A DNA stretch of 64,000 nucleotides from an uncultured Sphingomonas sp. Lineage in GTDB: Bacteria > Pseudomonadota > Alphaproteobacteria > Sphingomonadales > Sphingomonadaceae. Below, one piece after another: positions 1 through 64,000 of this stretch. The position numbers were made by a program, and so were the translations under genes. Location of the stretch: positions 22,954 through 86,953 of the forward strand of contig CBIHNZ010000017.1 of assembly GCA_966211615.1 (NCBI GenBank). Direction: 5' to 3'. Each line of letters starts with the position of its first letter. Positions within the stretch are counted from its first letter, which is position 1. The notes under the pieces are model-generated. The model saw only the letters and a program-made list of their open reading frames with translations, was not told the DNA's origin and ran no database searches.

Positions 1-1055
1 CGGCCGGGATCTCCCTCGGGGAAGGCGAAGCGCGGATCCTTGGCGAGCGCCTCCATCCGCGCGCCGACGGACCCTTGCGAATAGCCTTCCTTCTTGAGGA
101 TGGCGTCCATCTCGGACTGGATCTTCGCGAGCTGGTCGAGGCCCATCTGGTGGACCTCCTGCGGCGTCATCGTCGTGGTCGTGCCCGCGCGCAGTGCCCA
201 GGCATAATAGGCGTCGCCGTCCTTGAACTTCCAGACGCCCGCCTCGGGCCGGGCGCGGGCGCGGTGGCGCTCCAGCTCCGCGATCTGCTTGTCGAGCGCG
301 GGGCCGACCTTGTCCTTGGCGAGCATCCAGGCGCGCTCGCCGAAATCGCCGTCCATGCCCGCGGTGCGATTGGCGACCGACGTCACCAGCCCCCAGCCGG
401 CAGGGTTGCCGCCGCGCGCGAGCTTGATCTGCTTCAGGCACTTGTCGAGCAGGAAGTCGGGGGCGATCACTCCCTTGGCCGCGGCCAGCTTGAGCCGCTC
501 GGTCTCGCCATCGAGCTGTTCGGCATAGGATTCGAGGCGATCGAGATAGGCCTCGCCATCCTCCGGCGTCGCGATCTGGTGGTCGCTGTCGAGCATGCGC
601 GGCACGTCGAGGAACGCGCCGACATTCTGGACGACGACATAGGGCGAGTTCCGCCACCCGCCCACGGCGACATCGCCATAGCCGAAGGCGAAGCCGTCGA
701 GCGAATTGGCGAAGCAGGTCTGGATCACGTCGATATTGGTGCGCATCGCCGGGCTGAGCGCGTTGAGATCGAGCTTGGCGATGTCCGCCAGCGCCTGGCG
801 GAGATGCTGGGTCACCTTGCGCTGGCCCTTGAGCGAGCGATCGGCGAGCTGGTGCTTGAGCTGCGCGCGCTTGTCCTTGTCGATGCCCAGCGTCGTGGCG
901 GTCTCGGGATAATCGCCCAGGAACGTCTCCGCGACGCGGCCGATCAGTGCCTCCGCGGCGGCATCGGACGTGCCGGGCAGGGCGCGGGCGGGGAGGGTGG
1001 TGAGCGCAAGCGTGGCGCCTGCGCCGAGCAGGACTTGGCGGCGATCGGAACGCAT
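1..1055 (-). CDS. DUF885-family protein with Tat-like signal peptide (3' end runs off the window)
   Basis: Manual minus-strand translation from ATG 1055: MRSDRRQVLLGAGATLAL...YPETATTLGIDK...WRNSPYVVVQNVGAFLDVP. Twin-Arg signal and DUF885-like sequence. Absent from the ORF track because the stop lies outside the window. Confidence 0.8.
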   Translation of the reverse strand, partial: MRSDRRQVLLGAGATLALTTLPARALPGTSDAAAEALIGRVAETFLGDYPETATTLGIDKDKRAQLKHQLADRSLKGQRKVTQHLRQALADIAKLDLNALSPAMRTNIDVIQTCFANSLDGFAFGYGDVAVGGWRNSPYVVVQNVGAFLDVPRMLDSDHQIATPEDGEAYLDRLESYAEQLDGETERLKLAAAKGVIAPDFLLDKCLKQIKLARGGNPAGWGLVTSVANRTAGMDGDFGERAWMLAKDKVGPALDKQIAELERHRARARPEAGVWKFKDGDAYYAWALRAGTTTTMTPQEVHQMGLDQLAKIQSEMDAILKKEGYSQGSVGARMEALAKDPRFAFPEGDPG

Positions 1056-1090
1056 AGGGACTTCCTCGGGAGGGTCTGGCTGTGAGGGAT

Positions 1091-1534
1091 TCAGGCGGGT
1101 TCGACGTCGAGCGAGAGGCCGCGCGCGCCGATAATGCGCACCTTTGCGCCCGCCGGCGTATCCGGGCCGTGCGCGAGCCATTCGCCGTCGCCGACGCGGA
1201 CGCGTCCCTGGCCGGCCTCGATCGGCTCGACCACGGTGACGACTTCGCCGACCAGCCGCGCGACGCGATCGTTGAGCAGAGGATCCGAGCTCGGCACGGG
1301 ATTGTTGACGTACCAGTTGCGGCCCACCGCGACCGCCGCCGCCGAGGCGATGACGAACACCATCACCTGAAAGGTGAGGGCGAAATCGGGGATGATCAGC
1401 GTCACCACGCCGGTGATCGCCGCGCCCGCCGCCACGAAGACCAGGAAGATGCCCGGCACCATCAGCTCGACCAGCGCGAGCACCGCGGCAAGGATCAGCC
1501 AGGACAGCCCCGGCATGGCGAGGAGCGCGTGCAT
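1091..1534 (-). CDS. NfeD-family membrane protein (C-terminal OB fold)
   Basis: Hydrophobic N-terminus (WLILAAVLALVELMVPGIFL), then GRVRVGDGEWLA; directly downstream of an SPFH gene, the canonical pairing. Confidence 0.9.
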   Translation of the reverse strand: MHALLAMPGLSWLILAAVLALVELMVPGIFLVFVAAGAAITGVVTLIIPDFALTFQVMVFVIASAAAVAVGRNWYVNNPVPSSDPLLNDRVARLVGEVVTVVEPIEAGQGRVRVGDGEWLAHGPDTPAGAKVRIIGARGLSLDVEPA

Positions 1535-1535
1535 C

Positions 1536-2540
1536 TTATCCCTCCTGTTGCGGCGTGAAGGGCGAAGGCCGCGGACGCGGCGCCGCCGACGGCTTGGGCG
1601 CGCCGCCACCGCCGCCGCCACTGCTGCCCCCGCCGATCGCCTCGCGGGCGAGTTCGCCGATGCCGCCCAGCGTGCCCATCAGCTGGGTCGCCTCGACCGG
1701 GAACAGGATCGTCTTGGCATTGGGCGAGGTGGCGAACTTGCCGATCGCCTCGACATATTTCTGGGCGATGAAATAGTTGATCGCCTGGGTGCTGCCGCTC
1801 TCGATCGCGTCGGAAACCGAGCGGGTCGCGGTCGCTTCGGCCTCGGCCGAGCGTTCGCGCGCCTCCGCGTCGCGGAACGCGGCCTCGCGGCGGCCCTCGG
1901 CCTCGAGGATCTGCGACTGCTTCTGGCCCTCGGCACGCAGGATCTCGGAGGCGCGCATGCCCTCGGCCTCGAGGATGTTGGCGCGCTTTTCGCGCTCGGC
2001 CTTCATCTGGCGGCCCATCGCGTTGACGATGTCGGCGGGCGGGCGGATGTCCTTGATCTCGACGCGGGTGATCTTGACCCCCCAGGGGGTGGTCGCATGG
2101 TCGACGACGTTGAGCAGCCGGGCGTTGATCTCGTCGCGCTTCGACAGCGTCTCGTCGAGGTCCATCGAACCCATCACGGTGCGCAGGTTCGTCGTGGTGA
2201 GCTGGAGCAGCGCCAGATACAGGTCCGACACTTCATAGGCGGCCTTGGCGGCGTCGAGGACCTGGAAGAACACCACGCCGTCGGTGGAGATCATCGCATT
2301 GTCCTTGGTGATGATCTCCTGCCCCGGAATGTCGATCACCTGCTCCATCATGTTCACCTTGCGGCCGACGCGATAGAAGAAGGCGGGATAGAAATTGAGG
2401 CCGGGCGAGGCGACGGCGGTGAAGCGGCCGAAATATTCGATGGTGTACTGATAGCCCTGCGTCACGATCTTCACGCTGGAGAAGAGGTAGAGCAGCACGA
2501 CGGCCACCAGGACGATCAGAAAGATATTCAGCACTTCCAT
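1536..2540 (-). CDS. SPFH/band-7 (stomatin/QmcA-like) protein
   Basis: N-terminal TM helix, ITKDNA motif, LRTVMGSMDLDETLSKRDEINARL, MKAEREKRA coiled coil. Start set at MEVLNIF (ATG 2540). Confidence 0.93.
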   Translation of the reverse strand: MEVLNIFLIVLVAVVLLYLFSSVKIVTQGYQYTIEYFGRFTAVASPGLNFYPAFFYRVGRKVNMMEQVIDIPGQEIITKDNAMISTDGVVFFQVLDAAKAAYEVSDLYLALLQLTTTNLRTVMGSMDLDETLSKRDEINARLLNVVDHATTPWGVKITRVEIKDIRPPADIVNAMGRQMKAEREKRANILEAEGMRASEILRAEGQKQSQILEAEGRREAAFRDAEARERSAEAEATATRSVSDAIESGSTQAINYFIAQKYVEAIGKFATSPNAKTILFPVEATQLMGTLGGIGELAREAIGGGSSGGGGGGAPKPSAAPRPRPSPFTPQQEG

Positions 2541-2590
2541 TCCCCCGACTCCGCTCGCAATTGACACCCTTGCTAGCATAGAGATGGCCG

Positions 2591-3406
2591 ATGACCACAG
2601 CCCGCTTGGCGCCCCGGACGGCGCTGTTCCTCCCCGCTTCCAATCCCCGCGCGATCGAGAAGGCGCGCGGGCTGGATGCCGACATGATCATCCTGGACCT
2701 GGAGGATGCCGTGAAGCCCGATGCCAAGGATGCGGCGCGCGCGGCGGCGGTGATCGCGGCGGGCGAGGGGTTCGGGCACCGGCTCTCGGCGATCCGGGTC
2801 AACGGGATCGATGCGGCGGAGCACGGTGCCGATATGGCGGCGGTTGCCGGCTCGGCCTGTGATTTCGTGGTGGTGCCCAAGGTCGAGCGCGCGGAGGAGG
2901 CGGCACGCGTGGCCGCTGCCTGCGGCAAGCCGCTGCTGGCGATGATCGAGACCGCGCGCGGCGTGCTCGCCGCGGCGGATATCGCGGCGGTGCCGGGCGT
3001 GGGCGGGCTGATCGCCGGGGTGAACGATCTCCGCGTGTCGCTGGGGATACCGGCCGACGGCGGGCGCGAAGGGTTGCTGCTGTCGCTCCAGACGGTCGTG
3101 CTCGCGGCGCGGGCGAGCGAGGTCTGGGCGTTCGACGGGGTGTTCAATGCGCTCGACGATGCCGAGGGGCTGGCGGCGGAGTGCCGGCACGGACGCGCGC
3201 TCGGGTTCGACGGCAAGTCGCTGATCCATCCCAACCAGATTTCGGTGGCCGCGAGCGCCTTCGGTCCGAGCGAGGCCGAACTCGCCGATGCCCGGGCGCT
3301 GATCGCCGCGGCGAGCGGCGGCGCCGAGCGTTTCCGCGACCGGATGATCGAGGCGATGCATGTCGAGCAGGCGCGGGCGCTGGTGGCGCGCTCGGCCGGA
3401 GATTAG
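2591..3406 (+). CDS. CitE-like CoA-ester lyase (HpcH/HpaI aldolase/citrate lyase family)
   Basis: LFLPASNPRAIEKA, ILDLEDAV, MIETARGV and GFDGKSLIHPNQI motifs. Confidence 0.9.
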   Translation: MTTARLAPRTALFLPASNPRAIEKARGLDADMIILDLEDAVKPDAKDAARAAAVIAAGEGFGHRLSAIRVNGIDAAEHGADMAAVAGSACDFVVVPKVERAEEAARVAAACGKPLLAMIETARGVLAAADIAAVPGVGGLIAGVNDLRVSLGIPADGGREGLLLSLQTVVLAARASEVWAFDGVFNALDDAEGLAAECRHGRALGFDGKSLIHPNQISVAASAFGPSEAELADARALIAAASGGAERFRDRMIEAMHVEQARALVARSAGD

Positions 3407-3454
3407 CGCGCGAAATGTGACGCTGGCGCAACGTTCTGCCCGGCGGCGCGCTAT

Positions 3455-3859
3455 ATGAAGTCCATGTCTGACTTGCGTACCCTGGACGTGGAATTGCTGG
3501 CGACGATCGCCGCGCTCGAGGCGCTGAACGCGCAGCCCGATTTCGACCTGAAAATCCTGTCGAACGTGCGTTACCGCATCTCGCGCGCGATCGTGGCGCG
3601 GCGCAAGCTCGTCGATGCTCTGCTTCAGGACGTCATCGCCGGCGGCGGCGAGAAGGCCGAGATCGCCCGTGCCGAGCTCGATCGGAGCATGGTGGTGCGG
3701 GCCCAGTATACGGCGCATGTCAGCGCCTGGGCGCCGGCGGCGGTGGCGCGGGACTGGCCGGGCTATTGCGAGGCCTGCGCCAGCTTGCGCAAGGCGATAC
3801 GCGCCAAGATCGCCGCGCAGAAGCCGATCCTCTATCCCTGGCTTGCGCTGGCCCCCTAG
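3455..3859 (+). CDS. Hypothetical all-helical protein, degenerate hemerythrin-like
   Basis: Fills the gap between the lyase and guaB; C-terminal W..DWPGY...I..Q..ILYP pattern recalls sphingomonad hemerythrin-like proteins. Confidence 0.6.
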   Translation: MKSMSDLRTLDVELLATIAALEALNAQPDFDLKILSNVRYRISRAIVARRKLVDALLQDVIAGGGEKAEIARAELDRSMVVRAQYTAHVSAWAPAAVARDWPGYCEACASLRKAIRAKIAAQKPILYPWLALAP

Positions 3860-5380
<1,521 letters not shown>

Positions 5381-5389
5381 GCCTTGGGG

Positions 5390-5670
5390 CTTCCAATGTA
5401 GGATTTCGGCTGCTTTCGTTGCGAGCATGACAATTGCCGCGCCTGCCTTTGCCTGTGTCGACGTCTTTGGCGGCGCCCCGGTGTCGCGTGGATGTGGCAA
5501 AGGTGTCGCGGCCTTGTCGCGTCGGCGCGGCGGAGGTGTCGCGTCCATGGCGCGTCGGCGTGGCGCCGGCGTCGCGCCCGTGTCGCGTCGGTGTCGCGAG
5601 AGTGGCGCTTGGGTGTCGCGTCGCTGTCGCGTCCGAGCGAAAAACCCGGGTACGCGTAAACTTCGTCAAT
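5390..5670 (-). repeat. Dispersed intergenic element copy A with 15-unit 11-bp phased array
   Basis: Minus-strand motifs ATTGACGAAGTTTAC (5670-5656) and AAATCCTACATTGGAAG (5406-5390). TGTCGC-like hexamers every 11 bp from 5471 to 5625 on the plus strand. Confidence 0.85.
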
Positions 5671-5686
5671 TCCGCGGGTGTTTGTC

Positions 5687-6871
5687 GTGACGCCCGCGGC
5701 GCGTACCCAGGCGGCGATCGACCTGCTCGATCGGATCATCGATGCTGCGCGTAACCAGGGCGCGGCCGCCGACACGCTGATCGCCCGCTGGTTTTCCGAA
5801 CGGCGCTATGCCGGGTCCAAGGATCGCCGTGCCATTCGCGAGCTGGTGTATGACGCGATCCGGCTGTGCGGCGAGCGGCCGGAGAACGGCCGCGCGGCGA
5901 TGCTTGCGCTGGTCGGGGTGCGGCCCGAACTGGACGCCGGTTTCGACGGGTCGGGCTATGGACCCGCTGTGATCGCGCCGGGCGAGTCCGTCGCAGCGAC
6001 GGGCCATCTGCCTCGATGGCTGGCCGATGCGATGCGAGCTTCGGGACTGGACGAGGCGGAGCAGGCGGCGCTGCTGGAGCGGGCGCCGCTCGATCTGCGG
6101 GTCAATCGGCTGAAGGCGGATGTCGCCGCGATAGCGGCGCAGCTTCCGGACGCGGTGCCGCTTGCCGAAGTTCCTGATGGCCTGCGCCTCCCGGGTGACA
6201 CGCCGATCGAACGGATGCCCGCCTATGAGGCGGGGCAGTTCGAGGTGCAGGATGCCGGCAGCCAGCTGGTGACGCTGGCGGCGGGCGCCGAGCCGGGCAT
6301 GCATGTGATCGATCTGTGTGCCGGCGGTGGCGGCAAGACGCTGGCGCTGGCCGCAGCGATGGAGAATCGCGGCTCGATCCTGGCGAGCGACATCGACCGG
6401 CCCAGGCTCTCGAAGCTCGCGCCGCGGGCCCAGCGCGCCGGCGTGACGATCGTCGAGACGCGCCTGCTCGATCCGCGCCGCGAGGCCGAGAAGCTGGCCG
6501 ATCAGGCGGGACAGGCCGATATCGTCCTGATCGATGCGCCCTGTTCGGGCACCGGCACCTGGCGGCGCAATCCCGAGGCACGGTGGCGGCTGACGCCCGA
6601 TCGCCTGTCGAAGCTGACGGAGACCCAGGCGATGCTGCTCGATCTCGCGGCGGGGCTGGTGAAGCCGGGCGGGTCGATCGTCTATATCGTCTGCTCGCTG
6701 CTCGATGCCGAGGGTGCGGACCAGGCGCGGCGCTTTCTGGATGCGCATCCGGGCTGGAAAGCGGTGCCGCCGGACCTACATGCGGGTACCCCGCGCGGAC
6801 CCGGACTGCGGCTCACGCCATTCAGGGACTCGACCGACGGCTTTTTTGTCGCGAAGATGACGATGCCATGA
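5687..6871 (+). CDS. RsmB/NOP-family RNA cytosine methyltransferase
   Basis: [11 protein letters not shown] start (GTG 5687), [35 protein letters not shown]. Confidence 0.92.
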
Positions 6872-6903
6872 TAGCGACAAGGCCCTCAATTTCGGAGATT
6901 TCA

Positions 6904-7413
6904 ATGCGGATCACGGCGATCTCGGCAGCGCTTGCGCTGGTGGTGCTGACGGTGTCCACCGGGCTTCACGCCCAGCGGCCCGACGACCAGATCGATCCCA
7001 AGTCGCTCGCGCTGCTGGAGCAGGGCCGTGCGGCCCGGGCAGCGGGCAACGTCCAGGGTGCCAACGACGCGCTGGAGAGCGCGCTTGCAGTCGATCCGCG
7101 CAACCGCGAGGCCTTCATCGTCCTCGCCGAGATCGCGCGCGGCAGCGGTCTTCCGGGCAAGGCGATCCGTCTCTACCGCGAGGCGCTGACGCTCGAGCCC
7201 AACGACCTGTCGGCGCTGCGCGGCCAGGGCGAGGCCATGGTCGCCAAGGGTGCGGTCGAGCGCGCCAAGGAGAATCTCGCCAAGATCAAGACGGTCTGCG
7301 CCACCGCCTGCAACGACGCCACGGCACTCGCGGCGGTGATCGCCAAGGGCCCGCCGGTGACCTCGACCGCGCAGGCCGAGGAGCCGGCCAAGCCGGTGAC
7401 CGCGAAGCCCTAG
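6904..7413 (+). CDS. Exported TPR-repeat protein
   Basis: Signal peptide followed by TPR-like repeats ([23 protein letters not shown]). Confidence 0.85.
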
Positions 7414-8225
7414 CTCAGCGCCCGGGCGATCGAGACGAATTCCTCGATCGTGACGGTTTCGGCGCGGCGGCTGGAATCGATACCGAGCGCCTCGAGTGCG
7501 GCAAGCGCGCCGGGCACGCCCTTCAGGCTCTGCCGCAGCATCTTGCGCCGCTGGCCGAACGCGGCGCCGGTCACGGCTTCGAGGACGGGCAGGCGGACCC
7601 CTTCGGGCGGTTCGACGGGCACGATATGGACCACCGCCGACATCACCTTGGGCGGCGGGGTGAAGGCAGAGCGGTGGACCGTCATCGCGATCTTCGGCGT
7701 CGATCGCCACTGCGCGAGCACCGCGAGCCGGCCATAATGCTCGGTCCCGGGGGCCGCGACGATCCGCTCGGCGACTTCCTTCTGGAACATCAGCGTCAGA
7801 CTGGCCCACCAGGGCTGCCACTCGGCCGAGAGCCAGCCGACCAGCAGCGCCGTGCCGACATTATAGGGCAGGTTGGCGACGATATGGGGCTTGCCGGCAA
7901 AGAGGGCTGGCGCATCGACCTCGAGCGCGTCGCCCTCGATCACCCGCAGCTTGCCGGGGAAGGAATCGCCGAGCTCGGCCAGCGCAGGGATGCAGCGACG
8001 GTCGCGCTCCACGGCAACGACGCTGGCGCCCGCCTCGAGCAGCGCGCGGGTCAGGCCGCCGGGTCCGGGGCCGACCTCGAACACCTCGGCACCCGCCAGG
8101 TCGCCCGGCACGCGAGCGATGCGGGCGAGCAGCTGGCCGTCGAACAGGAAGTTCTGCCCCAGCGCCTTGCTTGCGCTGAGACCATGCCGGCGGATGACGT
8201 CGCGAAGCGGGGGGAGTTCGCTCAC
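7410..8225 (-). CDS. rsmA: 16S rRNA adenine dimethyltransferase
   Basis: [38 protein letters not shown]; start GTG 8225 overlaps the pdxA stop. Confidence 0.97.
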
Positions 8226-9229
8226 AAGACTCCCGCGGCCGCGGTTTCGGCGCGGCGCTGGGCGGCACTGGCGGCCATGCGGATCGCGGCGATCATCGCC
8301 CCCGGATTGGCCTCGTCGCGGCCGGCGATGCCGAATGCGGTGCCGTGATCGGGCGAGGTGCGGACGATCGGCAGGCCGAGCGTGATGTTCACACCCTCGT
8401 CGAAATGGAGCGTCTTGATCGGGATCAGCGCCTGATCGTGATAGGCGCAGAGCGCGGCGTCGTAGCCGGCGCGGGCGCGGGGATGGAACATGGTGTCGGC
8501 GGCGAACGGGCCGACCGCGTCGATCCCTTCCTCGCGAAGCTGCGCGATCGCGGGCATCAATATGTCGATCTCCTCGCGCCCGATCTCGCCGCTCTCGCCG
8601 GCGTGCGGATTGAGCCCGGCAAAGGCGAGCCGGGGCCGCTCGATCCCGAAATTGCGGAGCAAGCCGCGGGCGGTCACGCGGGCCTTGGCGAGAACCAGCT
8701 CCTGGGTGAGGAGCGACGGCACCTCGGCAAGCGCGATATGAACGGTCATCGGCACGACCCGGAGCGTGGGCCCGGCGAGCATCATCACGGCGTTGTCGCC
8801 GGAGACGCCGCAACGCTCGGCGACGAACTCGGTCTGGCCGGGATGGGTGAAGCCGATGCGATAGAGCTGCGCCTTGGAGACGGGTCCGGTGACGACTGCG
8901 CCCGCCGCGCCCGCGCTGGCAAGTCCGACCGAGATCTCGAGCGACTGGAGCGCGCAGCGGGCGCTGTCGACGTCGGGGGTGCCCGGCGTCACGGTGCCCG
9001 CCTCGTTGATCGACAGCACGGGCAGCGCTGCCGGAAACGCCTCGAACGCTTCCTCGGGACTGGAGATGCGCGTGATCGGGCCGTCCCAGACGCGTTCGAC
9101 CGCCCGGATGTCGCCCACGGCGAAGAAGGGCGCGAGCGAATGCAACTCGCGCGCCTTCCAGGCCTTGGCGGTGATCTCGGGGCCGACCCCGGCCGAGTCG
9201 CCCATGGCAATGGCGAGCGGAGGAATCAT
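8222..9229 (-). CDS. pdxA: 4-hydroxythreonine-4-phosphate dehydrogenase
   Basis: [42 protein letters not shown]. Confidence 0.97.
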
Positions 9230-9248
9230 CACCGCTCGCCCGCCGGCA

Positions 9249-10604
9249 TCATCGATATTCGACCAGCGCGTCGCGGCGCAGATCACGCAGCATGCGCTGC
9301 GCGCGCAGATTGACGCGCTGATCCTCGATCTGCTCCTGGAGCTGCTCGGCCGTCGGCATATTGGCCATTTTCGGCTCGTCGCGGCCACAGATCACGAGCA
9401 CGCGAACGCCGTCCTGGATCGTGCCGAACGGCTGCGTAACCTGACCGACCTGGAGCGGCATGACGATGTTCTGGAGCGCCGGCGGCAGTTCGCGCAGCAC
9501 GATCCCGTCCTTGTCGACGACTTCGGCGTTCTGCGCACCCGCGACCTTTGCGACGTCGCCGCAACCCTTGATCGCCTGGGTCGCCGTGGCAAACTCGCCG
9601 GCGCGGGCGGTGGCCTGTGCCTCGGTCGTGCCCGGCGCGAAGTTGATCGTGAGCTGGCGCAGGCTGAGCTGTGCGTCGAGCGGATTGGGCATCAGCACCT
9701 GGCGCTTCTCAGCAAGATAGAGGATCGAGAAGCCGGTCGGCAGCTCGATCGGGCCCGCGACCTGGCCGGGGCTCATCTCCTGCGCCGCCTTGGCGAGCGC
9801 ATCGGGAAGCATCGCGGGGCGCACCCAACCGAGATCGCCGCCCTGCGCCTTGGTCGAGCTTTCCGAATAGGTGCGCGCGAGATAATCGAACGGCGCGCCA
9901 TCGCGCATCTGCTGGATCATCTTCTGCATGCCGGCAAAGACTTCCTGCGAGCGATCCGAAGTGGCGTTCTGGTAGATTTCGTAGACGTGGAACTCGTCGC
10001 TGCCCTTTGCCGCCTTCATGCGATCGATCATCGCCTGAACCTCGGCCTCGCCGACATTGATGTTGACGCGACGGCGCAGCAGGCGGCTCCAAGCCATTTC
10101 AGCCTCGATCTGGCGCTTGACCGAGCGCTCCGACGAGCCGTTCTGCTTGAGCCAGGTGCGCATTTCCTCCGGCGTCCGGTTGAAGTTCTTCGAGACGCGG
10201 CCGAAACCCTGCTCGATTTCCTTCGGCTCGACGGTGATCTCGTTGGCCTTGGCCTCCTGGATCTGGAGCGTCTCGTCGATCAGCTGGCGCAGCATCGCCA
10301 GGCGGAGCTGGTCGCGCTCCTCCGGCTTGAGACTGGCGAGATTGAGCTTCTGCAGCCCGACGATCATCGCGACGCGCTGATCAACATCGGTACCGGTGAT
10401 CACGACATCGTTCACGATCGCCGTGGGCTTGCGGATATTGGGGTCCGCCTTGCCGAAAATCTGGAGGTTCGACGGCAGGTCGAGGCCGGTCGACGGCACC
10501 GACTGATCAGGAACGGTTTGCGCCCCCGCGATCGTCGCCAGTCCCGCAACACCCAGCGCCAGAACCAACTTGCGGCCAGCGCGGACCGTCTTTGCAACAC
10601 TCAT
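9249..10604 (-). CDS. surA: SurA-like periplasmic peptidyl-prolyl isomerase/chaperone
   Basis: Signal peptide, AIVNDVVIT, parvulin motif YSESSTKAQGGDLGWV, position in lptD-surA-pdxA-rsmA. Exact start uncertain. Confidence 0.88.
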   Translation of the reverse strand: MSVAKTVRAGRKLVLALGVAGLATIAGAQTVPDQSVPSTGLDLPSNLQIFGKADPNIRKPTAIVNDVVITGTDVDQRVAMIVGLQKLNLASLKPEERDQLRLAMLRQLIDETLQIQEAKANEITVEPKEIEQGFGRVSKNFNRTPEEMRTWLKQNGSSERSVKRQIEAEMAWSRLLRRRVNINVGEAEVQAMIDRMKAAKGSDEFHVYEIYQNATSDRSQEVFAGMQKMIQQMRDGAPFDYLARTYSESSTKAQGGDLGWVRPAMLPDALAKAAQEMSPGQVAGPIELPTGFSILYLAEKRQVLMPNPLDAQLSLRQLTINFAPGTTEAQATARAGEFATATQAIKGCGDVAKVAGAQNAEVVDKDGIVLRELPPALQNIVMPLQVGQVTQPFGTIQDGVRVLVICGRDEPKMANMPTAEQLQEQIEDQRVNLRAQRMLRDLRRDALVEYR

Positions 10605-10726
10605 CTTCACGTGAAGCCGTACCCTCATCCATGTCCGGATCGCCGCGCTTAGTGCGCAATTGTGCCTGAACCAAGGCTGAGCGACGATTCGGTCTTTGCG
10701 GCGGCGTGCGCCGATATGGCGAGAGC

Positions 10727-13027
10727 TTAGCGCCCGAGATTCTTGAAAGCGAGGGTCAGCAGGAAGGAATTGCCGGCCTGGGCGTCGCCGGTTGTCTCGT
10801 AATCGCGCTTCCAGGTGAGGCCGAGACGGAGGCAATCGTCCTCATAGGTGATTCCCATCCGGTGACGGACCGGCTCGAAGCCGTCGGCCAGCGAGAGCGG
10901 ATCCTCGTCGCGATTGGTCAGATCGATCAAGGTCGAACCCGAGACCGACCAGAAGCGCGCGAGCTGGATGCGGGCACCCAGGCGAAGCTCCTCGCGATCC
11001 TGAAGATCCTCGAGCGCAGGACCGATGTTTCGGTTGAGGCGCAGATAGCCGATCGTCGCATAGGTGCTGCGCGAGCCGACCGTCATGTCGAGCTCGTTGC
11101 GGCGAATGGCGAGGCCGTCCTTGTCGAGCCGGTAGCGATGGGTGAACGAGATGAAGTCGCGGAAGCGGATCACCGTGCGCCCGACAATGTCCGACACGCG
11201 ATCGGTGAGGCCGGTCCCGTCCGGAAAGAGCGTGGGGCGCGTGCTGATGCGATAGCTCTGGCCGATATTCGCATCGATGCTGAAGCCGGGCAGATAGAGG
11301 GCATAGTCGACGCCCCAGGTGACGCGGCTCGAATCCTCGACCCGGTCATAGCCCGGGAAACGATTGAGCGCGAAGAGGTTCGAATCCTCGAGATCGACGG
11401 CGCGCGCGTCCTCGTTGGGGACCTGCAGATTCTCGATCTTGGGCGAGGCGACGAACTGGAGGCGCGGGGTGATGCGCTGCGTGCCGCCGAACAGCTCGCC
11501 GACCAGCGGCCATTTCATGTCGAGCGCGGCCGATGCGATCCCGCGGAAATGGAAACCGTCCTCGCCGCGATAGCTGGCTACCGTCGTCAGCATCGTATCG
11601 GAGGCGTGGTAGATGTCGCCGCGGGTATAGGCGGTGAGCGTGATCTCCTGGCCCCAGGCGGTGAGCTTGCGCAGGTCCCAGCGCGCGCTGGCGAAGGCAC
11701 GCTGCGAATCCTGGCCGTCCGACCGCCCGATCGCGAGCGAATTGACCTCGAACTCGAAGCGGCCGCCGACGATGCCGTCGTCCATGCGGCGGCGATAGTC
11801 GATCTCGGGCAGCGCGAAGGGCTGGAGCCCCTGGCGCTCGCCGACGCGCAGCGTCTGCACCACCCAGGCGTTGATCGAGAAATAGCTGTCCTGGTCGATC
11901 CGTTCGACGCGCAGATTGTTGCGCAGCCGATCGTCGCGCGAAATGTCGTAGCGGCGCAGGAAGGTCCGGTCGGTCGAGAGGCGGAACGAAGCGCTCGCGC
12001 TCCAGTTCGGATCGAGCTGGACGTTGCCGACTGCGTCGAAATAGCCGCGGAAATCGTTCTTCGAGGTCGCGTCGGTGATCGGCACGCTGAGATCGTCGGC
12101 GCGGCGGCTATAGGTGCCGTACGCGCTGACCCGGTACGCGCCCAGGCTGTTGATCTCGCGATAATCGGCCTGGAGCATCGGCAGCGTGTTGGTGAACACG
12201 CGCGGCGTGACGGTGAGGTCGCGATTGGGCGCCAGGCTGAAGAAATAGGGCAGCGCGATCTGCAGGCCGTTGGTCCGGTTGTAGCGGATATCGGGCGTCA
12301 GGAAGCCGTCGTCGCTGACCCCGCCGGCGGGGTGCGAGAAAGCCGGCAGCGGGATCGTCGCGAAGCCGAACACCGAGATGCGCGCCCCGGTGTAGCGGAT
12401 GCGCTTCTTCTCGGGATTGTAGACGACACGGTCCGCGGTGATCTTCCAGGACGGCTCCTTGGGGCAGCCGGCCGAATCGGAGACCGAGCAGGGCGTATAG
12501 GCGGCGTGCTCGACCGTGATGATGCCGTTGTCGCGCCGCCCGCGCTCGGCGGCGATGCGTCCGCCCGCGTCGAGCACGACCAGCATGTTCTCGACGACAC
12601 CGTCCCGGAGCGTGTCGGTCAGCTCGATCCGATCACCATAGGCGGTGTCGCCCTGGGGATTGGCGACGACGATATTGCCCTCGGCGGTGACCTGGCCGGT
12701 CTTGCGGTTCCACACGACCTTGTCGGCGCGCAGCCGCTCGCTGCGGCGATAGAGACGGACATCCCCCGTCGCGGTGACGATGTCGGCTTCCGAATCATAT
12801 TCGAGCACGTCGGAGGTGAACTGGATCTGCTCGGGATCGTCGGGCACCGCGGTGGGGGAGAGGGGTGGCGGCTCCGCCAGGCGATCCTGAAGGTTTGCGG
12901 CCGGTACTTCCTGAGGGAGGGGCTGATCGGCCGGCGTCTCGCGCGGATCGGCAGTCTCCTGTGCATGGGCCTGCGCCGTCAGGCACAATCCCAGCGCAGC
13001 CGAGAGCAGCAGGCCCTTGCGCGTCAC
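10727..13027 (-). CDS. lptD: LPS assembly outer-membrane protein
   Basis: Signal peptide, OstA-like N-domain, YTPC motif, NEDARAVDLEDSNLFALNRFPGYDRVE; upstream of surA. Start GTG 13027 (alternative 13039). Confidence 0.95.
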   Translation of the reverse strand: MTRKGLLLSAALGLCLTAQAHAQETADPRETPADQPLPQEVPAANLQDRLAEPPPLSPTAVPDDPEQIQFTSDVLEYDSEADIVTATGDVRLYRRSERLRADKVVWNRKTGQVTAEGNIVVANPQGDTAYGDRIELTDTLRDGVVENMLVVLDAGGRIAAERGRRDNGIITVEHAAYTPCSVSDSAGCPKEPSWKITADRVVYNPEKKRIRYTGARISVFGFATIPLPAFSHPAGGVSDDGFLTPDIRYNRTNGLQIALPYFFSLAPNRDLTVTPRVFTNTLPMLQADYREINSLGAYRVSAYGTYSRRADDLSVPITDATSKNDFRGYFDAVGNVQLDPNWSASASFRLSTDRTFLRRYDISRDDRLRNNLRVERIDQDSYFSINAWVVQTLRVGERQGLQPFALPEIDYRRRMDDGIVGGRFEFEVNSLAIGRSDGQDSQRAFASARWDLRKLTAWGQEITLTAYTRGDIYHASDTMLTTVASYRGEDGFHFRGIASAALDMKWPLVGELFGGTQRITPRLQFVASPKIENLQVPNEDARAVDLEDSNLFALNRFPGYDRVEDSSRVTWGVDYALYLPGFSIDANIGQSYRISTRPTLFPDGTGLTDRVSDIVGRTVIRFRDFISFTHRYRLDKDGLAIRRNELDMTVGSRSTYATIGYLRLNRNIGPALEDLQDREELRLGARIQLARFWSVSGSTLIDLTNRDEDPLSLADGFEPVRHRMGITYEDDCLRLGLTWKRDYETTGDAQAGNSFLLTLAFKNLGR

Positions 13028-13149
13028 GAATTTTCCCACCTTTTGTCTCTACTCCCGGGCACGCGGCGCCTTCCGCCCTATCGCAGCGGTTGCGGCACCG
13101 CAATGTTACGTGCGTTGGCCCGAACGCCCGGACCGGCTATCGGGGACCA

Positions 13150-13590
13150 ATGCAGGTCGATTTCTATCATCTTACGCGTGCTCCGCTGGAGCGGGTGCTG
13201 CCGCAGATCACGGAAAAAGTGCTGGCGGGCGGCGGGCGGCTGCTGGTGATATCGGACGATGCGGACCAGCGGGCCAGGCTCGACCAATTGCTGTGGAGCT
13301 ATGCCCCCGAGAGTTTCCTGGCGCATGCGCAGGCGGGTGGCGAGAACGACGCGCTGCAGCCGGTGCTGATCGGCAGCGCGGTCGAGGCATCGAACGGCGC
13401 GCGCAACGTCGCCATGGCGGACGGGATGTGGCGCGAGGAGGCGCTAGGTTTCGATCGCGCCTTCCACTTCTTCGACGAGGAACGGATCGTCGAAGCCCGC
13501 GCGGCCTGGAGGGCATTGACGGACCGCGAGGGCGTCGAGCGGCGCTATTGGAAGCAGAATGACGCGGGGCGCTGGGAGCAGGTGGCCTGA
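13150..13590 (+). CDS. holC: DNA polymerase III subunit chi
   Basis: MQVDFYHL, LDQLLWS...FLAH, ARAAW..L, YWKQ..GRW. Confidence 0.93.
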   Translation: MQVDFYHLTRAPLERVLPQITEKVLAGGGRLLVISDDADQRARLDQLLWSYAPESFLAHAQAGGENDALQPVLIGSAVEASNGARNVAMADGMWREEALGFDRAFHFFDEERIVEARAAWRALTDREGVERRYWKQNDAGRWEQVA

Positions 13591-13646
13591 GCGGCGGAAA
13601 TCAGCGGTTTTTCTCGATTTCGGCGGACGGTCGAGCAATGCGTCAA

Positions 13647-13768
13647 GTTGACACGGTTGACACCTGCCATGTCGAAAAAACTTCCTTCCCGAATTCCGCG
13701 CGTTTTGAAGACCTCGACGATGAGAAAGAGCAGGTCCGTCGATCGGCCCTGAAATCCTACATTGCAAG
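13647..13768 (+). repeat. Dispersed intergenic element copy B (no internal array), followed by a 13-bp tandem duplication
   Basis: GTTGACACGGTTGAC 13647-13661, AAAGAGC 13725-13731, AAATCCTACATTGCAAG 13752-13768; GCAAGGTGATTGG twice at 13764-13789. Confidence 0.75.
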
Positions 13769-13923
13769 GTGATTGGGCAAGGTGATTGGGCAAGCTGGTC
13801 GGATCACCGGTGGAGGGTGACGATCGTTCGGGGGCGGGGCGTGCTCCGGCTTGCATCGGCACCGTCGCGGGACTAGAGAGCCGCGACTTTTCCACAACCC
13901 CAAGACACAGGAGCCGCACGGCC

Positions 13924-14346
13924 ATGGCCGCGACCCGGACCTTTTCGATCATCAAGCCCGATGCCACCCGCCGCAACCTGACCGGTGCGGTCACCAAGAT
14001 GCTCGAGGAAGCCGGCCTGCGCGTCGTCGCCTCCAAGCGCATCCAGATGACCAAGGAGCAGGCCGAGGGCTTTTACGGCGTGCACCGTGAGCGTCCGTTC
14101 TTCAACGACCTCGTCTCGTTCATGATCTCGGGCCCGGTCGTGGTCCAGGTGCTCGAGGGCGAGAACGCGGTGCAGGCGAACCGCGACATCATGGGCGCGA
14201 CCAACCCGGCCAATGCCGATGCCGGCACGATCCGCAAGGAACTGGCCGAATCGATCGAGGCGAACTCGGTCCATGGTTCGGACAGCGAAGAGAATGCGGC
14301 GATCGAGATCGCCTATTTCTTCAAGCCGGAAGAGATTGTCGGCTGA
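13924..14346 (+). CDS. ndk: Nucleoside diphosphate kinase
   Basis: [32 protein letters not shown]. Confidence 0.98.
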
Positions 14347-14388
14347 GCCGATGCCGTCCCTCTCGAATGAGGGACGGAAGCAATTGAG

Positions 14389-14420
14389 AGGGTCGGGGCC
14401 TTCGGGTCTCGACCCTTTTT
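14389..14420 (+). terminator. Intrinsic terminator of ndk
   Basis: AGGGTCGGGGCC-TTCG-GGTCTCGACCCT followed by a T run; a second hairpin (CCGTCCCTC/GAGGGACGG) lies at 14354-14377. Confidence 0.85.
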
Positions 14421-14470
14421 CTTTGGACTGTGCGGCGCGCGCCAGAAGTGGGTGATCCGCTCGCCTACAA

Positions 14471-14748
14471 GTTGCCGAAGTTGACTCGAAGGGCGGGGTG
14501 GAATCTTCCTCTCTCAGAGGCGCCGTGGCGCGCGCGCCCAGAACGCGACGGTAACGCGACAGCAAAGTCACATCTGTGCGCCAGCCATGCAACGGCGACG
14601 CGACAATGAGGGGACAACGACGCGCCACCTACGCGCCACCGACGCGACGATGGCGCCGTGCCGGCGCGGGTGCTTCAATCCACGGTTCAAAGAGCGGCGC
14701 CATCGAAGTCGCCGCTGCAGCCGAGCAGGCTAAATTCTACATTGCAAG
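14471..14748 (+). repeat. Dispersed intergenic element copy C with 11-unit 11-bp phased array
   Basis: GTTGCCGAAGTTGAC 14471-14485; GCG(A/C)C(A/G)-like hexamers every 11 bp from 14534 to 14644; AAAGAGC 14689-14695; AAATTCTACATTGCAAG 14732-14748. Confidence 0.85.
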
Positions 14749-14914
14749 GCCGGATGCGATACGGGAGCATTGACGGCTTTCGGCCCAATCTCTGCCCTCA
14801 GCGCGTCGCTTCGATGACGTCTGTTTTGGCCCCAAGCGAACCCCAGATTGTGCTACGTTCGCGCATCCTAGCTGGGCGTGTGCTCAGGACTGATGCCGGA
14901 CAATCGTGCTCGTG

Positions 14915-15790
14915 ATGCTACATGTCACCAACGGCGAAAGCGCAGGAGAGTCTCTGCGTCGCAGCGGCGTACCGGGGCGCGTGATCGCGTGGCGGGATGT
15001 CTTGCACGAAGGTCCGGTGCCGGCGGGTTTGACGCTTGCGGGCATGAGCGAGGTGCGCGCGCGCTTCCTCGCGCAGTGGGACCCAAGATCGTTTCCTGCG
15101 GTCGCGGCGAGCTTCGACGAACGCGACGGTGCGCTCGGTTCGGCCCGCCATGTGGTGCTTTGGTTCGAGCACGATCTCTACGATCAACTGCAGTTGTTGC
15201 AGATTCTCGAGGCGCTTTCGAACGAGCCTGACACCGCGGTCGACATGATCTGCATCGATGCGTTTCCCGGCATCGTGCCATTTTACGGCCTCGGCCAGCT
15301 TACGCCGATGCAACTGGCGTCGCTGTGGCCAAAACGCCAGCCGGTCACTGCAGAGCAGTACGCGCTCGGCGCCCGCGCGTGGAAAGCCTTCACTTCGCCC
15401 GATCCCGGCGCGGTGCTCCAACTTCTCGCAACGGATATCGGCGCGCTCCCGTTTCTGGGCAACGCACTGCGGCGTTTGCTCGACGAATATCCCGCGCCTC
15501 CCACCGGCCTGGGGCGCACTGAACGGCAGCTCCTGCAAGCCGTCGCGCGCGGCGCCCGCAGCTTCGCCGAGCTGTTTCCCGCCAATGCCGCGGGGGAGGA
15601 GGCGAGCTTCATGGGCGATACGACGGTGGAATCGCGCCTCGCGGCCCTTATCCGCGCCCGCACCCCGCTCGTCACGCCGGAGCCCTACACGCTGACCGCG
15701 GCCGGCCAGCGCGTGCTCGCCGGCGAGGCCGATGCCCGTCAGCTCAACGGCATCGACCGCTGGATCGGCGGCGTGCACTTCAAAGCATAA
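14915..15790 (+). CDS. DUF1835-domain protein
   Basis: MLHVTNGESAG, WRDVLHEGPVP and WFEHDLYDQLQLL are typical of DUF1835. Confidence 0.8.
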   Translation: MLHVTNGESAGESLRRSGVPGRVIAWRDVLHEGPVPAGLTLAGMSEVRARFLAQWDPRSFPAVAASFDERDGALGSARHVVLWFEHDLYDQLQLLQILEALSNEPDTAVDMICIDAFPGIVPFYGLGQLTPMQLASLWPKRQPVTAEQYALGARAWKAFTSPDPGAVLQLLATDIGALPFLGNALRRLLDEYPAPPTGLGRTERQLLQAVARGARSFAELFPANAAGEEASFMGDTTVESRLAALIRARTPLVTPEPYTLTAAGQRVLAGEADARQLNGIDRWIGGVHFKA

Positions 15791-15906
15791 GGCCGTAGGA
15801 CGTCCGTTTCTGGCGCTTAACGGCCGTTGGCTGCCGGCAATTGGAGCGACCGTTTTCCGCCAGAAGCGGAGGTCGCGTCGTAAAACGCCCGGGCTCGGAG
15901 CCCTGT

Positions 15907-17301
15907 CTATCGCGGCAAGGCGATCGTCGCGGTCAGCCCGCCGCCCTCGCGGTTCGCCAGTGCGATCGTGCCGCCGGCGTCGTGGACGATCGCGCGGGCG
16001 AGGGCCAATCCCAGGCCGATCCCGCCGGTGTCGCGGTTGCGCGATTCCTCGAGGCGCATGAAGGGATCGAACACCGCGTCGATCTTGTCGGGCGGGATGC
16101 CCGGGCCGCGATCGCAGACCTGCACCTCGACCGAATGCTCGCGGGGCACGAGGAAGACCTCGGCGCCGCCGCCATATTTGACGGCGTTCTCGATCAGATT
16201 GCGCACCGCGCGGCGCATCAGCGTGGGCCTGAGGTGCATCGCCAGCCGCGGCGCCTCCTCGAAGGTGACGTCGTGATCGAGATCGCGGAAATCCTCGACC
16301 ACCGCATCGACCAGAGCCGACAGGTCGACATCCGTCATCTTCTCGCTCGGCCGGCCCAGCCGCGCGAGCGAGAGGATGTCGTCCAGCGTGCGGCTCATCT
16401 CGTCGATCGTGTCGGCCATCCGCGCGCGGTCATCCTCATCCTCGACCGATTCGATGCGGACGCGCAGCGCCTGGAGCGGGGTGCGCAGATCGTGGCCGAT
16501 CGCGCCGAGCATGCGGTCCTTCTCGTCGAGCATGCCGTTCACGCGGCGGCTGAGCGCATTGTACGCGCCGATCACCGCGCGGACCTCGCCCGATCCCTGC
16601 TCCTCCAGCGGCGGGGTACCGTCGCCCGGCTTGAAGCTGCGCGCGGCCTGGGCAAGCGTGCGCAGCGGCATGGCGATGCGGCGCCCGGCCAGCAGCACGG
16701 GCACGAGCACGACGATATAGAGGATCAGCGTCTGCGCGATCAGCTGCCAGATCAGCGCCATTTCGGTGCGCGGCCAGGGCGATCCGAGCGCCAGCCAGCC
16801 CTTGCCCGGCAGCTCGACCGCGACGACGAGCTCGGCGCCCATGCGCTGCAGCCGCTCGGCGCGGCGCGGGCCGAGCTCCTTCAAGGCGCGCGCGTCGAGC
16901 TTGAACGGCCGGACGATCGCGACGAGCTGGCCGACATGGGTGCCGCCTTCCTCGAGGCCCCGGCGGATGCTCGCCTCCAGATCGGCGCGGCGATCGGCAT
17001 TGGCATCGAGCGGGTTGGTCGCGTGCAGCTGCACCCGCGTGCGCGGATCGGTGATGTAGCTGCCGCGCGGGATCCGGATCGTGTCGGGCAGCGCCGAGCG
17101 CGTGATCAGCAGCCGTTCGGACGCATCGGAAAGGCGCGTGATCGTCGGCACGATCACCTGGGCGAAGCGTGCCGTCTGGCGCTCGCGCAGCAACAGGCCG
17201 AAATTGATCGCCTGGGCGACGAACAGCGCGACCGCGACCAGCAGCGCGATCTGCCCGGCGAGGCTCTTGGGATAGAGGCGCGACAGCGCCCTAGGCCTCA
17301 C
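15907..17301 (-). CDS. Membrane sensor histidine kinase (HAMP-HisKA-HATPase)
   Basis: Two TM segments, H-box IGHDLRTPL, NLIENAVKY, DRGPGI, GGIGLGLA. Confidence 0.95.
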   Translation of the reverse strand: MRPRALSRLYPKSLAGQIALLVAVALFVAQAINFGLLLRERQTARFAQVIVPTITRLSDASERLLITRSALPDTIRIPRGSYITDPRTRVQLHATNPLDANADRRADLEASIRRGLEEGGTHVGQLVAIVRPFKLDARALKELGPRRAERLQRMGAELVVAVELPGKGWLALGSPWPRTEMALIWQLIAQTLILYIVVLVPVLLAGRRIAMPLRTLAQAARSFKPGDGTPPLEEQGSGEVRAVIGAYNALSRRVNGMLDEKDRMLGAIGHDLRTPLQALRVRIESVEDEDDRARMADTIDEMSRTLDDILSLARLGRPSEKMTDVDLSALVDAVVEDFRDLDHDVTFEEAPRLAMHLRPTLMRRAVRNLIENAVKYGGGAEVFLVPREHSVEVQVCDRGPGIPPDKIDAVFDPFMRLEESRNRDTGGIGLGLALARAIVHDAGGTIALANREGGGLTATIALPR

Positions 17302-18017
17302 AGGCGGGTCACTTCGGCCGCAAGCGTATAGCCGCCGCCCCAGACGGTCTTGATCAGTCCCGGATTCTTGGGATCGGGCTCGATCTTCTTGCGCAGCCGG
17401 CTGACCTGATTGTCGATCGCGCGATCGAAGGCGGCGGCCTCGCGGCCCTGGGTCAGATCGAGCAGCTGATCGCGGGTGAGCACCTGGCGCGGGCGCGTCA
17501 CCAGCGTGTGGAGGAGATTATACTCGCCGGTCGAGAGCGGGACCGACACACCTTCGCGATCGACCAGGGTGCGCTCGCCGGTCTTGAGCACCCAGCCGGC
17601 AAAGGCGAAGCTGCCGCTTTCGGGTGCGTGCTGCTTCGAGCCGCCGGCGGACCAGCGGCGCAGTACGACCTTGATGCGCGCCGAGAGCTCGCGCGGCGAG
17701 AAGGGCTTCACGACATAGTCGTCCGCGCCCATCTCCAGACCGACGATGCGATCGGTCTCCTCGCTGCGCGCGGTGAGCAGGATCACCGGCGTGTCGCTGG
17801 TCTCGCGGATGTGGCGGCACAGGCTGAGGCCGTCTTCGCCCGGCATCATGATGTCGAGGATGACCAGATCGATCGCATAGGCGGCCATGCGGGCGCGGGC
17901 GCCCTCGGCATCGCCGGCCTGCGTGACGCGGAAGCCTTGCTTGGTCAGATATTGGGCGAGGGGCTCGCGGATCGAGCGTTCGTCGTCGACCAGGAGGAGG
18001 TGGGGAATCTCAGACAT
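17298..18017 (-). CDS. OmpR-family response regulator
   Basis: LLLVDDE, ILDIMMPGEDG, GADDYVVKPF, winged helix DRAIDNQVSRLRKK...TVWGGGY. Confidence 0.96.
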   Translation of the reverse strand: MSEIPHLLLVDDERSIREPLAQYLTKQGFRVTQAGDAEGARARMAAYAIDLVILDIMMPGEDGLSLCRHIRETSDTPVILLTARSEETDRIVGLEMGADDYVVKPFSPRELSARIKVVLRRWSAGGSKQHAPESGSFAFAGWVLKTGERTLVDREGVSVPLSTGEYNLLHTLVTRPRQVLTRDQLLDLTQGREAAAFDRAIDNQVSRLRKKIEPDPKNPGLIKTVWGGGYTLAAEVTRL

Positions 18018-18104
18018 AGGGTTCAGCGTACCAATTCGCACGCGAGAAGGAAGTGCCGGGCGGGCGAGGAGGCGGGAGCCCGCCCGGCAAGTTCCGGCTG
18101 ACCT

Positions 18105-18593
18105 TCAATTGCCGTCGGGGGCGGAAGGCGGGTCAGCCGGCGGGGTCTGGGAAGCGCCGGGGACGGGCGCGGGGCGGTCACGACCGCCGCGCATCGACAT
18201 CATCCGCTGCATCGCGGCGTCGCGCTCGGCCTGGTCGATCTTGCCGTCATGATTGGTATCGATGCGGTCGAAGCGCTTATTGGCCTGGGCATGCTGCTCT
18301 TCGAGCGTGATCGTGCCGTCGCCGTTCGCATCGGTGCGGCCCATCATGCGGCCGCCGCGGGTGCCCTCGGCGAATATCTGGCGCTCTTCGGGCGTGATCT
18401 TGCCGTCGTGATTGGCATCGAGCTTGGCGAAACGGGCGTCGACATCGGCGAGCATCTCTTCGCGGGTGACGATGCCGTCGCCATTGGCGTCGGCGCGGGC
18501 GAGCGGATCGCGGCGCTGCTGATCCTGGCTGGCCAGGGCGCTGCCGGCGAGCAGAGTGGCACAAAGCGCGGCGGCGGGGATCAGCTGCTTCAT
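18105..18593 (-). CDS. Exported EF-hand protein
   Basis: Signal peptide and four EF-hand loops (DANGDGIVT, DANHDGKIT, DANGDGTIT, DTNHDGKID). Confidence 0.92.
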   Translation of the reverse strand: MKQLIPAAALCATLLAGSALASQDQQRRDPLARADANGDGIVTREEMLADVDARFAKLDANHDGKITPEERQIFAEGTRGGRMMGRTDANGDGTITLEEQHAQANKRFDRIDTNHDGKIDQAERDAAMQRMMSMRGGRDRPAPVPGASQTPPADPPSAPDGN

Positions 18594-18618
18594 TACGCGA
18601 CACTCCGGGGAAGACTTG

Positions 18619-18688
18619 CCCCGGCGAGGGGAGGGGAACACCCTCGCCGGGGAAACTGGTCGGCGAGAGGAGGGGGACGCTCTCGCCG
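18619..18688 (-). promoter_or_regulatory. Twin homologous hairpins with C-rich loops in the EF-hand gene leader
   Basis: Stems 18661-18669/18680-18688 and 18619-18630/18641-18652; 10-nt minus-strand loops CGUCCCCCUC and UGUUCCCCUC. Confidence 0.7.
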
Positions 18689-18770
18689 TGACACCCTTTT
18701 GGCGACCGCCTGTCTCAGCCGTTTGTCACGATCCGGGTAATGTGTCGCAAATTGTCGCAGGCGCGGGATT

Positions 18771-19547
18771 CTACGCGAAGATCGCGACACCTTGCATCGC
18801 CTCGGCGACCAGGTCGCCGGCCGCGTTCCACACCATCATGCGCTGGCTGGAATAGCCGTTCTGCGCGATATCCGCGGTGGAGCCGAGCAGCCACCAGCCG
18901 TCCTGGGTCACCGGCTCAGCCGCGACGAAATTGATCTGCCAGTTGAGCGAGCTGAGCGGTGCGCGACGATCCTCGATCAGCTTGAATGCGGCGGGCGGGA
19001 GCGCGTCGCCGATCGCCATCAGCTCGACCATCGGATGGAGCGTGTCGCGGGCGCGCAGCCGCGCCCAGCGCAGCCACTCGGCGGGGCCGTGCGCGGCCTT
19101 GGGATCGTGGAAGTTGAAGTTGCTGGTGAAGAAGCCGTCATCGGGCCCGGTATAGATTTCGGCATCCGGCGCGGGCGGCGCGATCGGCGCGCGGGGCGTC
19201 GTGTCGTGCGCGACCGCCGAGGCGAGCGGCGCCATGAAGACAAGGGTCGCGCGCAGGCCGAGCCCGGCTTCGGACGCGACATCGGCCTGGAGGAAGGCGG
19301 CGTTGCGGCCCCGGCGCAGCCTGGTGGCGGTGACGGTCACGGTGCCGGCGAGCGGGCCGATGAACGCGATCTGGGCCGAACGCAGCGGCGGCAGATCGGG
19401 CTCGCATTCGAGCGCGGCCTGGAGCGCCAGTGCCGCCGAGAGCCCGCCATAGGCGGTGCGGCCCTGCATCCAGTCGCCCGGGACGGTGCAGGTGAAGCCG
19501 GCTTCGGTGCGCGCGGCGCCCGCCAATATGTCGGCGATCGGCGTCAT
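18771..19547 (-). CDS. Acyl-CoA thioesterase (TesB-like double hotdog)
   Basis: WMQGRTAYGGL, GDALPPA, SSLNWQINF, GYSSQRM..W; start ATG 19547 overlaps the ligase stop. Confidence 0.88.
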   Translation of the reverse strand: MTPIADILAGAARTEAGFTCTVPGDWMQGRTAYGGLSAALALQAALECEPDLPPLRSAQIAFIGPLAGTVTVTATRLRRGRNAAFLQADVASEAGLGLRATLVFMAPLASAVAHDTTPRAPIAPPAPDAEIYTGPDDGFFTSNFNFHDPKAAHGPAEWLRWARLRARDTLHPMVELMAIGDALPPAAFKLIEDRRAPLSSLNWQINFVAAEPVTQDGWWLLGSTADIAQNGYSSQRMMVWNAAGDLVAEAMQGVAIFA

Positions 19548-21052
19548 CGGGCGAGATAGCGGTCGCGAAGCTCGCGCTTGAGCACCTTGCCGATCGCGCT
19601 GCGCGGCAGCTCGTCGACCTTCTCGAGCGCGGAGAGGCGCTGCGTCTTGCCGACACGGGCATTGAACCAGGCGAGGATCTCGGGGGCGTCGCCCGGGCCG
19701 ACATAGAAGCCGACCGGCGTCTCGCCCCATTCCTCCGACGGCACGCCGATCACGCTGCAGTCACCGACCTGCGGATGCCCGGCGAGCACCGCCTCCAGGT
19801 CCGACGGATAGATGTTGAACCCGCCCGAGATGATCAGGTCCTTCTTGCGATCCATCAGGATCAGGAAGCCGTCCTCGTCGAACCGGCCGACATCGCCGTG
19901 GCGGATGAAGCGGTTGCCGTCGGCATCGTGCCAGGTGGCGGCGCCGGTCGCGTCCTTGCGGCCGTGATAGCCGGTCATCATCGCGGGTGAGCGGCCGACG
20001 ACTTCGCCCATCTCGCCGCGCGGGACCTCGCGGCCCTCGTCGTCGATCAGGCGGATGTCATGGCCTTCGACCGGCTGGCCGACGGTGTGGAGCTTGCCGG
20101 GAAACAGGTTGCAGACCAGCGCGCAGGTGCCGCCGCCCTCGGTCATGCCGTAATATTCGACGAGCAGTCCCGGCCAGCGCGCGAGCACGTCGGCCTTGAG
20201 CGCGGCGGAGAAGGGCGCGCTGGTGCAGGTCTTGAAGCGGAAGCTGGAAAGGTCGCGCGCGTCGAAATCGGGGAGCGCCATGATCCGCTGATACTGGACC
20301 GGCACGAGCATGGCGTGGGTGGCGCGATGCTTCTCGGCGAGGCGGACGAATTCGGCGGCGTCGAACTTCGGCATCAGCACCGCGGTGCCGCCCCAGGCGA
20401 GGGTCGGCAGGAAGCTGACCAAGGTGGTGTTCGAATAGAGCGGGGTCGCGACCATCGTGACGGCGTCGCCGAAGCCGGCGGGTGCGCGGTTGATATGCGC
20501 CCAGCGCATCGCATGGGGCTGGACGATGCCCTTGGGCGTGCCGGTCGTGCCCGAGGAATAGATGATGTTGAAGGCGTCGTCGGGGGTGCGGGCGACGGGG
20601 CGCGGCTTCGCGTCCTCCGGAGCCAGCCAATCGTCGAGGCGCTCGATGGCAACCTTCCGCGCGGCGATATCCAGGCCGGCATGCGCGGTGTCGTGGAACA
20701 GGATCGGCGCGCCGCTATCGGCGACCATTGCGGCGAGCTGCTCGGGCGTTGCCGACGGGGCGAGCGGCGCGGCGACGCAGCCGGCGCGGAGCGCGCCGAG
20801 GAACGCCAGCGCATATTCGATCGAGCTTGGCGCGAGGATCGCCACCGCCGCGCCCGCGGGAACGCCGTCGCGCTGGAGCGCCGTCGCGACACGGTCCATG
20901 CCGCGATCGAGCTGTGCGAAACTGAGTGCGTCGTCGCCGAAGATCAGCGCGGGCTTGTCGCCGCGTTCGCGGGCATGCGCGGCGATGAGACCGGGCAGCG
21001 CGGCAAAGTCGCTGGCCAGCATCGTCGCGGCGCTTGTCGGTATCTCCCCCAT
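19544..21052 (-). CDS. Class I adenylate-forming enzyme (acyl-CoA ligase)
   Basis: IIYSSGTTGTPKG, YYGMTEGG, HGDVGRFD, DRKKDLIISGGFNIYP, GKVLKR. Confidence 0.93.
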   Translation of the reverse strand: MGEIPTSAATMLASDFAALPGLIAAHARERGDKPALIFGDDALSFAQLDRGMDRVATALQRDGVPAGAAVAILAPSSIEYALAFLGALRAGCVAAPLAPSATPEQLAAMVADSGAPILFHDTAHAGLDIAARKVAIERLDDWLAPEDAKPRPVARTPDDAFNIIYSSGTTGTPKGIVQPHAMRWAHINRAPAGFGDAVTMVATPLYSNTTLVSFLPTLAWGGTAVLMPKFDAAEFVRLAEKHRATHAMLVPVQYQRIMALPDFDARDLSSFRFKTCTSAPFSAALKADVLARWPGLLVEYYGMTEGGGTCALVCNLFPGKLHTVGQPVEGHDIRLIDDEGREVPRGEMGEVVGRSPAMMTGYHGRKDATGAATWHDADGNRFIRHGDVGRFDEDGFLILMDRKKDLIISGGFNIYPSDLEAVLAGHPQVGDCSVIGVPSEEWGETPVGFYVGPGDAPEILAWFNARVGKTQRLSALEKVDELPRSAIGKVLKRELRDRYLAR

Positions 21053-21114
21053 GTCCGGAGAGCTAAGCGAGCGCCGCGACGAATGCCATACGCAAAATTC
21101 GAAAAATCCGGGGA

Positions 21115-21819
21115 TCAGGCCTTTTGGGTGCTCGCCGCGGTCTGACCGAACAGCACCGCGCGCTGCTCGTCGGTCATCGGCGTGGCATAGGAGCGGACCT
21201 CGCCACCCTTTTCATAGGCGCGGATCGTTGCGGGGCGCGCGGCTACGCGCTCGAACCAGCGCTTGAGGTTAGGGAAGTCGTTCAGATCCTGCTTGTGCGC
21301 CTCGTGCGGGACGATCCACGGATAGCAGGCCATGTCGGCGATCGAATAGTCGCCGGCGATGAACTCGCGGCCCTCGAGCCGACGGTCGAGCACGCCGTAC
21401 AGCCGGTTGGTCTCGTTGACGTAGCGGTTGATGGCGTAGTCGATCTTCTCGGGCGCGTAGACGTTGAAATGGCCGTTCTGGCCGGCCATCGGACCCAGCC
21501 CACCCATCTGCCACATCAGCCACTGGATCGTGTCGAAGCGTCCGCGCACGTCCGTGCTGAGGAACTTGCCGCTCTTCTCGGCGAGATAGAGCAGGATCGC
21601 ACCGCTCTCGAAGACGCTGATCGGGGCGCCGCCATCGGCGGGCGCACGATCGATGATCGCGGGCATGCGGTTGTTGGGCGAGAACTTCAGGAATTCAGGA
21701 TTGAACTGGTCGCCGGCGCCGATGTTCACCGGATGGATTTCGTAGTCGAGCCCGGATTCTTCGAGGAACAGCGTGATCTTGTGGCCGTTCGGGGTGGGCC
21801 AGTAATAGAGCTCGATCAT
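21115..21819 (-). CDS. Nu-class glutathione S-transferase (YfcG-like)
   Basis: MIELYYWPTPNGHKI, PNNRMPAI, FESGAIL, WLMWQMGGLGPM. Confidence 0.9.
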   Translation of the reverse strand: MIELYYWPTPNGHKITLFLEESGLDYEIHPVNIGAGDQFNPEFLKFSPNNRMPAIIDRAPADGGAPISVFESGAILLYLAEKSGKFLSTDVRGRFDTIQWLMWQMGGLGPMAGQNGHFNVYAPEKIDYAINRYVNETNRLYGVLDRRLEGREFIAGDYSIADMACYPWIVPHEAHKQDLNDFPNLKRWFERVAARPATIRAYEKGGEVRSYATPMTDEQRAVLFGQTAASTQKA

Positions 21820-21865
21820 TGGGGAGGATCTCCGGCTGAGGTTGCCGCCGGGAGATAGGTGTCCG

Positions 21866-23101
21866 CTATGGTTGCGCAACCGCCTCGGACGGTTCGGGCT
21901 GCGCATGCACCTTCGGCACCACGCGCAGCACGATGATGATCAGCGCCGAGAAGGCGAGCGCGGCTGCAAGCACGAAATTGCCGGCATGGAAGCCGCGCTC
22001 CGACCCCCAGGCCAGCGCCTGGGTGAGCGCCAAGGGGGCGGCGATCAGCGCGACGCTGTTGAGGCTCGACACGCCGCCCTGGAGCGCGCCCTGGCGGCTT
22101 TCGTCGACGAGACGCGAGAGCAGGGCGTTCATCGAGGGGAAGGCAAGCGCCTGGAAGGCGCTGAACGCGATGATCATATAGACCAGCCAGGTCTGGCGCG
22201 CGAAGATATAGGCGACGAAGCACAGCCCGCCGGCGAGCATGCCGAGCACGACGGTGCGTTCCTCGCCCAGGGCCTTGATCGCCGGGCCGGTGACCAGCAT
22301 CTGGACCGCCGCCATGCCGATGCCCGCAACGGCGAGCGACAGGCCGATCGTCTGTTCGTTCCAGCCCAGCGCGATCTCGCCGAAGAATGCCCAGGTGGCG
22401 GGATAGACCATGTGGCCGAATTGCCAGAGGAACATCGCGGCGAGCAGCCAGCCGGCATTGCCCGCCTGGAAGAGTGGCTTGAACGCCGCGAAGATGTGCG
22501 CATCCGCCCAGCGGAACGGACGCCGGTGCTCGGGCGCCATCGTCTCGGGCAGCATGAACAGGACCCATAGCGCGTTGAGCCCCGCCAGCACCGCGGCGGC
22601 GATGAACGGCGTGCGCGGCCCGAAACCCGCGAGCAGCCCGCCCAGCGCAGGCCCGAGGATGAAGCCGATGCCGAATGCTGCTCCCATCAGCCCGAAGGTC
22701 GCGCCGCGCTTCTCGGGTGGGGTCACGTCGGCGAGGATCGCGTTGGCAGGGCCATAGGTGGCGCCGGCGATCCCCGCGATCACGCGGCCGACGAACAGCC
22801 AGCCGATTGTCGGCGCCGCCGCCATCAGCCCATAGTCGATCGAAAAGGCGATCATCGAGAAGAGCAGCACCGGCCGCCGCCCGATCGCGTCGCCCAGCGT
22901 GCCCAGCACCGGCCCGGCGAAGAATTGTGCCACCGCGAAGGCGACGAGCATCAGTCCGCCGATCCGCGTCGCGTCCTCGAGCCCGACATGGGCGAGATCG
23001 ACGATCAGCCGGGGGAGCACGGGGAGGACGACGCCGAAGCCGATCGAATCGATGAGCACGGCGGCGAGCACGATCGGAACCGCGCGATGATGGAACTGCA
23101 T
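21866..23101 (-). CDS. TCR/Tet-type MFS drug:H+ antiporter
   Basis: Motif A GTLGDAIGRRPVLL, motif C GFILGPALGG, about 12 hydrophobic segments. Confidence 0.88.
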   Translation of the reverse strand: MQFHHRAVPIVLAAVLIDSIGFGVVLPVLPRLIVDLAHVGLEDATRIGGLMLVAFAVAQFFAGPVLGTLGDAIGRRPVLLFSMIAFSIDYGLMAAAPTIGWLFVGRVIAGIAGATYGPANAILADVTPPEKRGATFGLMGAAFGIGFILGPALGGLLAGFGPRTPFIAAAVLAGLNALWVLFMLPETMAPEHRRPFRWADAHIFAAFKPLFQAGNAGWLLAAMFLWQFGHMVYPATWAFFGEIALGWNEQTIGLSLAVAGIGMAAVQMLVTGPAIKALGEERTVVLGMLAGGLCFVAYIFARQTWLVYMIIAFSAFQALAFPSMNALLSRLVDESRQGALQGGVSSLNSVALIAAPLALTQALAWGSERGFHAGNFVLAAALAFSALIIIVLRVVPKVHAQPEPSEAVAQP

Positions 23102-23224
23102 GCTTTTCCCCCTCATCCCGAATCTATCAGAGCGAAGCAGCCCGGAAAGTCACAAAGTGCCGCCGCAGTCTCGTTCGCGCACGAGTCTCGAGCAGGATGC
23201 AACTTGCCGGGCATGGTTGGATGC

Positions 23225-23239
23225 GAACATAAAGAGAAC
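23225..23239. promoter_or_regulatory. Alphaproteobacterial LexA (SOS) box
   Basis: GAAC-ATAAAGA-GAAC is an exact GAAC-N7-GAAC match with an A-rich spacer. Confidence 0.7.
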
Positions 23240-23287
23240 ATATCACGCTTCGCGGGTGCAGGACACCCGGAAAAGCGTGACCTTCGC

Positions 23288-23761
23288 TCAGCTGACTTCC
23301 CAGATATAGGCGACCAGATTGTCGCAGGTCTGGCTCGTGCCCTTGGCGACTCCGCGGCGGATATAATCCTCCAGCTGCTCGGCGGAGTTGCAGACGATCT
23401 CCACCGTCATGCGCGTGCCGCGCGCGGTCTCGGCGAGAAGGACGCGGCCGGTGGCATCCATCGCCGTGAACACCAGCCGTTCGGGCGGCGAGACCTCGAG
23501 ATAGGTGCCGGTGAAGGCCATGTGCGCGTGGCTGGGCGCGAGGAAGCGGAAGGTGCCGCCGGGACGCACGTCCATCTCGCACTCGATCAGCCGCTCGCCG
23601 CCGGCATCCCACCAGCAGGAGATCTCCTCGGGCCTGGTCCAGGCGTCGAACACCAGCTCGCGCGGCGCGGCGAAGTCGCGGAAGAAGCGGAGCGTATGCG
23701 CCGCGCGGTCGATCTCGAAATCGGGGACGTCGGCGGTCTCGGCGGTGGCGGGCATGGTCAT
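23288..23761 (-). CDS. SRPBCC/AHSA1-like domain protein
   Basis: RDFAAPRELVFDAWT, MDVRPGGTFRF, YLEVSPPERLVFT; coupled to the ArsR gene. Confidence 0.88.
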   Translation of the reverse strand: MTMPATAETADVPDFEIDRAAHTLRFFRDFAAPRELVFDAWTRPEEISCWWDAGGERLIECEMDVRPGGTFRFLAPSHAHMAFTGTYLEVSPPERLVFTAMDATGRVLLAETARGTRMTVEIVCNSAEQLEDYIRRGVAKGTSQTCDNLVAYIWEVS

Positions 23762-24093
23762 TTCTCCTTCTGCATCCTGGCGGCGAGGTGGCGGTCGAGA
23801 TTGTCGAAGCGGCGCTCCCAGAGGGTCCGGAAGGGCTCGATCCAGTCGGCGATGTCCTTCATCGTTTCGGCTTTCAGTCGGCGGGGGCGGCGCTGCGCGT
23901 CGCGATCGGCTTCGATCAGCCCGGCGCTCTCGAGCACCTTGAGGTGTTTCGAGATGGTCGGCTGGCTGAGCGCGAAGGGCCGCGCCAGCTCGGAGACGGT
24001 CGCCTCGCCGAGCGAGAGGCGGGCGAGGATCGCGCGGCGGGTGGGGTCGCTCAGTGCGGCGAACGTCGCGTCGAGATGTGATTCGATAGCCAT
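23758..24093 (-). CDS. ArsR/SmtB-family transcriptional regulator
   Basis: FAALSDPTRRAIL, LSQPTISKHLKVLESAGLI. Confidence 0.93.
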   Translation of the reverse strand: MAIESHLDATFAALSDPTRRAILARLSLGEATVSELARPFALSQPTISKHLKVLESAGLIEADRDAQRRPRRLKAETMKDIADWIEPFRTLWERRFDNLDRHLAARMQKEK

Positions 24094-24099
24094 ATAGCT

Positions 24100-24119
24100 A
24101 TATAGTCAAATGGCTATAT
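24100..24119. promoter_or_regulatory. Probable ArsR autoregulatory operator
   Basis: Near-perfect palindrome ATATAGTCAAATGGCTATAT 7 bp upstream of the ArsR start codon. Confidence 0.7.
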
Positions 24120-24208
24120 TAGAGTCAAATCGCTTCTCCAGGCCACTGCTCTTGACGGCGCTTCGTCCATACCGCAGGTTCGAAACACGATAGAAAGTCC
24201 GGGAGAGT

Positions 24209-25432
24209 GTGATGGCTACGGCCCCCGAAATCGATGTATCGGCGAATGCGCTGGACGCGTTCCGCGCTGCGGCCCGCGCATGGCTCGCCGCGAATTTCCC
24301 GCCGAGCCTGAAGGGCAAGGACAATGCGATGTCGGCGGTGGAAGGGCCGCACGAGAATTCCCCCGAGGAGGATGCCTGGCAGAAGGCGATGGGCGAGAAG
24401 GGCTGGGGCGTGCCGACCTGGCCCGCCGAATATGGCGGCGGCGGCCTTTCCCGCGCCGAGGCGCGCGTGCTGCAGGAGGAGATGGCGCGGATCGGCGCCT
24501 GGAACCCGATCGGCGGCATGGGCGTGATGATGTTCGGGCCGACCCTGCTCGAATATGGCAGCGAGGCGCAGAAGCGCGAGCATATCCCGGCGATCGCCAA
24601 GGGGACGGTGCGCTGGTGCCAGGGCTATTCGGAGCCCGGCGCGGGATCGGACCTGGCGAGCCTGCAGACCTTCGCGGAAGACAAGGGCGATCATTATGTC
24701 GTCAACGGCCAGAAGACCTGGACCAGCGGCGGCCAATGGGCCGACAAATGTTTCATGCTCGTCCGCACGGACAAGTCGAAGAAGCATGAGGGCATCACCT
24801 TCCTGCTCTGCGACATGGACAGCCCGGGCGTCGAGGTGAAGCCGATCCGTCTGATCTCGGGCTCCTCGCCCTTTTGCGAGACCTTCTTCACCGACGTGAA
24901 AGTGCCCAAGGCCAACCGCGTCGGCGAGGAGGGGCAGGGCTGGACGATCGGCAAGCGCCTGCTCCAGCACGAGCGCAACAGCCTGTCGGGCGGCGGATCG
25001 ACGGCGGGGCGGATGTTCGCCGGGCCGCCGCTGGGCCAGATCGCCAAGAAATATGTCGGCACCGACGAGCAGGGCCGGATCGCCGACGCCGATCTGCGCG
25101 CGCGGATCGTGCGGCACGAGATGGACCTGCGCGCCTTCATGCTGACGCTGCGCCGCGCGGCGATGGAGGCCAAGTCCAATCAGGGGCCTTCGGCGACGAC
25201 CTCGATCATGAAGAATGTCGGTGCGCGGATCATGCAGGAGCGCTCCGAGCTGCTGATCGAGATCCGCGGGCTCGCCGGCCTGGGCTGGGAAGGCGAGGGG
25301 TTCAGCGAAGAGGAGCTGCGCGACGTGCGGTCCTGGCTCTTCGGCAAGGCGGTGTCGATCTATGGCGGATCGACCGAGATCCAGAACAACGTGATCGCCA
25401 AGCGCATCCTCGGGATGCTGGATCATCAGTGA
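24209..25432 (+). CDS. Acyl-CoA dehydrogenase, PimC/FadE26-like large subunit
   Basis: WCQGYSEPGAGSDLASL, VVNGQKTWTS, IYGGSTEIQNNVIAKRIL. Confidence 0.93.
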   Translation: MMATAPEIDVSANALDAFRAAARAWLAANFPPSLKGKDNAMSAVEGPHENSPEEDAWQKAMGEKGWGVPTWPAEYGGGGLSRAEARVLQEEMARIGAWNPIGGMGVMMFGPTLLEYGSEAQKREHIPAIAKGTVRWCQGYSEPGAGSDLASLQTFAEDKGDHYVVNGQKTWTSGGQWADKCFMLVRTDKSKKHEGITFLLCDMDSPGVEVKPIRLISGSSPFCETFFTDVKVPKANRVGEEGQGWTIGKRLLQHERNSLSGGGSTAGRMFAGPPLGQIAKKYVGTDEQGRIADADLRARIVRHEMDLRAFMLTLRRAAMEAKSNQGPSATTSIMKNVGARIMQERSELLIEIRGLAGLGWEGEGFSEEELRDVRSWLFGKAVSIYGGSTEIQNNVIAKRILGMLDHQ

Positions 25433-25437
25433 CTGCT

Positions 25438-25554
25438 CTCTCTCTCCCGCTTGCAGGAGAGGGCTGGGGTGAGGGTGAATCCTGGCCCCACACGCTCCGC
25501 TGAAGTTTGTACGACGCACCCTCACCCCGACCCTCTCCCGCGGGCGGGAGAGGG
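25438..25554. repeat. CCCTC-type palindromic intergenic repeat (CIR/REP-like), copy 1
   Basis: CTCTCCCGC..GGAGAGGG.GGGGTGAGGGT / ACCCTCACCCC.ACCCTCTCCCGC..GGGAGAGGG inverted arms; GANTC at 25477. Confidence 0.85.
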
Positions 25555-25569
25555 GGAAGGAAGAAGAAG

Positions 25570-26637
25570 ATGGCGATCCTGACCGAAGAACAGACGATAC
25601 TGCGCGACATGGCGCGCGAATGGGCGGACAATGAAGCGCCCGTCACCGCCTTTCGCAGGATGCGCGATGCCGCGCCCGCCGCCTTCTACGACACCGATGC
25701 GTGGCGCGCCCAGGCGGAGATGGGCTGGGCGGGCATATTGGTGCCTGAGGCGCAGGGCGGCGTGGGGATGGGCTATCTCTCGCTCGGCCTGGTGCTCGAG
25801 CAGCTCGGCCGCACCCTGACCGCCACGCCGCTGGCGGCGACGGCGGCGGCGACCAGCGCGATCCTGCTCGGCGGATCGGAGAAGCTACAGGCCGAATGGT
25901 TGCCGCGCATCGCCACGGGCGAAGTCGTCGCGACGCTGGCGATCGACGAGGGGCCGCGCTTCGCGCCCGATCGCATCGCGACCGAGGCCAGCGGCGGCCG
26001 CATCACCGGCACCAAGGAATTCGTCGCCGAGGGCAACAGCGCGCAGCTCTTCGTCGTGGCGGCGAAGGACGGTCTGTATCTGGTCTCGGGCGAGGAAGGC
26101 GTGACGCGATCCCCGCGCCGGCTGACCGATTCCCGCAGCCATGCGCAGGTGCGGTTCGACAATGCGCCGGCCGGGAAACTGGAGGGCCGCGCCGACCTGC
26201 TGGCTGCGGTGACCGATCGTGCGGCGGCCGCAGCGTGCGCCGAGATGCTGGGCATGGCCGAGGCGGCGTTCGCGCAGACCAACGACTATCTGAAGACGCG
26301 CGTCCAGTTCGGCCAGCTGCTCGCCTCGTTCCAGGCGCTGCAGCATCGCATGGCCCGGATGTTCACCGAGCTCGAACTGATGCGCTCGGTGGTCGAGGGT
26401 GCGTTCGAGGCGATCGATGCCGATCGCGACGTCAGCCAGGCGGTGAGTCTGGCCAAGGCCGTCGCCGGGGAGACGTTGCAGCTGGTCAGCCGCGAGATGG
26501 TCCAGCTTCACGGCGGCATCGGCATGACCGACGAGCATGATGCCGGCTTCTATCTCAAGCGCGCCAGGGTACTCGAGGCGATGTGGGGCAATGCGGCCTG
26601 GCATCGCGAGCGCTTCGCGCGGCTGAACGGCTACTGA
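25570..26637 (+). CDS. Acyl-CoA dehydrogenase, PimD/FadE27-like small subunit
   Basis: MAILTEEQ, RVQFGQLLASFQALQHR, QLHGGIGMTDEH. Confidence 0.92.
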   Translation: MAILTEEQTILRDMAREWADNEAPVTAFRRMRDAAPAAFYDTDAWRAQAEMGWAGILVPEAQGGVGMGYLSLGLVLEQLGRTLTATPLAATAAATSAILLGGSEKLQAEWLPRIATGEVVATLAIDEGPRFAPDRIATEASGGRITGTKEFVAEGNSAQLFVVAAKDGLYLVSGEEGVTRSPRRLTDSRSHAQVRFDNAPAGKLEGRADLLAAVTDRAAAAACAEMLGMAEAAFAQTNDYLKTRVQFGQLLASFQALQHRMARMFTELELMRSVVEGAFEAIDADRDVSQAVSLAKAVAGETLQLVSREMVQLHGGIGMTDEHDAGFYLKRARVLEAMWGNAAWHRERFARLNGY

Positions 26638-26853
26638 TTCACGCGTCCGAGGGCCCCTGAGGCCCCGCCAACTTCGAGATTCGAAGATCGGTTCCGCGCG
26701 TCCGCGTCGCGGTGAAGGCTATGGTATTTGCGCAACACCCTCAGGCCAGTCCCGCTTTGCAACTCTTGTTCTGCTTGACGGCCCTCGGTGAAAAAGCTGT
26801 ATTCGAGGATAGGGTATGGAGCCCTCGAGTGTTCCGGCCTTATGGGGAGATAG

Positions 26854-29712
26854 ATGATGATGCGGTTACGCCTTATGTCGGCCTGCGCGGTGCCGGCGAT
26901 GATCGTGGCGCTCGCAGCGCCCGCCTATGCGCAGGACAGCCAGACGCAAACGCAGACCAGCGACGATCAGAACGTGGTCACCGACCCCAACGACATCGTC
27001 GTCACCGCGCAGGGGCGCGCGCAGGCGCTGGCCGATGTGCCGCTCGCGGTTTCGGCAGTGAATGCCGAGACGCTGGAGCGCACCGGCGCGACCGACATCC
27101 GCCAGCTCAACCAGGTGGCGCCGTCGCTGCTCGTCTCGTCGACCGGCAGCGAGGCGAACGGATCGGCGCGCATCCGCGGCATCGGCACCGTGGGCGACAA
27201 TCCCGGTCTCGAGAGCTCGGTCGCGGTGTTCATCGACGGCGTATACCGCTCGCGCTCGGGCATCGGCCTCAACGAGCTCGGCGAGATCGAGCGGATCGAG
27301 GTGCTGCGCGGGCCGCAGGGCACGCTGTTCGGCCGGAACGCCTCCGCTGGCCTGATCTCGATCATCAGCAAGGCGCCGTCGCCCACCTTCGGCGCCAATG
27401 GCGAGATCACCTATGGCAATTATGACTATTGGCGCCTGGCAGGGGGTGTGACCGGGCCGCTCACGGATACGCTGTCGGCGCGTCTCGACGGCGTCTATGT
27501 GAAGCGCGACGGCTTTTACGACGATCCCGCGAACAAGACCGACGTCAACAATCGCGACCGCTATTTCATACGCGGGCAGTTGCTGTTCGAGCCGAGCAGC
27601 GATCTGAGCGTCCGGCTGATCGCCGACTATAGCAAGCGCAAGGAGCGTTGCTGCGGGGCGGTCTATGTCGATCGCAGCGTCAACCCCTTTATCGGCAATC
27701 TCAACAACCCCGCCGTCCCGATCACCACGGGATCGCTGCCGCCGGGCACCGGTAACAACATCATCAACGTGCTGCGCGATCTCGGCCAGAATTTGAACGC
27801 GTTCAATTCGGGCTATGCACGCACGCTGTCGGTCACGCCGGGCCGCTCCTATGCGGGCGAGACGGACGACAAGGGCATTTCGGGCCAGATCGACTATGAT
27901 TTCGGCGGCGCGAAGCTGACCTCTATCACCGCCTATCGCGAATATAACAGCGATCAGGGCGGCGACATCGACTACAGCTCGGTCGACATCCTCTACCGCG
28001 CGCCCGACGGCAATTCGAGCCGCGGGTTCAAGACGTTCAGCCAGGAGCTGCGGCTGCAGGGAACGGCGTTCGGCGACAAGCTCGACTGGCTGGTCGGCGG
28101 CTATTTCGCCAACGAAGACCTGCGCGTGACCGACAATCTGAAGTTCGGCAACCAATATGGCCGATATGCATCGTGCCGGCTGGTGACCGGCGGCGGACTG
28201 GCGGCGCTTTACTCGCCGACTTCGGCGGGCTGTCTCGCTGCCCGGCCCGCGGCGTTCGGCGCCGCATCGCCGCTGATCTATGGCGCGATCGACCGGCTCG
28301 ATTCGCTCAACAATCTGGGTTCCACGCTCGACGTCTACAACCAGAACAGCCGCAACTATGCGCTGTTCACGCACAACATCTTCCATGTCACCTCGAAAAT
28401 CGACGTGACGGTGGGCCTGCGCTACACTTGGGAAAAGAAGAAGTTCGACGCGACGTTCGGCAACAACAACAGCGTCTGCACGGCGAACCAGGCTGCGATC
28501 GGCAGCTTCATCAATCCCAACAGCCCGGCATTCAGTTCCGCCCTTTTCGGGGTGGTCAACTCGATCCTGGGGCTCTCCTGCCAGGGCAATTCGACCGCCG
28601 AGCTGAATGGCGTGTCGATCCATGACAGCCGGAGCGAAGGCGAGTTCACGGGCACCGGCGTCCTTTCCTGGAAGCCGATCGACGATTTGCTGCTCTATGC
28701 GAGCTATTCACGCGGCTACAAGGCGGGCGGCTTCAATCTCGACCGCTCGGCACTGAAGATCCCGACCGCGACCTTTGCGAGCATGGGCGGCGCGCAGGCG
28801 CTGGTCGGCAACCTGCAATTCGATCCCGAGACGGTGAACGCCTATGAGATCGGCGCGAAATACTCGACCGGTCCGTTCTCGCTCACCGTCACGGGGTTCC
28901 GACAGGAATTCAAGAATTTCCAGCTGAACACCTTCGACGGAACGGTGTTCATCGTCCAGAACATCAATGGCTGCTCGACCAACCTGAACGGCGCGGACCG
29001 CGACCAGAGCGTACGCGTCGGCGCCTCCAATTTCGTCAATCCGACGATCGTCGCGGGTACCGGGTTCAACCTCAATCCGGCGGCGAGCACGGGCGCCTGC
29101 GCGTCGGGCGACGTCACTTATGGCGTGCGCTCGCAGGGTGTCGAAATCGAGGCTTCGCTGAATCCCACGCGCGACATTCAGATCAATCTCGGCCTGACCT
29201 ATGCCGACACGCGCTATCGCAACAATCTCGTCGGCAACGACAGCGGCGCACCGCTCAATCCTTCGCTGCGCAAGCTGCCCGGGGACAATCTGTCGAACGC
29301 CCCTGAACTCACCGCGACCGCATCTTTTGGCTGGACGCCCGAGATCGGCGGGGGGCTTTCGGGTCTGTTCTATGTCGATACGCGCCTGACCGACGACTAT
29401 AACAGCGGCTCCGACCTCTTCCCGCAAAAGGAACAGGATTCCTACGCGATCGTGAATGGCCGGATCGGCATCCGCGGACCCGACCAGCGCTGGGCCATCG
29501 AGCTGTGGGCGCAGAACCTGCTGCAAAAGGATTATGCGCAGGTGGCGTTCAATTCCCCCTTCCAGGAGGGTGGAACCGGCGTGCCGCCTTTCGCCGCAGG
29601 GCTCAATCCCGCTCCGTTCGTCGATCCGCAATATCCCGGCGGGCGGCAGATATTCTCGCAGTTCCTCGCCGAGCCGCGGACCTACGGTCTCACGTTGCGC
29701 GGACGCTTCTGA
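26854..29712 (+). CDS. TonB-dependent receptor
   Basis: Signal peptide, TonB box DIVVTAQ, plug motif IERIEVLRGPQGTLFGRNASAG, C-terminal PRTYGLTLRGRF. Confidence 0.96.
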   Translation: MMMRLRLMSACAVPAMIVALAAPAYAQDSQTQTQTSDDQNVVTDPNDIVVTAQGRAQALADVPLAVSAVNAETLERTGATDIRQLNQVAPSLLVSSTGSEANGSARIRGIGTVGDNPGLESSVAVFIDGVYRSRSGIGLNELGEIERIEVLRGPQGTLFGRNASAGLISIISKAPSPTFGANGEITYGNYDYWRLAGGVTGPLTDTLSARLDGVYVKRDGFYDDPANKTDVNNRDRYFIRGQLLFEPSSDLSVRLIADYSKRKERCCGAVYVDRSVNPFIGNLNNPAVPITTGSLPPGTGNNIINVLRDLGQNLNAFNSGYARTLSVTPGRSYAGETDDKGISGQIDYDFGGAKLTSITAYREYNSDQGGDIDYSSVDILYRAPDGNSSRGFKTFSQELRLQGTAFGDKLDWLVGGYFANEDLRVTDNLKFGNQYGRYASCRLVTGGGLAALYSPTSAGCLAARPAAFGAASPLIYGAIDRLDSLNNLGSTLDVYNQNSRNYALFTHNIFHVTSKIDVTVGLRYTWEKKKFDATFGNNNSVCTANQAAIGSFINPNSPAFSSALFGVVNSILGLSCQGNSTAELNGVSIHDSRSEGEFTGTGVLSWKPIDDLLLYASYSRGYKAGGFNLDRSALKIPTATFASMGGAQALVGNLQFDPETVNAYEIGAKYSTGPFSLTVTGFRQEFKNFQLNTFDGTVFIVQNINGCSTNLNGADRDQSVRVGASNFVNPTIVAGTGFNLNPAASTGACASGDVTYGVRSQGVEIEASLNPTRDIQINLGLTYADTRYRNNLVGNDSGAPLNPSLRKLPGDNLSNAPELTATASFGWTPEIGGGLSGLFYVDTRLTDDYNSGSDLFPQKEQDSYAIVNGRIGIRGPDQRWAIELWAQNLLQKDYAQVAFNSPFQEGGTGVPPFAAGLNPAPFVDPQYPGGRQIFSQFLAEPRTYGLTLRGRF

Positions 29713-29732
29713 ATCACCTGGGGAGGTGGAGG

Positions 29733-29767
29733 ACGGGCTCGTGGGAAACCGCGGGCCCGTTTTTTTT
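29733..29767 (+). terminator. Intrinsic terminator of the TonB-dependent receptor gene
   Basis: ACGGGCTCGTGG-GAAA-CCGCGGGCCCGT followed by a T run. Confidence 0.9.
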
Positions 29768-29818
29768 ACGCCGATAATGGTCAGCTGCGGTTCAGCCGAT
29801 CCGTGCTATACGGCCGGC

Positions 29819-30220
29819 ATGCGTAAGATCCTTGCGAGTCTGGTCCTGACCGCCACCGCGTTCGCGGTGCCCGCCAGCGCTTCCGATCAGAAGACGCCCC
29901 AGGAGAAGCTCGACAGTCTCCTGACGGGCCGTGTCGCCGGAAAGCCGACGAGCTGCATCAGCCTCGCTTCGGCGACGTCGAGCCAGATCATCGACGGCAA
30001 GGCGATCGTGTACCGCGTCGGCGGCACGCTCTACGTCAACGAGCCACGCTCGGGCGCGGATAGCCTCGATTCCGATGATATCCTGGTGACCAAGACCTAC
30101 GGCAGCCAGCTCTGCAGTATCGATTCGGTCAAGCTGGTCGACCGCACCTCCAGGTTTCAGCGTGGATTTGTGATCCTCGGCAACTTTGTCCCCTATACGC
30201 GGGTGAAGCAGGCCAAGTGA
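29819..30220 (+). CDS. Small exported hypothetical protein (sphingomonad-type, two Cys)
   Basis: MRKILASLVL signal peptide; GRVAGKPTSCISL...QLCSID...FVPY pattern. Confidence 0.75.
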   Translation: MRKILASLVLTATAFAVPASASDQKTPQEKLDSLLTGRVAGKPTSCISLASATSSQIIDGKAIVYRVGGTLYVNEPRSGADSLDSDDILVTKTYGSQLCSIDSVKLVDRTSRFQRGFVILGNFVPYTRVKQAK

Positions 30221-30247
30221 TCCGCGTCGCCGTGACGGTTTAGTCCG

Positions 30248-31525
30248 TCAGGCGCCCAGCACCGTATCGTCGAACAGTCCGAACGCGAGCGTCGACGCGT
30301 AAAAGGCCACAGCCTTTTCGCGCGGCATCGTGCTCGCCCATTTGCGCATGTCGAAGGCGGCGTTCTGGAGCGCCATCAGCGCCTGCGACGCGACCAGCGG
30401 ATCGATCGGGCGGATCGATCCTTCCGCGATACCGTCCGACAGCATGCCGGCGAAACGACGGGCGATGCGGTTCGAGCGGTCGATCATCGTGTTGCGCACG
30501 CGCGGCGGCAGGCCGGAGAGCGCCGTGGTGCGCAGCAGCGGGCCGCGTTCCGAGAACTGCACGTCGAGCAACGTCGCGATCGTGCTTTCCAGCCGCTCCC
30601 AATGCGATCCCCGGTGGTTCTCGGCCAGGCGCTGCGCATCGGCGATGATGTCGAAGCTGCGCTTGTAGCAGGCGGTGACCAGCTCGTCCTTGGCATCGAG
30701 ATGGTGGTAGAAGCTGCCCTTGGTGACGTTGAGTTCGGAGGCGATGCGCTGGACAGATGCGCCGCGATAGCCGAGCTCGTTGATCAGCCGCGTCGCCGCC
30801 AGCAGGAAAGCGTCGCGGCCAGGCTCGGGCTCGTCATGCTCCAGGTCGAGCAGCTCGGGCTGCCATTTCTGGCCCGGGCCGGCGATGCCGTGGCGGAACA
30901 CGTCCATCAGCCTCTGCTCGACGCGCGGATATTCGTCGATCTCGTACCGGGTCAGCCAGGCGGTGAGCCAGAAGGTATTCTCGAGCACGACATGCGCGCG
31001 CGCGCCGCGCAGATCGGTTTCGGCGCGGGTGCCCTCGGCGCCCCAGAGGCTGCGCGTCTTGCGGAAGATGTTGCGCCAGCCGGTGAGCAGCTGGCTCTTC
31101 ATCGGCTCCTCCATCGCGCGGAGATCCGAGAGGATGGCGAAGGCCTGTTCCTCGCCGCGCTGGATGCGCGCGAGCCGTTCCATGTTGATGTTGAGGAAGC
31201 GGGCGACGCGCGTCTCGGGCGTCGGCTCGGTCAGCGCCTGGTCGAGCATCTCGTCGAGCCGCTCGAGCGTCTGCTCGAACGCGGCGGCGGCAAGGTCTTC
31301 CTTGCGCTTGAAATAATAGGTGACGCTGGTCGTGTTGAGGCCGACGCGCCGTGCGACATCGGCGAAGGTCATGCCCTTCGCGCTCTGCTCGTTGATCGCA
31401 TCGGCGGCGGCGGACAGGATCGCGTCGCGCTTCGCCTGGAAGCGTTTGGTACCCTTTTCGGGCGCAATGGCCTCCGATTCCTGGGCGACTGTCTCCGGCA
31501 CGTTCATGTCATCCAGCTTACTCAT
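30248..31525 (-). CDS. Tandem double-domain TetR/AcrR regulator
   Basis: Two HTH units: [33 protein letters not shown] and [32 protein letters not shown]. Start uncertain (MSKLDD chosen). Confidence 0.88.
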
Positions 31526-31614
31526 TTCAGATCGAAGCCAAAACGGATTTTTTGGGAGTCGGGCATGCCGGCGGGACATGGGCGATACCGGGTTCAAACG
31601 CGCCCAATCCCCTT

Positions 31615-31630
31615 TACCGAATATCCGGTA
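31615..31630. promoter_or_regulatory. Candidate TetR operator
   Basis: TACCG-AATATC-CGGTA palindrome in the divergent tetR/ACAD intergenic region. Confidence 0.4.
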
Positions 31631-31670
31631 CGCTCTAGACCCGGATGCGACAGTCAATCGGGAGGATGCC

Positions 31671-32954
31671 ATGGACTTCACGCTGACCGAGCGCGAGACC
31701 TATTTCCGCGATCGCGTGAAGACGTTCATCGACACGCGGATCCGGCCTCGCGACGCCGATTATCGCGCCGAGGCGCATAGCGGCGACCGGTGGAAGGTAA
31801 ACCGGGTGCTGGAGGAAGTGAAGGCCCAGGCCAAGGCCGAGGGGCTATGGAATTTCTTCATGCCGCCGCATTCGGGCCAAGCCCATGTCGACGACAGCTT
31901 CGCGTTCGAAGGCACCCAACTCACCAATCTCGAATATGCGCTGTGCGCCGAGGAGATGGGACGGGTCGGCTGGGCTTCCGAAGTGTTCAACTGCTCGGCA
32001 CCCGACACCGGCAACATGGAAGTGCTGCATCGGTACGGCACCCGTGCGCAGAAGGACCGCTGGCTCATGCCGCTGATGGAGGGCGAGATCCGATCGGCCT
32101 TCCTGATGACCGAACCGGCGGTGGCATCGTCCGACGCGACCAATATCGAGACGCGGATCGAGCGTGACGGCGGCGACTATGTGATCAACGGCCGGAAATG
32201 GTGGTCCTCGGGTACCGGCGATCCGCGCTGCGCGATCGCGATCGTGATGGGCAAGACCAATCCCGACGCTGCCCGCCACGCCCAGCAGAGCCAGGTCCTG
32301 GTGCCGCTCGACGCGCCGGGCGTGAAGATCGAGCGGATGCTTTCGGTTTTCGGGTATGATCACGCGCCGCATGGGCATGGCGAGGTCCTGCTCGAAAATG
32401 TGCGCGTGCCGGCCGAGAATGTCCTGTTGGGGGAGGGACGCGGCTTCGAGATCGCGCAGGGCCGGCTGGGGCCGGGGCGCATCCACCATTGCATGCGCAC
32501 GATCGGCGTGGCGGAGGAAGCGATCGAGGCGATGGCCAAGCGGCTCGTCAGCCGCGTCGCGTTCGGCAAGCGCATTTCGGACCACTCGATCTGGGAACAG
32601 CGGATCGCCCGGGCACGGATCGACATCGAGATGACCCGGCTGCTGTGCCTCAAGGCGGCCGATATGATGGACAAGGCGGGCAACAAGGCCGCCCAGCTCG
32701 AGATCGCGATGATCAAGGTGCAAGCGCCGACCATGGCGCTGCAGATCATCGACGACGCGATCCAGGCGCATGGCGGCGCCGGCGTCTCCAGCGACTTCCA
32801 TCTGGCGCATGACTGGGCGGGCATCCGCACGCTGCGGTTGGCCGATGGGCCCGACGAGGTCCACAACCGCGCGATCGCGCGGGCGGAGTTCGGGAAATAC
32901 GGTGACTATAAGGCCGATCGGGTCTCCAGCGGCGAGATCGGGGCGAGCCGCTAG
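31671..32954 (+). CDS. Acyl-CoA dehydrogenase, ACAD10/11 (LvaC)-like
   Basis: [56 protein letters not shown]. Confidence 0.93.
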
Positions 32955-32957
32955 TTC

Positions 32958-33043
32958 CGTCATCCCGGCACAGGCCGGGATCCAGAGCCAAGCAGAACCG
33001 TCCGAGCAAGGAAACCCTGGATCCCGGCCTGCGCCGGGATGAC
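32958..33043 (+). repeat. CGTC-type REP doublet (REPIN-like), copy 1
   Basis: CGTCATCCCGGC..GCCGGGATCCAGAGCCAA...CCTGGATCCCGGC..GCCGGGATGAC. Confidence 0.88.
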
Positions 33044-33059
33044 AAGGAGAGAAGGTGGA

Positions 33060-34145
33060 ATGAAGGCCGCAGTTCTTCACGAAGCGAGGTCGCCGCTCCA
33101 GATCGAGGAGGTTTCGATCTCCAAGCCCGGTCCCCGCGAGGTGCTGATCCGCACCGCGGCGGTGGGAGTCTGCCGGTCGGACCTGCATTTCGTCGACGGC
33201 GCCTTTCCGCATCCGGTGCCGACCGTGCCGGGACACGAGGCGGCGGGGTTGATCGAGGCTGTGGGGAGCGACGTCGCGCATCTGAAGCCGGGCGATCATG
33301 TCATCACCTTCTTCACGGTATTCTGCGGCAGCTGCGAGATGTGTGTCACCGGGCGGCCGTCGCTGTGCATCGACCCGTCGACGCGGCGCCCGGCCGATGC
33401 CGAGCCGCGGCTGCGCCTGGCGGACGGGCGGCCGCTGGCGCCGTTCCTCAATCTCTCCGCCTTTGCCGAGATGATGCTCGTGCATGAGAATGCCTGCGTG
33501 GCGATCTCGAAGGAGATGCCGCTCGACCGCGCGGCGCTGCTCGGCTGCGCGGTGATCACCGGCGCGGGGGCGGTGTTCAACGACAGCCGGGTGCGACCGG
33601 GCGAGAGCGTCGCGGTGATCGGCGCGGGCGGGATCGGACTGGCGGCGATCAATGCGGCCAAGATCGCCGGAGCGGGGGCGATCCTGGCGATCGATCCGAT
33701 GCCAGAGAAACGCGAGCTGGCGCTCAAGCTGGGCGCGACGCAGGCGCTAGATCCGAGCTCCGAGACGATCGTCAAGGACGTGCTCAAGCTGACCGACGGC
33801 GGCGTGCATTATGCGATCGAGGCGGTGGGGCGGTCGAACACCGCCGAACTCGCCTGGAACATCCTGCGCCGCGGCGGCACCGCGACGATCCTGGGGATGA
33901 TCGCGCCGGGGAACAGCGTCAGCCTGCCCGGGCCGACCTTCCTGACAGGCAGGAAGATCCAGGGATCGCTGCTGGGCTCGACCCGCTTCCCGATCGACAT
34001 GCCGCGCCTCGTCCAGATGTATCTCGACGGGCTGCTCGATCTCGACACGATGGTGGCCGAACGGATCACGCTGGGCGAGGTCAACGACGCGCTGGAGAAG
34101 CTCCGCCAGGGGCACAGCGTGCGTTCGGTGATCGAATTCGCATGA
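33060..34145 (+). CDS. Zn-dependent alcohol dehydrogenase (class III-like MDR)
   Basis: GVCRSD, PGHEAAG, CGSCEMC, VIGAGGIG. Confidence 0.93.
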   Translation: MKAAVLHEARSPLQIEEVSISKPGPREVLIRTAAVGVCRSDLHFVDGAFPHPVPTVPGHEAAGLIEAVGSDVAHLKPGDHVITFFTVFCGSCEMCVTGRPSLCIDPSTRRPADAEPRLRLADGRPLAPFLNLSAFAEMMLVHENACVAISKEMPLDRAALLGCAVITGAGAVFNDSRVRPGESVAVIGAGGIGLAAINAAKIAGAGAILAIDPMPEKRELALKLGATQALDPSSETIVKDVLKLTDGGVHYAIEAVGRSNTAELAWNILRRGGTATILGMIAPGNSVSLPGPTFLTGRKIQGSLLGSTRFPIDMPRLVQMYLDGLLDLDTMVAERITLGEVNDALEKLRQGHSVRSVIEFA

Positions 34146-35191
34146 GCGACGATCTCGCCCCTGTGCCGGCGGACGACCCGATCGACATCGCGGCGCTCGA
34201 ACGCTGGATGAAGACGCGGATGCCGGACTTTGTCGGGCCGATCCGGCTCGACAAGTTCAAGGGCGGCCAATCCAACCCGACCTATCGCGTGGATACGCCA
34301 GGCAAGAGCTATGTGCTGCGCCGCCAGCCCTTCGGCCAGCTGCTGCCGTCGGCGCATGCGGTCGACCGCGAATACCGGCTGATCGCGGCATTGCATCCCA
34401 CCGGCTTCCCGGTGCCCAAGCCCTATTTCGGGCTGTGCGCGGACGATTCGGTGATCGGGTCGATGTTCTATGTGATGGAACTGGTGGAGGGTCGGACCTT
34501 CTGGGACGGATCGCTGCCGGGCATGGCTCCGGCCCAGCGTACCGCGCATTATGAAGCGATCATCGATACGCTGGCGGCGCTGCACTCGATCGACGCCGAG
34601 GCGGTGGGCCTTGGCGACTATGGCAAGCCGGGCAATTATTTCGAGCGGCAGGTGGCACGCTGGTCGAAGCAGTACCGGATGAGCCAGACCGACGACCTGC
34701 CCGAGATGGAGCGGCTGATCGAGTGGCTGCCGCGCACCGTGCCCGAGCAGACGCGCACGGCCATCGTCCATGGCGATTTCCGCATCGACAACATGATCTT
34801 CGCGCCGCACGAACCGCGCATCCTGGCGGTGCTCGACTGGGAGCTGTCGACTCTGGGCGATCCGCTGGCGGACTTTTCCTATTTCCTGATGAGCTGGGTG
34901 ACCCAGCCCGAGGGACGTTCGGGCGTGAAGGGGCTGACCGGGCAACACACCGGCATCCCGACGATCGAGGATGTGGTCGTGCGCTATTGCGCCGCGACGA
35001 AGCGGGACGGGGTGCCCGATCTCAACTGGTACTTCGCCTATAACCTGTTCCGGCTCGCGGGCATCGTCCAGGGGATCAAGAAGCGGATGCTCGACGGCAA
35101 TGCGTCGAGCGCGCAGGCGGCGGCAACGGTCGAGCGGATGCCGGGGCTGGTCGCGTCGGCCTGGAGTTTCGCGGAGGAGGCGGGAGCATGA
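34142..35191 (+). CDS. APH-family phosphotransferase (ACAD10/11 kinase domain, LvaA-like)
   Basis: [41 protein letters not shown]. Confidence 0.92.
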
Positions 35192-35955
35192 CGGTGTTAT
35201 TCGACCTGACCGGCAAGGTCGCGATCGTCACCGGATCGACGCGCGGGATCGGCCGCGCGGCGGCGGAGGCGCTGGCGGAGCATGGCGCCAAGGTCGTCAT
35301 CTCGAGCCGCAAGCAGGACGCGTGCGACGAGGCCGCGGCAGAGATCGACGCGCGGTTCGGCGCGGGCACGGCGCTCGCGGTGGCGGCGAGCATCTCCGAC
35401 AAGGCGGCGCTCCAGAACCTGGTCGATCAGACGCGGCGCGCGTTCGGGCGCATCGACGTGCTTGTCTGCAACGCGGCCTCCAATCCCTATTACGGGCCGC
35501 TGGCGGACATCGCCGACGAGCAGTTCCGCAAGATCCTCGACAACAACATCGTCTCCAACCACTGGCTGATCCAGATGGTGGCCCCCGAGATGCGGGCGCG
35601 GCGCGAGGGATCGATCGTGATCGTCTCGTCCATCGGAGGGTTGCGCGGTTCGGCCCAACTCGGCGCCTATTGCGTCTCCAAGGCCGCGGACATGCAGCTG
35701 GCGCGCAACTATGCGGTCGAGTTCGGGCCGGACAATGTACGGGTCAACTGCATCGCGCCGGGCCTTATCAAGACCGATTTCGCGCGGGCGCTGTGGGAGG
35801 ATCCCGAGCGGATCAAGGCGACCAATTCGACCACGCCGCTGCGTCGGATCGGCGAGCCGGAGGAGATCGCCGGCGCGGTGGTATATCTGGCGAGCAGGGC
35901 CAGCACGTTCATGACGGGGCAGGCGATGGTGATCGACGGCGGAGTGACGATCTGA
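35188..35955 (+). CDS. Short-chain dehydrogenase/reductase
   Basis: [28 protein letters not shown]. Confidence 0.93.
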
Positions 35956-36755
35956 TGCGGTTTTCAGGCAAGGTAGCGATCGTCACCGGCGCGGGTTCGG
36001 GCATCGGCCGGGCGACGACGCGGGCGTTCGCGGCAGAGGGGGCAAAGGTCGTCGCGGCCGACCTGAGCGAGGCGGTGCACGAGACGGTCGCGGGGCTCGG
36101 CATCGCGGCGATCGACAGCACCGTCGCCGTGCAGATGGATGCCGGCGACGAAGGCGATGTCGAGCGGCTGGTGGCGACCGCATGCGAGCGGTTCGGCGGG
36201 CTCGATATCTTCCATGCCAATGCCGGAATTTCGGGGGGCGCCGACGGGATCTTCGATTCCTCGGTCGAACTGTGGACCGAAGTGCTGCGGGTGAACCTGA
36301 TCGGGCCGTTCCTGGCGATCAAGCATGGCGCGCCGAAGATCGTCGATCGGGGCGGCGGCGCGATCGTGTGCACCGCCAGCGTCGCGGGGCTGCGATCGGG
36401 CGCCGGCGGGCCGGCCTATTCGGCGAGCAAGGCCGGCGTCATCAACCTGGTGCAGACCGCTGCGCAGCAGCTTTCGACGTCGAATGTGCGGGTCAACGCG
36501 ATCTGTCCCGGGCTGATCGAGACGGGCATGACCCAGCGGGCGTTCGACTATGCGCGCGAGGCGGGCAAGCAGGACAAGCTCGGCCAGCTCAATCCGCTGC
36601 GCCGCGCCGGCATTCCCGACGAGATCGCGCGCGTGGCGCTGTTCCTGGCGTCGGACGAGGCGAGCTATGTCAACGGCCAGGCCTGGGTGGTGGATGGCGG
36701 GCTTTCGTCGAGCCATCCGGTTACGCGGCAGATGTTCGGCAAGACCTCGTTCTGA
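35955..36755 (+). CDS. Short-chain dehydrogenase/reductase
   Basis: [27 protein letters not shown]; TGATG overlap with the upstream SDR. Confidence 0.93.
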
Positions 36756-36808
36756 TTTGACAGGCGGCAAGACGCCAAGCACCTTCCGGTCAAACGGGGG
36801 AGAGGGCG

Positions 36809-37561
36809 ATGCGCAGCATCCTTAAGGGGCTGATACTCGGTTCGTTGCTGGTCGTGGCGGCCACGCCCGCGTTGGCGCAGGACGAGGGGCAGGAGATCGT
36901 CGTCACCGGATCGTTCCGCAAGCTGGCGGGCAATGGCGACGATGAGGATCGCGTACCTGAATTGATCGCCTCGCGTCCGGCCGCGGCGCTGACGATGCGC
37001 CGCACCGCAGATTTCGCCGTCCAGCAGGTGACGATCGGCGGCGACACGCGCGAGGAGGGCAAAAGGCGCGAGGAAATCTATACGATGACGCGCAAGGCGA
37101 TCGAGCTGGCCGGCAAATATGGCGTCCAGCTCGCCACCGGCGAACTGGTCATCGAGCCGCTTACGCTGGCCAACTACAAGAACCTCATCGTCACCGAGGA
37201 TGAAGACCAGAACGAGGCGGAGCTGGTGACCTTCGTCGTCAAGACGCCGCTGGCGCCGGGGACGGACTCCAAGACCGCGCTCGAGCGCATATCCAAGTTC
37301 ATCGCCGAAGTGCCGCCCGTCGGGCGGGCAGAGCTCAAGGCGCGGAGCCAGCTGGCGCTGAGCGTGGTCAATCCGGAGCAATATCGCCGGCCGATCATCG
37401 CGCAGATCGCCAAGGAGGCCGCGGCGACGAGCGCACCGTTCGGCGCCGGCTATGGCGTCGAGGTGACCGGGCTGGAGCGGCCGGTGCAATGGACGCAGGC
37501 GAGTCTCACCGAGGTGCTGCTCTATCTGCCCGCCACCTATACCGTGCGCCCGCACGATTGA
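36809..37561 (+). CDS. Exported hypothetical protein with TonB-box-like N-terminus (possibly SIMPL-like), paralog 1
   Basis: Signal peptide, then QEIVVTGS; clearly homologous to the next ORF. Confidence 0.75.
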   Translation: MRSILKGLILGSLLVVAATPALAQDEGQEIVVTGSFRKLAGNGDDEDRVPELIASRPAAALTMRRTADFAVQQVTIGGDTREEGKRREEIYTMTRKAIELAGKYGVQLATGELVIEPLTLANYKNLIVTEDEDQNEAELVTFVVKTPLAPGTDSKTALERISKFIAEVPPVGRAELKARSQLALSVVNPEQYRRPIIAQIAKEAAATSAPFGAGYGVEVTGLERPVQWTQASLTEVLLYLPATYTVRPHD

Positions 37562-37575
37562 GCCAGCAGGGGGGA

Positions 37576-38307
37576 ATGCACATGCTTTTCAGGAGTCTGC
37601 TCGCCACGGCTGCGATCTGCGCGGCGCTTCCGGCAGCCGCGCAGGAAATAGCGGTCACCGGCCAGTACCGCGCGGGCTACACCGCCGCGGAACCTTATGG
37701 CGTGGTGGCGCAGGGGCCGCAGCAATACCGGCCGGTCGTGGTCCTGAAGCGGACCGCGGACTATGTCGTGCAGGCGGTTCGCGTGGTCGGCGACACGCGG
37801 GACGCGGCCAAGCGGCGCGAGGAAGTCTATGGCATGGTGCGCAACGCGATCCAGCTGTCCGCGAAATCGGGCGTCGAGCTTTCGACCGGCGAGCTCGTGC
37901 TCGAGCCGCTGACCCTTGCCAATTATACCAACCTGCCGCTGCGCTCCGCCGGGCGGCCGGACACCGACCAGGCGGTCTTCCTGGTCAAGACCAGGCTCGC
38001 GCCCGGCGTGGACGCCAAGGTGGCGCTCGACCGGATCAGCAAGTTCGTCGCCGCGGTGGCGAATGTCGCGCGCGCCGAGATGGAGACGATCGGCGATCCG
38101 ACGCTGTCGGTGATCGATCCCAACCAGTATCGCGGCCAGATCATCGAGCTGATCGCTGCAGATGCGGCGTCGACCGCAGGCAAGTTCGGCGCGGGCTATG
38201 GCATTCGGGCGGAGGGGCTCGACCGGCCGGTGCAATGGGCGCGCGCCAGCCTGACGGAGATTTTCCTCTATCTGCCCGCCAGCTATGCCGTGGTGCCCAA
38301 GCCGTAA
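37576..38307 (+). CDS. Exported hypothetical protein, paralog 2
   Basis: QEIAVTGQ; shares RTAD, GDTR, KRREE, TGELV.EPLTLANY, PVQW..ASLTE..LYLPA.Y with paralog 1. Confidence 0.75.
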   Translation: MHMLFRSLLATAAICAALPAAAQEIAVTGQYRAGYTAAEPYGVVAQGPQQYRPVVVLKRTADYVVQAVRVVGDTRDAAKRREEVYGMVRNAIQLSAKSGVELSTGELVLEPLTLANYTNLPLRSAGRPDTDQAVFLVKTRLAPGVDAKVALDRISKFVAAVANVARAEMETIGDPTLSVIDPNQYRGQIIELIAADAASTAGKFGAGYGIRAEGLDRPVQWARASLTEIFLYLPASYAVVPKP

Positions 38308-38310
38308 GCC

Positions 38311-39210
38311 CTAGAGCTCGCGCTTGACCCGGATCAGCCCTTCCTGCGCGGCGCTGGCGACCAGCCGGCCGTCGCGGGAATAGATGCGGCCGCGGTTGAA
38401 GCCGCGAGAATGGCCGGACCAGGGGCTGTCGGTGGTGTAGAGCAGCCATTCGTCGAAGCGGAACGGCTCGTGAAGCCACACGGCATGGTCGAGGCTGGCG
38501 GTCTGGATGTTGCCGGTCATCCAGCTCACCCCGTGCGGCAGCATGCAGGTGCCGAGCAGGGTCATGTCGGTGGCATAGGCGAGCATCGCGCGGTGGAGCG
38601 CGGGATCGTCGGGCAGGGGCGCCGCGACCTTGAACCAGCTGTGCTGGACGGGCTCGGTCGGTTCGGGGCGGAACCAGTTGCGGGGGCTGACCGGGCGGAT
38701 CTCGATCGGGCGGGCGCGCAGGAAGAAGCGGCGGAGCTTCTCGGGCACCTGGGCCTGGATCTCGTCGCGTAGCTCGCTCTCCGAGCGCAGCGCTTCGGGA
38801 GGCGGCACGTCCGGCATCGATTCCTGGTGGTGCAACCCCTCGGCAGGCAGCTGGAACGAGGCCGCCATATTGAGGATCGGCTGGCCCTTCTGCATCGCGA
38901 TCACGCGCCGCGTGGCGAAGCTGCGCCCCTCGAAATCGCGGACCACGCGGTAGATGATCGGGTGATTCTCGTCGCCCGGCCGCATGAAATAGGCATGGAG
39001 CGAATGGGCGGCCTTGCCGTCCTCGACCGAGCGCTGCGCTGCCTGGAGCGCCTGGGCGATGACCTGGCCGCCGAACACGCGACCGACGCCGCCCGGCTGC
39101 CGCGCGCCGCGGTAGAGATCGGTGTCGATCTCCTCGACGTCGAGCAGCGCGATGAGCTGTTCGACCAGCGCCTCGGGCGTGGTGGCGCGTTCGGGATTGT
39201 CTTGCGTCAT
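38311..39210 (-). CDS. tesB: Acyl-CoA thioesterase II
   Basis: GRVFGGQVIAQAL, HSLHAYF, AYATDMTLL, ASLDHAVW, ASAAQEGL. Confidence 0.93.
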   Translation of the reverse strand: MTQDNPERATTPEALVEQLIALLDVEEIDTDLYRGARQPGGVGRVFGGQVIAQALQAAQRSVEDGKAAHSLHAYFMRPGDENHPIIYRVVRDFEGRSFATRRVIAMQKGQPILNMAASFQLPAEGLHHQESMPDVPPPEALRSESELRDEIQAQVPEKLRRFFLRARPIEIRPVSPRNWFRPEPTEPVQHSWFKVAAPLPDDPALHRAMLAYATDMTLLGTCMLPHGVSWMTGNIQTASLDHAVWLHEPFRFDEWLLYTTDSPWSGHSRGFNRGRIYSRDGRLVASAAQEGLIRVKREL

Positions 39211-40334
39211 CAATAGCCTGCCGCTTCGGCCAGCGCGTTGGCGTGGTAATTGGCGTCGCCGAACAACTCGGCCAGGACGCGGGCCCGCTTCATGAAGAAG
39301 CCGATATCATATTCGTCGGTCATGCCGATGCCGCCATGCATCTGGATGCCCTCCTGCACCGCCAGGGTGGTGGCCATGCCGGTCATCGCCTTGGCGACCG
39401 AGACCGCCTGGGTGGCGTCCTCCCCCGCGTCGAGCAGCTGCTGGGCCTTGAGGACTGCGGCGCGGGCGACCTCGAGTTCGGAATAGAGGTGGGCGGCGCG
39501 GTGCTGGAGCGCCTGGAAGCTACCGATCGCCACGCCGAACTGCTTGCGTTCCTTGAGATAATGCACCGTCATCGCCATGGCGCCGCCGCCGACGCCGAGT
39601 AGCTCGGCCGAGGCGCCGGTGCGGGCGGCGCGGAGCAGGCGGGCGAGGGGATCGGCACCGGCATCGACCTCGCCGACCACGGTATCGGAGTTTACTTCGA
39701 CGTCCGCGAAGGTTGCGCGGGACGCCAGGCTGGAATCGGCCAGGCGCTGGGGATCGAGGGTGAGGCCCGCCGATTTCGGGTCGATCGCGAACAGCGTGAT
39801 TCCCGAACTTTCCGCTTCGGAGCCCGAAGTGCGGGCGGTCACCAGGATCAGGTCGGCGGCATGGGCGTGATGCGCGAAACACTTGGTGCCGGAGAGGCGG
39901 AAGCCGTTGCCCGAACGCTCCGCTTTCAGCGCGACGCGCCCCGTGAACTTCGGCGTCTCTTCCGTCGCGAGTGCGACTACCGTCTCGCCGGCGAGGATGC
40001 CGGGGAACCAGCGCGCGGCATGGGCCGTGCCCTTGAGCGCCTCGACCGCGGCGACGGCGGTGGTGAGGAAGGGGGAGGGACTGAGATTGCGGCCGATTTC
40101 CTCGAGCACCACGCCCGCCTCGACATGGCCGAGGCCGAGGCCGCCATCGCTCTCGGGGATCAGGATGCCGGTAAGACCGAGTTCGGCGAACTGCTTCCAC
40201 AGCTCGCGGCTGAACCCGGTTTCATCCCTTGCATCGCGAAGTTGGCGCAGATGGCCGACCGGCGCGTGCTCGGCGATGAAATCGCGGGCGGTTTCCTGGA
40301 GCAGGGTCTGGTCGTCGGTGAGGTAGAGGGGCAT
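39210..40334 (-). CDS. Acyl-CoA dehydrogenase, PimD/FadE27-like small subunit
   Basis: MPLYLTDDQ, RKQFGVAIGSFQALQHR, QMHGGIGMTDEYD. Confidence 0.92.
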   Translation of the reverse strand: MPLYLTDDQTLLQETARDFIAEHAPVGHLRQLRDARDETGFSRELWKQFAELGLTGILIPESDGGLGLGHVEAGVVLEEIGRNLSPSPFLTTAVAAVEALKGTAHAARWFPGILAGETVVALATEETPKFTGRVALKAERSGNGFRLSGTKCFAHHAHAADLILVTARTSGSEAESSGITLFAIDPKSAGLTLDPQRLADSSLASRATFADVEVNSDTVVGEVDAGADPLARLLRAARTGASAELLGVGGGAMAMTVHYLKERKQFGVAIGSFQALQHRAAHLYSELEVARAAVLKAQQLLDAGEDATQAVSVAKAMTGMATTLAVQEGIQMHGGIGMTDEYDIGFFMKRARVLAELFGDANYHANALAEAAGY

Positions 40335-40357
40335 TTTCTTCTTCCTTTCCCTCTTCT

Positions 40358-40471
40358 CCCTCTCCCGCTTGCGGGAGAGGGCCGGGGTGAGGGTGAGTCG
40401 CGTCAATTCAAGTCGGTCGAGTGAGGCCAGCTCGCACCCTCACCCAACCCTCTCCCGCAGGCGGGAGAGGG
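40358..40471. repeat. CCCTC-type palindromic intergenic repeat, copy 2
   Basis: Same arms as the 25438 copy; GANTC at 40395 in the equivalent position. Confidence 0.88.
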
Positions 40472-40481
40472 CTAAGAAGGC

Positions 40482-41666
40482 TTAGGAGGGTAGATCGAGG
40501 ATACGCTTGGCGATGATGTTGAGCTGGATCTCGCTGGTGCCGCCTTCGATCGAATTGGCTTTGGTACGGAGCCAGGCGCGGGGCTTGGCGCCGCCCTGCG
40601 AGGCCTTGCTATCCCATTCGAGTGCCTCGCTGCCGCCCGCGGCCATGACCAGCTCGTGACGGGCCTTGTTCAGCTCGGTGCCGTAATATTTCATCATCGA
40701 GGGCTGGGCGGGATGGGCGCGGCCGGCCTTGAGCTCGTCGATGAAGCGCTCGGACATCGCCGCGAAGGCGCGGGCGCGTACTTCGAAGACCGCAATGTTC
40801 GCCCGGAGCAGCGGATCGGCAAGCCGGCCCGCGTCGTCGCGGCCGATCGTGCGACAAGCGTCGTCGACCAGCACATTGCCGCCGCCACCGCCAAGACCCA
40901 TGCCCGAGATCATCTCGCGCTCATGGCCGAGCAGGTACTTGGCGACGTCCCAGCCCTTGTTGAGCTCGCCGAGCAGATTCGCCTTGGGCACCTTCACATT
41001 GTCGAAGAACGTCTCGCAGAAGGGCGAATAGCCCGAGATCAGCAGGATCGGCCTGGTCGAGACGCCCTCGCTCGCCATGTCGAACAGCAGGAAGCTGATA
41101 CCGCCCTGCTTGGTGCTCTTGTCGGTGCGGACGAGGCAGAAGATCCAGTCGGCCTGGTCGGCATAGCTGGTCCAGACCTTCTGGCCGTTGACGACGAAAT
41201 GGTCGCCGGCATCTTCCGCCGAAGTTTGCAGCCCGGCGAGGTCGGAACCGGCATTGGGCTCGGAATAGCCCTGGCACCAGCGGATCTCGCCGCGCGCGAT
41301 CCTGGGCAGATGATCGAGCTTCTGCTCCTCGCTGCCATATTTGAGCAGCGCCGGCCCGAGCATCGAGATGCCGAAGCTGTTGAGCGGATTGCGGCACTGG
41401 AGCCGCGCCATCTCCTCGCGCAGGATCTTGGTCTCGGCCGGGCTGAGCCCGCCGCCGCCATAGGCCCTGGGCCAATCGGGCACCGTCCAGCCGCGCGCGC
41501 CCATCCGGTCCATCCAGAGCTTCTGGTCGGGATGGGCATAGACCGGGTTGCGACCGCCCCAGGTCGCGTCCTTCTCGCCGCGCGCGGGGGTGCGCATCGC
41601 GGGGGGACAGTTTTCCTCGAGCCAGGCGCGGGTTTCGAGGCGGAATGCGGTGAGGTCTTCGGTCAT
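40482..41666 (-). CDS. Acyl-CoA dehydrogenase, PimC/FadE26-like large subunit
   Basis: WCQGYSEPNAGSDL, NGQKVWTS, IEGGTSEIQLNIIAKRIL. Confidence 0.93.
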   Translation of the reverse strand: MTEDLTAFRLETRAWLEENCPPAMRTPARGEKDATWGGRNPVYAHPDQKLWMDRMGARGWTVPDWPRAYGGGGLSPAETKILREEMARLQCRNPLNSFGISMLGPALLKYGSEEQKLDHLPRIARGEIRWCQGYSEPNAGSDLAGLQTSAEDAGDHFVVNGQKVWTSYADQADWIFCLVRTDKSTKQGGISFLLFDMASEGVSTRPILLISGYSPFCETFFDNVKVPKANLLGELNKGWDVAKYLLGHEREMISGMGLGGGGGNVLVDDACRTIGRDDAGRLADPLLRANIAVFEVRARAFAAMSERFIDELKAGRAHPAQPSMMKYYGTELNKARHELVMAAGGSEALEWDSKASQGGAKPRAWLRTKANSIEGGTSEIQLNIIAKRILDLPS

Positions 41667-41684
41667 CCTCTCTCGTCCTTCTAG

Positions 41685-41797
41685 CCCTCTCCCGCTTGCG
41701 GGAGAGGGTTGGGTGAGGGTGTGTAGCGCGCCCCAGGCGTGTCGCCTGTTGATCGGACACACCCTCACCCCGACCCTCTCCCGCAGGCGGGAGAGGG
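41685..41797. repeat. CCCTC-type palindromic intergenic repeat, copy 3
   Basis: CCCTCTCCCGCTTGCGGGAGAGGGTTGGGTGAGGGT...ACCCTCACCCCGACCCTCTCCCGCAGGCGGGAGAGGG. Confidence 0.88.
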
Positions 41798-41806
41798 AGA
41801 TTTGGG

Positions 41807-43831
41807 TCACTTGTTGAACTTCTCGCCCTTCTCGGCCTTTTCGCGGAGCAGGGGGGCGACCTCGAAGCCGTGCTTCTCGAGGCCCGCGACGATCTTCTTG
41901 AGGCCCTCGGTATCGGCCCAGAACATCGGGCCGCCGCGATAGACCGGCCAGCCATAGCCGTAGATCCACACCACATCGATGTCCGACGCGCGCTGGGCCA
42001 TGCCCTCGGCGAGGATCAGCGCGCCTTCGTTGACCATCGGATAGAGGGTGCGCTCGACGATCTCCTCGTCGGTGATCGCGTGCTGCGCGGCGCCGGTCTG
42101 TTTGCGGAAATCCTCGATGATCTCGGCGACGCGCGGGGAGGGCGAGGGGTTCCGCTTCTCGTCATAGTCGTAGAAGCCCTTGCCGGTCTTCTGGCCCCAG
42201 CGGCCCTCGGCCGCGAGCGCGTCACGGATATTCTCGATGCGGGTGGGGTCGCGGTGCCAGCCGATATCGACGCCGGCGAGGTCGCTCATCTGGAACGGGC
42301 CCATCGGCATGCCGAACGCGACATGGACCTTGTCGATCTGCTCGGGCGTGGCGCCCTCCATCAGCAGCTTCATCGCCTCGACCTGGCGCGGCATCAGCAT
42401 GCGGTTGCCGATAAAGCCGTGGCAGACGCCGGCGACCACGGCGACCTTCTTGATCTTCTTCGAGATCGCCATGGCGGTGGCCAGCACGTCATCGGCGGTC
42501 CTGGCGCCGCGGACGATCTCGAGCAGCTTCATGATATTGGCCGGCGAGAAGAAGTGGAGGCCGAGCACGTCCTGCGGGCGCGAGGTGCTGGCAGCGATCT
42601 CGTCCACGTTGAGGTAGGAGGTGTTGGAGGCGAGGATCGCGCCGGGCTTGGCGATCCTGTCGAGCCGTCCGAAGACCTCCTTCTTGACGTCCATGCTCTC
42701 ATAGACCGCCTCGATGATCAGGTCGCACTCGGCGAGATCGTCGAAGTTGAGCGTCGGCTTGAGCAGCCCCATCGCGCCCTCGACCTGCTCGGCGGTCATG
42801 CGGCCCTTGGCGGCGGTCGCCTCGTAATTCTTGCGGATCGTGCCGGTGCCGCGGGTCAGCGCCTCCTCGGCCATCTCGACGATCGTAACGGGGACGCCGG
42901 CCGACAGGAAGTTCATCGAGATGCCGCCGCCCATCGTGCCGGCGCCGATCACGCCGACGCGCTTGATGTCGCGCAGCTGGATGTCCTCGGGGATGCCGTC
43001 GATCTTCGACGCCTTGCGCTCGGCGAAGAAGATGTGGCGCAGCGCCGCCGACTGGGTACCCATGATCAGCTTCATGAAGCCCATCCGCTCGGCCTGGACG
43101 CCCTCGGCATAGGGCTTGCCGGCGGTCTGCTCGATCAGGTCGATGATCGTCGCGGGCGCCTCGAAGCCGCGGAAGCGCTTGGCGTTGGTCTTGCGGAAAT
43201 TCTCGAACACCGCCGGATCGACGGTGACCGGGCGCTCGCTGGAGCGCGAGATCGGCTTGCCCACGACGTCGTTGGCGAAGGCGACGGCGTCCGCGAGCAG
43301 GCTGTTCTCGCCCGCCAGGCGATCGACCAGCCCGGCGGCCTGGGCCTGGGCGGCCGAGACCGGGTCGCCCTTGGCGGCCAGTTCGAGCGCGAACTCGACG
43401 CCCGCGACGCGCGGCATGCGCTGGGTGCCGCCGGCGCCGGGCAGGATGCCGAGCTTGACCTCGGGCAGGCCGAACTTCGCCGATGGGACGGCGATGCGAT
43501 AATGGCTGGCGAGCGCGACCTCGCAGCCGCCGCCGAGCGCGGTGCCGTGGATCGCCGCTATGACCGGCTTGTCGAGCGCCTCGATCGCGTCGACCAGCAC
43601 GGGCAGCGAGGGCTCCTGCATCGGCTTGCCGAATTCGGTGATGTCGGCGCCGGCGAAGAAGGTCTTGCCGGCGCAGGTGATGACGACGGCCTTGATGCTG
43701 TCATCGTTCCTGGCTTCCTCGATCCCGGCCTGCAGGCCCTGGCGGACCGCAGCGCCGAGCGCGTTCACCGGCGGATTGTCCGAGGTGAGGATCAGGACGT
43801 CGCCCTGGCGGCTGGTGGTAATCACGGACAT
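41807..43831 (-). CDS. Bifunctional enoyl-CoA hydratase/3-hydroxyacyl-CoA dehydrogenase (FadN/PimF-like)
   Basis: [60 protein letters not shown]. Confidence 0.95.
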
Positions 43832-43854
43832 TGGTTTTCTCCGATTTTTCTTTT

Positions 43855-43936
43855 CGTCATCCCCGCGAAAGCGGGAAGCCAGAGCCAAGCAGGACATTGC
43901 CTGTTACCCTGGCTCCCCGCTTTCGCGGGGATGACG
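43855..43936 (+). repeat. CGTC-type REP doublet, copy 2
   Basis: CGTCATCCCCGCGAAAGCGGGAAGCCAGAGCCAA...CCCTGGCTCCCCGCTTTCGCGGGGATGACG. Confidence 0.9.
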
Positions 43937-43942
43937 GTTGGG

Positions 43943-45163
43943 TCAGGTGAGAGCCGAATAGATCAAGGTCTTGAGCTCGCGGCGGATCGGGTAGGTTGTG
44001 GACGGCGAGAATTGCGTCATGAAGACCATCGTGATCCGTTCGACCGGATCGATGAAGAAGGCGGTCGAGAACATCCCGCCCCAATAATATTCGCCCGACG
44101 AGCCCGGCAGCATCGACTTGGCGACGTCCATGGTGATGGCGAAGCCCAGGCCGAAGCCGGTGCCGGCATTGGTCGTCTCGCTGAACAGCGAGCGCGACAT
44201 GTGATTGAGGTCAGAACCGCCGGGCAGATGGTTCATCGTCATCAGGTCGACGGTCTTGCGGCTGACCAGCCGAACGCCCTCCAGTTCGCCGCCGTTGAGG
44301 AAGAAGGTGTTGAAGCGGTGATAGTCGAGCGCCGAGGAGACAAGGCCGCCGCCGCCCGAGACCAGGCGGGGGAAGCGCGACCAGGCCGAGGCCGCGCCGC
44401 GATCGTACAGCACGCGCGCGCCGCCCGGGGCCAGCGTCCAGCAATCGGCGAGACGGTCGATCTTGTCCTCGGGCACCTGGAAGAAGGTGTCGTGCATGCC
44501 GAGCGGTTCGAGGATGCGCTCGGCGAAGAAGCGGTCGAGGCTCTGGCCCGAGACGCGCTGGACCACCGCGCCGAGCACGTCGGTCGAGACCGAATAATTC
44601 CATTCGTCGCCGGGCGAGAATTCGAGCGGGAGCCTGCCGAGCGCGGCGACGAACTCGTCGAGCGTCAGATTGCCGTGCCAGCTCTCCATCTTGGAGTCGC
44701 GATAGGCGGCGTCGATCGGCGTGCGGTCCTGGAAGCCATAGGTGAGGCCCGAGGTGTGGCGGAGCAGATCGATCATCCGCATCGGGCTGGCGGTCGGCCG
44801 GGTCTCGAAGGGTGCGCCGCTGCCGCCGCCGGCATAGACGCCGATGCCCTTGAATTCGGGCAGGACATGATGGACCGGCGTGTCGAGCGCGACCTTGCCC
44901 TCCTCCAGCAGCATCATGAAGGCGAGGCTGGTGATCGGCTTGGTCATCGAGGCGATGCGGAACAGGGTGGTGTGATCGACCGGCGCGCCGCCCTCGCGGG
45001 CCGGGCCCTGGTGCGAGAAATGGACAATCCGCCCGCCGCGCGCGATCAACAGCTGGGCATGGGGGAGCCGGCCCGAATCGAGATAGCGCTCCTTCACAAA
45101 ACTATCGATCCGCGCAAGCCGGACGCTGTCGAATCCCTCGCTCTCGGGGCTGGCGATCTTCAT
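43943..45163 (-). CDS. Serine hydrolase (beta-lactamase/EstB-like esterase family)
   Basis: SxxK motif ASMTKP, LLRHTSG, YSVS, GGGLVS, WGG. Confidence 0.9.
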   Translation of the reverse strand: MKIASPESEGFDSVRLARIDSFVKERYLDSGRLPHAQLLIARGGRIVHFSHQGPAREGGAPVDHTTLFRIASMTKPITSLAFMMLLEEGKVALDTPVHHVLPEFKGIGVYAGGGSGAPFETRPTASPMRMIDLLRHTSGLTYGFQDRTPIDAAYRDSKMESWHGNLTLDEFVAALGRLPLEFSPGDEWNYSVSTDVLGAVVQRVSGQSLDRFFAERILEPLGMHDTFFQVPEDKIDRLADCWTLAPGGARVLYDRGAASAWSRFPRLVSGGGGLVSSALDYHRFNTFFLNGGELEGVRLVSRKTVDLMTMNHLPGGSDLNHMSRSLFSETTNAGTGFGLGFAITMDVAKSMLPGSSGEYYWGGMFSTAFFIDPVERITMVFMTQFSPSTTYPIRRELKTLIYSALT

Positions 45164-45318
45164 GCTGCGGGCATACCTCTTGTTCGAATCTGCAGACTCG
45201 CGCCTTCTTGCGTGCGCACGTCTCCTATTGCCTTGAGCGCGACACGAATCAACACTAACGTTCCGGATGGTAGGGCTGTTACGCCAAACCCAACATTCAG
45301 ATTCTGGAGAGATCGCGC

Positions 45319-47067
45319 TTGTCCCTCGAACCGATCGTGCCGCTGGACCCGACCTGGCCCAAGATGTCGCTGGAAGATGCCAAGGCCGCGCTGACCGCGC
45401 CGGGCGCGCGCTTCGAAATGGAGACGGTGGCGATCCGCGGGGTGCCGACGCGGGTGTGGAAGAACGCGCCGCCGTCGCTCGCGGTTCTGCAGCGCCTGGT
45501 GCGCGCCTATGGCGAGCGTGTCTTCACCATCTATGAGGACGAGCGCGTAACCTATGAAGCGAATTACCGCGCGGTCTGCCATCTTGCCGCGAAGCTCCAG
45601 GCGCTGGGGGTGACGAAGGGCGACCGGGTGGCGTTGGCGATGCGCAACCTGCCCGAATGGCCGGTGATCTTCTTCGCGGCGACGAGCATCGGCGCGATCC
45701 TGGTGCCGCTCAACGCGTGGTGGACCGGCGGCGAGCTCGAATATGGCCTCAAGGATTCGGGATCGAAAATCCTCTTCGTCGATGCCGAGCGGCACGAGCG
45801 GCTGAAGCAATGCTATGGCGTGCTGCCCGACCTGGAGACGGTGGTGGTGAGCCGCGCCAAGAGCGCGCTGGACCTGCCGGCGACGAGCCTGGAGGGGATG
45901 ATCGGCACCCCGACCGAATGGGCCTCGCTATCCGATATTCCGTTCCCCGAGGTCGCGATCGCGCCCGAGGACGACGCGACGATCTTCTACACCAGCGGCA
46001 CCACCGGCAGCCCCAAGGGCGCGCTCGGCACGCACCGCAACATCATGACCAACATCATGTCGGGCGGCTATTCGGCGTCGCGGACCCTGCTCCGCCGCGG
46101 CGAGATCCCGCCGGCGCTGCCCGAGCACAAGGTGAGCCTGCTGGTGATTCCCTTGTTCCACGTCACCGCCTGCAGCGCGGGGCTGATGGGGATGATGGCG
46201 GCTGGGGCGACGATCGTGTTCATGCGGCGCTGGGACCCGGTGCTGGCGATGGGCCTGATCGAGCGCGAGAAGATCAACATGACCGGCGGCGTGCCGACGA
46301 TCGCCTGGCAGTTGCTGGAACATCCGGAGCGGGCGAACCACGACCTCTCCAGCCTGGAGATGATCGCCTATGGCGGCGCGCCCTCGGCGCCCGAGCTGGT
46401 GCGGCGGATCTATGAGGAATTCGGCGCGCTGCCCTCGAACGGCTGGGGCATGACCGAGACGATGGCGACAGTGACCAGCCATGGCGCCGAGGACTATCTC
46501 TCCAGGCCGACCAGCGCGGGGCCTCCCGTCGCGGTGGCCGACCTCAAGATCATGGACCTGGAGGGCGAGACCGAGCTGCCGCTGGGCGAGGTCGGCGAGC
46601 TCTGGGCCAGCGGGCCGATGATCGTGAAGGGCTATTGGGCCAAGCCCGAGGCGACGGCGGAGACCTTCCGCGACGGCTGGGTGCGCACCGGCGACCTGGC
46701 GCGGCTCGACGAGGACGGCTTCGTCTATATCGTCGACCGGGCCAAGGACATCATCATCCGCGGCGGCGAGAATATCTATTCGAGCGAGGTCGAGGACGTG
46801 CTCTATGCGCATCCGGCGGTGACCGACGCGGCGCTGATCGGGGTGCCCCACAAGACGCTGGGCGAGGAGCCGGTGGCGGTGGTCCACCTGGCGCCGGGCC
46901 AGAGCGCGAGCGAGGCGGAGCTGCAGGCCTGGGTCCGCGAGCGGCTGGCCGGGTTCAAGGTGCCGGTGGCGGTGCGCTTCGTCTCGGACGTGCTGCCGCG
47001 GAACGCGAACGGGAAGATCCTGAAGAAGGACCTGAAGGCGCTGTTCGTGGGGGAGGCGGCGGCTTAG
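45319..47067 (+). CDS. Long-chain acyl-CoA ligase (class I adenylate-forming)
   Basis: YTSGTTGSPKG, GWGMTET, RTGDL, DRAKDIIIRGGENIY, NGKILK; TTG start after a GGAG RBS. Confidence 0.93.
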   Translation: MSLEPIVPLDPTWPKMSLEDAKAALTAPGARFEMETVAIRGVPTRVWKNAPPSLAVLQRLVRAYGERVFTIYEDERVTYEANYRAVCHLAAKLQALGVTKGDRVALAMRNLPEWPVIFFAATSIGAILVPLNAWWTGGELEYGLKDSGSKILFVDAERHERLKQCYGVLPDLETVVVSRAKSALDLPATSLEGMIGTPTEWASLSDIPFPEVAIAPEDDATIFYTSGTTGSPKGALGTHRNIMTNIMSGGYSASRTLLRRGEIPPALPEHKVSLLVIPLFHVTACSAGLMGMMAAGATIVFMRRWDPVLAMGLIEREKINMTGGVPTIAWQLLEHPERANHDLSSLEMIAYGGAPSAPELVRRIYEEFGALPSNGWGMTETMATVTSHGAEDYLSRPTSAGPPVAVADLKIMDLEGETELPLGEVGELWASGPMIVKGYWAKPEATAETFRDGWVRTGDLARLDEDGFVYIVDRAKDIIIRGGENIYSSEVEDVLYAHPAVTDAALIGVPHKTLGEEPVAVVHLAPGQSASEAELQAWVRERLAGFKVPVAVRFVSDVLPRNANGKILKKDLKALFVGEAAA

Positions 47068-48530
47068 CCCGGCTGGACCACGCGCTCCACCGCGTGCTTC
47101 CACCCCGCCAGACGGGTTTCGCGGGTGCCGGCCTCCATTTTCGGCTCGAACGTCACCCCCGCGCCGCGCATCTTCGCCGCTTCCTCGAGCCCTGCGAACA
47201 TCCCGCATCCGACGCCCGCCAGCATCGCCGCGCCGAGCGCGGTGGTCTCGGCCAAATCGGGGCGGTCGACGGGGAGGGCGAGGATGTCGGCGAGGTCCTG
47301 CGCGATCCAGTCGTTGGTGACCATGCCGCCGTCGACGCGCAGCCGGGCCCAGTCGGCGCCGTCCGCGGCGAATGCGGTCTTGAGGTCATGGCTCTGGTGC
47401 GCCATCGCCTCCAGCGCGGCGCGGACGATATGCGCGCGGGTCGCCGAGAAGCTGAGGCCCGACAGGGCGGCGCGCGCATCGGGTTCCCACCAGGGCGCGC
47501 CGAGGCCGCTCAGCGCGGGGACGAGATAGACGCCGCCATTGTCCGGGACCGAGCGGGCGAGCGCCTCGGTCTCCCCGGCGGTCTCGATCAGCCGGATCGA
47601 ATCGCGGAGCCACTGGACCAGGCTGCCGGCGACGAACACCGAGCCTTCGAGCGCATAGGTGCGGCGGCCGCCCAGCTGCCACAGCACGGTCGAGAGCAGG
47701 CGATGCTTCGAGCTGGGCGGGATGGTGCCGGCATTGGTGAGGACGAAGGCGCCGGTGCCATAGGTCGCCTTGGTCTCGCCGCGCTCGAGACAGGCCTGGC
47801 CGATCGTCGCGGACTGCTGGTCGCCGGCCAGGCCACAGATCGGGATCTCGCCGCCGAACAGCCGGGTGGTGCCGAACCGGCCGGCGCAATCGACGATCTC
47901 GGGCAGCGCCTCGCGCGGGGCGTGGAACATGTCGAGCAGGCCGTCGCTCCAGCCGCCGCTGCCCAGGCCCATGAGCAAGGTGCGCGAGGCATTGGTGGCG
48001 TCGGTGACATGGAGGCCGCCGGTGAGCTTCCACACCAGCCAGCTTTCGATCGTGCCGATGGCGAGCCGGTCGCCCGCGCCCTTCAACTGCGGCCAATGCT
48101 CCATCGCCCAGGCGATCTTGGTGCCCGAGAAATAGGGATCGAGCAGCAGCCCGGTGCGTGCCTGGACGCCGGGCTCCTCGCCGGCCTCGCGCAGCTTGCG
48201 GCACAGGCCGGCGCTGCGGCGGTCCTGCCAGACGATCGCGGGGGCCAGCGGCTCGCCGCTGGTCTTGTCCCAGAAGACGATCGTCTCGCGCTGGTTGGTG
48301 ATGCCGATCGCGGCGACCTGGTCCGCGCCGCCGGCTTCCCGCACCATCGCGTGCGCGCATTCGAGGCTGCGGCGCCAGATCTCGTTCGCGTCATGCTCGA
48401 CCAGCCCGGGGCGGGGATAATGCTGGGTGAGCTCGGCGGAATGCGAAGCGAGGCATTTGCCGCCCGCGGCGAAGAGCATCGCGCGCGTCGAGGTGGTGCC
48501 TTCGTCGATGACGAGGATCTTTTCTGCCAT
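47064..48530 (-). CDS. glpK: Glycerol kinase
   Basis: IDEGTTSTR, GITNQRET, IVWQDRR, DATNASRT, GDQQSA, KATYGTG, YALEGS. Confidence 0.96.
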   Translation of the reverse strand: MAEKILVIDEGTTSTRAMLFAAGGKCLASHSAELTQHYPRPGLVEHDANEIWRRSLECAHAMVREAGGADQVAAIGITNQRETIVFWDKTSGEPLAPAIVWQDRRSAGLCRKLREAGEEPGVQARTGLLLDPYFSGTKIAWAMEHWPQLKGAGDRLAIGTIESWLVWKLTGGLHVTDATNASRTLLMGLGSGGWSDGLLDMFHAPREALPEIVDCAGRFGTTRLFGGEIPICGLAGDQQSATIGQACLERGETKATYGTGAFVLTNAGTIPPSSKHRLLSTVLWQLGGRRTYALEGSVFVAGSLVQWLRDSIRLIETAGETEALARSVPDNGGVYLVPALSGLGAPWWEPDARAALSGLSFSATRAHIVRAALEAMAHQSHDLKTAFAADGADWARLRVDGGMVTNDWIAQDLADILALPVDRPDLAETTALGAAMLAGVGCGMFAGLEEAAKMRGAGVTFEPKMEAGTRETRLAGWKHAVERVVQPG

Positions 48531-48624
48531 TCGGAGAGGCTAGCGGGGAATGGGGACTTGGGGAACCGGGGGCGTTGCTCCGAGTCGCGGGGACTCGTAG
48601 GGTGGCCCGAGCGAAAGGGCACAA

Positions 48625-49863
48625 GTGGACGACATACCCGGAATGATGGGCGGCGAGCCTCTGGACGACGGGATCCCTTCGGCAGGGGAACCCGCGTCGC
48701 GCGGCTCTGCCGAATTTCAGGAGAGCATCGGCAACGGGCTGAAGCGCGACCGGCTGATGGCGGCGCTGACGCTGATCGCCGGGATCGGGCTGCTGCTCGC
48801 CTTGCCCTTCGCGCTGCAGGCCGGATCGCCCTTCTTCCTGCCGCTCACCGCCGCGCTGGTGATCGCGATCGCGCTGGTGCCGCTGCTCGAATGGCTGGAG
48901 CGGCACCGCATGCCCGCGCCGCTCGCCGCGCTCACCTGCGTGCTGCTGTTCCTGGTCGCGGCAAACGTCGCGCTCGCCTCGATCGTGGTGCCGGCCTGGC
49001 AATGGATCCGGCGGCTGCCCGAGAGCATTCCCCAGATCCAGCACAATCTCGAGCCGCTGATCCGCTTCTACGCGAATCTCGAGCAGTTCGTGAACAAGAC
49101 GCTGACCAACTTCGCCGCCGCGCCGATTCGCCAGCCGACCACGGTGCAGGCCGCGCCGCCGCGCTCGCTGCTCGACCTGTTCACGACGTCGGCACCCTCG
49201 GCGCTGATCGAGATGTTCTTCGCGATCCTGGTGATCTATTTCTTCCTCTCGGGCTGGACCCGGCTGCGGCGCGGGGCGATCACCTCGCGCTCGAGCTTCG
49301 GCGGGGCGATGGCGACCGCGCGGGTGATCCAGGACGTGGTCGACGACACCTCGGCCTATCTGGGCACGATCACGCTGATCAACCTGACGCTGGGGCTGAT
49401 CGTCGCCGGCGCATTGTGGCTGCTCGGCATGCCGACGCCGCTGATGTGGGGCGGCATCGTCGCGCTGTTCAACTATATCCCCTATATCGGACCGGTGATC
49501 GCCGCCGTGCTGCTGGCGATCGGCGGGCTGATGAGCTTCGCCGATTTCGGCTGGGCGATGATTCCGCCCGCGATCATGATCGGCGCGCACCTGATCGAGG
49601 CCAATTTCGTGACGCCGCTGATCGTCGGGCATCGCCTGACGATCAATCCGATCATGATTCTCATCTCGCTGAGCTTCTGGGGATGGGTGTGGGGCACCAC
49701 CGGCGCGCTGCTCGCGGTGCCGCTGCTGATCATCATCCAGACGGTGCTGAACGCCGCCGGCAAGCCGGATATCGCGGGATTCCTGTTCGAGCACGGCACG
49801 CTGGTGAGCGATCCGGAGGAGACGCGGCCACATCGTCGCGCAAGCCGTGACCAATCCGGTTGA
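48625..49863 (+). CDS. AI-2E (PerM)-family transporter
   Basis: Multiple TM segments, FNYIPYIGP, IEANFVTPLIVG, WGWVWGTTGALLAVP. Exact start uncertain. Confidence 0.9.
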   Translation: MDDIPGMMGGEPLDDGIPSAGEPASRGSAEFQESIGNGLKRDRLMAALTLIAGIGLLLALPFALQAGSPFFLPLTAALVIAIALVPLLEWLERHRMPAPLAALTCVLLFLVAANVALASIVVPAWQWIRRLPESIPQIQHNLEPLIRFYANLEQFVNKTLTNFAAAPIRQPTTVQAAPPRSLLDLFTTSAPSALIEMFFAILVIYFFLSGWTRLRRGAITSRSSFGGAMATARVIQDVVDDTSAYLGTITLINLTLGLIVAGALWLLGMPTPLMWGGIVALFNYIPYIGPVIAAVLLAIGGLMSFADFGWAMIPPAIMIGAHLIEANFVTPLIVGHRLTINPIMILISLSFWGWVWGTTGALLAVPLLIIIQTVLNAAGKPDIAGFLFEHGTLVSDPEETRPHRRASRDQSG

Positions 49864-49888
49864 CACCCCCGAATCCGGCGGCTAGTGG
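49860..49888 (+). promoter_or_regulatory. Sigma-70 promoter of tRNA-Asp
   Basis: TTGACA at 49860 with a TAGTGG -10-like hexamer 17 bp downstream. Confidence 0.6.
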
Positions 49889-49910
49889 CCGCCTCCTCGC
49901 TTGGAAATGA

Positions 49911-49987
<77 letters not shown>

Positions 49988-50025
49988 CGCGCTTTTCGAA
50001 AAGCCGTGGATGGAAGCGGATTGCC

Positions 50026-50358
50026 CTAGAGCAGCGCGAAGCCGATGGCGGTGTTGACCGTCCCGCGAAGCGCGTCGATCGCTGCGTTGATCGCCTGCTC
50101 GACCGCGATGATCCCCATGCCCTCGATCGCGAGCAGCACGGCACGCGTGGCGTTCTTCTGCATTTCGAAGAGCACGCTGCTCTCGCCTTCGGTGATCTGG
50201 CCGGTGAGCTTGAGCTTGGTGATCTGCGCCAGCGAGGTTGCGAGCTTCTTTCCCTCGCCCTCGGCAAAATCCTTAACCTTGGGCCATTGCTGGCCGAACG
50301 AGCCCTTCATCGCGGCGACGATCGCCTTGGCGAGCTCGGCGGGCTTGAGATCGGCCAT
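50026..50358 (-). CDS. Small amphipathic helical hypothetical protein
   Basis: 110 aa, strong RBS (AAGGAGGAATAGGTCATG) embedded in the end of the upstream gene. Confidence 0.8.
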   Translation of the reverse strand: MADLKPAELAKAIVAAMKGSFGQQWPKVKDFAEGEGKKLATSLAQITKLKLTGQITEGESSVLFEMQKNATRAVLLAIEGMGIIAVEQAINAAIDALRGTVNTAIGFALL

Positions 50359-50361
50359 GAC

Positions 50362-50937
50362 CTATTCCTCCTTGTCTTCGCCGCGCTTCTTGGCGAGCTC
50401 CAGCGCCAGGATCGCGCCGAATTGCTGGTCGAGCAGGCGTTGCGGCACCGCCGCCAGGATCGGCCTGAGCTGGACGTCGCCGCGGTCGGGAACGTCGCTC
50501 GTCGCGCCATAGGCGGTCTGGCAGTCCATCGAGAGATCGGGCCCCATCCGCTCTACCGTTTCGCGCTGCTCCTGGGTGAGCGGACCGGAGACGCAGCCTT
50601 TGTGCAGCAGGAGAAGATAGGCGAAGTTGGTCTGCGTCAAATCGATCTGGTTTCGCGTGATTCGATTCTTGTAGATTGCCGACGCCCGCACCTGGAGTGC
50701 CGCGAAATCGACGGCGGCGGTGCGATAAAAGGCGATATTATTCCTGTAGCTGCGTTCGCTGGGGTTCGCCGCCGACGCGATCTTCACGAAGAAGTCGGAA
50801 AATTCGCGCTGGAGCTTTGTCGCGGCGGCATCGGTTTGGTCGTCATATTTGGAGATGAGCTGGATCTTCGTGCATCCGCCGACGATCACGCCAAGGCAAA
50901 CTATGAGGATCGTGACGGCTTTTCTGGAGGCGTGCAT
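50362..50937 (-). CDS. Hypothetical lipoprotein
   Basis: Signal peptide ending VIVGG-C; atypical codons (AGA, AAA, ATA, GTT, CTT) in the first 20 codons. Confidence 0.75.
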   Translation of the reverse strand: MHASRKAVTILIVCLGVIVGGCTKIQLISKYDDQTDAAATKLQREFSDFFVKIASAANPSERSYRNNIAFYRTAAVDFAALQVRASAIYKNRITRNQIDLTQTNFAYLLLLHKGCVSGPLTQEQRETVERMGPDLSMDCQTAYGATSDVPDRGDVQLRPILAAVPQRLLDQQFGAILALELAKKRGEDKEE

Positions 50938-51238
50938 ATCAATACCCGTATTCTGGGTGGAAGCGCTCTGCAGAACTGGGTTAGGCCGCGATTTTTACTG
51001 AAAAATCAAGGGTAATTAGCGGTGGATGCGGCCGACGTTCGGCGCGATAACGCTCCGATCATGCCTATTGCATTGATTTCGATCGATTTCGATTGCCAGG
51101 GCTGTAGCGGGTCGTCGCCGGTCCGTTTGCGGCAGGCCATACCATCACCATTGTGCAGCGGGCCCGGCAGGCATAGCCTCGCAGCCGAACAAAATCATAA
51201 TCGCGGTCGCACGAATTTTGCTCCCAGGGGAGGAAGCG

Positions 51239-52120
51239 ATGCGACGTCTCGTCCTGTTGCCGATGCTGGCGCTGATACTGGTCTCGGGATGCGGTGCGCC
51301 GCCTCCGAACGCCAAGAACGCCGACGGTTCCGCAGGCGCTGTGACCGAGAACACGGTCGCGACCGTCGACAATGCGGTGGAGAACACCGGCGGCGTGCCC
51401 GAAAACGGCAGCACCGGCTATCTCGCGGGAGAAGACGCCTATTGCCCCGCCGTCGACTATGTGACGAGCGAGACCCAGTGCCGGCGCTTCACCGAGGAAA
51501 AATCGACATTGGAAGCAGGGCTCGGCGTGTTCAACACACCCAGCGAGATGGTGGTCGGCGAGAGTCGCGACCTGGTGCTGGGCGTGGGCAAGAAGGCCGA
51601 CGCCGCCGAGGTGCACGAATCGGTGGGCGGCAATGCGACGCAGCATGTCGAGGTGCGCACGCCGGTCGGGCATTTCATGACCGCGACCTTGAGCGGCGGC
51701 GGGTTCGACATCACGCCCGAAGGGCCGCAGCCCAAGACGCTGGCGGCGGACCGCAGCGAGGTCTGGCAATGGCGGATCACCGCCAAGGATGCCGGGCCGC
51801 AAAAGCTGCTGCTCACCATCTCGGTCGATGCGACCGCGGCCGACGGCTCGCGATCGCGCTACGACCTGGCGCGCAAGCCGATCGACATCAACGTGAAGGT
51901 GACCGACGCGCAGCGCCGCGACGCGCGCGCCAAGGCGCTGGAGGACAAGCTACGCCGCGGGACGGGCGTGATGGGGGCGCTGGAGAAATGGCTGCTCGCG
52001 CTGGGTGCGGTGGTGGTCGCGCTGGGCGGCGTGTGGATCGCGGTCAGGACGTTCGGGAAGGGGAAGGACAAGGGCGACGCGGCGAAGAAGGATGCGGGGA
52101 CACCGGACAAGAAGGAGTGA
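51239..52120 (+). CDS. Hypothetical lipoprotein with C-terminal TM helix
   Basis: GGAGG RBS, lipobox LVSG-C, beta-rich middle domain (WQWRIT...GPQKLLLTISV), C-terminal hydrophobic segment and basic tail. Confidence 0.8.
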   Translation: MRRLVLLPMLALILVSGCGAPPPNAKNADGSAGAVTENTVATVDNAVENTGGVPENGSTGYLAGEDAYCPAVDYVTSETQCRRFTEEKSTLEAGLGVFNTPSEMVVGESRDLVLGVGKKADAAEVHESVGGNATQHVEVRTPVGHFMTATLSGGGFDITPEGPQPKTLAADRSEVWQWRITAKDAGPQKLLLTISVDATAADGSRSRYDLARKPIDINVKVTDAQRRDARAKALEDKLRRGTGVMGALEKWLLALGAVVVALGGVWIAVRTFGKGKDKGDAAKKDAGTPDKKE

Positions 52121-52130
52121 TTCTTCTTTT

Positions 52131-52217
52131 TCCGTCATCCCCGCGAAAGCGGGGACCCAGAGCCAAATGGAAAACCGCCTGTGACTCCTGGATCCCCGCT
52201 TTCGCGGGGATGACGGA
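52131..52217 (+). repeat. CGTC-type REP doublet, copy 3
   Basis: TCCGTCATCCCCGCGAAAGCGGGGACCCAGAGCCAA...CCTGGATCCCCGCTTTCGCGGGGATGACGGA. Confidence 0.9.
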
Positions 52218-52235
52218 ATTGGCGGTGCGGCCGGC

Positions 52236-52460
52236 TCAGGCCCGCCAGCGGCCGGTCTCCATCCAGCGGAGCAGCGGCTTGAGCGGTGCGATCCACAGGA
52301 TGCCGAGCACGAGATAGAGCGGCAGCTGGAGCAGGACCGGCAGCGAGCTGATCTCGGCCGAGAAGGTCGCGACGACGACGACCCAGACGAGCACGAGCAG
52401 GATGATTCCCAGCGCGCCCGCGGGCTTGCGCCAGCTCGGTTCTACGCTTCCTCGTGACAC
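52236..52460 (-). CDS. DUF2842-family small membrane protein
   Basis: WRKPAG, two TM helices, GILWIAPLKPLLRWMETGRW. Confidence 0.8.
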   Translation of the reverse strand: MSRGSVEPSWRKPAGALGIILLVLVWVVVVATFSAEISSLPVLLQLPLYLVLGILWIAPLKPLLRWMETGRWRA

Positions 52461-52996
52461 AGCATGGCCTCCTCGGTGATGACGGCGTTGAGCGGCACGT
52501 CCCAGATATCGGCGGGTATGGCAGGAACCTCCTGCACCGACCAGGCGACGCCGACTCGCCAGGCGGCCTCATAGCGGGCGAAGGCGCGATCGTAATGCCC
52601 GGCGCCCTGGCCGAGCCGGTTGAGCCGGCGATCGAAGCCGACCAGGGGCGTGAGAATCACGTCGGGCGCGACCTCGGGGCTGTCGGCGTCGGGCTGGCGC
52701 AGGCTGAACGGACCCGCGACCAGGGGGATGGCGGGATCCCAGGCGAGGAACCGGATCGGCGCGGCACGATCGACGACATGGGGCAGGGCAAGGCGGCAGC
52801 CCCGCTCCGCGGCGGCGGCGGCGAGCTGGGTCGGGTCGGCCTCGCTGCCGATGGGGTGATAGGTGGCGACGACCATGCCGGCGCGCAGGCGCGCGACATA
52901 GGCTTCGGGCGCGGTGATCGCGGTGATCGATTCGGCGGCGAAGCGATCGCGATCGGCGCGCAGGCGCGCCCGCAGGGCGGGTTTGTCGAGAATCAT
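52442..52996 (-). CDS. ygfA: 5-formyltetrahydrofolate cyclo-ligase
   Basis: DKPALR, PDVILTPLVGFDR..NRLGQGAGHYDR; immediately downstream of 6S RNA. Confidence 0.93.
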   Translation of the reverse strand: MILDKPALRARLRADRDRFAAESITAITAPEAYVARLRAGMVVATYHPIGSEADPTQLAAAAAERGCRLALPHVVDRAAPIRFLAWDPAIPLVAGPFSLRQPDADSPEVAPDVILTPLVGFDRRLNRLGQGAGHYDRAFARYEAAWRVGVAWSVQEVPAIPADIWDVPLNAVITEEAMLCHEEA

Positions 52997-53009
52997 GCGT
53001 TGCGGGCGG

Positions 53010-53173
53010 GGTGGCGGGACCGCCGTGGCCGTTTGCCAGAATATCCTCTGACGCGCGGTACGTCAGGTGGGAACCATGTGCGACAGACCAGGATCTGCAC
53101 AGGGACAACTCCCATGGATGATGAATAGCCTCAGGGATAATGCCAAGGCTCGTACCGGGCAGTGCCCGCCACC
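53010..53173 (-). ncRNA. ssrS: 6S RNA
   Basis: Located between zapA and ygfA (conserved synteny); complementary ends GGTGGCGGG / CCCGCCACC closing a long stem of about 164 nt. Confidence 0.88.
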
Positions 53174-53213
53174 TACCTATTTAGGGTGTGTACGCGCCGC
53201 TGGCAATGGACCC

Positions 53214-53516
53214 TCAGCCGTCCTGCGCGTCTTCCTCGAGCGCGGCCGCGACGGCTTCGAGGCGATCGGCGATGCGATCGAGCAATACCGGCGATACGCC
53301 CGAGGGGGGATTGCGCTCCGCCTCGTCGAGCAGATCGGCGAGGATCAGCGCGAGATAGACGAGCGTGCGTTCCGAATTGAGCCCGCCCGAGGCGTGCAGC
53401 GCAGTATCGGCATGGCGGCCGATCAGCGCCTCGAGATTGCGCAGATGCGCTTCCTCGCCGTCGCGCGCGGCGATCGAATAGGTGCGGCCGGCGATGGTGA
53501 GCGTGATGTCTGCCAT
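53214..53516 (-). CDS. zapA: Cell division protein ZapA
   Basis: ITLTIAGRTYSIA.RDGEEAHL, R.LVYLALILAD. Confidence 0.9.
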   Translation of the reverse strand: MADITLTIAGRTYSIAARDGEEAHLRNLEALIGRHADTALHASGGLNSERTLVYLALILADLLDEAERNPPSGVSPVLLDRIADRLEAVAAALEEDAQDG

Positions 53517-53701
53517 CACTCCTCCTCCGCGGTGGCGGCTTCGGCGGCGATCAGCGCGTCGATCGCCTCGACCGCTTCCTCCATGCGCTGGCGCAGCAAA
53601 GCATGGCGGCGCGCGAGACGAGCGCTGGCATAGGCACGGGCGGTGGCCGCTGCCTCAATCCTGGCGAGCGCCTGCTCGATGCGGTCTGCTCTGTCAGCCA
53701 T
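53516..53701 (-). CDS. Small coiled-coil protein upstream of zapA (DUF4164-like)
   Basis: MADRADRIEQALARIEAA; stop overlaps the zapA start; usual alphaproteobacterial position. Confidence 0.7.
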   Translation of the reverse strand: MADRADRIEQALARIEAAATARAYASARLARRHALLRQRMEEAVEAIDALIAAEAATAEEE

Positions 53702-53839
53702 GATAATGCAGGCGATACCATGCGGGGGGCCAGCGGCAACCCCTGTTTGCCCCGCGGGTGCCGCCAGCCGGTTGACGCGAGGGCCCTGTCCCCCCAAAGG
53801 CGTGCCGCACTAGAGCCACTTGCATTTTGGGGAGCCCCA

Positions 53840-55804
53840 GTGACGACATCCTTCACCGATTGCGCCAATGCGATCCGCGCGCTGGCCATGGACGCGGTGG
53901 AGGCCGCCAATTCGGGGCATCCCGGCATGCCGATGGGCATGGCCGACGTCGCGACCGTGCTGTTCCAGCGCTACCTGAAGTTCGATCCCGCCGATCCCAA
54001 TTGGCCCGACCGCGACCGATTCGTCCTGTCGGCGGGACACGGATCGATGCTGCTCTACGCGGCGCTGCACCTCACCGGCTATGCGCGCCCGACGCTGGAG
54101 GACATCAAGGCCTTCCGCCAGGTCGGCAGCCCGTGCGCGGGGCACCCCGAGAATTTCGAGCTCGCCGGAGTCGAGGCGACGACCGGCCCGCTGGGCCAGG
54201 GCCTGGCGATGGCGGTGGGCATGGCGATGGCCGAGCGGCACCTGAACGGGGTGTTCGGCGACGCGCTCGTCGACCACAGGACCTGGGTGATCGCCGGCGA
54301 CGGCTGCCTGATGGAAGGCATCAACCACGAGGCGGTGGGCCTGGCCGGGCATCTCAAGCTCGGCCGCCTGAACGTGCTGTGGGACGACAACAAGATCACG
54401 ATCGACGGCGCGGTCTCGCTCTCGTCGAGCGAGGACATCCCGGCGCGCTACCGCGCCTCCGGCTGGCATGTCGTCGCGTGCGACGGGCATGACGAGAAGG
54501 ACATCGCCCGCGCGTTCGACGAGGCGCTGGCAAGCGACCTGCCGACCCTGGTCCGCTGCCGCACGGTGATCGGCAAGGGCGCTCCGACCAAGGCGGGCAC
54601 CTCCAAGGCGCACGGATCGCCGCTGGGTGCCGACGAGATCGCCGGCGCGCGCAAGGCGCTGGGCTGGGACTATCCGGCGTTCGAGATTCCCGACGCCATC
54701 CGCACCACCTGGCTGGAAGCCGGCGCGCGCGGCGCCAAGCCGCACGCCGACTGGAAGGCGCGGCTGGCGGCCGATCCCGACCGGATCGGCTATGAGCGGC
54801 GCGGCGACGTGCAGGATACCCTCCTCGAATCGTACATCGCCGACCTGATCACCAATCCGCAGAAGGTCGCGACCCGAAAAGCTTCCGAAATGGCGCTCGA
54901 GGCGATCAACGCGATCCTGCCCGAGACGATCGGCGGCTCGGCCGACCTCACCGGCTCCAACAACACGCTGACCAAGGGCCTCAAGCCGCTGACTGCGGAC
55001 GATTATGCCGGGCGCTACGTCTATTACGGCATCCGCGAGTTCGGCATGTCGGCGGCGATGAACGGCATGGCGCTGCACGGCGGCGTGATCCCCTATGGCG
55101 GCACCTTCCTGGTCTTTTCCGACTATGCGCGCGGGGCGATCCGCCTCTCGGCGCTGCAGGAGGCGCGGGTCGTCTATGTGATGACGCACGACTCGATCGG
55201 GCTGGGCGAGGACGGTCCGACGCACCAGCCGATCGAGCATCTGATGAGCCTGCGCCTCATCCCCAATCTCGACGTCTATCGCCCGTGCGACACGATCGAG
55301 ACCGCCGAGGCCTGGGCGCTGGCGCTGGCCAAGACCAACGGGCCCTCGCTGCTCGCGCTCAGCCGCCAGAACCTGCCGCAGCTGCGCACCAGCGCGCCGG
55401 AGAACCTCACCGGCCGCGGCGCCTATTGCCTGGTCGAGGCCGAGGCGGTGCGCCAGGTGGTCCTGATCGCCACGGGCTCGGAAGTCGAGATCGCCGTCGC
55501 GGTGCGCGAGGCGCTGGAGGCCGAGGGTATCGGCGCGGACGTCGTCTCGATGCCGTGCTGGGAGCGGTTCGAGGCGCAGGACGCGCAGTACAAGAAGGAC
55601 GTGCTGCCCAAGCACGCGCTCAAGGTCTCGATCGAGGCCGGCGCGACCCTGGGCTGGGAGCGCTACACCGGCGACGGCCTGCGCTTCGGGGTGGATGTTT
55701 TCGGCGCATCGGGTCCCTATCTGAGACTCTACGAACATTACGGGCTCACCGCGGGAGCCATCGTGCCGCGGATCATCGAGAGACTGAACGGAGAACAGGC
55801 ATGA
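53840..55804 (+). CDS. tkt: Transketolase
   Basis: [53 protein letters not shown]; GTG start at 53840. Confidence 0.98.
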
Positions 55805-56808
55805 CGAAGGTTGCGATCAACGGTTTCGGGCGCATCGGCCGGCTGGTGGCGCGCGCGATCCTCGAGCGTCCCGATAGCGGGCTCGAACTGGTCACGATCA
55901 ACGATCTTGCAGACGCCAAATCCAACGCCTGGCTGTTCTCGCGCGACAGCGTGCACGGCAAGTATCCGGGCACCGTCGAGGCCGATGGCAACGACCTGGT
56001 CGTCGACGGCAAGCGCATCAAGGTGACCGCCGAGCGCGACCCGGCGAACCTGCCGCATGCCGCGAACGGCGTGGAGCTCGTGCTCGAATGCACCGGCTTC
56101 TTCACCGACCGCGCATCGGCCCAGAAGCATATCGATGCGGGCGCCAAGAAGGTGCTGATCTCGGCGCCGGGCAAGAATGTCGACCTGACCGTCGTCTACG
56201 GCGTCAACCATGAGAAGCTGGAGGCGGGCCACACGATCGTCTCGAACGCGTCGTGCACCACCAACTGCCTGGCGCCGGTCGCCAAGGTGATGAACGATAC
56301 GCTCGGCATCGAGCGCGGCCTGATGACCACGGTCCACGCCTATACCAACGACCAGAAGATCCTCGACCAGATCCACCCGGACCTGCGCCGCGCCCGCGCC
56401 GCCGCGATGTCGATCATCCCGACCACCACCGGTGCCGCGCGCGCCGTGGGCGAGGTGCTGCCCGAGCTCAAGGGCAAGCTCGACGGCTCGGCGATCCGCG
56501 TGCCGGTGCCGGACGGCAGCCTGGTCGACCTGACCTTCACGCCGAAGCGCGACACCACCCGTGAGGAGGTCAACGCGATCCTCAAGGCGGCGTCCGAGAG
56601 CGGCCCGCTGAAGGGCATCCTGGTCTATTCGGAAGACCCGCTGGTCTCGGTCGACATCGTCCACACCCCGCAGAGCTCGACGGTCGACAGCCTCGAGACC
56701 GCGGTGATCGACGGCAAGCTGGTGCGCGTCGTCAGCTGGTACGACAATGAATGGGGCTTCTCGAACCGCATGGTCGATACGGCCTCGGCGATGGCGAAGC
56801 TGGGCTGA
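55801..56808 (+). CDS. gap: Type I glyceraldehyde-3-phosphate dehydrogenase
   Basis: [26 protein letters not shown]. Confidence 0.98.
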
Positions 56809-56810
56809 CT

Positions 56811-56890
56811 GTCACCCCGGCGAAAGCCGGGGCCCAGAGCCAAAAGCGGCGTCGCCTGTGACCCTGGGTCCCGGCTTTCGCCGGGATGAC
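56811..56890 (+). repeat. CGTC-type REP doublet, copy 4
   Basis: GTCACCCCGGCGAAAGCCGGGGCCCAGAGCCAA...CCCTGGGTCCCGGCTTTCGCCGGGATGAC. Confidence 0.88.
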
Positions 56891-56901
56891 GAGGAAAAGG
56901 T

Positions 56902-58092
56902 ATGACCAGACCCTTCAAGACGCTCGACGACATGGGCGAGATCGCCGGCAAGCGCGTGCTCGTCCGCGAGGACCTGAACGTGCCGATGGCGGACGGCGCG
57001 GTGACCGACGACACGCGGCTGCGCGCTGCGGTGCAGACGGTCGCCGAGCTTGCCGACCGCGGCGCCAAGGTGATCGTGCTCGCGCATTTCGGGCGTCCCA
57101 AGGGCGTGCGCAATCCGGAGATGAGCCTGGCGCTGGTCACCAAGCCGTTCGAGCAGGTGCTCGGCCGTCCGGTGCGCTTCATCGACGACCAGCAGGCCGG
57201 CGACGTCATCCACAAGATGGCGGATGGCGAGATCGGCATCCTCGAGAATACCCGCTTCGATCCGGGCGAGGAGAAGAACGCGCCCGAGACGGTCGAGCGG
57301 CTCGCCGCACTGGGCGATTTCTATGTCAACGACGCCTTCTCCGCCGCGCACCGCGCCCACGCCTCGACCGAGGGGCTGGCGCACAAGCTGCCGGCGTATG
57401 CGGGGCGGCAGATGGAAGCCGAGCTCGACGCGCTCGACAAGGCGCTGGGCAATCCCGAGCATCCGGTCGCTGCCGTTGTCGGCGGCGCCAAGGTTTCGAC
57501 CAAGCTCGACGTGCTCAAGCACCTCGTCGCCCAGGTCGATCACCTGATCATCGGCGGCGGCATGGCCAACACCTTCCTCGCGGCGCGCGGCGTCGATGTC
57601 GGCAAGAGCCTGTGCGAGCATGACCTGACCGGCACCGCCGAGGAGATCATGGACGCGGCCGACAAGGCGCGTTGCATCGTCCACCTGCCGTACGACGTGG
57701 TGGTGGCGAAGGAGTTCAAGCCGAACCCGGCGACGCGCACCGTCAATGTCCATGAAGTCGCGGCCGACGAGATGATCCTCGACATCGGCCCGGCGGCGAC
57801 CGAGGCGCTGGCCGATGTGCTCAAGAACTGCCGCACCCTGGTGTGGAACGGGCCGCTCGGCGCGTTCGAGACGCCACCGTTCGACACTGCAACGGTCGCG
57901 CTGGCCAAGACCGCCGCGGCGCTGACCAAGGAAGGCTCGCTGGTTTCGGTCGCGGGGGGCGGGGACACCGTTGCCGCGCTCAACCAGGCTGGCGTAGCGG
58001 ACGATTTCAGCTTCGTCTCGACCGCGGGCGGCGCCTTCCTGGAATGGATGGAAGGCAAGGAACTGCCCGGCGTGGCCGCGCTCGCGCGCTGA
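56902..58092 (+). CDS. pgk: Phosphoglycerate kinase
   Basis: [57 protein letters not shown]. Confidence 0.98.
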
Positions 58093-58101
58093 TAAAGAGC
58101 T

Positions 58102-58599
58102 CTACTTCGGCAGGCGCTCGTTCAGGAGCGGCACCAACTCCTGATTCAGCGCTTCGAGCGTGAGGGCGCCTGCCTTGGCGTAGCGGACCGTGCCGGCGCG
58201 ATCGATGATGTAGTTGGTCGGCACCGCGTCGCCGATGGGGGTGTACGGGCCCTTGATCCTTCGTGCCGGATCGATCGCGAGCGCGGCGAAGAGGGATTTC
58301 ATCCGGAAGGCCGGCACCGAATCCTCGGTAGCCACCGCGAACACGCGCAGCCCGCTCGGCTTCTGGATCCGGTAATAGGTGTCGAGCAACGGCAGCTCGG
58401 TGCGGCAGGGCACGCACCAGGTGGCCCAGAAATTGAGCACGACCACCTGCCCGTGAAGATCCGCGAGGTTGATCTTCGTGCCGTCGATCAACACGATCTG
58501 GGCAGGAGGCGCCGGCGCGCCGACGACCGGACGCTTGTCGGGCATCGCGCCGCCGCCGAGCGTCAAGGCGAACAGCAGACAGGCAAGCTGCCTTCCCAT
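58102..58599 (-). CDS. TlpA-family thiol-disulfide oxidoreductase
   Basis: Signal-like N-terminus, LNFWATWCVPC, VPTNYIIDR.G. Start approximate. Confidence 0.88.
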   Translation of the reverse strand: MGRQLACLLFALTLGGGAMPDKRPVVGAPAPPAQIVLIDGTKINLADLHGQVVVLNFWATWCVPCRTELPLLDTYYRIQKPSGLRVFAVATEDSVPAFRMKSLFAALAIDPARRIKGPYTPIGDAVPTNYIIDRAGTVRYAKAGALTLEALNQELVPLLNERLPK

Positions 58600-58668
58600 A
58601 GCGAGGCGTGGCGTCAAAATAGACTGTCCCCCCTTCGGCAAATGCGATCGGCGCACCGAATCGCAGTC

Positions 58669-59847
58669 CTAAGTGCGCCGATCGAATAATGCGAACAAGA
58701 ACAGCAATATGCCACCGATTCCTGCGCCGATCGATGCGGCGAGCGTCCAGCCGCCATATTGATAGGCAGCCGAACCGATCAACGAGCCCGTCGCGCCGAC
58801 GACGAACATGATCGTCAGATAGGCCGCATTGATCCGGCCGCGCGCCTCGCTCGACAGGCCGAAGATGATGCGCTGGCCCGAGATCTGGTTGAGCTGGACC
58901 CCGGCATCGATGAGCACCGCGGTGACCGTGAAGGCGATCACGCTGCCGAGCGCCACCACCCAGTCCGCGGCGAGGAAGGACAAGGTCACCAGCGCCAGCG
59001 CGAAGAAGGTCGTGGCGCGCGCCTTGCCCTTATCGGCGAGCTGGCCCGCGATCGGCGCTGCGAGCGCGCCGCCGGCACCGGCCAGCGCGAACAGCCCGAC
59101 CTCGCCGTGGCTGAAATGGAAGCGATGGATCAGTGCCAGGGGCGCCGCGGTCCAGAACAGGTTGAATGCGGCGAACAGCAGCGACTGATAGGCGGCGCGC
59201 AGGCGGAGCGCCCGGTGCGTGCGGACCATCTCGAACATCGAGGCGAGGATCGCGCCATAGCCGAGCCGCGTCTCCGGCCGGCGCTCGGGAAGCCAGGAAG
59301 CGAGCGCCAGGCCGATCGCGGTCATCAGACCGGCGGAAAGGAAGAATACCGCGCGCCAGCCGGCGACCTCCGCGACGAAGCTCGCGATCGGCCGGGCGAG
59401 CATGATGCCGGTGAGCAGCCCGCTCATCACCAGCCCGATCGTACGGCCCTGGCGCGCATGCGACGAGAGATGCGCGGCGAGCGGCACGAGGATCTGCGCG
59501 CCGACCGAGCAGATTCCCATCACCAGTGACGCGGCGAGGAACAGCGGTGCGTTCTGCGAAAGCGCCACGCTGATGCAGCCGACCACCGTGCCGGCGGTGG
59601 CGATCAGCGTCAGCCGGCGGTTCTCGAACAGATCGGACAAAGGCACGATCAGGGCCAGGCCGAGGCCATAGCCGAGCTGGGTGAGGGTGACGATCGCGCC
59701 GGCCGCCCAGGCGCTCATCCCGATCTCGGGGGCGATCGTGTCGATCAGCGTCTGGGCGTAATAGATGTTGGCGACCATCATCCCGCAGCCCACCGCCATC
59801 AGCAGGGTGAGGGCGGGGGTGATGTCGTGGCTGTCGGGATGGCTCAT
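58669..59847 (-). CDS. MFS transporter (YnfM/YgaY-like)
   Basis: ANIYYAQ, TQLGYGLGL...PLSDLFENRRL, GLLTGIMLAR, RGRINAAY. Confidence 0.9.
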   Translation of the reverse strand: MSHPDSHDITPALTLLMAVGCGMMVANIYYAQTLIDTIAPEIGMSAWAAGAIVTLTQLGYGLGLALIVPLSDLFENRRLTLIATAGTVVGCISVALSQNAPLFLAASLVMGICSVGAQILVPLAAHLSSHARQGRTIGLVMSGLLTGIMLARPIASFVAEVAGWRAVFFLSAGLMTAIGLALASWLPERRPETRLGYGAILASMFEMVRTHRALRLRAAYQSLLFAAFNLFWTAAPLALIHRFHFSHGEVGLFALAGAGGALAAPIAGQLADKGKARATTFFALALVTLSFLAADWVVALGSVIAFTVTAVLIDAGVQLNQISGQRIIFGLSSEARGRINAAYLTIMFVVGATGSLIGSAAYQYGGWTLAASIGAGIGGILLFLFALFDRRT

Positions 59848-59921
59848 GACCCGCCCAGAGCCCGGCACCTCCGTTCCACGCAAGCGCTATCTTAGTATTA
59901 GTCGGTTGCGGGTTGCGCAAT

Positions 59922-60821
59922 TTACCGCGGGCGTTCGGCGGCAGCGGCCGGCTGACGCTCGAGCCGGTAGCGGAGGCGGTAGAGGTCCATGCCGCCCGAG
60001 CCCGGACGCTGCGCCGAGAAGGTCAGCCGGCCGGGTGCCGACCAGTCGAGCATCGGGCCGTAACTGTCCTTGTCGCCATTGGCGCCCCGCGGCAGCCGCG
60101 TGCCGGCCGGGTAGTGCGTGCGCTGGGGCGCGGCGGCGAACAAGTCGATCCGGTCCTTGCGGAGATCCGGTGCGCGCGAGAAGACGATCGTGCGGCTGTC
60201 GGCGAGGAAGGTGGCGTCGAACTCGTCGGCTTCGCTGTTGATCGCGCCGGGCAGGCCGATCGCCGGGGCGAAGCCGGTCCCGCGGCGCCGGGCGACATAG
60301 AGGTCCTGCCGCCCCGCGCCACCCGGCCTGTCGCTCGAGAAGAGCAGCTGCTTTCCGTCGGGTGCCAGCATCGGTGCCCATTCGTTCGCCGCACTGTTGA
60401 CGCTTGCGCCGAGCGGCTCGGGCACGCCGAAGCTCGTCGCGGTCACGGCGACCCGGTAGACATCGTCGCCGCCCAGGCCGCCGGGGCGGTCGGAACTGAA
60501 ATAGACATGCCGCCCATCCGCGGAGAAGGCGGGATCGAAATCGCGGCCGGGGCTGTTGAAGGGAACCGGCATCGGTTCGCCCCATCCGCCGCGCGCACGA
60601 CGGGACATCCAGATGTCATAGCCTCCCGCACCGCCCGGCCGGTCGCGGCTGAACCAGAGCGCGGTGCGTCCGTCCGGACTGATCGTCAGCCGGACCTCGG
60701 AGAAGCGCGTGGAGGCGATCCCCGGAGCAAATGGTTCCGGAACGCCGAGGATGGTCACGGGGTCGCCGATGGCGAGGAGCGGTGCGCCCGCGTATAGCGC
60801 GAGGCGGGCAATCTGGATCAT
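59922..60821 (-). CDS. TolB-like PD40-repeat beta-propeller protein
   Basis: Repeats DFDPAFSADG..VYFSSDRPGG.GG.D, EWAPMLAPDG..LLFSSDRPGG.G..D, EFDATF. Confidence 0.85.
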   Translation of the reverse strand: MIQIARLALYAGAPLLAIGDPVTILGVPEPFAPGIASTRFSEVRLTISPDGRTALWFSRDRPGGAGGYDIWMSRRARGGWGEPMPVPFNSPGRDFDPAFSADGRHVYFSSDRPGGLGGDDVYRVAVTATSFGVPEPLGASVNSAANEWAPMLAPDGKQLLFSSDRPGGAGRQDLYVARRRGTGFAPAIGLPGAINSEADEFDATFLADSRTIVFSRAPDLRKDRIDLFAAAPQRTHYPAGTRLPRGANGDKDSYGPMLDWSAPGRLTFSAQRPGSGGMDLYRLRYRLERQPAAAAERPR

Positions 60822-61099
60822 CGGTCTCTCCCTTTGCAGGACGAGATGGAATCCGGACGACGCCTTAACCAGTGGGCAGTTGACGGTGGAGGCCAAGCCA
60901 GATTTGCGCTCGGCGATCCGAGGACCGCAGCGCGGATTCCCAAAACGGCACTCGCGCGACAGAAACAAATCGGAAAATATTCGACATTGTCGATATTTGG
61001 ACTTGTGCCTGTGCCAGCGGGCATGGGATAACGTTGAAGACGATTTGGGGGGAAGAATCGGTCGGTTTTGTAGGCGTGGCGTTTAGCCATCGCATGCGG

Positions 61100-61298
61100 G
61101 TCTTGTGACCCTGCCGTGCGCGCATCTCCGATCCTTGCTTCTGCGCAAATCTTCCTGGCTTGCCATGGTTCGGCAGGGTCCAGGAAATGGGATTCGGCCA
61201 GGCGCGAAGCGATGGCCAGACGGGATACTCCCGGGACGCTGGTCCGGAACTCCAGCGGCCCAAGAGCGGGAGGGTGGAGAAATCCACCCTCCTTTTTT
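61100..61298 (+). ncRNA. Candidate structured small RNA
   Basis: Five stems, a possible pseudoknot and a terminator; no plus-strand stop codon between 61109 and the terminator, so no ORF ends there. 5' end unknown. Confidence 0.55.
61269..61298 (+). terminator. Intrinsic terminator
   Basis: GGAGGGTGGA-GAAA-TCCACCCTCC-TTTTTT. Confidence 0.92.
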
Positions 61299-61437
61299 GT
61301 GCGCACGGCTCGGCGATATTCGCACCTCGTTTCGGCGCGCGGCCGGGTTTCTTCGGGCTGGTCAGCGTTGTCAGCGGTTTCTCGGTTGAAAATGCTGGGT
61401 TAGAGCGCCTGCCAGCGTCACGAATCAGGGAAGCAAC

Positions 61438-62352
61438 ATGCAGATCACGCCCGCGGTCAAAGCCATTCTCGACAAGTACGAGTCCGACAATCCGGGCGTG
61501 AAGGCCAATCTGGCGCGCATCCTGATGCAGGGCAGGCTGGGCGGCACGGGCAAGCTGATCATCCTGCCGGTCGACCAGGGCCTGGAGCACGGCCCGGCGC
61601 GCAGCTTCGCGGTGAACCCCGACGCCTATGACCCGCACTATCATTTCCAGCTCGCGATCGACGCGGGCCTCTCCGCCTATGCCGCGCCGCTGGGGATGAT
61701 CGAGGCGGGCGCGGGCACCTTCGCCGGCCAGATCCCGACGATCCTCAAGGTCAATTCGTCGAACAGCTGGGCGACGAGCGCCAACCAGGCGGTGACCGGC
61801 GGGGTCGACGACGCGCTGCGGCTCGGCTGCTCGGCGATCGGCTTCACCATCTATCCGGGCAGCGACGACGTGTTCGACATGATGGAGGAGATCCGCGAAC
61901 TCTCCGCCGAGGCGAAGAGTGTCGGCATCGCGACGGTGATCTGGTCGTACCCGCGCGGCGGCAAGCTGCCCAAGTCGGGCGAGCTGGCGCTCGACGTCGG
62001 CGCCTATGCCGCGCACATGGCGGCTTTGCTCGGCGCACACATCATCAAGGTGAAGCTGCCGAACGACCATATCGAGCAGAAGGAAGCCGTGCCGGTCTAT
62101 GAGGGCAATGACTGGTCGAAGCAGTCCGACCGCGTGAAGCACGTCGTGCAGTCCTGCTTCGCAGGGCGCCGGATCGTCGTCTTCTCGGGCGGCGCGGCCA
62201 AGGGCGAGGACGCGGTCTATCAGGACGCGCGCGACATTCGCGACGGTGGCGGCAACGGCTCGATCATCGGCCGCAACACCTTCCAGCGCAAGCGCGAGGA
62301 CGCGATGGCGATGCTCGACAAGCTGGTGCGGATCTACAAGAACGAGGAATGA
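61438..62352 (+). CDS. fbaB: Class I fructose-bisphosphate aldolase (DhnA/FbaB type)
   Basis: GTGKLIILPVDQG.EHGP, ILKVNS, WSYPRG, AHIIKVKLP, FSGG, GSIIGRN.FQR. Confidence 0.93.
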   Translation: MQITPAVKAILDKYESDNPGVKANLARILMQGRLGGTGKLIILPVDQGLEHGPARSFAVNPDAYDPHYHFQLAIDAGLSAYAAPLGMIEAGAGTFAGQIPTILKVNSSNSWATSANQAVTGGVDDALRLGCSAIGFTIYPGSDDVFDMMEEIRELSAEAKSVGIATVIWSYPRGGKLPKSGELALDVGAYAAHMAALLGAHIIKVKLPNDHIEQKEAVPVYEGNDWSKQSDRVKHVVQSCFAGRRIVVFSGGAAKGEDAVYQDARDIRDGGGNGSIIGRNTFQRKREDAMAMLDKLVRIYKNEE

Positions 62353-62744
62353 CTTCGCGCCGTCCCGTGCTGGCTGGCCTTGCGCTCGCGCTGCTGGGCG
62401 GAGCTGCGCTGGCGAAAGGGACGGCGATGGAAGACGAGGCGGTGCCGTACGGCATGATCGGCAAGATGAAGGCGCAGCCCGGCAAGCGTGCCGAGCTGAT
62501 CGAGATACTGGGCGCGGGCACCGGCGACATGCCCGGTTGCCGCGCCTATCTCATCGCCGAGGACGCCAAGGAGCCCGACGCGATCTGGATTACCGAGATC
62601 TGGGACAGCAAGGCGAGCCATGACGCCTCGCTCGCGCTGCCTGGGGTGAAGGCGGCGATCGCCAAGGGCCGCCCGCTGATCGCGGGCTTCGAGATGGGCG
62701 CCGAGACGCGGCCGGTGTCAAAGGCGAGCTTCATCAAGGCGTGA
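62349..62744 (+). CDS. ABM-domain (putative quinol monooxygenase) protein with signal-like N-terminus
   Basis: GKMKAQPGKRAEL, WITEIWDSKASHDASL. Confidence 0.8.
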   Translation: MTSRRPVLAGLALALLGGAALAKGTAMEDEAVPYGMIGKMKAQPGKRAELIEILGAGTGDMPGCRAYLIAEDAKEPDAIWITEIWDSKASHDASLALPGVKAAIAKGRPLIAGFEMGAETRPVSKASFIKA

Positions 62745-62763
62745 CGCGTCGGGGAGGTGCCGG

Positions 62764-63429
62764 ATGACGACCGAGTGGGAACGTGTCGACGATTATATCG
62801 CGGCGCACCTCCTGGGCAGCGATCCGGCGCTCGACGCTGCGCTCGCGGCCAATGCGGCGGGCGCGCTTCCCGCGATCGACGTGTCCGCGGCGCAGGGCAA
62901 GATGCTCCATCTGTTCGCGCGGATGTGCGGCGCGCGGCGTATCCTCGAAGTGGGGACGCTGGGCGGCTATTCGACGATCTGGCTGGCGCGGGCGCTGCCC
63001 GAGGACGGGCGGCTGGTGACGTTGGAGCTCGAGCCGCATCATGCCGAAGTGGCGCGGGCGAACATCGCGCGCGCCGGGCTGGCGGCGCAGGTGGAGATAC
63101 GCGTCGGACCTGCGATCGACAGCCTGGAGGCGATGATCGCGGCGGGGGAGGCGGTGTTCGACCTGGTGTTCATCGATGCCGACAAGCCCTCGAACACGGC
63201 CTACCTCAAGGCCGCGCTGGCGCTCACCCGGCCAGGGAGCGTGATCGTGGTCGACAATGTCGTGCGCGAGGGCGGGATCCTGGACGCCGATACGGGCGAC
63301 GAGCGGATCGACGGGACGCGCGCGCTGTTCGAGGCGGTCGCCGCCGAGCCGCGGCTGAACGCGACGGCCGTGCAGACGGTCGGCGCGAAGAAATGGGACG
63401 GCTTCCTGCTGGCAGTGGTGAACGGCTGA
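62764..63429 (+). CDS. O-methyltransferase (COMT/CCoAOMT-like family 3)
   Basis: RILEVGTLGGYSTIW, FDLVFIDADK, VVDNVV, KWDGF. Confidence 0.92.
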   Translation: MTTEWERVDDYIAAHLLGSDPALDAALAANAAGALPAIDVSAAQGKMLHLFARMCGARRILEVGTLGGYSTIWLARALPEDGRLVTLELEPHHAEVARANIARAGLAAQVEIRVGPAIDSLEAMIAAGEAVFDLVFIDADKPSNTAYLKAALALTRPGSVIVVDNVVREGGILDADTGDERIDGTRALFEAVAAEPRLNATAVQTVGAKKWDGFLLAVVNG

Positions 63430-63451
63430 GGCTTTCGCTAAAGGCCGTGCG

Positions 63452-64000
63452 ATGACCGATTTCGATGACGATGCCCTGCCGCCGCTCGCGGCCGATTTCG
63501 CCGACCAGTTCACGCGCGATATCCGCCGGCCGCCGTGCCAGCTCTACCTGATCTCGCCGCAGGACGTGGACGGTGGGTTCCCGGACCGGCTGAAGCGCGC
63601 GCTGGAGGCCGGGCCCGTCGCGGCGTTCCAGTTCCGGGTGAAGGGCGTCGACCAGCACGAGGCGGTGCGGCTCGCCGAGCCGCTCCAGCGGATCTGCGCC
63701 GATGCCGAGGTGGCGTTCATCGTCAACGACAGCATCAGCCTGGCCAAGCGGCTGGGCGCCGACGGCGTCCATCTGGGGCAGGGTGACGGCGATCCGCGCG
63801 AGGCGCGATCGGTGCTCGGCCCCAACGCCCAGATCGGCGTGACCTGCCACGACAGCCGCCATCTGGCGATGGAAGCGGGCGAGGGCGGGGCGGACTATGT
63901 CGCGTTCGGCGCCTTCTATCCCACCGCCACCAAGGAGACGCGGCACCGGCCCGAGCCGGTGATCCTGTCCTGGTGGTCGACCCTGTTCGAGATCCCGTGC
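63452..64000 (+). CDS. thiE: Thiamine-phosphate synthase (runs off the window)
   Basis: CQLYLISP, FQFRVK, FIVND, ADGVHLGQGD, IGVTCHDSRHLA, ADYVAFGAF.PT.TK. Confidence 0.93.
   Translation, partial: MTDFDDDALPPLAADFADQFTRDIRRPPCQLYLISPQDVDGGFPDRLKRALEAGPVAAFQFRVKGVDQHEAVRLAEPLQRICADAEVAFIVNDSISLAKRLGADGVHLGQGDGDPREARSVLGPNAQIGVTCHDSRHLAMEAGEGGADYVAFGAFYPTATKETRHRPEPVILSWWSTLFEIPC

Follow-up and report, generated by a model that had tools for sequence, protein, structure and literature searches.

The window (the whole 64,000-nt stretch of Sphingomonas DNA analysed here) contains an array of 11-bp repeats between guaB, which encodes an IMPDH (E=8e-156), and rsmB, an RsmB/F methyltransferase gene. 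The initial annotation had read this array, together with a motif on either side of it, as one copy (copy A) of a dispersed modular element with two relatives further along the window (copies B and C), and its description of the locus was confirmed in detail. Fifteen hexamers lie in phase at 11-bp steps from 5471 to 5625; eight of them are exact TGTCGC (5482, 5504, 5515, 5537, 5581, 5592, 5614 and 5625), while the units sharing the YGYGGC variant read TGTGGC (5493), CGCGGC (5526) and CGTGGC (5559). Tandem Repeats Finder reported the 11-bp array at 5479-5633 (14.1 copies) and also recovered the proposed 33-bp higher-order period at 5501-5591 (2.8 copies, 82% matches). Both end motifs of copy A lie where they had been placed, on the minus strand, and both were found again at 13647-13768 and 14471-14748 (Table 1). 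The genome studied, G000 (5.26 Mb, 66% GC, 88 contigs), was compared with genomes of the same genus or of other Sphingomonadales genera, which carry the other G-numbers used below.

Table 1 Positions of the element modules and of the genes flanking copy A in the window.
Feature	Positions	Strand	Details
guaB	3923..5380		IMPDH
Copy A, right-end 17-mer	5390..5406	-	AAATCCTACATTGGAAG; one mismatch to family consensus; 9 nt past guaB stop codon
Copy A, region adjoining right end	5407..5470	-	degenerate, without the usual AAAGAGC-plus-hairpin
Copy A, minisatellite	5471..5630	-	15 units of 11 bp; GACGCGACACC on element strand, TGTCGC on plus strand
Copy A, left module, L2 type	5656..5670	-	ATTGACGAAGTTTAC; 7 nt upstream of rsmB GTG start, pointing away
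rsmB	5678..6871		RsmB/F methyltransferase
Copy B, left module, L1 type	13648..13673	+	TTGACACGGTTGACAC then GCCATGTC
Copy B, right module	13725..13768	+	AAAGAGC, short variable hairpin CAGGTCCG-TCGA-TCGGCCCTG, exact 17-mer at 13752-13768
Copy C, left module, L2 type	14471..14485	+	GTTGCCGAAGTTGAC
Copy C, minisatellite	14545..14649	+	105-bp span, about 10 units of 11 bp
Copy C, right module, long class	14689..14748	+	AAAGAGC, hairpin GCGGCG..CGCCGC, GCAGCCGAGCAGGCT, 17-mer AAATTCTACATTGCAAG at 14732-14748
Extra module downstream of copy C 17-mer	14749..14795	+	GGATGCGA..GCATTGACGGCTTTCGGCCCAAT

The length of the guaB-rsmB spacer differs greatly across the genus, from 0-18 nt in many congeners to 93-868 nt in others, and an element in the same orientation occupies it in four species (G000, G010, G030 and G017). 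The degenerate region beside the right end of copy A can be aligned with its orthologues in G010 and G017 (GGCAAAGGCAGGCG...AAAGCAGCCG) and, because the regions next to the right end align across all four genomes, copy A is, as judged from these alignments, an old insertion common to the four species and not a recent one. Its interior differs by species, with about 14-15 units in G000, about 10 in G017 and a collapsed array in G010. Orthologous copies of the family decay at roughly neutral rates, as illustrated by the guaB-rsmB 17-mer of G010, which carries mismatches at 4/17 positions.

In copy C, seven hexamers of the array match GCG[AC]C[AG] in phase, and the polarity of the array relative to the ends is the same as in copy A. 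The extra module that follows the copy C 17-mer is also present after the 17-mer in at least eight copies, mostly of the array type; the 17-mer is therefore not the physical end of the element in the array subfamily. No empty site was located for copy C, the region after ndk being non-syntenic in G010 and G030.

Copy number, modules and the 11-bp array

Both end motifs were enriched genome-wide, as the initial annotation had anticipated. The 17-mer AAATCCTACATTGCAAG occurs 37 times exactly in the 5.26-Mb genome, 75 times with at most one mismatch and 100 times with at most three, against about 4e-5 exact copies expected from base composition and none for a reversed control pattern. TTGAC-N4-TTGAC was found 41 times, versus 0-16 times at the other spacings from 0 to 11. 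In all, the family numbers roughly 90 copies in G000. Within the 17-mer, CCTACATT is best kept (core TCCTACA) and the last five bases are the most variable.

Similarity between copies ends at or just after the 17-mer and reaches 100-280 bp leftward. The element is short, about 80-300 bp, and clustering of the copies resolved it into a mosaic of left module, body and right module. Two boxes of about 9 bp each make up the left module, TTGACNNNN/TTGAC or relatives such as AAAGTTCAC, AAAGTCGCA and AAGGTAAC, mostly arranged in tandem and in some copies inverted; the types are L1 (TTGACACGG/TTGACACC), L2 (TTGACGAAG/TTGACTCG), two copies of AAAGTCGCA, two copies of AAGGTAAC, and an inverted AAAGTGCAC pair. 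The body between the left and right modules is exchangeable. The right module comprises (T/G)CAAAGAGC or GAGAAAGAGC (AAAGAGC), a hairpin, an optional GAGCCAAGCAGGCG and the 17-mer, with two classes of distance between AAAGAGC and the 17-mer (26-27 nt and 42-45 nt). The sequence of the hairpin differs among copies, with its pairing retained. Solitary fragments were also found, comprising either a right module or a left module alone. The genome-wide copies and their clustering thus support the earlier picture of a dispersed, modular and non-coding family with asymmetric ends.

The absence of an explanatory open reading frame was likewise upheld, since the repeat length of 11 bp is not divisible by 3 and copies differ in their number of units; a 10-codon frame ('MRKS...') in short right modules was judged by eye not to be conserved. 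The elements also correspond to no Rfam entry, the best weak matches on the copies being attI/AAC_AAD_leader (17.3 vs 56 bits) and CcsR1 (14.9 vs 65 bits). When Rfam was run over the whole window, the sole passing match was a tRNA, and nothing was reported on the elements at gathering thresholds or at permissive E-values. A plasmid database searched with the right module gave no match.

The 11-bp array is an optional module. With an array defined as an in-phase run of five or more GCG[AC]C[AG] hexamers, 17 arrays of period 11 were found genome-wide and none of period 9, 10, 12 or 13, and all 17 belong to one subfamily. An L2 motif lies 40-75 nt upstream in 17/17 cases, and a 17-mer lies 60-150 nt downstream on the same strand in 16/17. 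The arrays span 72, 83, 94, 105, 116, 127, 149 or 160 bp, corresponding to 7-15 units, and that of copy A is the longest. Over 180 units, the consensus on the element strand is GACGCGACACC, in which G4 (0.99), C5 (0.95) and C8 (1.00) are nearly invariant and the remaining positions are conserved at just 49-85%. Such a pattern is what a binding site would show, and it leaves the phased protein-loading platform raised in the initial annotation as a candidate function only. A like array is present in Sphingomonas sp. UNC305MFCol5.2, and the array of G017 sits at the guaB-rsmB locus, as in G000. The arrays could be used as variable-number tandem-repeat markers.

Distribution and insertion polymorphism

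Among 36 sampled congeners, the number of 17-mer copies with at most one mismatch ranged from 0 to 46, compared with 75 in G000; G010 has 46, G017 16, G009 10, G021 9 and G030 6, and many congeners have none. The 17-mer was absent from 24 sampled genomes of other genera of Sphingomonadales. A scan of public genomes returned exact 17-mers in many Sphingomonas species and in Sphingorhabdus, Allosphingosinicella and Sphingopyxis. Copies are intergenic and mostly located at gene 3' ends. Convergent gene junctions hold 43 of the 77 classifiable copies versus 24% of intergenic length (p=4e-9), and in 25/62 cases no more than 60 nt separate the end of the 17-mer from the stop codon of the opposite-strand gene. 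With regard to replication-strand bias, two copies on one replichore of a complete genome were seen to have opposite orientations, as judged from locus coordinates.

Comparison of orthologous junctions revealed filled sites facing empty ones. The holC-ndk spacer is empty in G030 (6 nt), contains an L1-type element in G000, and in G010 holds an element with a different left module and a related right module. At a convergent junction in the window (position 7413), the two stop codons are 1-2 nt apart in G000, with no insert, while G010 and G017 carry right-module-only inserts of differing classes. Across the 46 copies of G010, 39 have syntenic flanks in G000; 16 of these are shared in the same orientation and 23 face an empty site in G000, where the gap is at most 54 nt in eight instances. 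Many of the copies at these empty sites form a near-identical subfamily specific to G010, GGTTGACTCATTTGACTC ... GAGAAAGAGCCGGTCCCTCG.TCGGCTCTC plus the 17-mer, which is a recent lineage-specific burst. Since lineage-specific subfamilies occur and filled sites face empty sites in relatives, the family is shown, at the level of genome comparison, to be mobile or to have been so recently.

At no fewer than six loci shared by G000 and G010 (L177, L179, L186, L208, L214 and C88a), the right module can be aligned (63-78% identity) and the left module is of another type. Retention of the right module beside a differing left module argues for replacement of left parts by recombination between copies, or for repeated insertion at existing right modules. 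No target duplication was visible at seven family boundaries or in the filled/empty pairs, which come from relatives about 85-92% identical (the nearest about 88-92%) and so give no base-exact junctions.

Candidate routes of movement and functional readings

The initial annotation had suggested that the elements might be mobilised by a RAYT-like Y1 transposase, on account of a GTAG tag at the right end. This idea fails, because Y1_Tnp (PF01797) is missing from all seven element-bearing genomes tested (G000, G010, G017, G009, G021, G030 and G019); the same search was positive in G018 and in six control genomes. In REP elements such a GTAG/CTAC tag stands at the base of an imperfect palindrome, often in inverted doublets; here CTAC is part of the 17-mer, the hairpin is single and lies 6 to about 20 nt away, and doublets were not observed. 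A derivation from IS200/IS605 elements of the PATE kind was rejected on the same lack of a Y1 transposase, and most left modules are direct repeats, not hairpins. Membership of IS91/ISCR was rejected in turn, as Y2_Tnp (PF04986) is absent from all element-bearing genomes tested and was detected in G029, G031, G035, G054 and G058, each of which is without any 17-mer copy. The IS110 family, which lacks inverted ends and targets hairpins, was rejected because the occurrence of its DEDD transposase does not follow copy number: G017 and G030 have none, G006 and G008 have the enzyme without any element, and G000 gave only a sub-threshold match. A classical MITE was not supported either: the claimed lack of terminal inverted repeats stands, with the left end GGTTGACAC and the inward-read right end CTTGCAATG agreeing at 4/8 bases by eye, though presence/absence polymorphism at orthologous sites was found. 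In agreement with the earlier statement that no transposase accompanies the elements, an all-against-all comparison of open reading frames within 3 kb of 194 copies recovered no recurrent transposase, and the G000 assembly contains neither long repeats in multiple copies nor small IS contigs. The movement of the family is explained by none of the four transposase families tested.

Taken together, these data are best accounted for by a mobile but non-autonomous mosaic repeat, similar to BOX and BIME and containing an 11-bp minisatellite, which we consider the probable identity of the family. The element inserts mostly at gene 3' ends, without inverted ends or recognisable target duplication. 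Under such a model, a trans-acting enzyme other than a Y1 or Y2 HUH transposase would recognise the right module and move the element. Array length would shift in 11-bp steps by replication slippage or unequal exchange, and copies would trade left parts and bodies through recombination at the conserved modules; such trading would account for the right module being kept while left modules differ at orthologous loci of sister species. Once inserted, copies would persist for long periods, as copy A appears to have done in four species. With Y1 and Y2 enzymes absent, the family points either to a mobilisation route not yet recognised or to use of the sites by host proteins. BOX, BIME, RIME and other mosaic intergenic repeats are widespread, and their movement and role are poorly understood; the present family offers three handles on them, namely the order-wide 17-mer, the burst in a sister species set against clean empty sites, and an 11-bp array with a few invariant base pairs at every helical turn. 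The elements also reshape gene 3' ends and spacers, as at guaB-rsmB.

An alternative in which function comes first would treat the elements as dispersed docking sites for host proteins, with the 17-mer (core TCCTACA) as an operator, possibly for TerS-like HTH proteins, with the left boxes and 11-bp arrays as further helix-phased platforms, and with spread secondary to function. We regard this as unlikely, though several observations bear on it. On three contigs of G000 (C54, C2 and C29), TerS-like HTH genes, among them C54:2884-3309 and C2:226103-226459, are preceded by the 17-mer in reverse complement, 18-21 nt before the ATG, and a further 17-mer lies about 40 nt upstream of a fourth such gene (C18). 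The upstream 17-mer recurs in other species, even where a genome has no more than one or two copies of the motif, and in 17-mer-free genomes the TerS-like genes have TGTCCTACA, oppositely oriented, 27-29 nt before the ATG. In several species, and once in G000 (C28:3938), a fixed composite with a LexA-type box is seen, in which GAAC-N7-GAAC is followed after 4-5 nt by the 17-mer. The position of the 17-mer at a fixed distance from TerS-like gene starts and beside LexA boxes suggests a cis-regulatory or protein-binding role. The strong conservation of CCTACATT and of G4, C5 and C8 in the array (95-100% over 180 units) and the direct and inverted pairing of the left boxes are compatible with docking, and the identity of the 17-mer across genera, together with the invariant GCG.C, resembles the outcome of selection for a host function more than it does selfish DNA. 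The array kept at guaB-rsmB in both G000 and G017 also counts against the mobile-repeat reading.

The TerS-like proteins themselves are small and stand-alone, match phrog_4044 ("terminase small subunit", E=1e-18) and have no Pfam or NCBIfam name. Only one paralogue (contig C14) adjoins an open reading frame read by eye as a large terminase, and a phage database returned weak matches to small terminases of Pseudomonas/Achromobacter phages (38% identity over 80 aa). Against a docking function, most copies lie at gene 3' ends or convergent junctions and not at promoters, TerS-like genes are kept in many motif-free congeners (G008 has nine such genes and no motif), and orthologous copies decay roughly neutrally, as in the G010 guaB-rsmB copy. 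A stronger form of the proposal, in which the roughly 90 elements would constitute a chromosome-wide docking set, pac-like or regulatory, for proteins conserved in Sphingomonadales (the TerS-like HTH proteins being the best candidates) and would have spread without transposase or target duplication by cassette replacement at existing right modules, seems more doubtful still.

On its opposite strand the right module reads CTTGCAATGTAGGATTT, hairpin, GCTCTTTGA, and it might there act like a terminator at the 3' end of the gene it follows, similar to pneumococcal SPRITE repeats, a role that would account for its retention. The proximity of the 17-mer to opposite-strand stop codons described above would agree with such a role, as would the right-module-only inserts lying exactly between abutting convergent genes, the excess of tandem-gene junctions at which the right module faces the end of the upstream gene (17 vs 8), and G:U-type mismatches that favour the CTTGCAATGTAGGATTT-hairpin-GCTCTTTGA strand. 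However, the T-tract is merely CTCTTT and a terminator scan was empty, whereas true terminators close by, for example after ndk, have long T runs; moreover, the orientation bias is not significant (p=0.11) and the conserved 17-mer is given no role. We hold this reading to be quite improbable.

Least credible of all, and in our view very improbable, is that the elements are small-RNA genes, in which the left module would act as a promoter and the body and right module would form a structured transcript, for instance with C/U-rich anti-Shine-Dalgarno stretches or as a repeat 'sponge'. The L1 consensus TTGACAC-N11-GCTATGTC is near the Caulobacter RpoD consensus (TTGaCgS/GCtANAWC; PMC8144410), L1-type bodies carry CCTTCCTTCCC and hairpins, and the pairing of the right-module hairpin is kept across differing sequences. 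Yet scans of the three window copies for terminators and canonical sigma-70 promoters found nothing inside the elements, the -10-like box is confined to the L1 type, and a putative L1 outer stem (ATGTCGA/TCGACGAT) is broken in two members. In the consensus fold of a 17-member cross-species subfamily, covariation is confined to two simple hairpins, the mismatches of the hairpin slightly favour folding of the opposite strand (A:C 48 vs G:T 29), there is no Rfam match, and fragments consisting of a single module exist. Sigma-54 sites, IHF sites, lux-box half-sites, dif/Xer sites, integron attC/attI, phage-type RNA polymerase promoters and lambda Int arm sites were each dismissed by eye as not fitting.

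Comparison with known repeat systems

The favoured reading, that of a mobile mosaic repeat, can be set against several known systems, of which tandem arrays bound by ribbon-helix-helix or Rep proteins are similar in form only. Iteron and centromere arrays of this kind include parC of plasmid R1 with its ParR protein and the bind locus of pMV158 RepB. They resemble the present arrays in having tandem 11-bp direct repeats with a few invariant base pairs recurring at each helical turn. The arrays described here differ in being chromosomal, in occurring as 17 dispersed copies inside a repeat family, and in having no partner protein, partition or replication genes nearby.

IS91/ISCR and Helitron-like elements are similar to the family in that one end is conserved, with a short conserved terminal sequence after a subterminal hairpin, and the other is variable, and no target duplication is visible in the family. 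Its terminal CAAG (CTTG on the complementary strand) is reminiscent of the tetranucleotide targeted by IS91. Nevertheless, the family is not a member of these rolling-circle elements, because the Y2 transposase is absent from element-bearing genomes. MITEs, including Correia/NEMIS and that of P. gingivalis, are likewise small, non-autonomous and intergenic and show insertion polymorphism, and a minisatellite has been described within the P. gingivalis MITE (PMC4596501). Unlike MITEs, the family has no terminal inverted repeats, visible target duplication, parent IS element or AT-richness.

The BIME and REP elements of enterobacteria, like REPINs, resemble the family in their mosaic make-up and hairpins. 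They are mosaics of short modules with a GC-rich hairpin beside a GTAG/CTAC tag, present in hundreds of intergenic copies or fewer, located at gene ends and variable between species. The family described here differs in that the cognate RAYT (Y1) is missing in seven element-bearing genomes, in that its hairpins are single and not inverted doublets, and in that up to about 15 nt separate the hairpin from the conserved tag, which measures 17 nt.

The BOX elements of S. pneumoniae and S. suis offer a further comparison. Pneumococcal BOX consists of boxA, tandem boxB units and boxC; it is found preferentially downstream of genes, and no transposase has been assigned to it (PMC3049150). The likeness extends to conserved, non-identical end modules that enclose tandem internal units in varying number, to an intergenic location with enrichment downstream of genes, to length variation between genomes, and to different end modules flanking the same internal units. 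There is no sequence relationship, and the two occur in different phyla. The right end here is a 17-mer conserved across the whole order, and the internal unit is an 11-bp repeat with an invariant GCG.C core, confined to one subfamily. The boxB unit is much longer, at about 45 bp. With its 17 arrays of 7-15 units, always lying between L2 and the right module, the family does present a BOX-like architecture, and BOX is the closest known architecture.

The 17-mer upstream of protein-coding genes

A set of stand-alone genes encodes small HTH proteins that resemble the small terminase subunits of phages (TerS; phrog_4044) and for which neither Pfam nor NCBIfam supplies a name. The ATG of these genes is preceded, at a distance of 18–21 nt (~40 nt for the gene on contig C18), by the reverse complement of the 17-mer that belongs to the right module of the mosaic element. 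No Shine-Dalgarno sequence lies between this 17-mer and the ATG which, together with the closeness of the two, suggests that at these genes the 17-mer could serve as a leaderless or short-leader promoter, or as an operator. The Sphingomonas genome that contains the window (G000) has eight matches to the TerS-like protein, corresponding to ~7 genes, and other genera of the order usually encode one per genome.

Upstream of diverse genes, the 17-mer is also fused to a LexA-type box (GAAC-N7-GAAC) at a fixed spacing of 4–5 nt. In G000 this composite precedes duplicated gene pairs (contig C28) that, judged by their ORF translations, seem to consist of a toxin combining LysM with a nuclease and a small immunity-like partner. 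The pairs may be SOS-controlled, bacteriocin-like modules. Within the window, a 17-mer-like sequence (AAAATCGACATTGGAAG), with two mismatches to the degenerate search pattern and four to the family consensus, had no element modules associated with it, and is probably a chance match.

Coordinates of the 17-mer-associated features and neighbouring repeats
Feature	Window	G000 (contig:position)	Other loci
TerS-like HTH genes		C54:2884-3346; C2:226103-226538; C29:58557-58854; C18:92063-92718	L002, L132, L160, L165, L168
LexA-type box with 17-mer		C28:624-3954	L001, L045, L054, L089, L098, L115
17-mer-like sequence	51499-51515		
Post-17-mer module (G000 positions: preceding 17-mer)	14749-14795	C3:46797; C6:153015; C8:89314; C79:172; C1:286325; C76:5865; C27:52741	
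13-bp tandem duplication (copy B)	13764-13794		
A/T-richer segment, ~70 nt upstream of L1 modules	13592-13646	C1:50618; C6:176176; C13:75620	L178, L183, L195 (congener G010)
ar35-like match	14308-14423		
CGTC-tagged repeat (examples)		flanks of C22:3338; C8:59591; C1:314963	L153 16300-16620 (G010)
guaB-rsmB spacers			L005-L034

Edges of the element

After the 17-mer of some copies, mostly those with the internal 11-bp array, stands an additional conserved module (GGATGCGAG.GCATTGACCGCTTTCGCCCCA), which includes a perfect, -35-like TTGACGG/TTGACCG heptamer. At copy B, the final five bases of the 17-mer hold the start of a perfect tandem duplication with a 13-bp unit (GCAAGGTGATTGG, 2.4 copies), which looks like local slippage where the element ends. 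On the opposite side, many elements with an L1-type left module are preceded by an A/T-richer segment with a GAAAATC...GATTTTC inverted repeat, so that, from sequence, the true left boundary of this subfamily may lie further out.

Neighbouring sequences and the guaB-rsmB junction

A sub-threshold Rfam match to the alphaproteobacterial sRNA ar35 (24.5 bits against a threshold of 45, E=0.03) overlaps the 3' end of ndk, over its last 39 nt, together with the terminator hairpins downstream of the gene. The guaB-rsmB junction, which holds copy A, is a hot spot: many congeners have a spacer of 0–18 nt, others one of 93–868 nt, and repeats unrelated to the mosaic family are present in several of the longer ones. 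A second, abundant palindromic repeat of the CGTC-tagged REP type (CGTCACCCCGG...CCGGGGTGACG) often adjoins mosaic elements, and is sometimes placed between a gene's stop codon and the 17-mer.

Follow-up and report, generated by a model that had tools for sequence, protein, structure and literature searches.

An 11-bp phased intergenic array in a Sphingomonas genome and its relation to a one-gene cassette for a terminase-like HTH protein

BOX elements of Streptococcus pneumoniae are built from boxA, tandem boxB and boxC, and dispersed repeats such as BOX, BrickBuilt and MIRU have been known for decades, with, to our knowledge, no identified protein partner or parent gene for any of them. Sites of the OmpR/PhoB family consist of 6–7 bp direct repeats at an 11-bp pitch; among these, pho boxes are arranged head-to-tail with about seven conserved and four free bases, in two to six units at the promoters of the regulon, and their word CTGTCAT contains the TGTC that also occurs in the core of the array described here. 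The BrickBuilt MITE of Porphyromonas gingivalis is composed of 23-nt units without spacers (PMC4596501). In the parC site of plasmid R1, ten 11-bp direct repeats, in two sets of five, lie beside the ParR gene, and ParR binds cooperatively, with about one dimer per 11-bp iteron, at sites that overlap its gene's own control region (PMC2241845). In the rings formed by small terminases, neighbouring HTH motifs are spaced by roughly one B-DNA turn, and a wrapping of about 100 bp of pac DNA around the ring has been proposed; sets of direct repeats mark the SPP1 pac at the terS gene itself, and the DNA-binding domain of the SF6 small terminase has little sequence specificity (PMC4737164).

The array considered here lies downstream of ndk in a 64,000-nt stretch of DNA from an uncultured Sphingomonas sp. 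(the window; its source genome is referred to as G000, and the closest relative of that genome as G010). A literature search yielded no description of a dispersed repeat linked to a terminase-like HTH gene with an array of its own, and searching for the letters of the motif returned only chance eukaryotic matches.

The element downstream of ndk

Is the phasing more than chance? The 11-bp phased repeat after ndk is confirmed as real. Eleven hexamers listed in an earlier note on this DNA (in order, GCGCCC, GCGACG, GCGACA, GTCACA, GCGCCA, GCAACG, GCGACA, GGGACA, GCGCCA, GCGCCA and GCGACG) are present as written, one per 11 bp from 14534 to 14644. At lags 11, 22 and 33, the self-identity of 14523–14655 amounts to 0.60, 0.52 and 0.48, respectively, compared with 0.15–0.35 at other lags, and the top 99-bp window of the array attains 0.63 at lag 11. 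When 14461–14750 was subjected to 2000 dinucleotide-preserving shuffles and every lag from 5 to 24 was scanned, the maximum identity was 0.535 and the observed value was reached in 0/2000, so that shuffled GC-matched DNA, which the note had named as its own potential counter-evidence, does not show similar phasing. In-phase core matches numbered 10, against a shuffle mean of 2.7 and a maximum of 6. Scanning all 5.26 Mb of G000 for windows with a lag identity of at least 0.58 gave 13 strong windows at lag 11 and 12 at lag 22, as opposed to 0–2 at the majority of lags not divisible by 3, and all 13 lag-11 windows adjoin the end motif, whose core is CCTACATTG. Two further statements of the note agree with the data: The GCGAC strand points towards CCTACATTGCAAG in 17/17 array-bearing copies, and two members of the family, copies B and C, flank ndk.

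The array is part of copy C, an element of about 14470–14800 that belongs to a mosaic intergenic family and whose natural strand, for all parts described in the following, is the minus strand. Its terminal direct repeat (14470..14485; AGTTGCCGAAGTTGAC on the plus strand, GTCAACTTCGGCAACT on the natural strand) corresponds to the 3′ end of the cassette discussed below, and this GTCAAC-N3-GTCAAC word terminates the array-bearing copies in G000 as well as many full gene-plus-array cassettes in other species, with variants such as GTCAGCTTCGTCGG. Between the terminal repeat and the array is a G-rich/CT-rich hairpin region (14490..14529), the last part of which reads CTCAGAGGCGC (14513–14523) and which has compensating sequence differences in other array-bearing copies. 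The array itself (14531..14651) comprises 11 units. The consensus of the array family is GACGCGACACC on the plus and GGTGTCGCGTC on the natural strand, with a core of GCG[A/C]C[A/G] or, on the natural strand, [T/C]G[T/G]CGC. Adjoining it is the linker that takes the place of the gene in gene-less copies (14652..14731), containing GGTTCAAAGAGC (14684–14695), a GC hairpin (14694–14715) and GAGCAGGC, and then the end motif (14732..14749; AAATTCTACATTGCAAGG on the plus, CCTTGCAATGTAGAATTT on the natural strand), whose equivalent in gene-bearing copies is the putative promoter or operator region of the HTH gene. An upstream tail (14750..14800) containing ATTGACGGCTTTCGGCCCAAT (14769–14789) completes the element; it is common to copies C3, C6, C8, C32 and C79, and the only shared sequences past it are unrelated REPIN-like hairpins. 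GTCCGCAACTGGG, a relative of the tail word, is found upstream of the motif of one HTH gene in G010. A coding reading of the arrays was rejected: The natural-strand ORF of copy C runs for about 25 codons before a stop, and the length differences among linkers are not multiples of 3, while some arrays, for example that of copy A, are open in one reading frame.

On one side of copy C, ndk (nucleoside diphosphate kinase; 13924..14346, plus strand; Pfam NDK, E = 1e-54) possesses its own terminator hairpin 3′ of the gene (14390–14421). On the other side, an accessory gene (14918..15790, plus strand; Pfam DUF1835), to which the natural strand of copy C is antisense, has no ortholog in 10 genomes of the same genus. 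Synteny 3′ of ndk is broken, with a convergent gene following in G010 and another, different gene in G001, which together with the lack of DUF1835 orthologs places copy C where synteny breaks between core and accessory DNA. Copy B (13647..13794, minus strand), upstream of ndk, is an array-less member of the family with a counterpart at the same place in G010. A 13-bp tandem duplication, two times GCAAGGTGATTGG at 13764–13789 (TRF score 62), starts within the end motif of copy B and is not present in the G010 ortholog. Copy A (5390..5670, natural strand plus) bears an array of 15 units and represents another subfamily.

The element family and its gene-bearing relatives

About 81 copies of the end-motif core are found in G000 where a hand estimate from base composition predicts about 3, and 80/81 are located outside called genes. 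An array accompanies 17 of the 81, always in the same polarity and with ~5–15 counted units between fixed ends. In the orientation of the earlier note, in which the end motif reads GAAATCCTACATTGCAAG, a direct repeat resembling TTGACGAAGTTGAC and a G-rich hairpin open every array-bearing copy, and the array-less ones have one of several alternative left modules instead. Convergent gene pairs are favoured as context (38/75) and divergent pairs avoided (7/75); 58/75 copies have their natural strand co-directional with the gene just upstream, whose stop codon typically precedes the motif by 1–60 nt. Counted by exact motif, G000 has 57 copies, G010 40 and five other genomes 1–15, with none in most of the genus, and the core at its 11-bp pitch was detected in 19/151 genomes of the genus, whereas a control with the reversed pattern scored zero in every genome.

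The ends of the element are the ends of a small gene cassette, a relationship that is new in this analysis. Six of the eight paralogous HTH genes of G000 have the motif 25–94 nt upstream (binomial 1e-16), oriented opposite to the reading of the earlier note, and the paralogs share the signature RxDGWTxxRQxxFLxxLAxxGxVxxAAxxxGMSxxSAYxLRRR. The same pairing of motif and gene recurs in G010, G009 (4/9 motif copies), G003 (its sole motif copy) and G102. By eye, at least six gene-bearing copies have TT(G/C/T)CAA, about 17 nt, a variable −10-like hexamer, 7 nt and ATG, the remaining ones differing in the spacing of the −10-like hexamer or having a longer leader. This geometry suggests a putative promoter of a leaderless mRNA in which the conserved word TGTAGGATTTCG would form the spacer; a sigma-70 consensus scan of 13550–15000, copy C included, called no promoter. 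At its 3′ side, each HTH paralog has a left module of a kind known from gene-less copies. Left modules mostly end in two 8–9-nt direct repeats, many of which fit GTNAMYTTY, and the other 3′ modules of gene-less copies (the GCAAAGTGCACG palindrome, GGTAGCCGGTTACC..AAAGTC repeats and GGTAAC repeats) flank other paralogs on the 3′ side.

Several further observations concern the surroundings of these genes and elements. A second promoter-like word, TTTCCTACACGAACCAAATAGGTCAAC, precedes HTH genes of several species and one G000 paralog (G000 C8:57040-57240; upstream regions of L120, L121, L123, L124, L125 and L130); its TCCTACA core being the reverse-complement orientation of TGTAGGA in the motif, this shared core may function as an operator in either orientation and not as part of a promoter. 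One 280-aa paralog (G000 C18:91784-92626) has two tandem terminase-like HTH domains, an arrangement also found in G010:C24. About 60–90 nt past the GTCAAC-type end of at least eight array-less copies (C1:27945, C9:41370, C25:23254, C28:6658, C39:39675, C51:27147, C71:8930 and C27:52753 in G000) lies a near-perfect palindrome, TTCAACCGATCGGTTGAA, which looks like a further module of the element family. Two other hairpin repeat families, GTCACCCCGG..CCGGGGTGAC REPIN-like doublets and CCCTCTCCCC..GGGGAGAGGG hairpins, populate similar convergent intergenic sites and sometimes replace the element (G000 C16:87200-87470 and the C22:3350 region; G010 L104, L026 and L035).

The full-length, array-bearing cassette of G000 (C29:58488-58817) consists of the motif, a 110-codon HTH gene with its ATG 20 nt past the motif, an array, a hairpin region and a GTCAAC-type repeat, with GAGTCAATTTCGCCAAG 3′ of the array. 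Its array is already in phase inside the last codons, where CCTGTCGCGCC-type units encode the protein tail APVAPAARR. G017 has the same gene–array arrangement at a different locus, and searching array-positive genomes with the C29 protein retrieved an ortholog in 15/16, at 60–73% identity. For C29-type genes from 15 further species plus G017, we scored 11-bp-periodic stretches within 200 nt after the stop codon. Such a stretch follows 16/20 C29-type genes versus 18/4589 called G000 genes (Fisher 5e-33), and the gene is present in 17/19 array-positive versus 0/30 array-negative genomes (Fisher 2.6e-11), counts that are not phylogenetically independent, although the cassettes nevertheless reside at several different loci. 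Arrays are visible by eye in 9/9 inspected downstream regions, including those of all four sub-threshold genes, and overall a C29-type gene is directly followed by an array in G000 and at least 16 other species.

What kind of protein does the cassette encode? The HTH family matches PHROG 4044 'terminase small subunit', with E-values from 2.5e-6 (C29) to 1.4e-18 (the C54 paralog), and aligns with the true TerS of G000, which adjoins TerL; by these two comparisons, its members are predicted to have the N-terminal HTH DNA-binding domain of TerS. Pfam Sf6_terminase matched one paralog, below the cut-off, and NCBIfam and PDB sequence searches gave no matches. An AlphaFold model of the C29-type protein (15 sequences; mean pLDDT 80, >90 over the fold) has helices at 36–49, 52–58, 63–72 and 77–94. 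Foldseek found no significant structural neighbour of this model in the PDB (best E = 0.5), and 'terminase-like' is thus a statement about sequence profiles. A central oligomerisation domain is absent, since C29-type proteins stop about 40 residues past the HTH, in one long helix, and no large terminase lies near the C29 gene, whose neighbours are a glyoxalase gene and small ORFs. Elsewhere in G000, an isolated TerS–TerL pair occupies C14:86273-88110 (large terminase gene, C14:86273-87595) with no portal or capsid gene adjoining, and the same pair with the same upstream sequence exists in G010 (L093). An apparent 'array' of 0.91 identity in G010:C71 (L093 1984-2181) was discarded as a poly-G run at a contig end; this run, inside the large terminase gene, mimics strong 11-bp periodicity and is almost certainly an assembly artefact.

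How do the elements spread? In G010, orthologs of copy B and of the C39 and C64 copies are present, and the locus of copy A has a family member that lacks an array. Two other loci are without the element there, one having a different hairpin repeat (C36) and the other two abutting convergent genes (C6). Copies have therefore been gained or lost since the two species split. The linker is nearly base-for-base common to copy C and its sisters C79_184, C1_286337 and C8_89318, with close variants in further copies, and this near-identity suggests that gene-less elements may have multiplied as such. The C6 and C36 presence/absence sites show no target-site duplication. In place of terminal inverted repeats, the element has two words unrelated to each other, CTTGCAATGTAGGATTTC and GTCAACTTCGTCAAC, and a repeat search gave no inverted pair that brackets copy A and, close to copy C, just one attributable to chance. 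A MITE was rejected on these grounds, and for want of a transposase-encoding relative, as full-length relatives encode only the HTH protein. Nor do the long HTH paralogs appear to be hidden transposases: No recognisable catalytic domain could be read in their translated C-terminal extensions, of which the Pfam scan covered that of the 411-aa G000 paralog. The motif contains GTAG, with an adjacent perfect hairpin in one subfamily only; REP or REPIN elements with a RAYT were rejected, PF01797 having no match in G000 and matching in control genomes. As at type II partition centromeres, the array adjoins the gene of its putative binding protein in 17 species. This class (parC/ParR) was rejected as well, there being no ParM, ParA or TubZ at C29 and the protein being modelled as HTH, not ribbon-helix-helix.

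Array descent, core constraint and a candidate partner

The earlier note had regarded the array of copy C as independent. Its nearest paralogs, however, are C79_184, C1_286337 and C8_89318, at 67–68% identity over the whole element. Copy C and C79_184 have the ordered run ...GACAGC-AAAGTCACATC-TGTGCGCCAGC-CATGCAACGGC-GACGCGACA... in common, much of it also occurs in C1_286337, and the atypical units GTCACA, GCGCCAG and CATGCAAC stand in the same order in copy C and its sisters. This array was therefore inherited as a block, and its independence does not hold. Where arrays of paralogous or orthologous copies differ, the gaps measure exactly 11 nt or whole units; one orthologous locus has at least 12 units in G000 versus 8 in G010, and the G017 array contains three identical units side by side. 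Slippage thus does occur and keeps the phase automatically, as does any gain or loss of whole units from a common ancestral array. Consequently, conserved phase, which the note had taken as an argument for selection, can be maintained without any selection.

The same note had held that recent slippage would not suffice, and on this point the units support it. The 17 arrays contribute 162 units, in which G4, C5 and C8 are 95–100% conserved, positions 2, 7 and 9 are two-state, and positions 1, 10 and 11 are close to background. In 48 homologous unit pairs, the substitution rate is 0–0.08 at positions 4, 5, 6 and 8 and 0.29–0.40 at positions 1, 10 and 11. Units are as alike within arrays as between them (6.7 of 11 positions), and adjacent units are slightly less alike, so that neighbours are no closer to each other than distant units are. 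Of the two targets of selection that had been proposed, protein binding gains support from the linked HTH gene, and DNA geometry finds none, there being no run of 4 or more As or Ts. A predicted protein-binding role of the array, by way of that gene, has strong indirect support.

Array composition also varies with the protein. Genes with HA in the presumed recognition helix (..SRSSA-HA..) are followed by almost pure GTCGC arrays (5–12 GTCGC versus 0–3 GGCGC), HR genes, that of G000 among them, by mixed GTCGC/GGCGC arrays, and two NR genes by purely GGCGC arrays (11–13 versus 0–1). In the model, H67 and R68 occupy the fifth and sixth positions of helix 63–72, the third helix and presumably the one for recognition. 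In the protein tree, HA genes form a basal grade, HR genes a derived clade and NR genes are nested within HR. The variable core base (TGTCGC or TGGCGC) hence tracks two predicted recognition-helix residues, a suggestive covariation that comprises two evolutionary steps and is confounded by descent.

Together, we infer, with a probability of roughly 0.55, that the array offers the C29-type HTH protein a multi-site platform, to which it would bind here in trans. Copy C would derive from a small cassette as a non-autonomous version without the gene, an 80-bp linker having taken the gene's place, and this form would have multiplied after the replacement. The full cassette, read on the natural strand, would start with a promoter/operator-like motif, CTTGCAATGTAGGATTTC, and continue with an HTH gene of about 110–140 codons related to the small-terminase DNA-binding domain of phages or gene transfer agents, an 11-bp array whose first units encode the last residues of the protein, and a hairpin region with the GTCAAC-N3-GTCAAC direct repeat. 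The array would provide docking sites for the cassette's own protein, presumably one 6–7 bp core per helical turn; because an HTH protein of the array type is encoded only once in G000 (C29:58488-58817), copy C and the 15 other orphan arrays would have to be bound in trans. Phase would then persist as arrays gain and lose entire units, and the core as non-binding units are dropped, whichever role in the cell such binding may have.

The most serious competitor, to which we assign a distinctly lower but still appreciable likelihood, is a neutral minisatellite, that is, a slippage-prone module of a selfish mosaic repeat that has no sequence-specific partner and accompanies the HTH gene only as another part of one mobile unit. 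A hitch-hiking array in a mobile cassette would likewise produce linkage and co-occurrence; arrays are optional in the family, patchy in the genus and variable in length between species and at orthologous loci, as a minisatellite would be, and the exact 11-nt gaps, the three identical neighbouring units in G017 and the arrays without the gene in G010 and G111 fit it equally. Yet neutral turnover does not predict the pattern of core constraint: All 11 positions should be similarly conserved, whereas three are nearly invariant and three free, and neighbouring units should be most alike, which they are not. Moreover, the same core recurs across species whose C29-type proteins are only 60–70% identical, and its variable base tracks the recognition helix. 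Constraint of this kind would also be compatible with binding by another host protein, such as an OmpR/PhoB-type response regulator or a nucleoid-associated protein, and seven conserved plus four free bases at an 11-bp pitch is the layout of a pho box. We nonetheless deem this unlikely, as it accounts neither for the array's place directly behind a single HTH clade in 17 species, nor for its absence from the 30 genomes that lack the gene, nor for the covariation of helix and core.

Alternatively, the array could act as RNA, either as a repetitive 3′ UTR of the HTH mRNA or, in orphan copies, as a non-coding sponge for an RNA-binding protein or a transcript stabiliser. Its position directly 3′ of the stop codon in full cassettes makes co-transcription probable, and the prevailing co-direction of copies with the gene just upstream points the same way. 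Against this improbable reading, the natural strand of copy C folds no better than shuffles (z = +0.41), Rfam 15 identified only a tRNA in the window (the best hit on the element had E = 1.5 and 15 bits in a search up to E 10), and an 11-nt pitch is meaningless for single-stranded RNA. Least probable of all, and in our estimate very much so, is an intrinsically curved or stiff DNA segment acting without a specific protein: The pitch is near one helical turn, but the array, at about 70% G+C, lacks tracts of 4 or more As or Ts, and the conserved positions make up a discrete word rather than a dinucleotide periodicity. As an extension of the platform reading, and a long shot, the C29-type protein and its array could serve as a self-contained 'address label' of small-terminase origin, with orphan arrays being dispersed pseudo-pac sites at which the protein recruits the resident large terminase (C14:86273-87595). 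If true, some parts of the chromosome would be cut and enter gene-transfer-agent or phage particles in preference to others, and the breaks could also let the element copy to new intergenic sites.

Comparison with known systems

The element belongs to none of the systems introduced at the outset: parC, small terminase/pac, BrickBuilt or BOX. With R1 parC, it shares 11-bp repeats adjoining the gene of a small DNA-binding protein, binding being predicted in our case. ParR, however, is a ribbon-helix-helix protein that works with the ParM motor, whereas the protein here is of the HTH type with no motor gene nearby, and the array lies 3′ of the gene and recurs as about 17 chromosomal arrays in place of one plasmid site. 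The relation to the small terminases of SPP1 and SF6 is that of HTH domains connected by sequence profile; in contrast to these, the C29-type protein has neither an oligomerisation domain nor an adjoining large terminase gene, the array follows the gene instead of overlying its start, and a conserved word is kept. In contrast to pho boxes, the arrays have 8–15 units, lie within a dispersed element and are linked to an HTH gene of the non-receiver type.

In overall build, the family resembles BOX and BrickBuilt: Like them, it is short, non-coding, multicopy and intergenic, has a leader, a tail and, between the two, a variable number of tandem units, and is present in some lineages only. Unlike those of BrickBuilt, its units measure 11 bp, with a conserved 6–7 bp core and free spacers. 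It further departs from both in that its ends are not inverted repeats, that both ends and the array are shared with a protein-coding cassette, and that array composition tracks the protein of this cassette. Here, the parent of a dispersed repeat is visible as a one-gene cassette encoding a terminase-like HTH protein with its own phased array, and gene-less offspring scatter that array across the chromosome. If the predicted binding is true, this would constitute a compact natural protein–iteron pair with three specificity states (HA/TGTCGC, HR/mixed and NR/TGGCGC) and would offer a concrete handle on the origin of such repeats.

Follow-up and report, generated by a model that had tools for sequence, protein, structure and literature searches.

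The question raised by this locus of an uncultured Sphingomonas sp. is whether it codes for a route that degrades 4-hydroxyacyl-CoA through phosphorylation and phosphate elimination, and what its additional dehydrogenases contribute. In the 64-kb stretch of DNA that was analysed (the window), five plus-strand genes at 31671-36755 encode, in this order, an ACAD, a Zn-ADH, an APH-type kinase and two SDRs (SDR1 and SDR2), as judged by ORF layout and Pfam. The original prediction took them for an operon of five coupled genes, related to Pseudomonas putida lva and to mammalian ACAD10/ACAD11, which would act without LvaB.

Organization and regulation of the operon

The features identified in and next to the operon are the following.

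30248-31525, minus strand: tandem TetR-family regulator of 425 aa, divergent, with two TetR_N HTH domains (Pfam PF00440 in two stretches, plus TetR_C_24)
31615-31630, no strand assigned: palindrome TACCGAATATCCGGTA with a conserved core, candidate TetR operator that overlaps the promoter region of the operon
31671-32954, plus strand: ACAD10/11/LvaC-type ACAD-fold enzyme, predicted from homology and motifs to eliminate phosphate from 4-phosphoacyl-CoA to give 2-enoyl-CoA
32955-33059, plus strand: REP-like inverted-repeat element between the ACAD and ADH genes (RNA fold -64.7 kcal/mol, z -7.3)
33060-34145, plus strand: zinc alcohol dehydrogenase of the NAD type, similar to classes I/III and distinct from the glutathione-dependent type (Pfam ADH_N, ADH_zinc_N)
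34142-35191, plus strand: ACAD10/11-type APH-fold kinase, predicted 4-hydroxyacyl-CoA 4-kinase (homology, motifs)
35188-35955, plus strand: SDR1, DHRS4-like classical SDR of the NADP(H) type, putative 4-oxoacyl-CoA reductase (PDB matches, fingerprint)
35955-36755, plus strand: SDR2, classical SDR of the NAD type, which may oxidise a secondary hydroxyl (Pfam adh_short)

At the Zn-ADH/kinase and kinase/SDR1 junctions the genes overlap by 4 nt (ATGA), and SDR1 and SDR2 share 1 nt (TGATG). The ACAD gene, whose ATG is preceded by GGGAGGA, is separated from the Zn-ADH start by a 105-nt gap (32955-33059), and translational coupling is absent at this junction. The predicted coupling thus holds for the common direction of the five genes and the overlaps of the last four, but not for the ACAD gene, which is set apart by the hairpin gap. 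The core of the REP-like element, GTCATCCCGGC, has 60 copies in the genome, and an alternative in-frame ATG of the Zn-ADH gene, at 33039, falls within a hairpin arm. Scans inside the operon revealed no promoter or terminator above the shuffled background. Given the overlapping genes and the hairpin that fills the gap, no ORF of LvaB size fits into the operon, and the earlier statement that a LvaB-like small ORF is missing proved correct.

The tandem TetR gene is kept in divergent orientation, with 70-88% identity, in Sphingomonas-type loci. When 31 orthologous intergenic regions were aligned, the core of the candidate operator, CTTTACCGAA..GGTA, was invariant. The window contains one exact match to the operator and the 5.26-Mb genome two; the regulator is therefore probably local, and a wider TetR regulon was rejected because the matches are too few.

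Beta-oxidation genes are clustered around the operon (FadB, PimC/D-like two-subunit ACADs, TesB and acyl-CoA synthetases). A TonB receptor and a FadD-like synthetase also lie in this long-chain beta-oxidation island. The closest AMP-binding genes belong to other transcription units, at distances of 8.5 kb and 10.6 kb. Two secreted proteins encoded downstream (36809-38307) were considered as operon members and left out, because they are present only in the three closest relatives.

The kinase and ACAD core

The kinase matched 3dxp (E 2e-116), the kinase domain of mouse ACAD11 (E 8e-78) and the 355-aa PDB entry 9o56 (E 1e-57). In alignments to ACAD11 and 3dxp, the HGDxxxxN catalytic loop, the DWE metal motif and the alphaC Arg-Glu (DREY) are all found, and the equivalents of the catalytic and CoA-contacting residues D220, N225, R86 and R176 of ACAD11 are kept; the last of these, the CoA-contacting Arg, lies before the catalytic loop, where FERQV of the kinase aligns with CKRQV of ACAD11. 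By sequence identity the kinase falls within the ACAD10/11-like clade: it shares 45-49% identity with the kinase domains of animal ACAD10, against a value of 29% for LvaA that is taken from PMC11342911. In nature, members of this kinase family are fused to ACAD, enoyl-CoA hydratase, acyl-CoA synthetase and ACBP domains, each of which is an acyl-CoA enzyme; one kinase-SDR1 fusion protein (P0004) was also found.

The ACAD matched mouse ACAD11 (8v3u) with an E value of 1.8e-134; its identity to the dehydrogenase domain of ACAD10 is 56%. In ACAD11, R626, H634 and R637 bind the 4-phosphate, and D753 is the catalytic Asp that replaces the Glu of canonical ACADs. The alignment points to equivalents of mouse ACAD11 R626, R631, H634, R637, H597 and D753 in the operon enzyme: the HCMR motif (H634, R637) and the upstream Arg (R626) match column for column, and the Asp753 equivalent falls within a conserved LADGPDEVH, where canonical ACADs have their catalytic Glu. 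The ACAD retains all residues linked to the elimination of phosphate from 4-phosphoacyl-CoA. The HCMR motif is also found in related loci bearing the ACAD (57/80).

Among 201 evenly sampled Alphaproteobacteria genomes, kinase and ACAD occur together in 65 of the 68 kinase-positive and 65 of the 67 ACAD-positive genomes. The module is carried by about one third of the sample, and by about four fifths of the genomes with this FadB type. Sequence, motifs and co-occurrence strongly support the original assignment of the two proteins as 4-hydroxyacyl-CoA enzymes of the LvaA/LvaC and ACAD10/11 type. The same genome holds a second kinase/ACAD module (contig C10; L005 6820-11906), which was absent from that prediction. 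Its kinase is 54% and its ACAD 70% identical to those of the operon, and the motifs, HCMR included, are shared. Its partners are an SDR resembling an MFE-2-type (3R)-hydroxyacyl-CoA dehydrogenase (E 2.6e-113 to 2et6) and a 618-aa ACAD; unlike the operon, it has neither a Zn-ADH nor a DHRS4-like SDR.

The interpretation that we favour, and hold to be likely, is a TetR-repressed sphingomonad operon built on a split bacterial ACAD10/ACAD11 core for 4-hydroxyacyl-CoA, with three accessory dehydrogenases. The APH-fold kinase would place a phosphate on the 4-hydroxyl of 4-hydroxyacyl-CoA, and the atypical ACAD, by means of its redox-active FAD, would eliminate it to yield a 2-enoyl-CoA, which the surrounding beta-oxidation genes could take up. 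Both steps are predicted from close homology to assayed enzymes. Probable substrates are 4-hydroxy/4-oxo acyl-CoAs of medium or long chain, formed as beta-oxidation shortens hydroxylated or oxidised lipids; the range proposed originally (longer 4-hydroxy/4-oxo acids, lactones and diols) is plausible.

A different use of the same kinase has to be weighed. Acetyl-CoA-stimulated alkylglycerol kinase activity is described for ACAD10 kinase domains and several prokaryotic homologues (preprint 10.1101/2025.09.10.675409); the kinase could then act mainly on 1-O-alkylglycerols, and the operon could serve lipid alcohols or glyceryl ethers, with the ADH and SDRs oxidising those alcohols. The match to 9o56 and the presence of three alcohol/carbonyl oxidoreductases fit this explanation. 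It is made improbable by the near-perfect co-occurrence of the kinase with a phosphate-eliminating ACAD bearing HCMR, by the natural fusions to acyl-CoA enzymes, and by the CoA-contacting Arg residues of ACAD11 that the kinase retains. It also counts against it that ether lipid synthesis is not known in sphingomonads. The preprint itself does not settle how the two activities relate.

An equally unlikely explanation is that the operon serves a short-chain levulinate/4-hydroxyvalerate pathway as in P. putida, and not a medium- or long-chain lipid-derived route. The enzyme classes are those of LvaA, LvaC and LvaD, and both ACAD10/11 and the Burkholderia enzymes work on C5/C6 substrates in vitro (PMC12440821, PMC11342911); however, the operon lacks an LvaE-type ligase, LvaB and the sigma-54 regulator LvaR, the identity of its kinase to ACAD10 is far above the value reported for LvaA, and it is set among long-chain beta-oxidation genes (TonB receptor, TesB, FadD-like synthetase). 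That it is a generic accessory beta-oxidation cluster, with a conventional desaturating ACAD and an unrelated small-molecule or antibiotic APH kinase, would account for the purely generic Pfam and NCBIfam names, but is highly improbable given the ACAD10/11 Asp in place of the canonical catalytic Glu, the phosphate-binding Arg/His cluster, the inactivity of ACAD10/11 on ordinary acyl-CoAs (PMC12440821) and the very weak match to aminoglycoside kinase models (27.6 bits against a cut-off of 205).

The accessory dehydrogenases and their conservation

Among 68 related loci with enough flank, the full ACAD-ADH-kinase-SDR1-SDR2 order was found in 31, and subsets of it in 24 more; the arrangement is not due to chance. 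Eight loci lack SDR1, three lack SDR2 and ADH, and six lack both SDRs. Each accessory gene is thus individually dispensable, which speaks against SDR1 and SDR2 forming an obligate pair.

The three best PDB matches of SDR1 are DHRS4 orthologues (E 2e-57, 2e-55 and 7e-44), ahead of all bacterial SDRs; the next-best family is at 1.6e-42. SDR1 carries an NADP-binding basic pair in SSRKQ after beta2 and has YCVSK as its YxxxK motif, with the S-Y-K triad present. It occurs in 55 of the 68 kinase-positive genomes and in 5 of the 133 kinase-negative ones. This co-occurrence was set aside as evidence after a FadB control: FadB, kinase, ACAD and SDR1 share largely the same genomes, so that the link is largely confounded by beta-oxidation capacity. 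We therefore relied on physical adjacency instead, and SDR1 lies within ~3 kb of the kinase or ACAD gene in ~10 alphaproteobacterial families.

SDR2 has AADLS after beta2 and a YSASK motif, and its best PDB matches are PtmO8 and BacC-like. It was found in 14 of the 201 sampled genomes, all 14 kinase-positive. The best PDB matches of the Zn-ADH are class III/I ADHs (E 1e-74 to 1e-70), and it falls under every NCBIfam cut-off. Its translation reveals the catalytic zinc ligands C38, H59 and C163, the structural ligands C89, C92, C95 and C103, and the NAD fingerprint AIDP. Outside Sphingomonadales, five regions around ADH homologues (three of them annotated) gave no clue to its function; the neighbours were mixed (SDR, metallo-beta-lactamase, TauD, protein kinase and housekeeping genes). 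Zn-ADH and SDR2, both of the NAD type, are Sphingomonadales-specific additions to the module.

Most likely, the NADPH-type SDR1 would reduce 4-oxoacyl-CoA to 4-hydroxyacyl-CoA, as LvaD does, while SDR2 and the Zn-ADH would oxidise hydroxyl groups of incoming substrates. These enzymes may oxidise the disfavoured 4-hydroxy stereoisomer to the 4-oxo form, which SDR1 would then re-reduce, or they may act on a terminal or other alcohol group. We also considered the stronger proposal that the DHRS4-like SDR1 serves ACAD10/11-type modules across the Alphaproteobacteria as their dedicated 4-oxoacyl-CoA reductase, forming here a stereo-inverting pair with SDR2; it seems doubtful to us. If it were true: i) the pair would supply the kinase with its preferred 4-hydroxy isomer, ii) mammalian peroxisomal DHRS4 would be the predicted partner of peroxisomal ACAD11 in 4-oxo/4-hydroxy acid catabolism, and iii) a similar common origin of peroxisomal lipid enzymes would be suggested by the second module's MFE-2-type SDR. 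Two reviews gave no support for a known link between DHRS4 and 4-oxo lipid products, and DHRS4 itself has no known action on CoA esters; one of the reviews credits 4-oxononenal reduction to CBR1 only. The recurrent neighbourhood of a DHRS4-like reductase is a testable lead on the missing mammalian 4-oxo-acid step.

Comparison with known systems

The operon is a well-conserved, expected example of a pathway already demonstrated in bacteria and mammals, and its core chemistry is established. What the survey adds is that the phospho-elimination route is a near-standard element of the alphaproteobacterial beta-oxidation toolkit, around which sphingomonads have built a regulated operon with extra dehydrogenases. 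The operon's compact, TetR-controlled set of genes and its candidate operator could be of use in studies of gamma-lactone, hydroxy-fatty-acid or levulinate-type catabolism.

With the P. putida lva system (LvaA, B, C, D and E; Rand et al. 2017, as outlined in PMC12440821 and PMC11342911), the operon would share a logic of three steps: reduction of 4-oxo- to 4-hydroxyacyl-CoA by an SDR, phosphorylation by a kinase and phosphate elimination by an ACAD. As far as those outlines describe lva, a small partner, LvaB, is encoded next to LvaA, whereas the operon lacks LvaB, the LvaE ligase and LvaR, has a TetR-type regulator and adds a Zn-ADH and a second SDR; the two kinases also fall in different clades.

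For mammalian ACAD10/ACAD11 (8v3u, 8v3v, 2wbi), 4-hydroxyacyl-CoA phospho-elimination, which admits 4-hydroxy fatty acids to ordinary beta-oxidation, was shown in vitro, and the residues found important by mutagenesis or modelling are conserved in the operon (PMC12440821). The mammalian proteins carry both domains in one organelle-targeted chain, ACAD10 with a HAD phosphatase domain in addition, whereas in the operon kinase and ACAD are separate genes with the ADH gene between them.

A further close counterpart is the split pair of Burkholderia pseudomallei, a separate kinase (Q63VL0) and ACAD (Q63VL1) of the ACAD10/11-like clade that are active in vitro without LvaB (Paquay et al. 2024, PMC11342911). 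The term LvaB-independent variant therefore describes the operon well but does not make it novel. Unlike that pair, the sphingomonad operon adds a Zn-ADH between ACAD and kinase, two SDRs and a tandem-TetR regulator.

Layout of the operon and identity of its kinase and dehydrogenase

The operon consists of five co-directional genes, in a window with a GC content of ~67%:

31671-32954, +, ACAD, an acyl-CoA dehydrogenase-fold enzyme
33060-34145, +, Zn-ADH (ADH)
34142-35191, +, APH-fold kinase
35188-35955, +, SDR1, a DHRS4-like SDR
35955-36755, +, SDR2, a second SDR

The overlaps proposed for the last four genes were found at each junction, with ATGA at ADH/kinase and kinase/SDR1, and TGATG at SDR1/SDR2. 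The ACAD gene had also been taken to be coupled to the others, but it is instead followed by a gap of 105 nt (32955-33059). When folded as RNA, this gap forms a highly stable hairpin (-64.7 kcal/mol, z -7.3). It is a long inverted repeat of REP-like type (GTCATCCCGGC...GCCGGGATGAC), and its core belongs to a dispersed REP-like repeat with 60 copies genome-wide. The hairpin may be an mRNA stabiliser, or an attenuator uncoupling ACAD expression from that of the downstream genes. As first noted, no small ORF resembling LvaB, the small partner protein of the Pseudomonas putida lva operon, is present within the operon; the gene overlaps and the 105-nt gap are too tight for an ORF of that size.

The original prediction that the kinase and the ACAD are of the LvaA/LvaC and ACAD10/11 types is strongly supported by E-values, identities, retained catalytic and CoA-contacting residues, and co-occurrence across genomes. 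The ACAD matched mouse ACAD11 with an E-value of 1.8e-134, and shares 56% identity with an animal ACAD10 across the dehydrogenase domain. Its alignment retains the equivalents of ACAD11 R626, R631, H634, R637, H597 and the catalytic D753. Mutagenesis of ACAD11 showed that R626, H634 and R637 are required for 4-phosphoacyl-CoA conversion, and D753 stands in for the usual catalytic Glu (Rashan et al., PMC12440821).

The kinase aligned with 3dxp at E 2e-116 and with the kinase domain of ACAD11 at E 8e-78. It retains the equivalents of ACAD11 D220, N225, R86 and R176, among them the FERQV Arg and the Arg adjacent to the Glu of alphaC. LvaA itself reportedly shares just 29% identity with the kinase domains of ACAD10/11, compared with up to 51% for further bacterial kinases (PMC11342911). 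Since the window kinase shares 45-49% identity with animal ACAD10 across at least 90% of its length, it is placed in the ACAD10/11-like clade. A split kinase and ACAD pair of this clade, from Burkholderia pseudomallei, replaced both ACAD10 activities in vitro without LvaB (PMC11342911).

Conservation, regulation and genomic surroundings

Gene order was compared in 68 related loci with sufficient flanking sequence. The full ACAD-ADH-kinase-SDR1-SDR2 order was present in 31 of them, from Sphingomonas through Sphingopyxis, Sphingorhabdus and Blastomonas. SDR1 was absent from 8/68 loci, both SDRs from six (Novosphingobium) and the ADH from seven; in a further 13, mostly from Caulobacterales, the kinase stood alone. 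Because such partial versions exist, the accessory genes are modular. Among Sphingomonas loci with comparable ACAD and kinase identities, ADH identity is bimodal (76-92% versus 58-66%), which suggests that the ADH gene was replaced or exchanged at the same operon position.

In Sphingomonas-type loci a divergent upstream gene encodes a 425-aa single-chain tandem TetR regulator with two HTH domains. A 16-bp palindrome, TACCGAATATCCGGTA, lies 41 nt before the ACAD start within an invariant CTTTACCGAA..GGTA block, and is conserved across 31 orthologous regulator-ACAD intergenic regions. It occurs once in the window, as one of two copies in the genome, and is probably the operator of a local repressor. 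The operon is embedded in a lipid-oxidation island that comprises a TonB-dependent receptor, TesB, FadB, two acyl-CoA synthetases, a beta-lactamase-fold serine hydrolase and two further ACAD pairs. The regulatory and neighbouring features are:

30248-31525, -, tandem TetR regulator
31615-31630, palindrome TACCGAATATCCGGTA
24209-26637, +, pair of adjacent ACAD genes
39210-41969, -, second such pair; both flank the operon, with the TonB-dependent receptor, TesB and FadB
36809-37561 and 37576-38307, +, two tandem paralogues with signal peptides, directly after SDR2
43943-45163, -, beta-lactamase-fold serine hydrolase, directly downstream of FadB in a convergent unit

The hydrolase may act on the same substrates as the operon, as an esterase or lactonase. 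The tandem paralogues, 50% identical to each other, gave no Pfam match and are confined to the three closest relatives (loci L006, L010 and L011). The flanking ACAD pairs resemble PimC/PimD two-subunit dehydrogenases, with scores far under the family cut-offs.

The same genome carries a second kinase/ACAD pair with the same motifs on contig C10 (locus L005, 6820-11906). Its kinase is 54% and its ACAD 70% identical to those of the window. A LysR regulator, a P450 gene and a 618-aa ACAD adjoin it, and its SDR matched the (3R)-hydroxyacyl-CoA dehydrogenase of peroxisomal MFE-2 (E 2.6e-113). When the family was surveyed with one genome per genus, 46 of 61 genomes had a kinase, mostly as one type per genome, either the window type (from ~56% identity upwards) or the C10 type (~50-55%); a few had both.

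Distribution, accessory enzymes and proposed pathway

Among 201 evenly drawn alphaproteobacterial genomes, the kinase was found in 68 and the ACAD in 67, with both in 65; four of the five genomes with one alone are 81-86% complete. A FadB like the neighbouring one was present in 74 genomes, 60 of which also had the kinase. Given this pairing and the overlap with FadB, the kinase/ACAD module is close to a standard beta-oxidation accessory in Alphaproteobacteria. Many of them carry two tandem adjacent kinase-family copies (e.g., genome G147 contig C2, G043 C1, G003 C15 and G111 C67).

The three best PDB matches of SDR1 were DHRS4 proteins of three animals (E 2e-57 to 7e-44), above all bacterial SDR structures, and an NADP-type SSRKQ follows beta2. 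At E ≤ 1e-55, SDR1 was found in 60 of the 201 genomes, 55 of them kinase-positive. The FadB control in the same sample showed that general beta-oxidation capacity largely accounts for this phyletic link, and physical linkage is the better evidence of association. In ~10 genomes from different families, an SDR1-like gene is found no more than ~3 kb from the kinase or ACAD; in several others it adjoins FadB within the same cluster. A kinase (68% identity) and an SDR1 (77% identity) are joined in one metagenomic protein, a lone sequence that may stem from a frameshift artefact.

SDR2 carries an NAD-type AADLS fingerprint and is rare (14/201 genomes, all kinase-positive); in one further family it neighbours an ACAD11-like gene. 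The ADH retains every catalytic and structural zinc ligand and an NAD-type AIDP, with no equivalent of the class III Asp57, and its scores fell short of all NCBIfam cut-offs. Its linkage to the kinase is limited to the window's own family; homologues elsewhere lie in unrelated contexts.

From close homology, the kinase would form 4-phosphoacyl-CoA, and the ACAD would then eliminate the phosphate, yielding 2-enoyl-CoA that feeds the adjacent beta-oxidation enzymes. SDR1 may act like LvaD, reducing 4-oxoacyl-CoA with NADPH, and SDR2 and the ADH may oxidise hydroxyl groups of incoming substrates. ACAD10 is reported to prefer the R form (PMC11342911). With this preference and the opposite cofactor fingerprints, stereoinversion of 4-hydroxyacyl-CoA via the 4-oxo form would suit SDR1 and SDR2, although related loci that retain only one SDR argue against an obligate pair.

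Alternative roles and comparison with known systems

ACAD10 kinase domains and several prokaryotic homologues phosphorylate 1-O-alkylglycerol, according to a preprint that does not itself settle how this relates to the 4-hydroxyacyl-CoA activity (10.1101/2025.09.10.675409). We consider it unlikely that the window kinase is primarily such an enzyme, because it is tightly paired with a phosphate-eliminating ACAD and kinase-family fusions are of the acyl-CoA type. The natural fusions involve ACAD, enoyl-CoA hydratase, acyl-CoA synthetase, ACBP, histidine phosphatase, patatin and NMO domains; as most of these partners are acyl-CoA enzymes, an acyl-CoA substrate would fit the family. A role for the operon in short-chain levulinate use is similarly improbable, and the chance that it combines a generic ACAD with an antibiotic kinase is very small.

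The locus is predicted to function as the ACAD10/11-LvaA/C system does, and every sequence test places it there. Unlike the lva operon, this operon contains no LvaB, LvaE (ligase) or LvaR (regulator), and is thus classed among split ACAD10/11-type pairs rather than as an lva operon. Particular to it are the gene order conserved among sphingomonads, the candidate operator of a tandem TetR, the two modules in one genome and the recurring DHRS4-like neighbour.

Follow-up and report, generated by a model that had tools for sequence, protein, structure and literature searches.

In the window, the 64,000-nucleotide stretch of DNA from an uncultured Sphingomonas sp. that we analysed, an orphan intrinsic terminator and a conserved hairpin upstream of the aldolase gene fbaB most likely constitute, to judge from the sequence, the 3'-terminal part of a small non-coding RNA. 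We regard it as somewhat better than an even bet that this RNA is independently transcribed and terminator-ended, with a length of ~110-260 nt, a fixed 3' module, a fast-evolving 5' part and a probable dependence on Hfq. A sequence-only reading of the same DNA had proposed a novel structured RNA with a pseudoknot, acting either as a stand-alone small RNA or as a leader of the genes downstream. The stand-alone RNA has become the best-supported reading, thanks to the orphan terminator, the conserved 3' module, the conserved upstream block and the promoter-like elements of fbaB itself, while the structured pseudoknot has fallen away.

An orphan terminator between variable cargo and fbaB

The locus and its neighbourhood comprise the following features, numbered from the first letter of the window.

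56902-58074: pgk
up to 60824, minus strand: PD40 beta-propeller gene, ending here on the 5' side and forming the left neighbour of the unit in the window
60934-61035, plus strand: conserved upstream block, which may serve the small RNA as a promoter or regulatory region
~60970-60999: A/T-rich stretch within the upstream block
61003-61008, plus strand: -35-like TTGTGC
61025-61032, plus strand: -10-like GGGATAAC
61041-61060, plus strand: 5' hairpin CGAUU/AAUCG, immediately 3' of the inferred transcription start
61067-61223, plus strand: variable central domain, with helices A and B and the GGCCA/TGGCC hairpin (61196-61217)
61152-61186, plus strand: local nested hairpin, UUCCUGG-CUUGCC-AUGGUUC-GGCAGG-GUC-CAGGAA, which takes up helix B together with the 3' arm of helix A
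61224-61232, plus strand: C/U-rich stretch GAUACUCCC, mostly unpaired and invariant from U61226 onward
61228-61266, plus strand: hairpin SL-A, CUC / GGG / CGCUGG - loop UCCGGAACU - CCAGCG / CCC / GAG (RNAalifold consensus)
61268-61298, plus strand: intrinsic terminator with a 10-11-bp stem GGGAGGGUGGA/UCCACCCUCCU capped by GAAA, followed by U6 here and by U7 in the relatives
61353-61437, plus strand: putative promoter, operator and 5' UTR of fbaB, conserved in four genomes
61361-61376: direct repeat GTCAGCG-TT-GTCAGCG, invariant in four genomes
61399-61406: -10-like GGTTAGAG, conserved in four genomes
5' of fbaB: ribosome-binding site AGGGAA
61438-62352, plus strand: fbaB, class I fructose-bisphosphate aldolase
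3' of fbaB, plus strand: genes for an ABM-domain protein and an O-methyltransferase (OMT), and thiE

The left neighbour of the unit differs in the three relatives that carry it.

Sphingomonas sp. JC676: catalase, plus strand
Sphingomonas sp. dw_22: pgk, plus strand, with no other cargo in the gap
Sphingomonas MAG: TlpA-like thioredoxin, minus strand, the sole cargo of the gap

The terminator is real: a terminator scan returned GGGAGGGTGGA-GAAA-TCCACCCTCCT followed by TTTTT (61268-61293 onward), in agreement with the GAAA-loop stem and T6 run noted earlier. The further observations that no plus-strand gene ends within 61100-61298 and that the upstream PD40 gene lies on the minus strand were likewise borne out. 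In both the window genome and the MAG the upstream genes are divergent, leaving the terminator without an open reading frame to terminate. What counts against a small RNA is that dw_22 and JC676 have a co-directional gene just upstream (pgk and catalase, respectively), which the terminator could serve.

The order pgk then fbaB is ancestral in Sphingomonadales, with a gap between the two that ranges from 59 nt up to several kb. This gap, a minor hotspot for the gain and loss of genes, carries cargo that differs from genome to genome; in the window (56902-61437) it holds tlpA-like, MFS and PD40 genes, every one of them on the minus strand. Several other Sphingomonas loci (L035-L042) have instead a co-directional gene directly 5' of fbaB ending in ...RIVKVIGHASATRMEQVDQALRRWL, which we take, from its sequence, to look like the C-terminus of a MazF/PemK-type toxin.

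The unit was found in only four related species

BLAST against 401 genomes of the genus recovered three relatives of the unit, in the cultured isolates Sphingomonas sp. JC676 (the closest) and Sphingomonas sp. dw_22 and in one Sphingomonas MAG, and an exact scan with the 21-mer CGCTGGTCCGGAACTCCAGCG across 185,579 species, represented by one genome each, returned the identical three. A metagenome scan added only three chance matches, all inside coding DNA. When a covariance model built on the 3' module (R1) was run over the 401 genomes, the four true copies scored 105-112 bits and the next-best match 41 bits, the inspected matches being ordinary gene-end terminators. Three of the weak matches, from other Sphingomonas (L058, L060 and L061, at ~position 1500), have a separate conserved unit in common, composed of a GGGAUGUAAUCC hairpin, a GUCCGG...CCGGAC hairpin, a GGGGAGGUCGG terminator and a UUUUCUUUU tail, which could be another small RNA or a conserved 3' UTR.

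The unit occurs once in its genome and no plasmid or phage match to it was found, on which grounds an origin as a repeat or mobile element was rejected. The regions upstream of fbaB in 23 other Sphingomonadales show neither homology to the unit nor a terminator at that position, and a general fbaB leader was rejected for this reason. In other Sphingomonas ~80-190 nt separate a divergent tlpA-like gene from fbaB, again with no terminator and no homology; since the unit is missing between these two genes, the ~300-nt unit was therefore gained in the four-species subclade. The four genomes share homology from a sharp boundary at ~60934 onward, whichever gene lies on the left.

The 3' module is constrained in sequence as well as in pairing

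The conserved core is a 75-nt 3' module (61224-61298) made of GAUACUCCC, the hairpin SL-A with its loop UCCGGAACU, and the terminator. To gauge its conservation we used the fourfold-degenerate columns of fbaB as a baseline (100 of 151 invariant in the four genomes, 66%). In the four-genome alignment, invariant columns number 71 of 78 in the 3' module, compared with 58/96 in the upstream block (60940-61035), 11/164 in the variable domain (61067-61223), 23/55 in the spacer (61299-61352) and 60/85 in the fbaB promoter and UTR (61353-61437). Among the segments on which it was compared with the baseline, only the 3' module exceeds it (binomial P = 3e-7); the flanks on either side are at or under the fourfold-degenerate level, and conservation stops exactly at the T-run.

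Within the module the invariance extends beyond the stems. The G+C-rich terminator stem and its GAAA loop are invariant in the four genomes, as is the 9-nt SL-A loop (61243-61251), and UACUCCC is identical in all four. The invariant unpaired parts thus comprise the 9-nt loop, GAAA, UACUCCC and AAGAGC, and because these nucleotides are fixed too, the module is constrained on its sequence as well as on its pairing. Of the three small hairpins that the sequence-only reading had placed beside the terminator, CGCTGG/CCAGCG (61237-61257), the core of SL-A, is kept in all four genomes, whereas the other two are not. The collection of homologues that it had called for yielded the three relatives but only minimal covariation, limited with four sequences to a single SL-A pair: the MAG carries one compensatory change from G-C to A-U. 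In the MAG the A61236/G61258 mismatch of SL-A is also replaced by an A-U pair. Coding function is excluded by the single-base indels present within the module and by the plus-strand reading frames across 61160-61298, all three of which are open with none closing before the terminator; the MAG version of the unit also has no start codon.

SL-A folds with z = -2.45 on the plus strand and -3.62 on the minus strand. As a separate observation, the same segment (61228-61266) reaches -23.2 kcal/mol on the minus strand and -18.1 kcal/mol on the plus strand, a difference of ~5 kcal/mol that arises because two C/A mismatches turn into G-U pairs. The minus strand has neither a terminator nor a conserved gene for it to serve, and no minus-strand transcription unit accounts for the stability.

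This symmetry feeds one of the two main alternatives, that the unit has no RNA function beyond termination and is an insulator or terminator remnant in the pgk-fbaB gap accompanied by DNA palindromes, with CGCTGG-N9-CCAGCG as an operator. The SL-A inverted repeat would fit a DNA palindrome equally well, since it folds on the minus strand at least as well as on the plus strand; the stems of a needed terminator would be expected to stay invariant at such divergence; and, in keeping with the ancestral pgk-fbaB synteny, pgk of dw_22 has no terminator of its own and reads straight into the region. Against this, the unit has been parted from pgk in three of the four genomes and is still 94-97% identical, the invariant unpaired positions and both loops are more than a mere terminator requires, and the conserved upstream block would be left with no other obvious role. 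An operator shared with other genes finds no echo either, as a whole-genome search for the conserved upstream motifs gave no second copy of any of them that would suggest a regulon. We consider a purely terminating element improbable, at roughly one chance in five.

Promoter-like elements flank the unit on both sides

A small RNA ending at this terminator would need a promoter of its own, and the upstream block could be that promoter, with transcription starting at ~61038-61045. In the four genomes the pattern CTTGTGCC..TGCC.....GCATGGGATA is nearly invariant, and the block contains the -35/-10-like arrangement TTGTGC-N18-GATAAC. A scan for promoters of the E. coli type, the consensus that it used, detected none at the locus. 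Sigma-54 and EcfG (GGAAC-N16-17-CGTT) readings of the block were discarded after inspection by eye, neither of them fitting all four genomes. The 5' hairpin that follows reads CGAUU/AAUCG both here and in JC676, and CGAU/AUCG in dw_22, while the MAG carries another short hairpin at its 5' end.

On the other side of the terminator, fbaB appears to have its own control elements. The position of GGTTAGAG matches that of GCTAACAG in other Sphingomonas that are without the unit, at an equal distance from the fbaB start, and we take this motif to resemble the alphaproteobacterial -10 consensus GCTANAWC known from Caulobacter promoters. The likeness argues that fbaB has a promoter of its own, 3' of the terminator, and the direct repeat together with GGTTAGAG (61361-61406) probably serves fbaB as operator and -10 element.

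These elements bear directly on the second main alternative, in which the unit is a cis-acting leader or attenuator of fbaB and either a protein bound to SL-A or an alternative pairing allows read-through past the terminator. Such a role would suit the position of the unit, which in each of the four genomes precedes fbaB by ~145 nt (144-147 nt from terminator to start), and the invariant SL-A loop could bind a protein. An alternative pairing does exist: CUCCC (61228-61232) can form 5 bp with GGGAG (61268-61272), is kept in all four genomes and would take 5 bp from the terminator. However, this antiterminator form falls short of the terminator fold by ~8 kcal/mol in stability; between the terminator and fbaB come the direct repeat and the conserved -10-like element, the latter placed as in species without the unit; the 54 nt directly 3' of the terminator are poorly conserved; and the unit is absent from the 23 other Sphingomonadales fbaB loci. 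Nor is there a conserved sensor domain 5' of the terminator, as the whole sequence from the 5' hairpin up to 61224 either varies or has been lost; the MAG, which has lost the 5' domain, retains ~75 nt in total before the terminator and hence no conserved aptamer. The attenuator or riboswitch for fbaB-ABM-OMT-thiE that the sequence-only reading had entertained is for the same reasons unlikely, there being no conserved structure of aptamer size. Taken together, the promoter-like elements of fbaB, the weak antiterminator and the missing sensor domain lead us to prefer a small RNA gene in its own right to an attenuator of fbaB, to which we assign a low probability similar to that of a terminator remnant.

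The 5' and central parts are free to vary and contain no maintained pseudoknot

All of the strings on which the pseudoknot had been built are present in the window. Helix A pairs GACCCTGCCG (61107-61116) with CGGCAGGGTC (61171-61180) and helix B pairs TTCCTG (61152-61157) with CAGGAA (61181-61186), both as perfect complements in this genome, and the smaller stems GGCCA/TGGCC with its CGC-GAA-GCG cap (61196-61217), CGGGA-TAC-TCCCG (61221-61233) and CGCTGG/CCAGCG are also found as described. The 201-nt stretch folds at -94.1 kcal/mol and better than dinucleotide shuffles on both strands (z = -3.4 on plus, -4.3 on minus).

Comparison of the four genomes does not maintain the two helices, which are found in this genome only. 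In JC676, 7 of the 10 pairs of helix A are broken (3/10 kept) and 4 of the 6 pairs of helix B are unpaired, and in dw_22 and the MAG both helices fall into gaps. The segment (61107-61186) is the least conserved part of the unit, 74% identical to JC676 against 85% at the fbaB fourfold-degenerate sites, and has been lost entirely or for the most part from dw_22 and the MAG. Across the variable domain as a whole (61067-61223), identity to the window is 77% for JC676, 42% for dw_22 and 10% for the MAG, whose alignment has 133 gap columns. Nested folds moreover account for every listed pairing, so no pseudoknot is needed: in a fold of 61100-61300, CAGGA nests with UCUUG (61101-61105) and lengthens helix A, whereas in the longer inferred transcript helix A is gone and helix B becomes the outer part of the local hairpin at 61152-61186. 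Folding the 261-nt transcript at minimum energy yields this hairpin, and JC676 has it too, made more stable by an A-to-G change; it is absent from dw_22 and the MAG.

A ribozyme- or riboswitch-like RNA with an H-type pseudoknot core (61107-61116/61171-61180 plus 61152-61157/61181-61186), recommended by two perfect helices and by a segment that folds better than shuffles (z = -3.2), is accordingly very improbable given the loss of both helices in the relatives, a rate of change no slower than that of fourfold-degenerate sites, the nested alternatives and the lack of an Rfam match. The pseudoknot and the "novel structured RNA" built on it are not supported by the sequences and should be dropped: the 5' and central part, pseudoknot segment included, is evolutionarily free and dispensable.

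Comparison with known regulatory RNAs

The earlier impression that the unit matches no known RNA family held up against Rfam 15. At permissive E-values, neither the window nor the compact MAG homologue reached the gathering threshold of any family; the best match was PrrB_RsmZ (20.9 bits against a threshold of 44), and the remainder scored <=21 bits against thresholds of 40-80. Like the unit, PrrB/RsmZ (RF00166), which sequester CsrA/RsmA, combine several hairpins with a terminator, and the loop UCCGGAACU contains GGA. PrrB/RsmZ RNAs, however, carry multiple GGA motifs in loops, and the unit keeps just the one in the SL-A loop, its other GGA-containing hairpins being variable or deleted in the relatives. 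No CsrA (PF02599) was detected in the 99.5%-complete genome, with positive controls, and given this absence and a score far under 44 bits, a CsrA sponge of the RsmZ kind was rejected.

An Hfq gene is present outside the window, as one 195-aa open frame with two tandem PF17209 domains (C24:36035-36466; 105.8 and 89.7 bits). Hfq-dependent small RNAs typically consist of one or more 5' hairpins, a C/U-rich or loop sequence for pairing, and a Rho-independent terminator with a U-tail. The unit resembles those of alphaproteobacteria, such as AbcR1/2 and SuhB of Sphingopyxis granuli TFA, in its predicted length of ~100-260 nt and in being intergenic, non-coding and ended by a U-tailed terminator. It differs from suhB and the alpha-proteobacterial ar families in having no sequence or covariance-model similarity to them and in occurring in four species only. 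Attenuation leaders and riboswitches also offer parallels, namely a structured promoter-proximal region, an intrinsic terminator, a metabolic gene downstream and, in the unit, a weak alternative pairing; yet riboswitches have a ligand-binding domain, of which the unit has no conserved counterpart, and unlike in attenuation leaders 140 nt with a separate promoter-like element lie between its terminator and fbaB.

A model for the small RNA

In the small RNA account, the gene would lie on the plus strand between the variable pgk-fbaB cargo and fbaB, with transcription starting from the conserved block at ~61040 and running as far as the strong intrinsic terminator, which ends at 61298. The predicted RNA would measure ~260 nt here and in JC676, ~220 nt in dw_22 and ~112 nt in the MAG, whose compact version folds into three hairpins (z = -5.4). 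Its functional core would be the 75-nt 3' module, whose layout is typical of Hfq-binding, base-pairing small RNAs: Hfq may bind the terminator and U-tail, while the conserved unpaired nucleotides would pair with mRNA targets in trans, UACUCCC and UCCGGAACU acting as the seed. As a candidate seed, GAUACUCCC offers the anti-Shine-Dalgarno-like CUCCC. Computed duplex energies at 3784 crude translation-start regions equalled those of windows inside genes, an 11-mer complement scan for targets found none, and the neighbouring genes scored at background.

A bolder interpretation, which we offer as a long shot, has two forms. In the first, the four loci would record a recently born regulatory RNA gene whose 112/220/260-nt size series reflects a kept 3' module (seed, protein-binding hairpin and terminator) and a 5' body gained, lost or rewritten within ~20% synonymous divergence. 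In the second, SL-A, with its partly palindromic UCCGGA loop, would be the site at which an RNA-binding antiterminator ties the unit to fbaB.

The main practical outcome of this work is negative, in that the pseudoknot reading is dropped, and with a narrow reach (four species) and no predicted target or phenotype, the unit is of use chiefly for annotation and as a modest case study in evolution. Riboregulators of the Sphingomonadales have received little study. A 2025 preprint describes SuhB as the only characterised small RNA in Sphingopyxis granuli TFA (bioRxiv 10.64898/2025.12.09.693200). If transcribed, the unit would constitute a new small RNA family in Sphingomonas with no Rfam entry, and its four versions would provide a clean case of modular small RNA evolution, in which a fixed 3' module is joined to a free 5' part.
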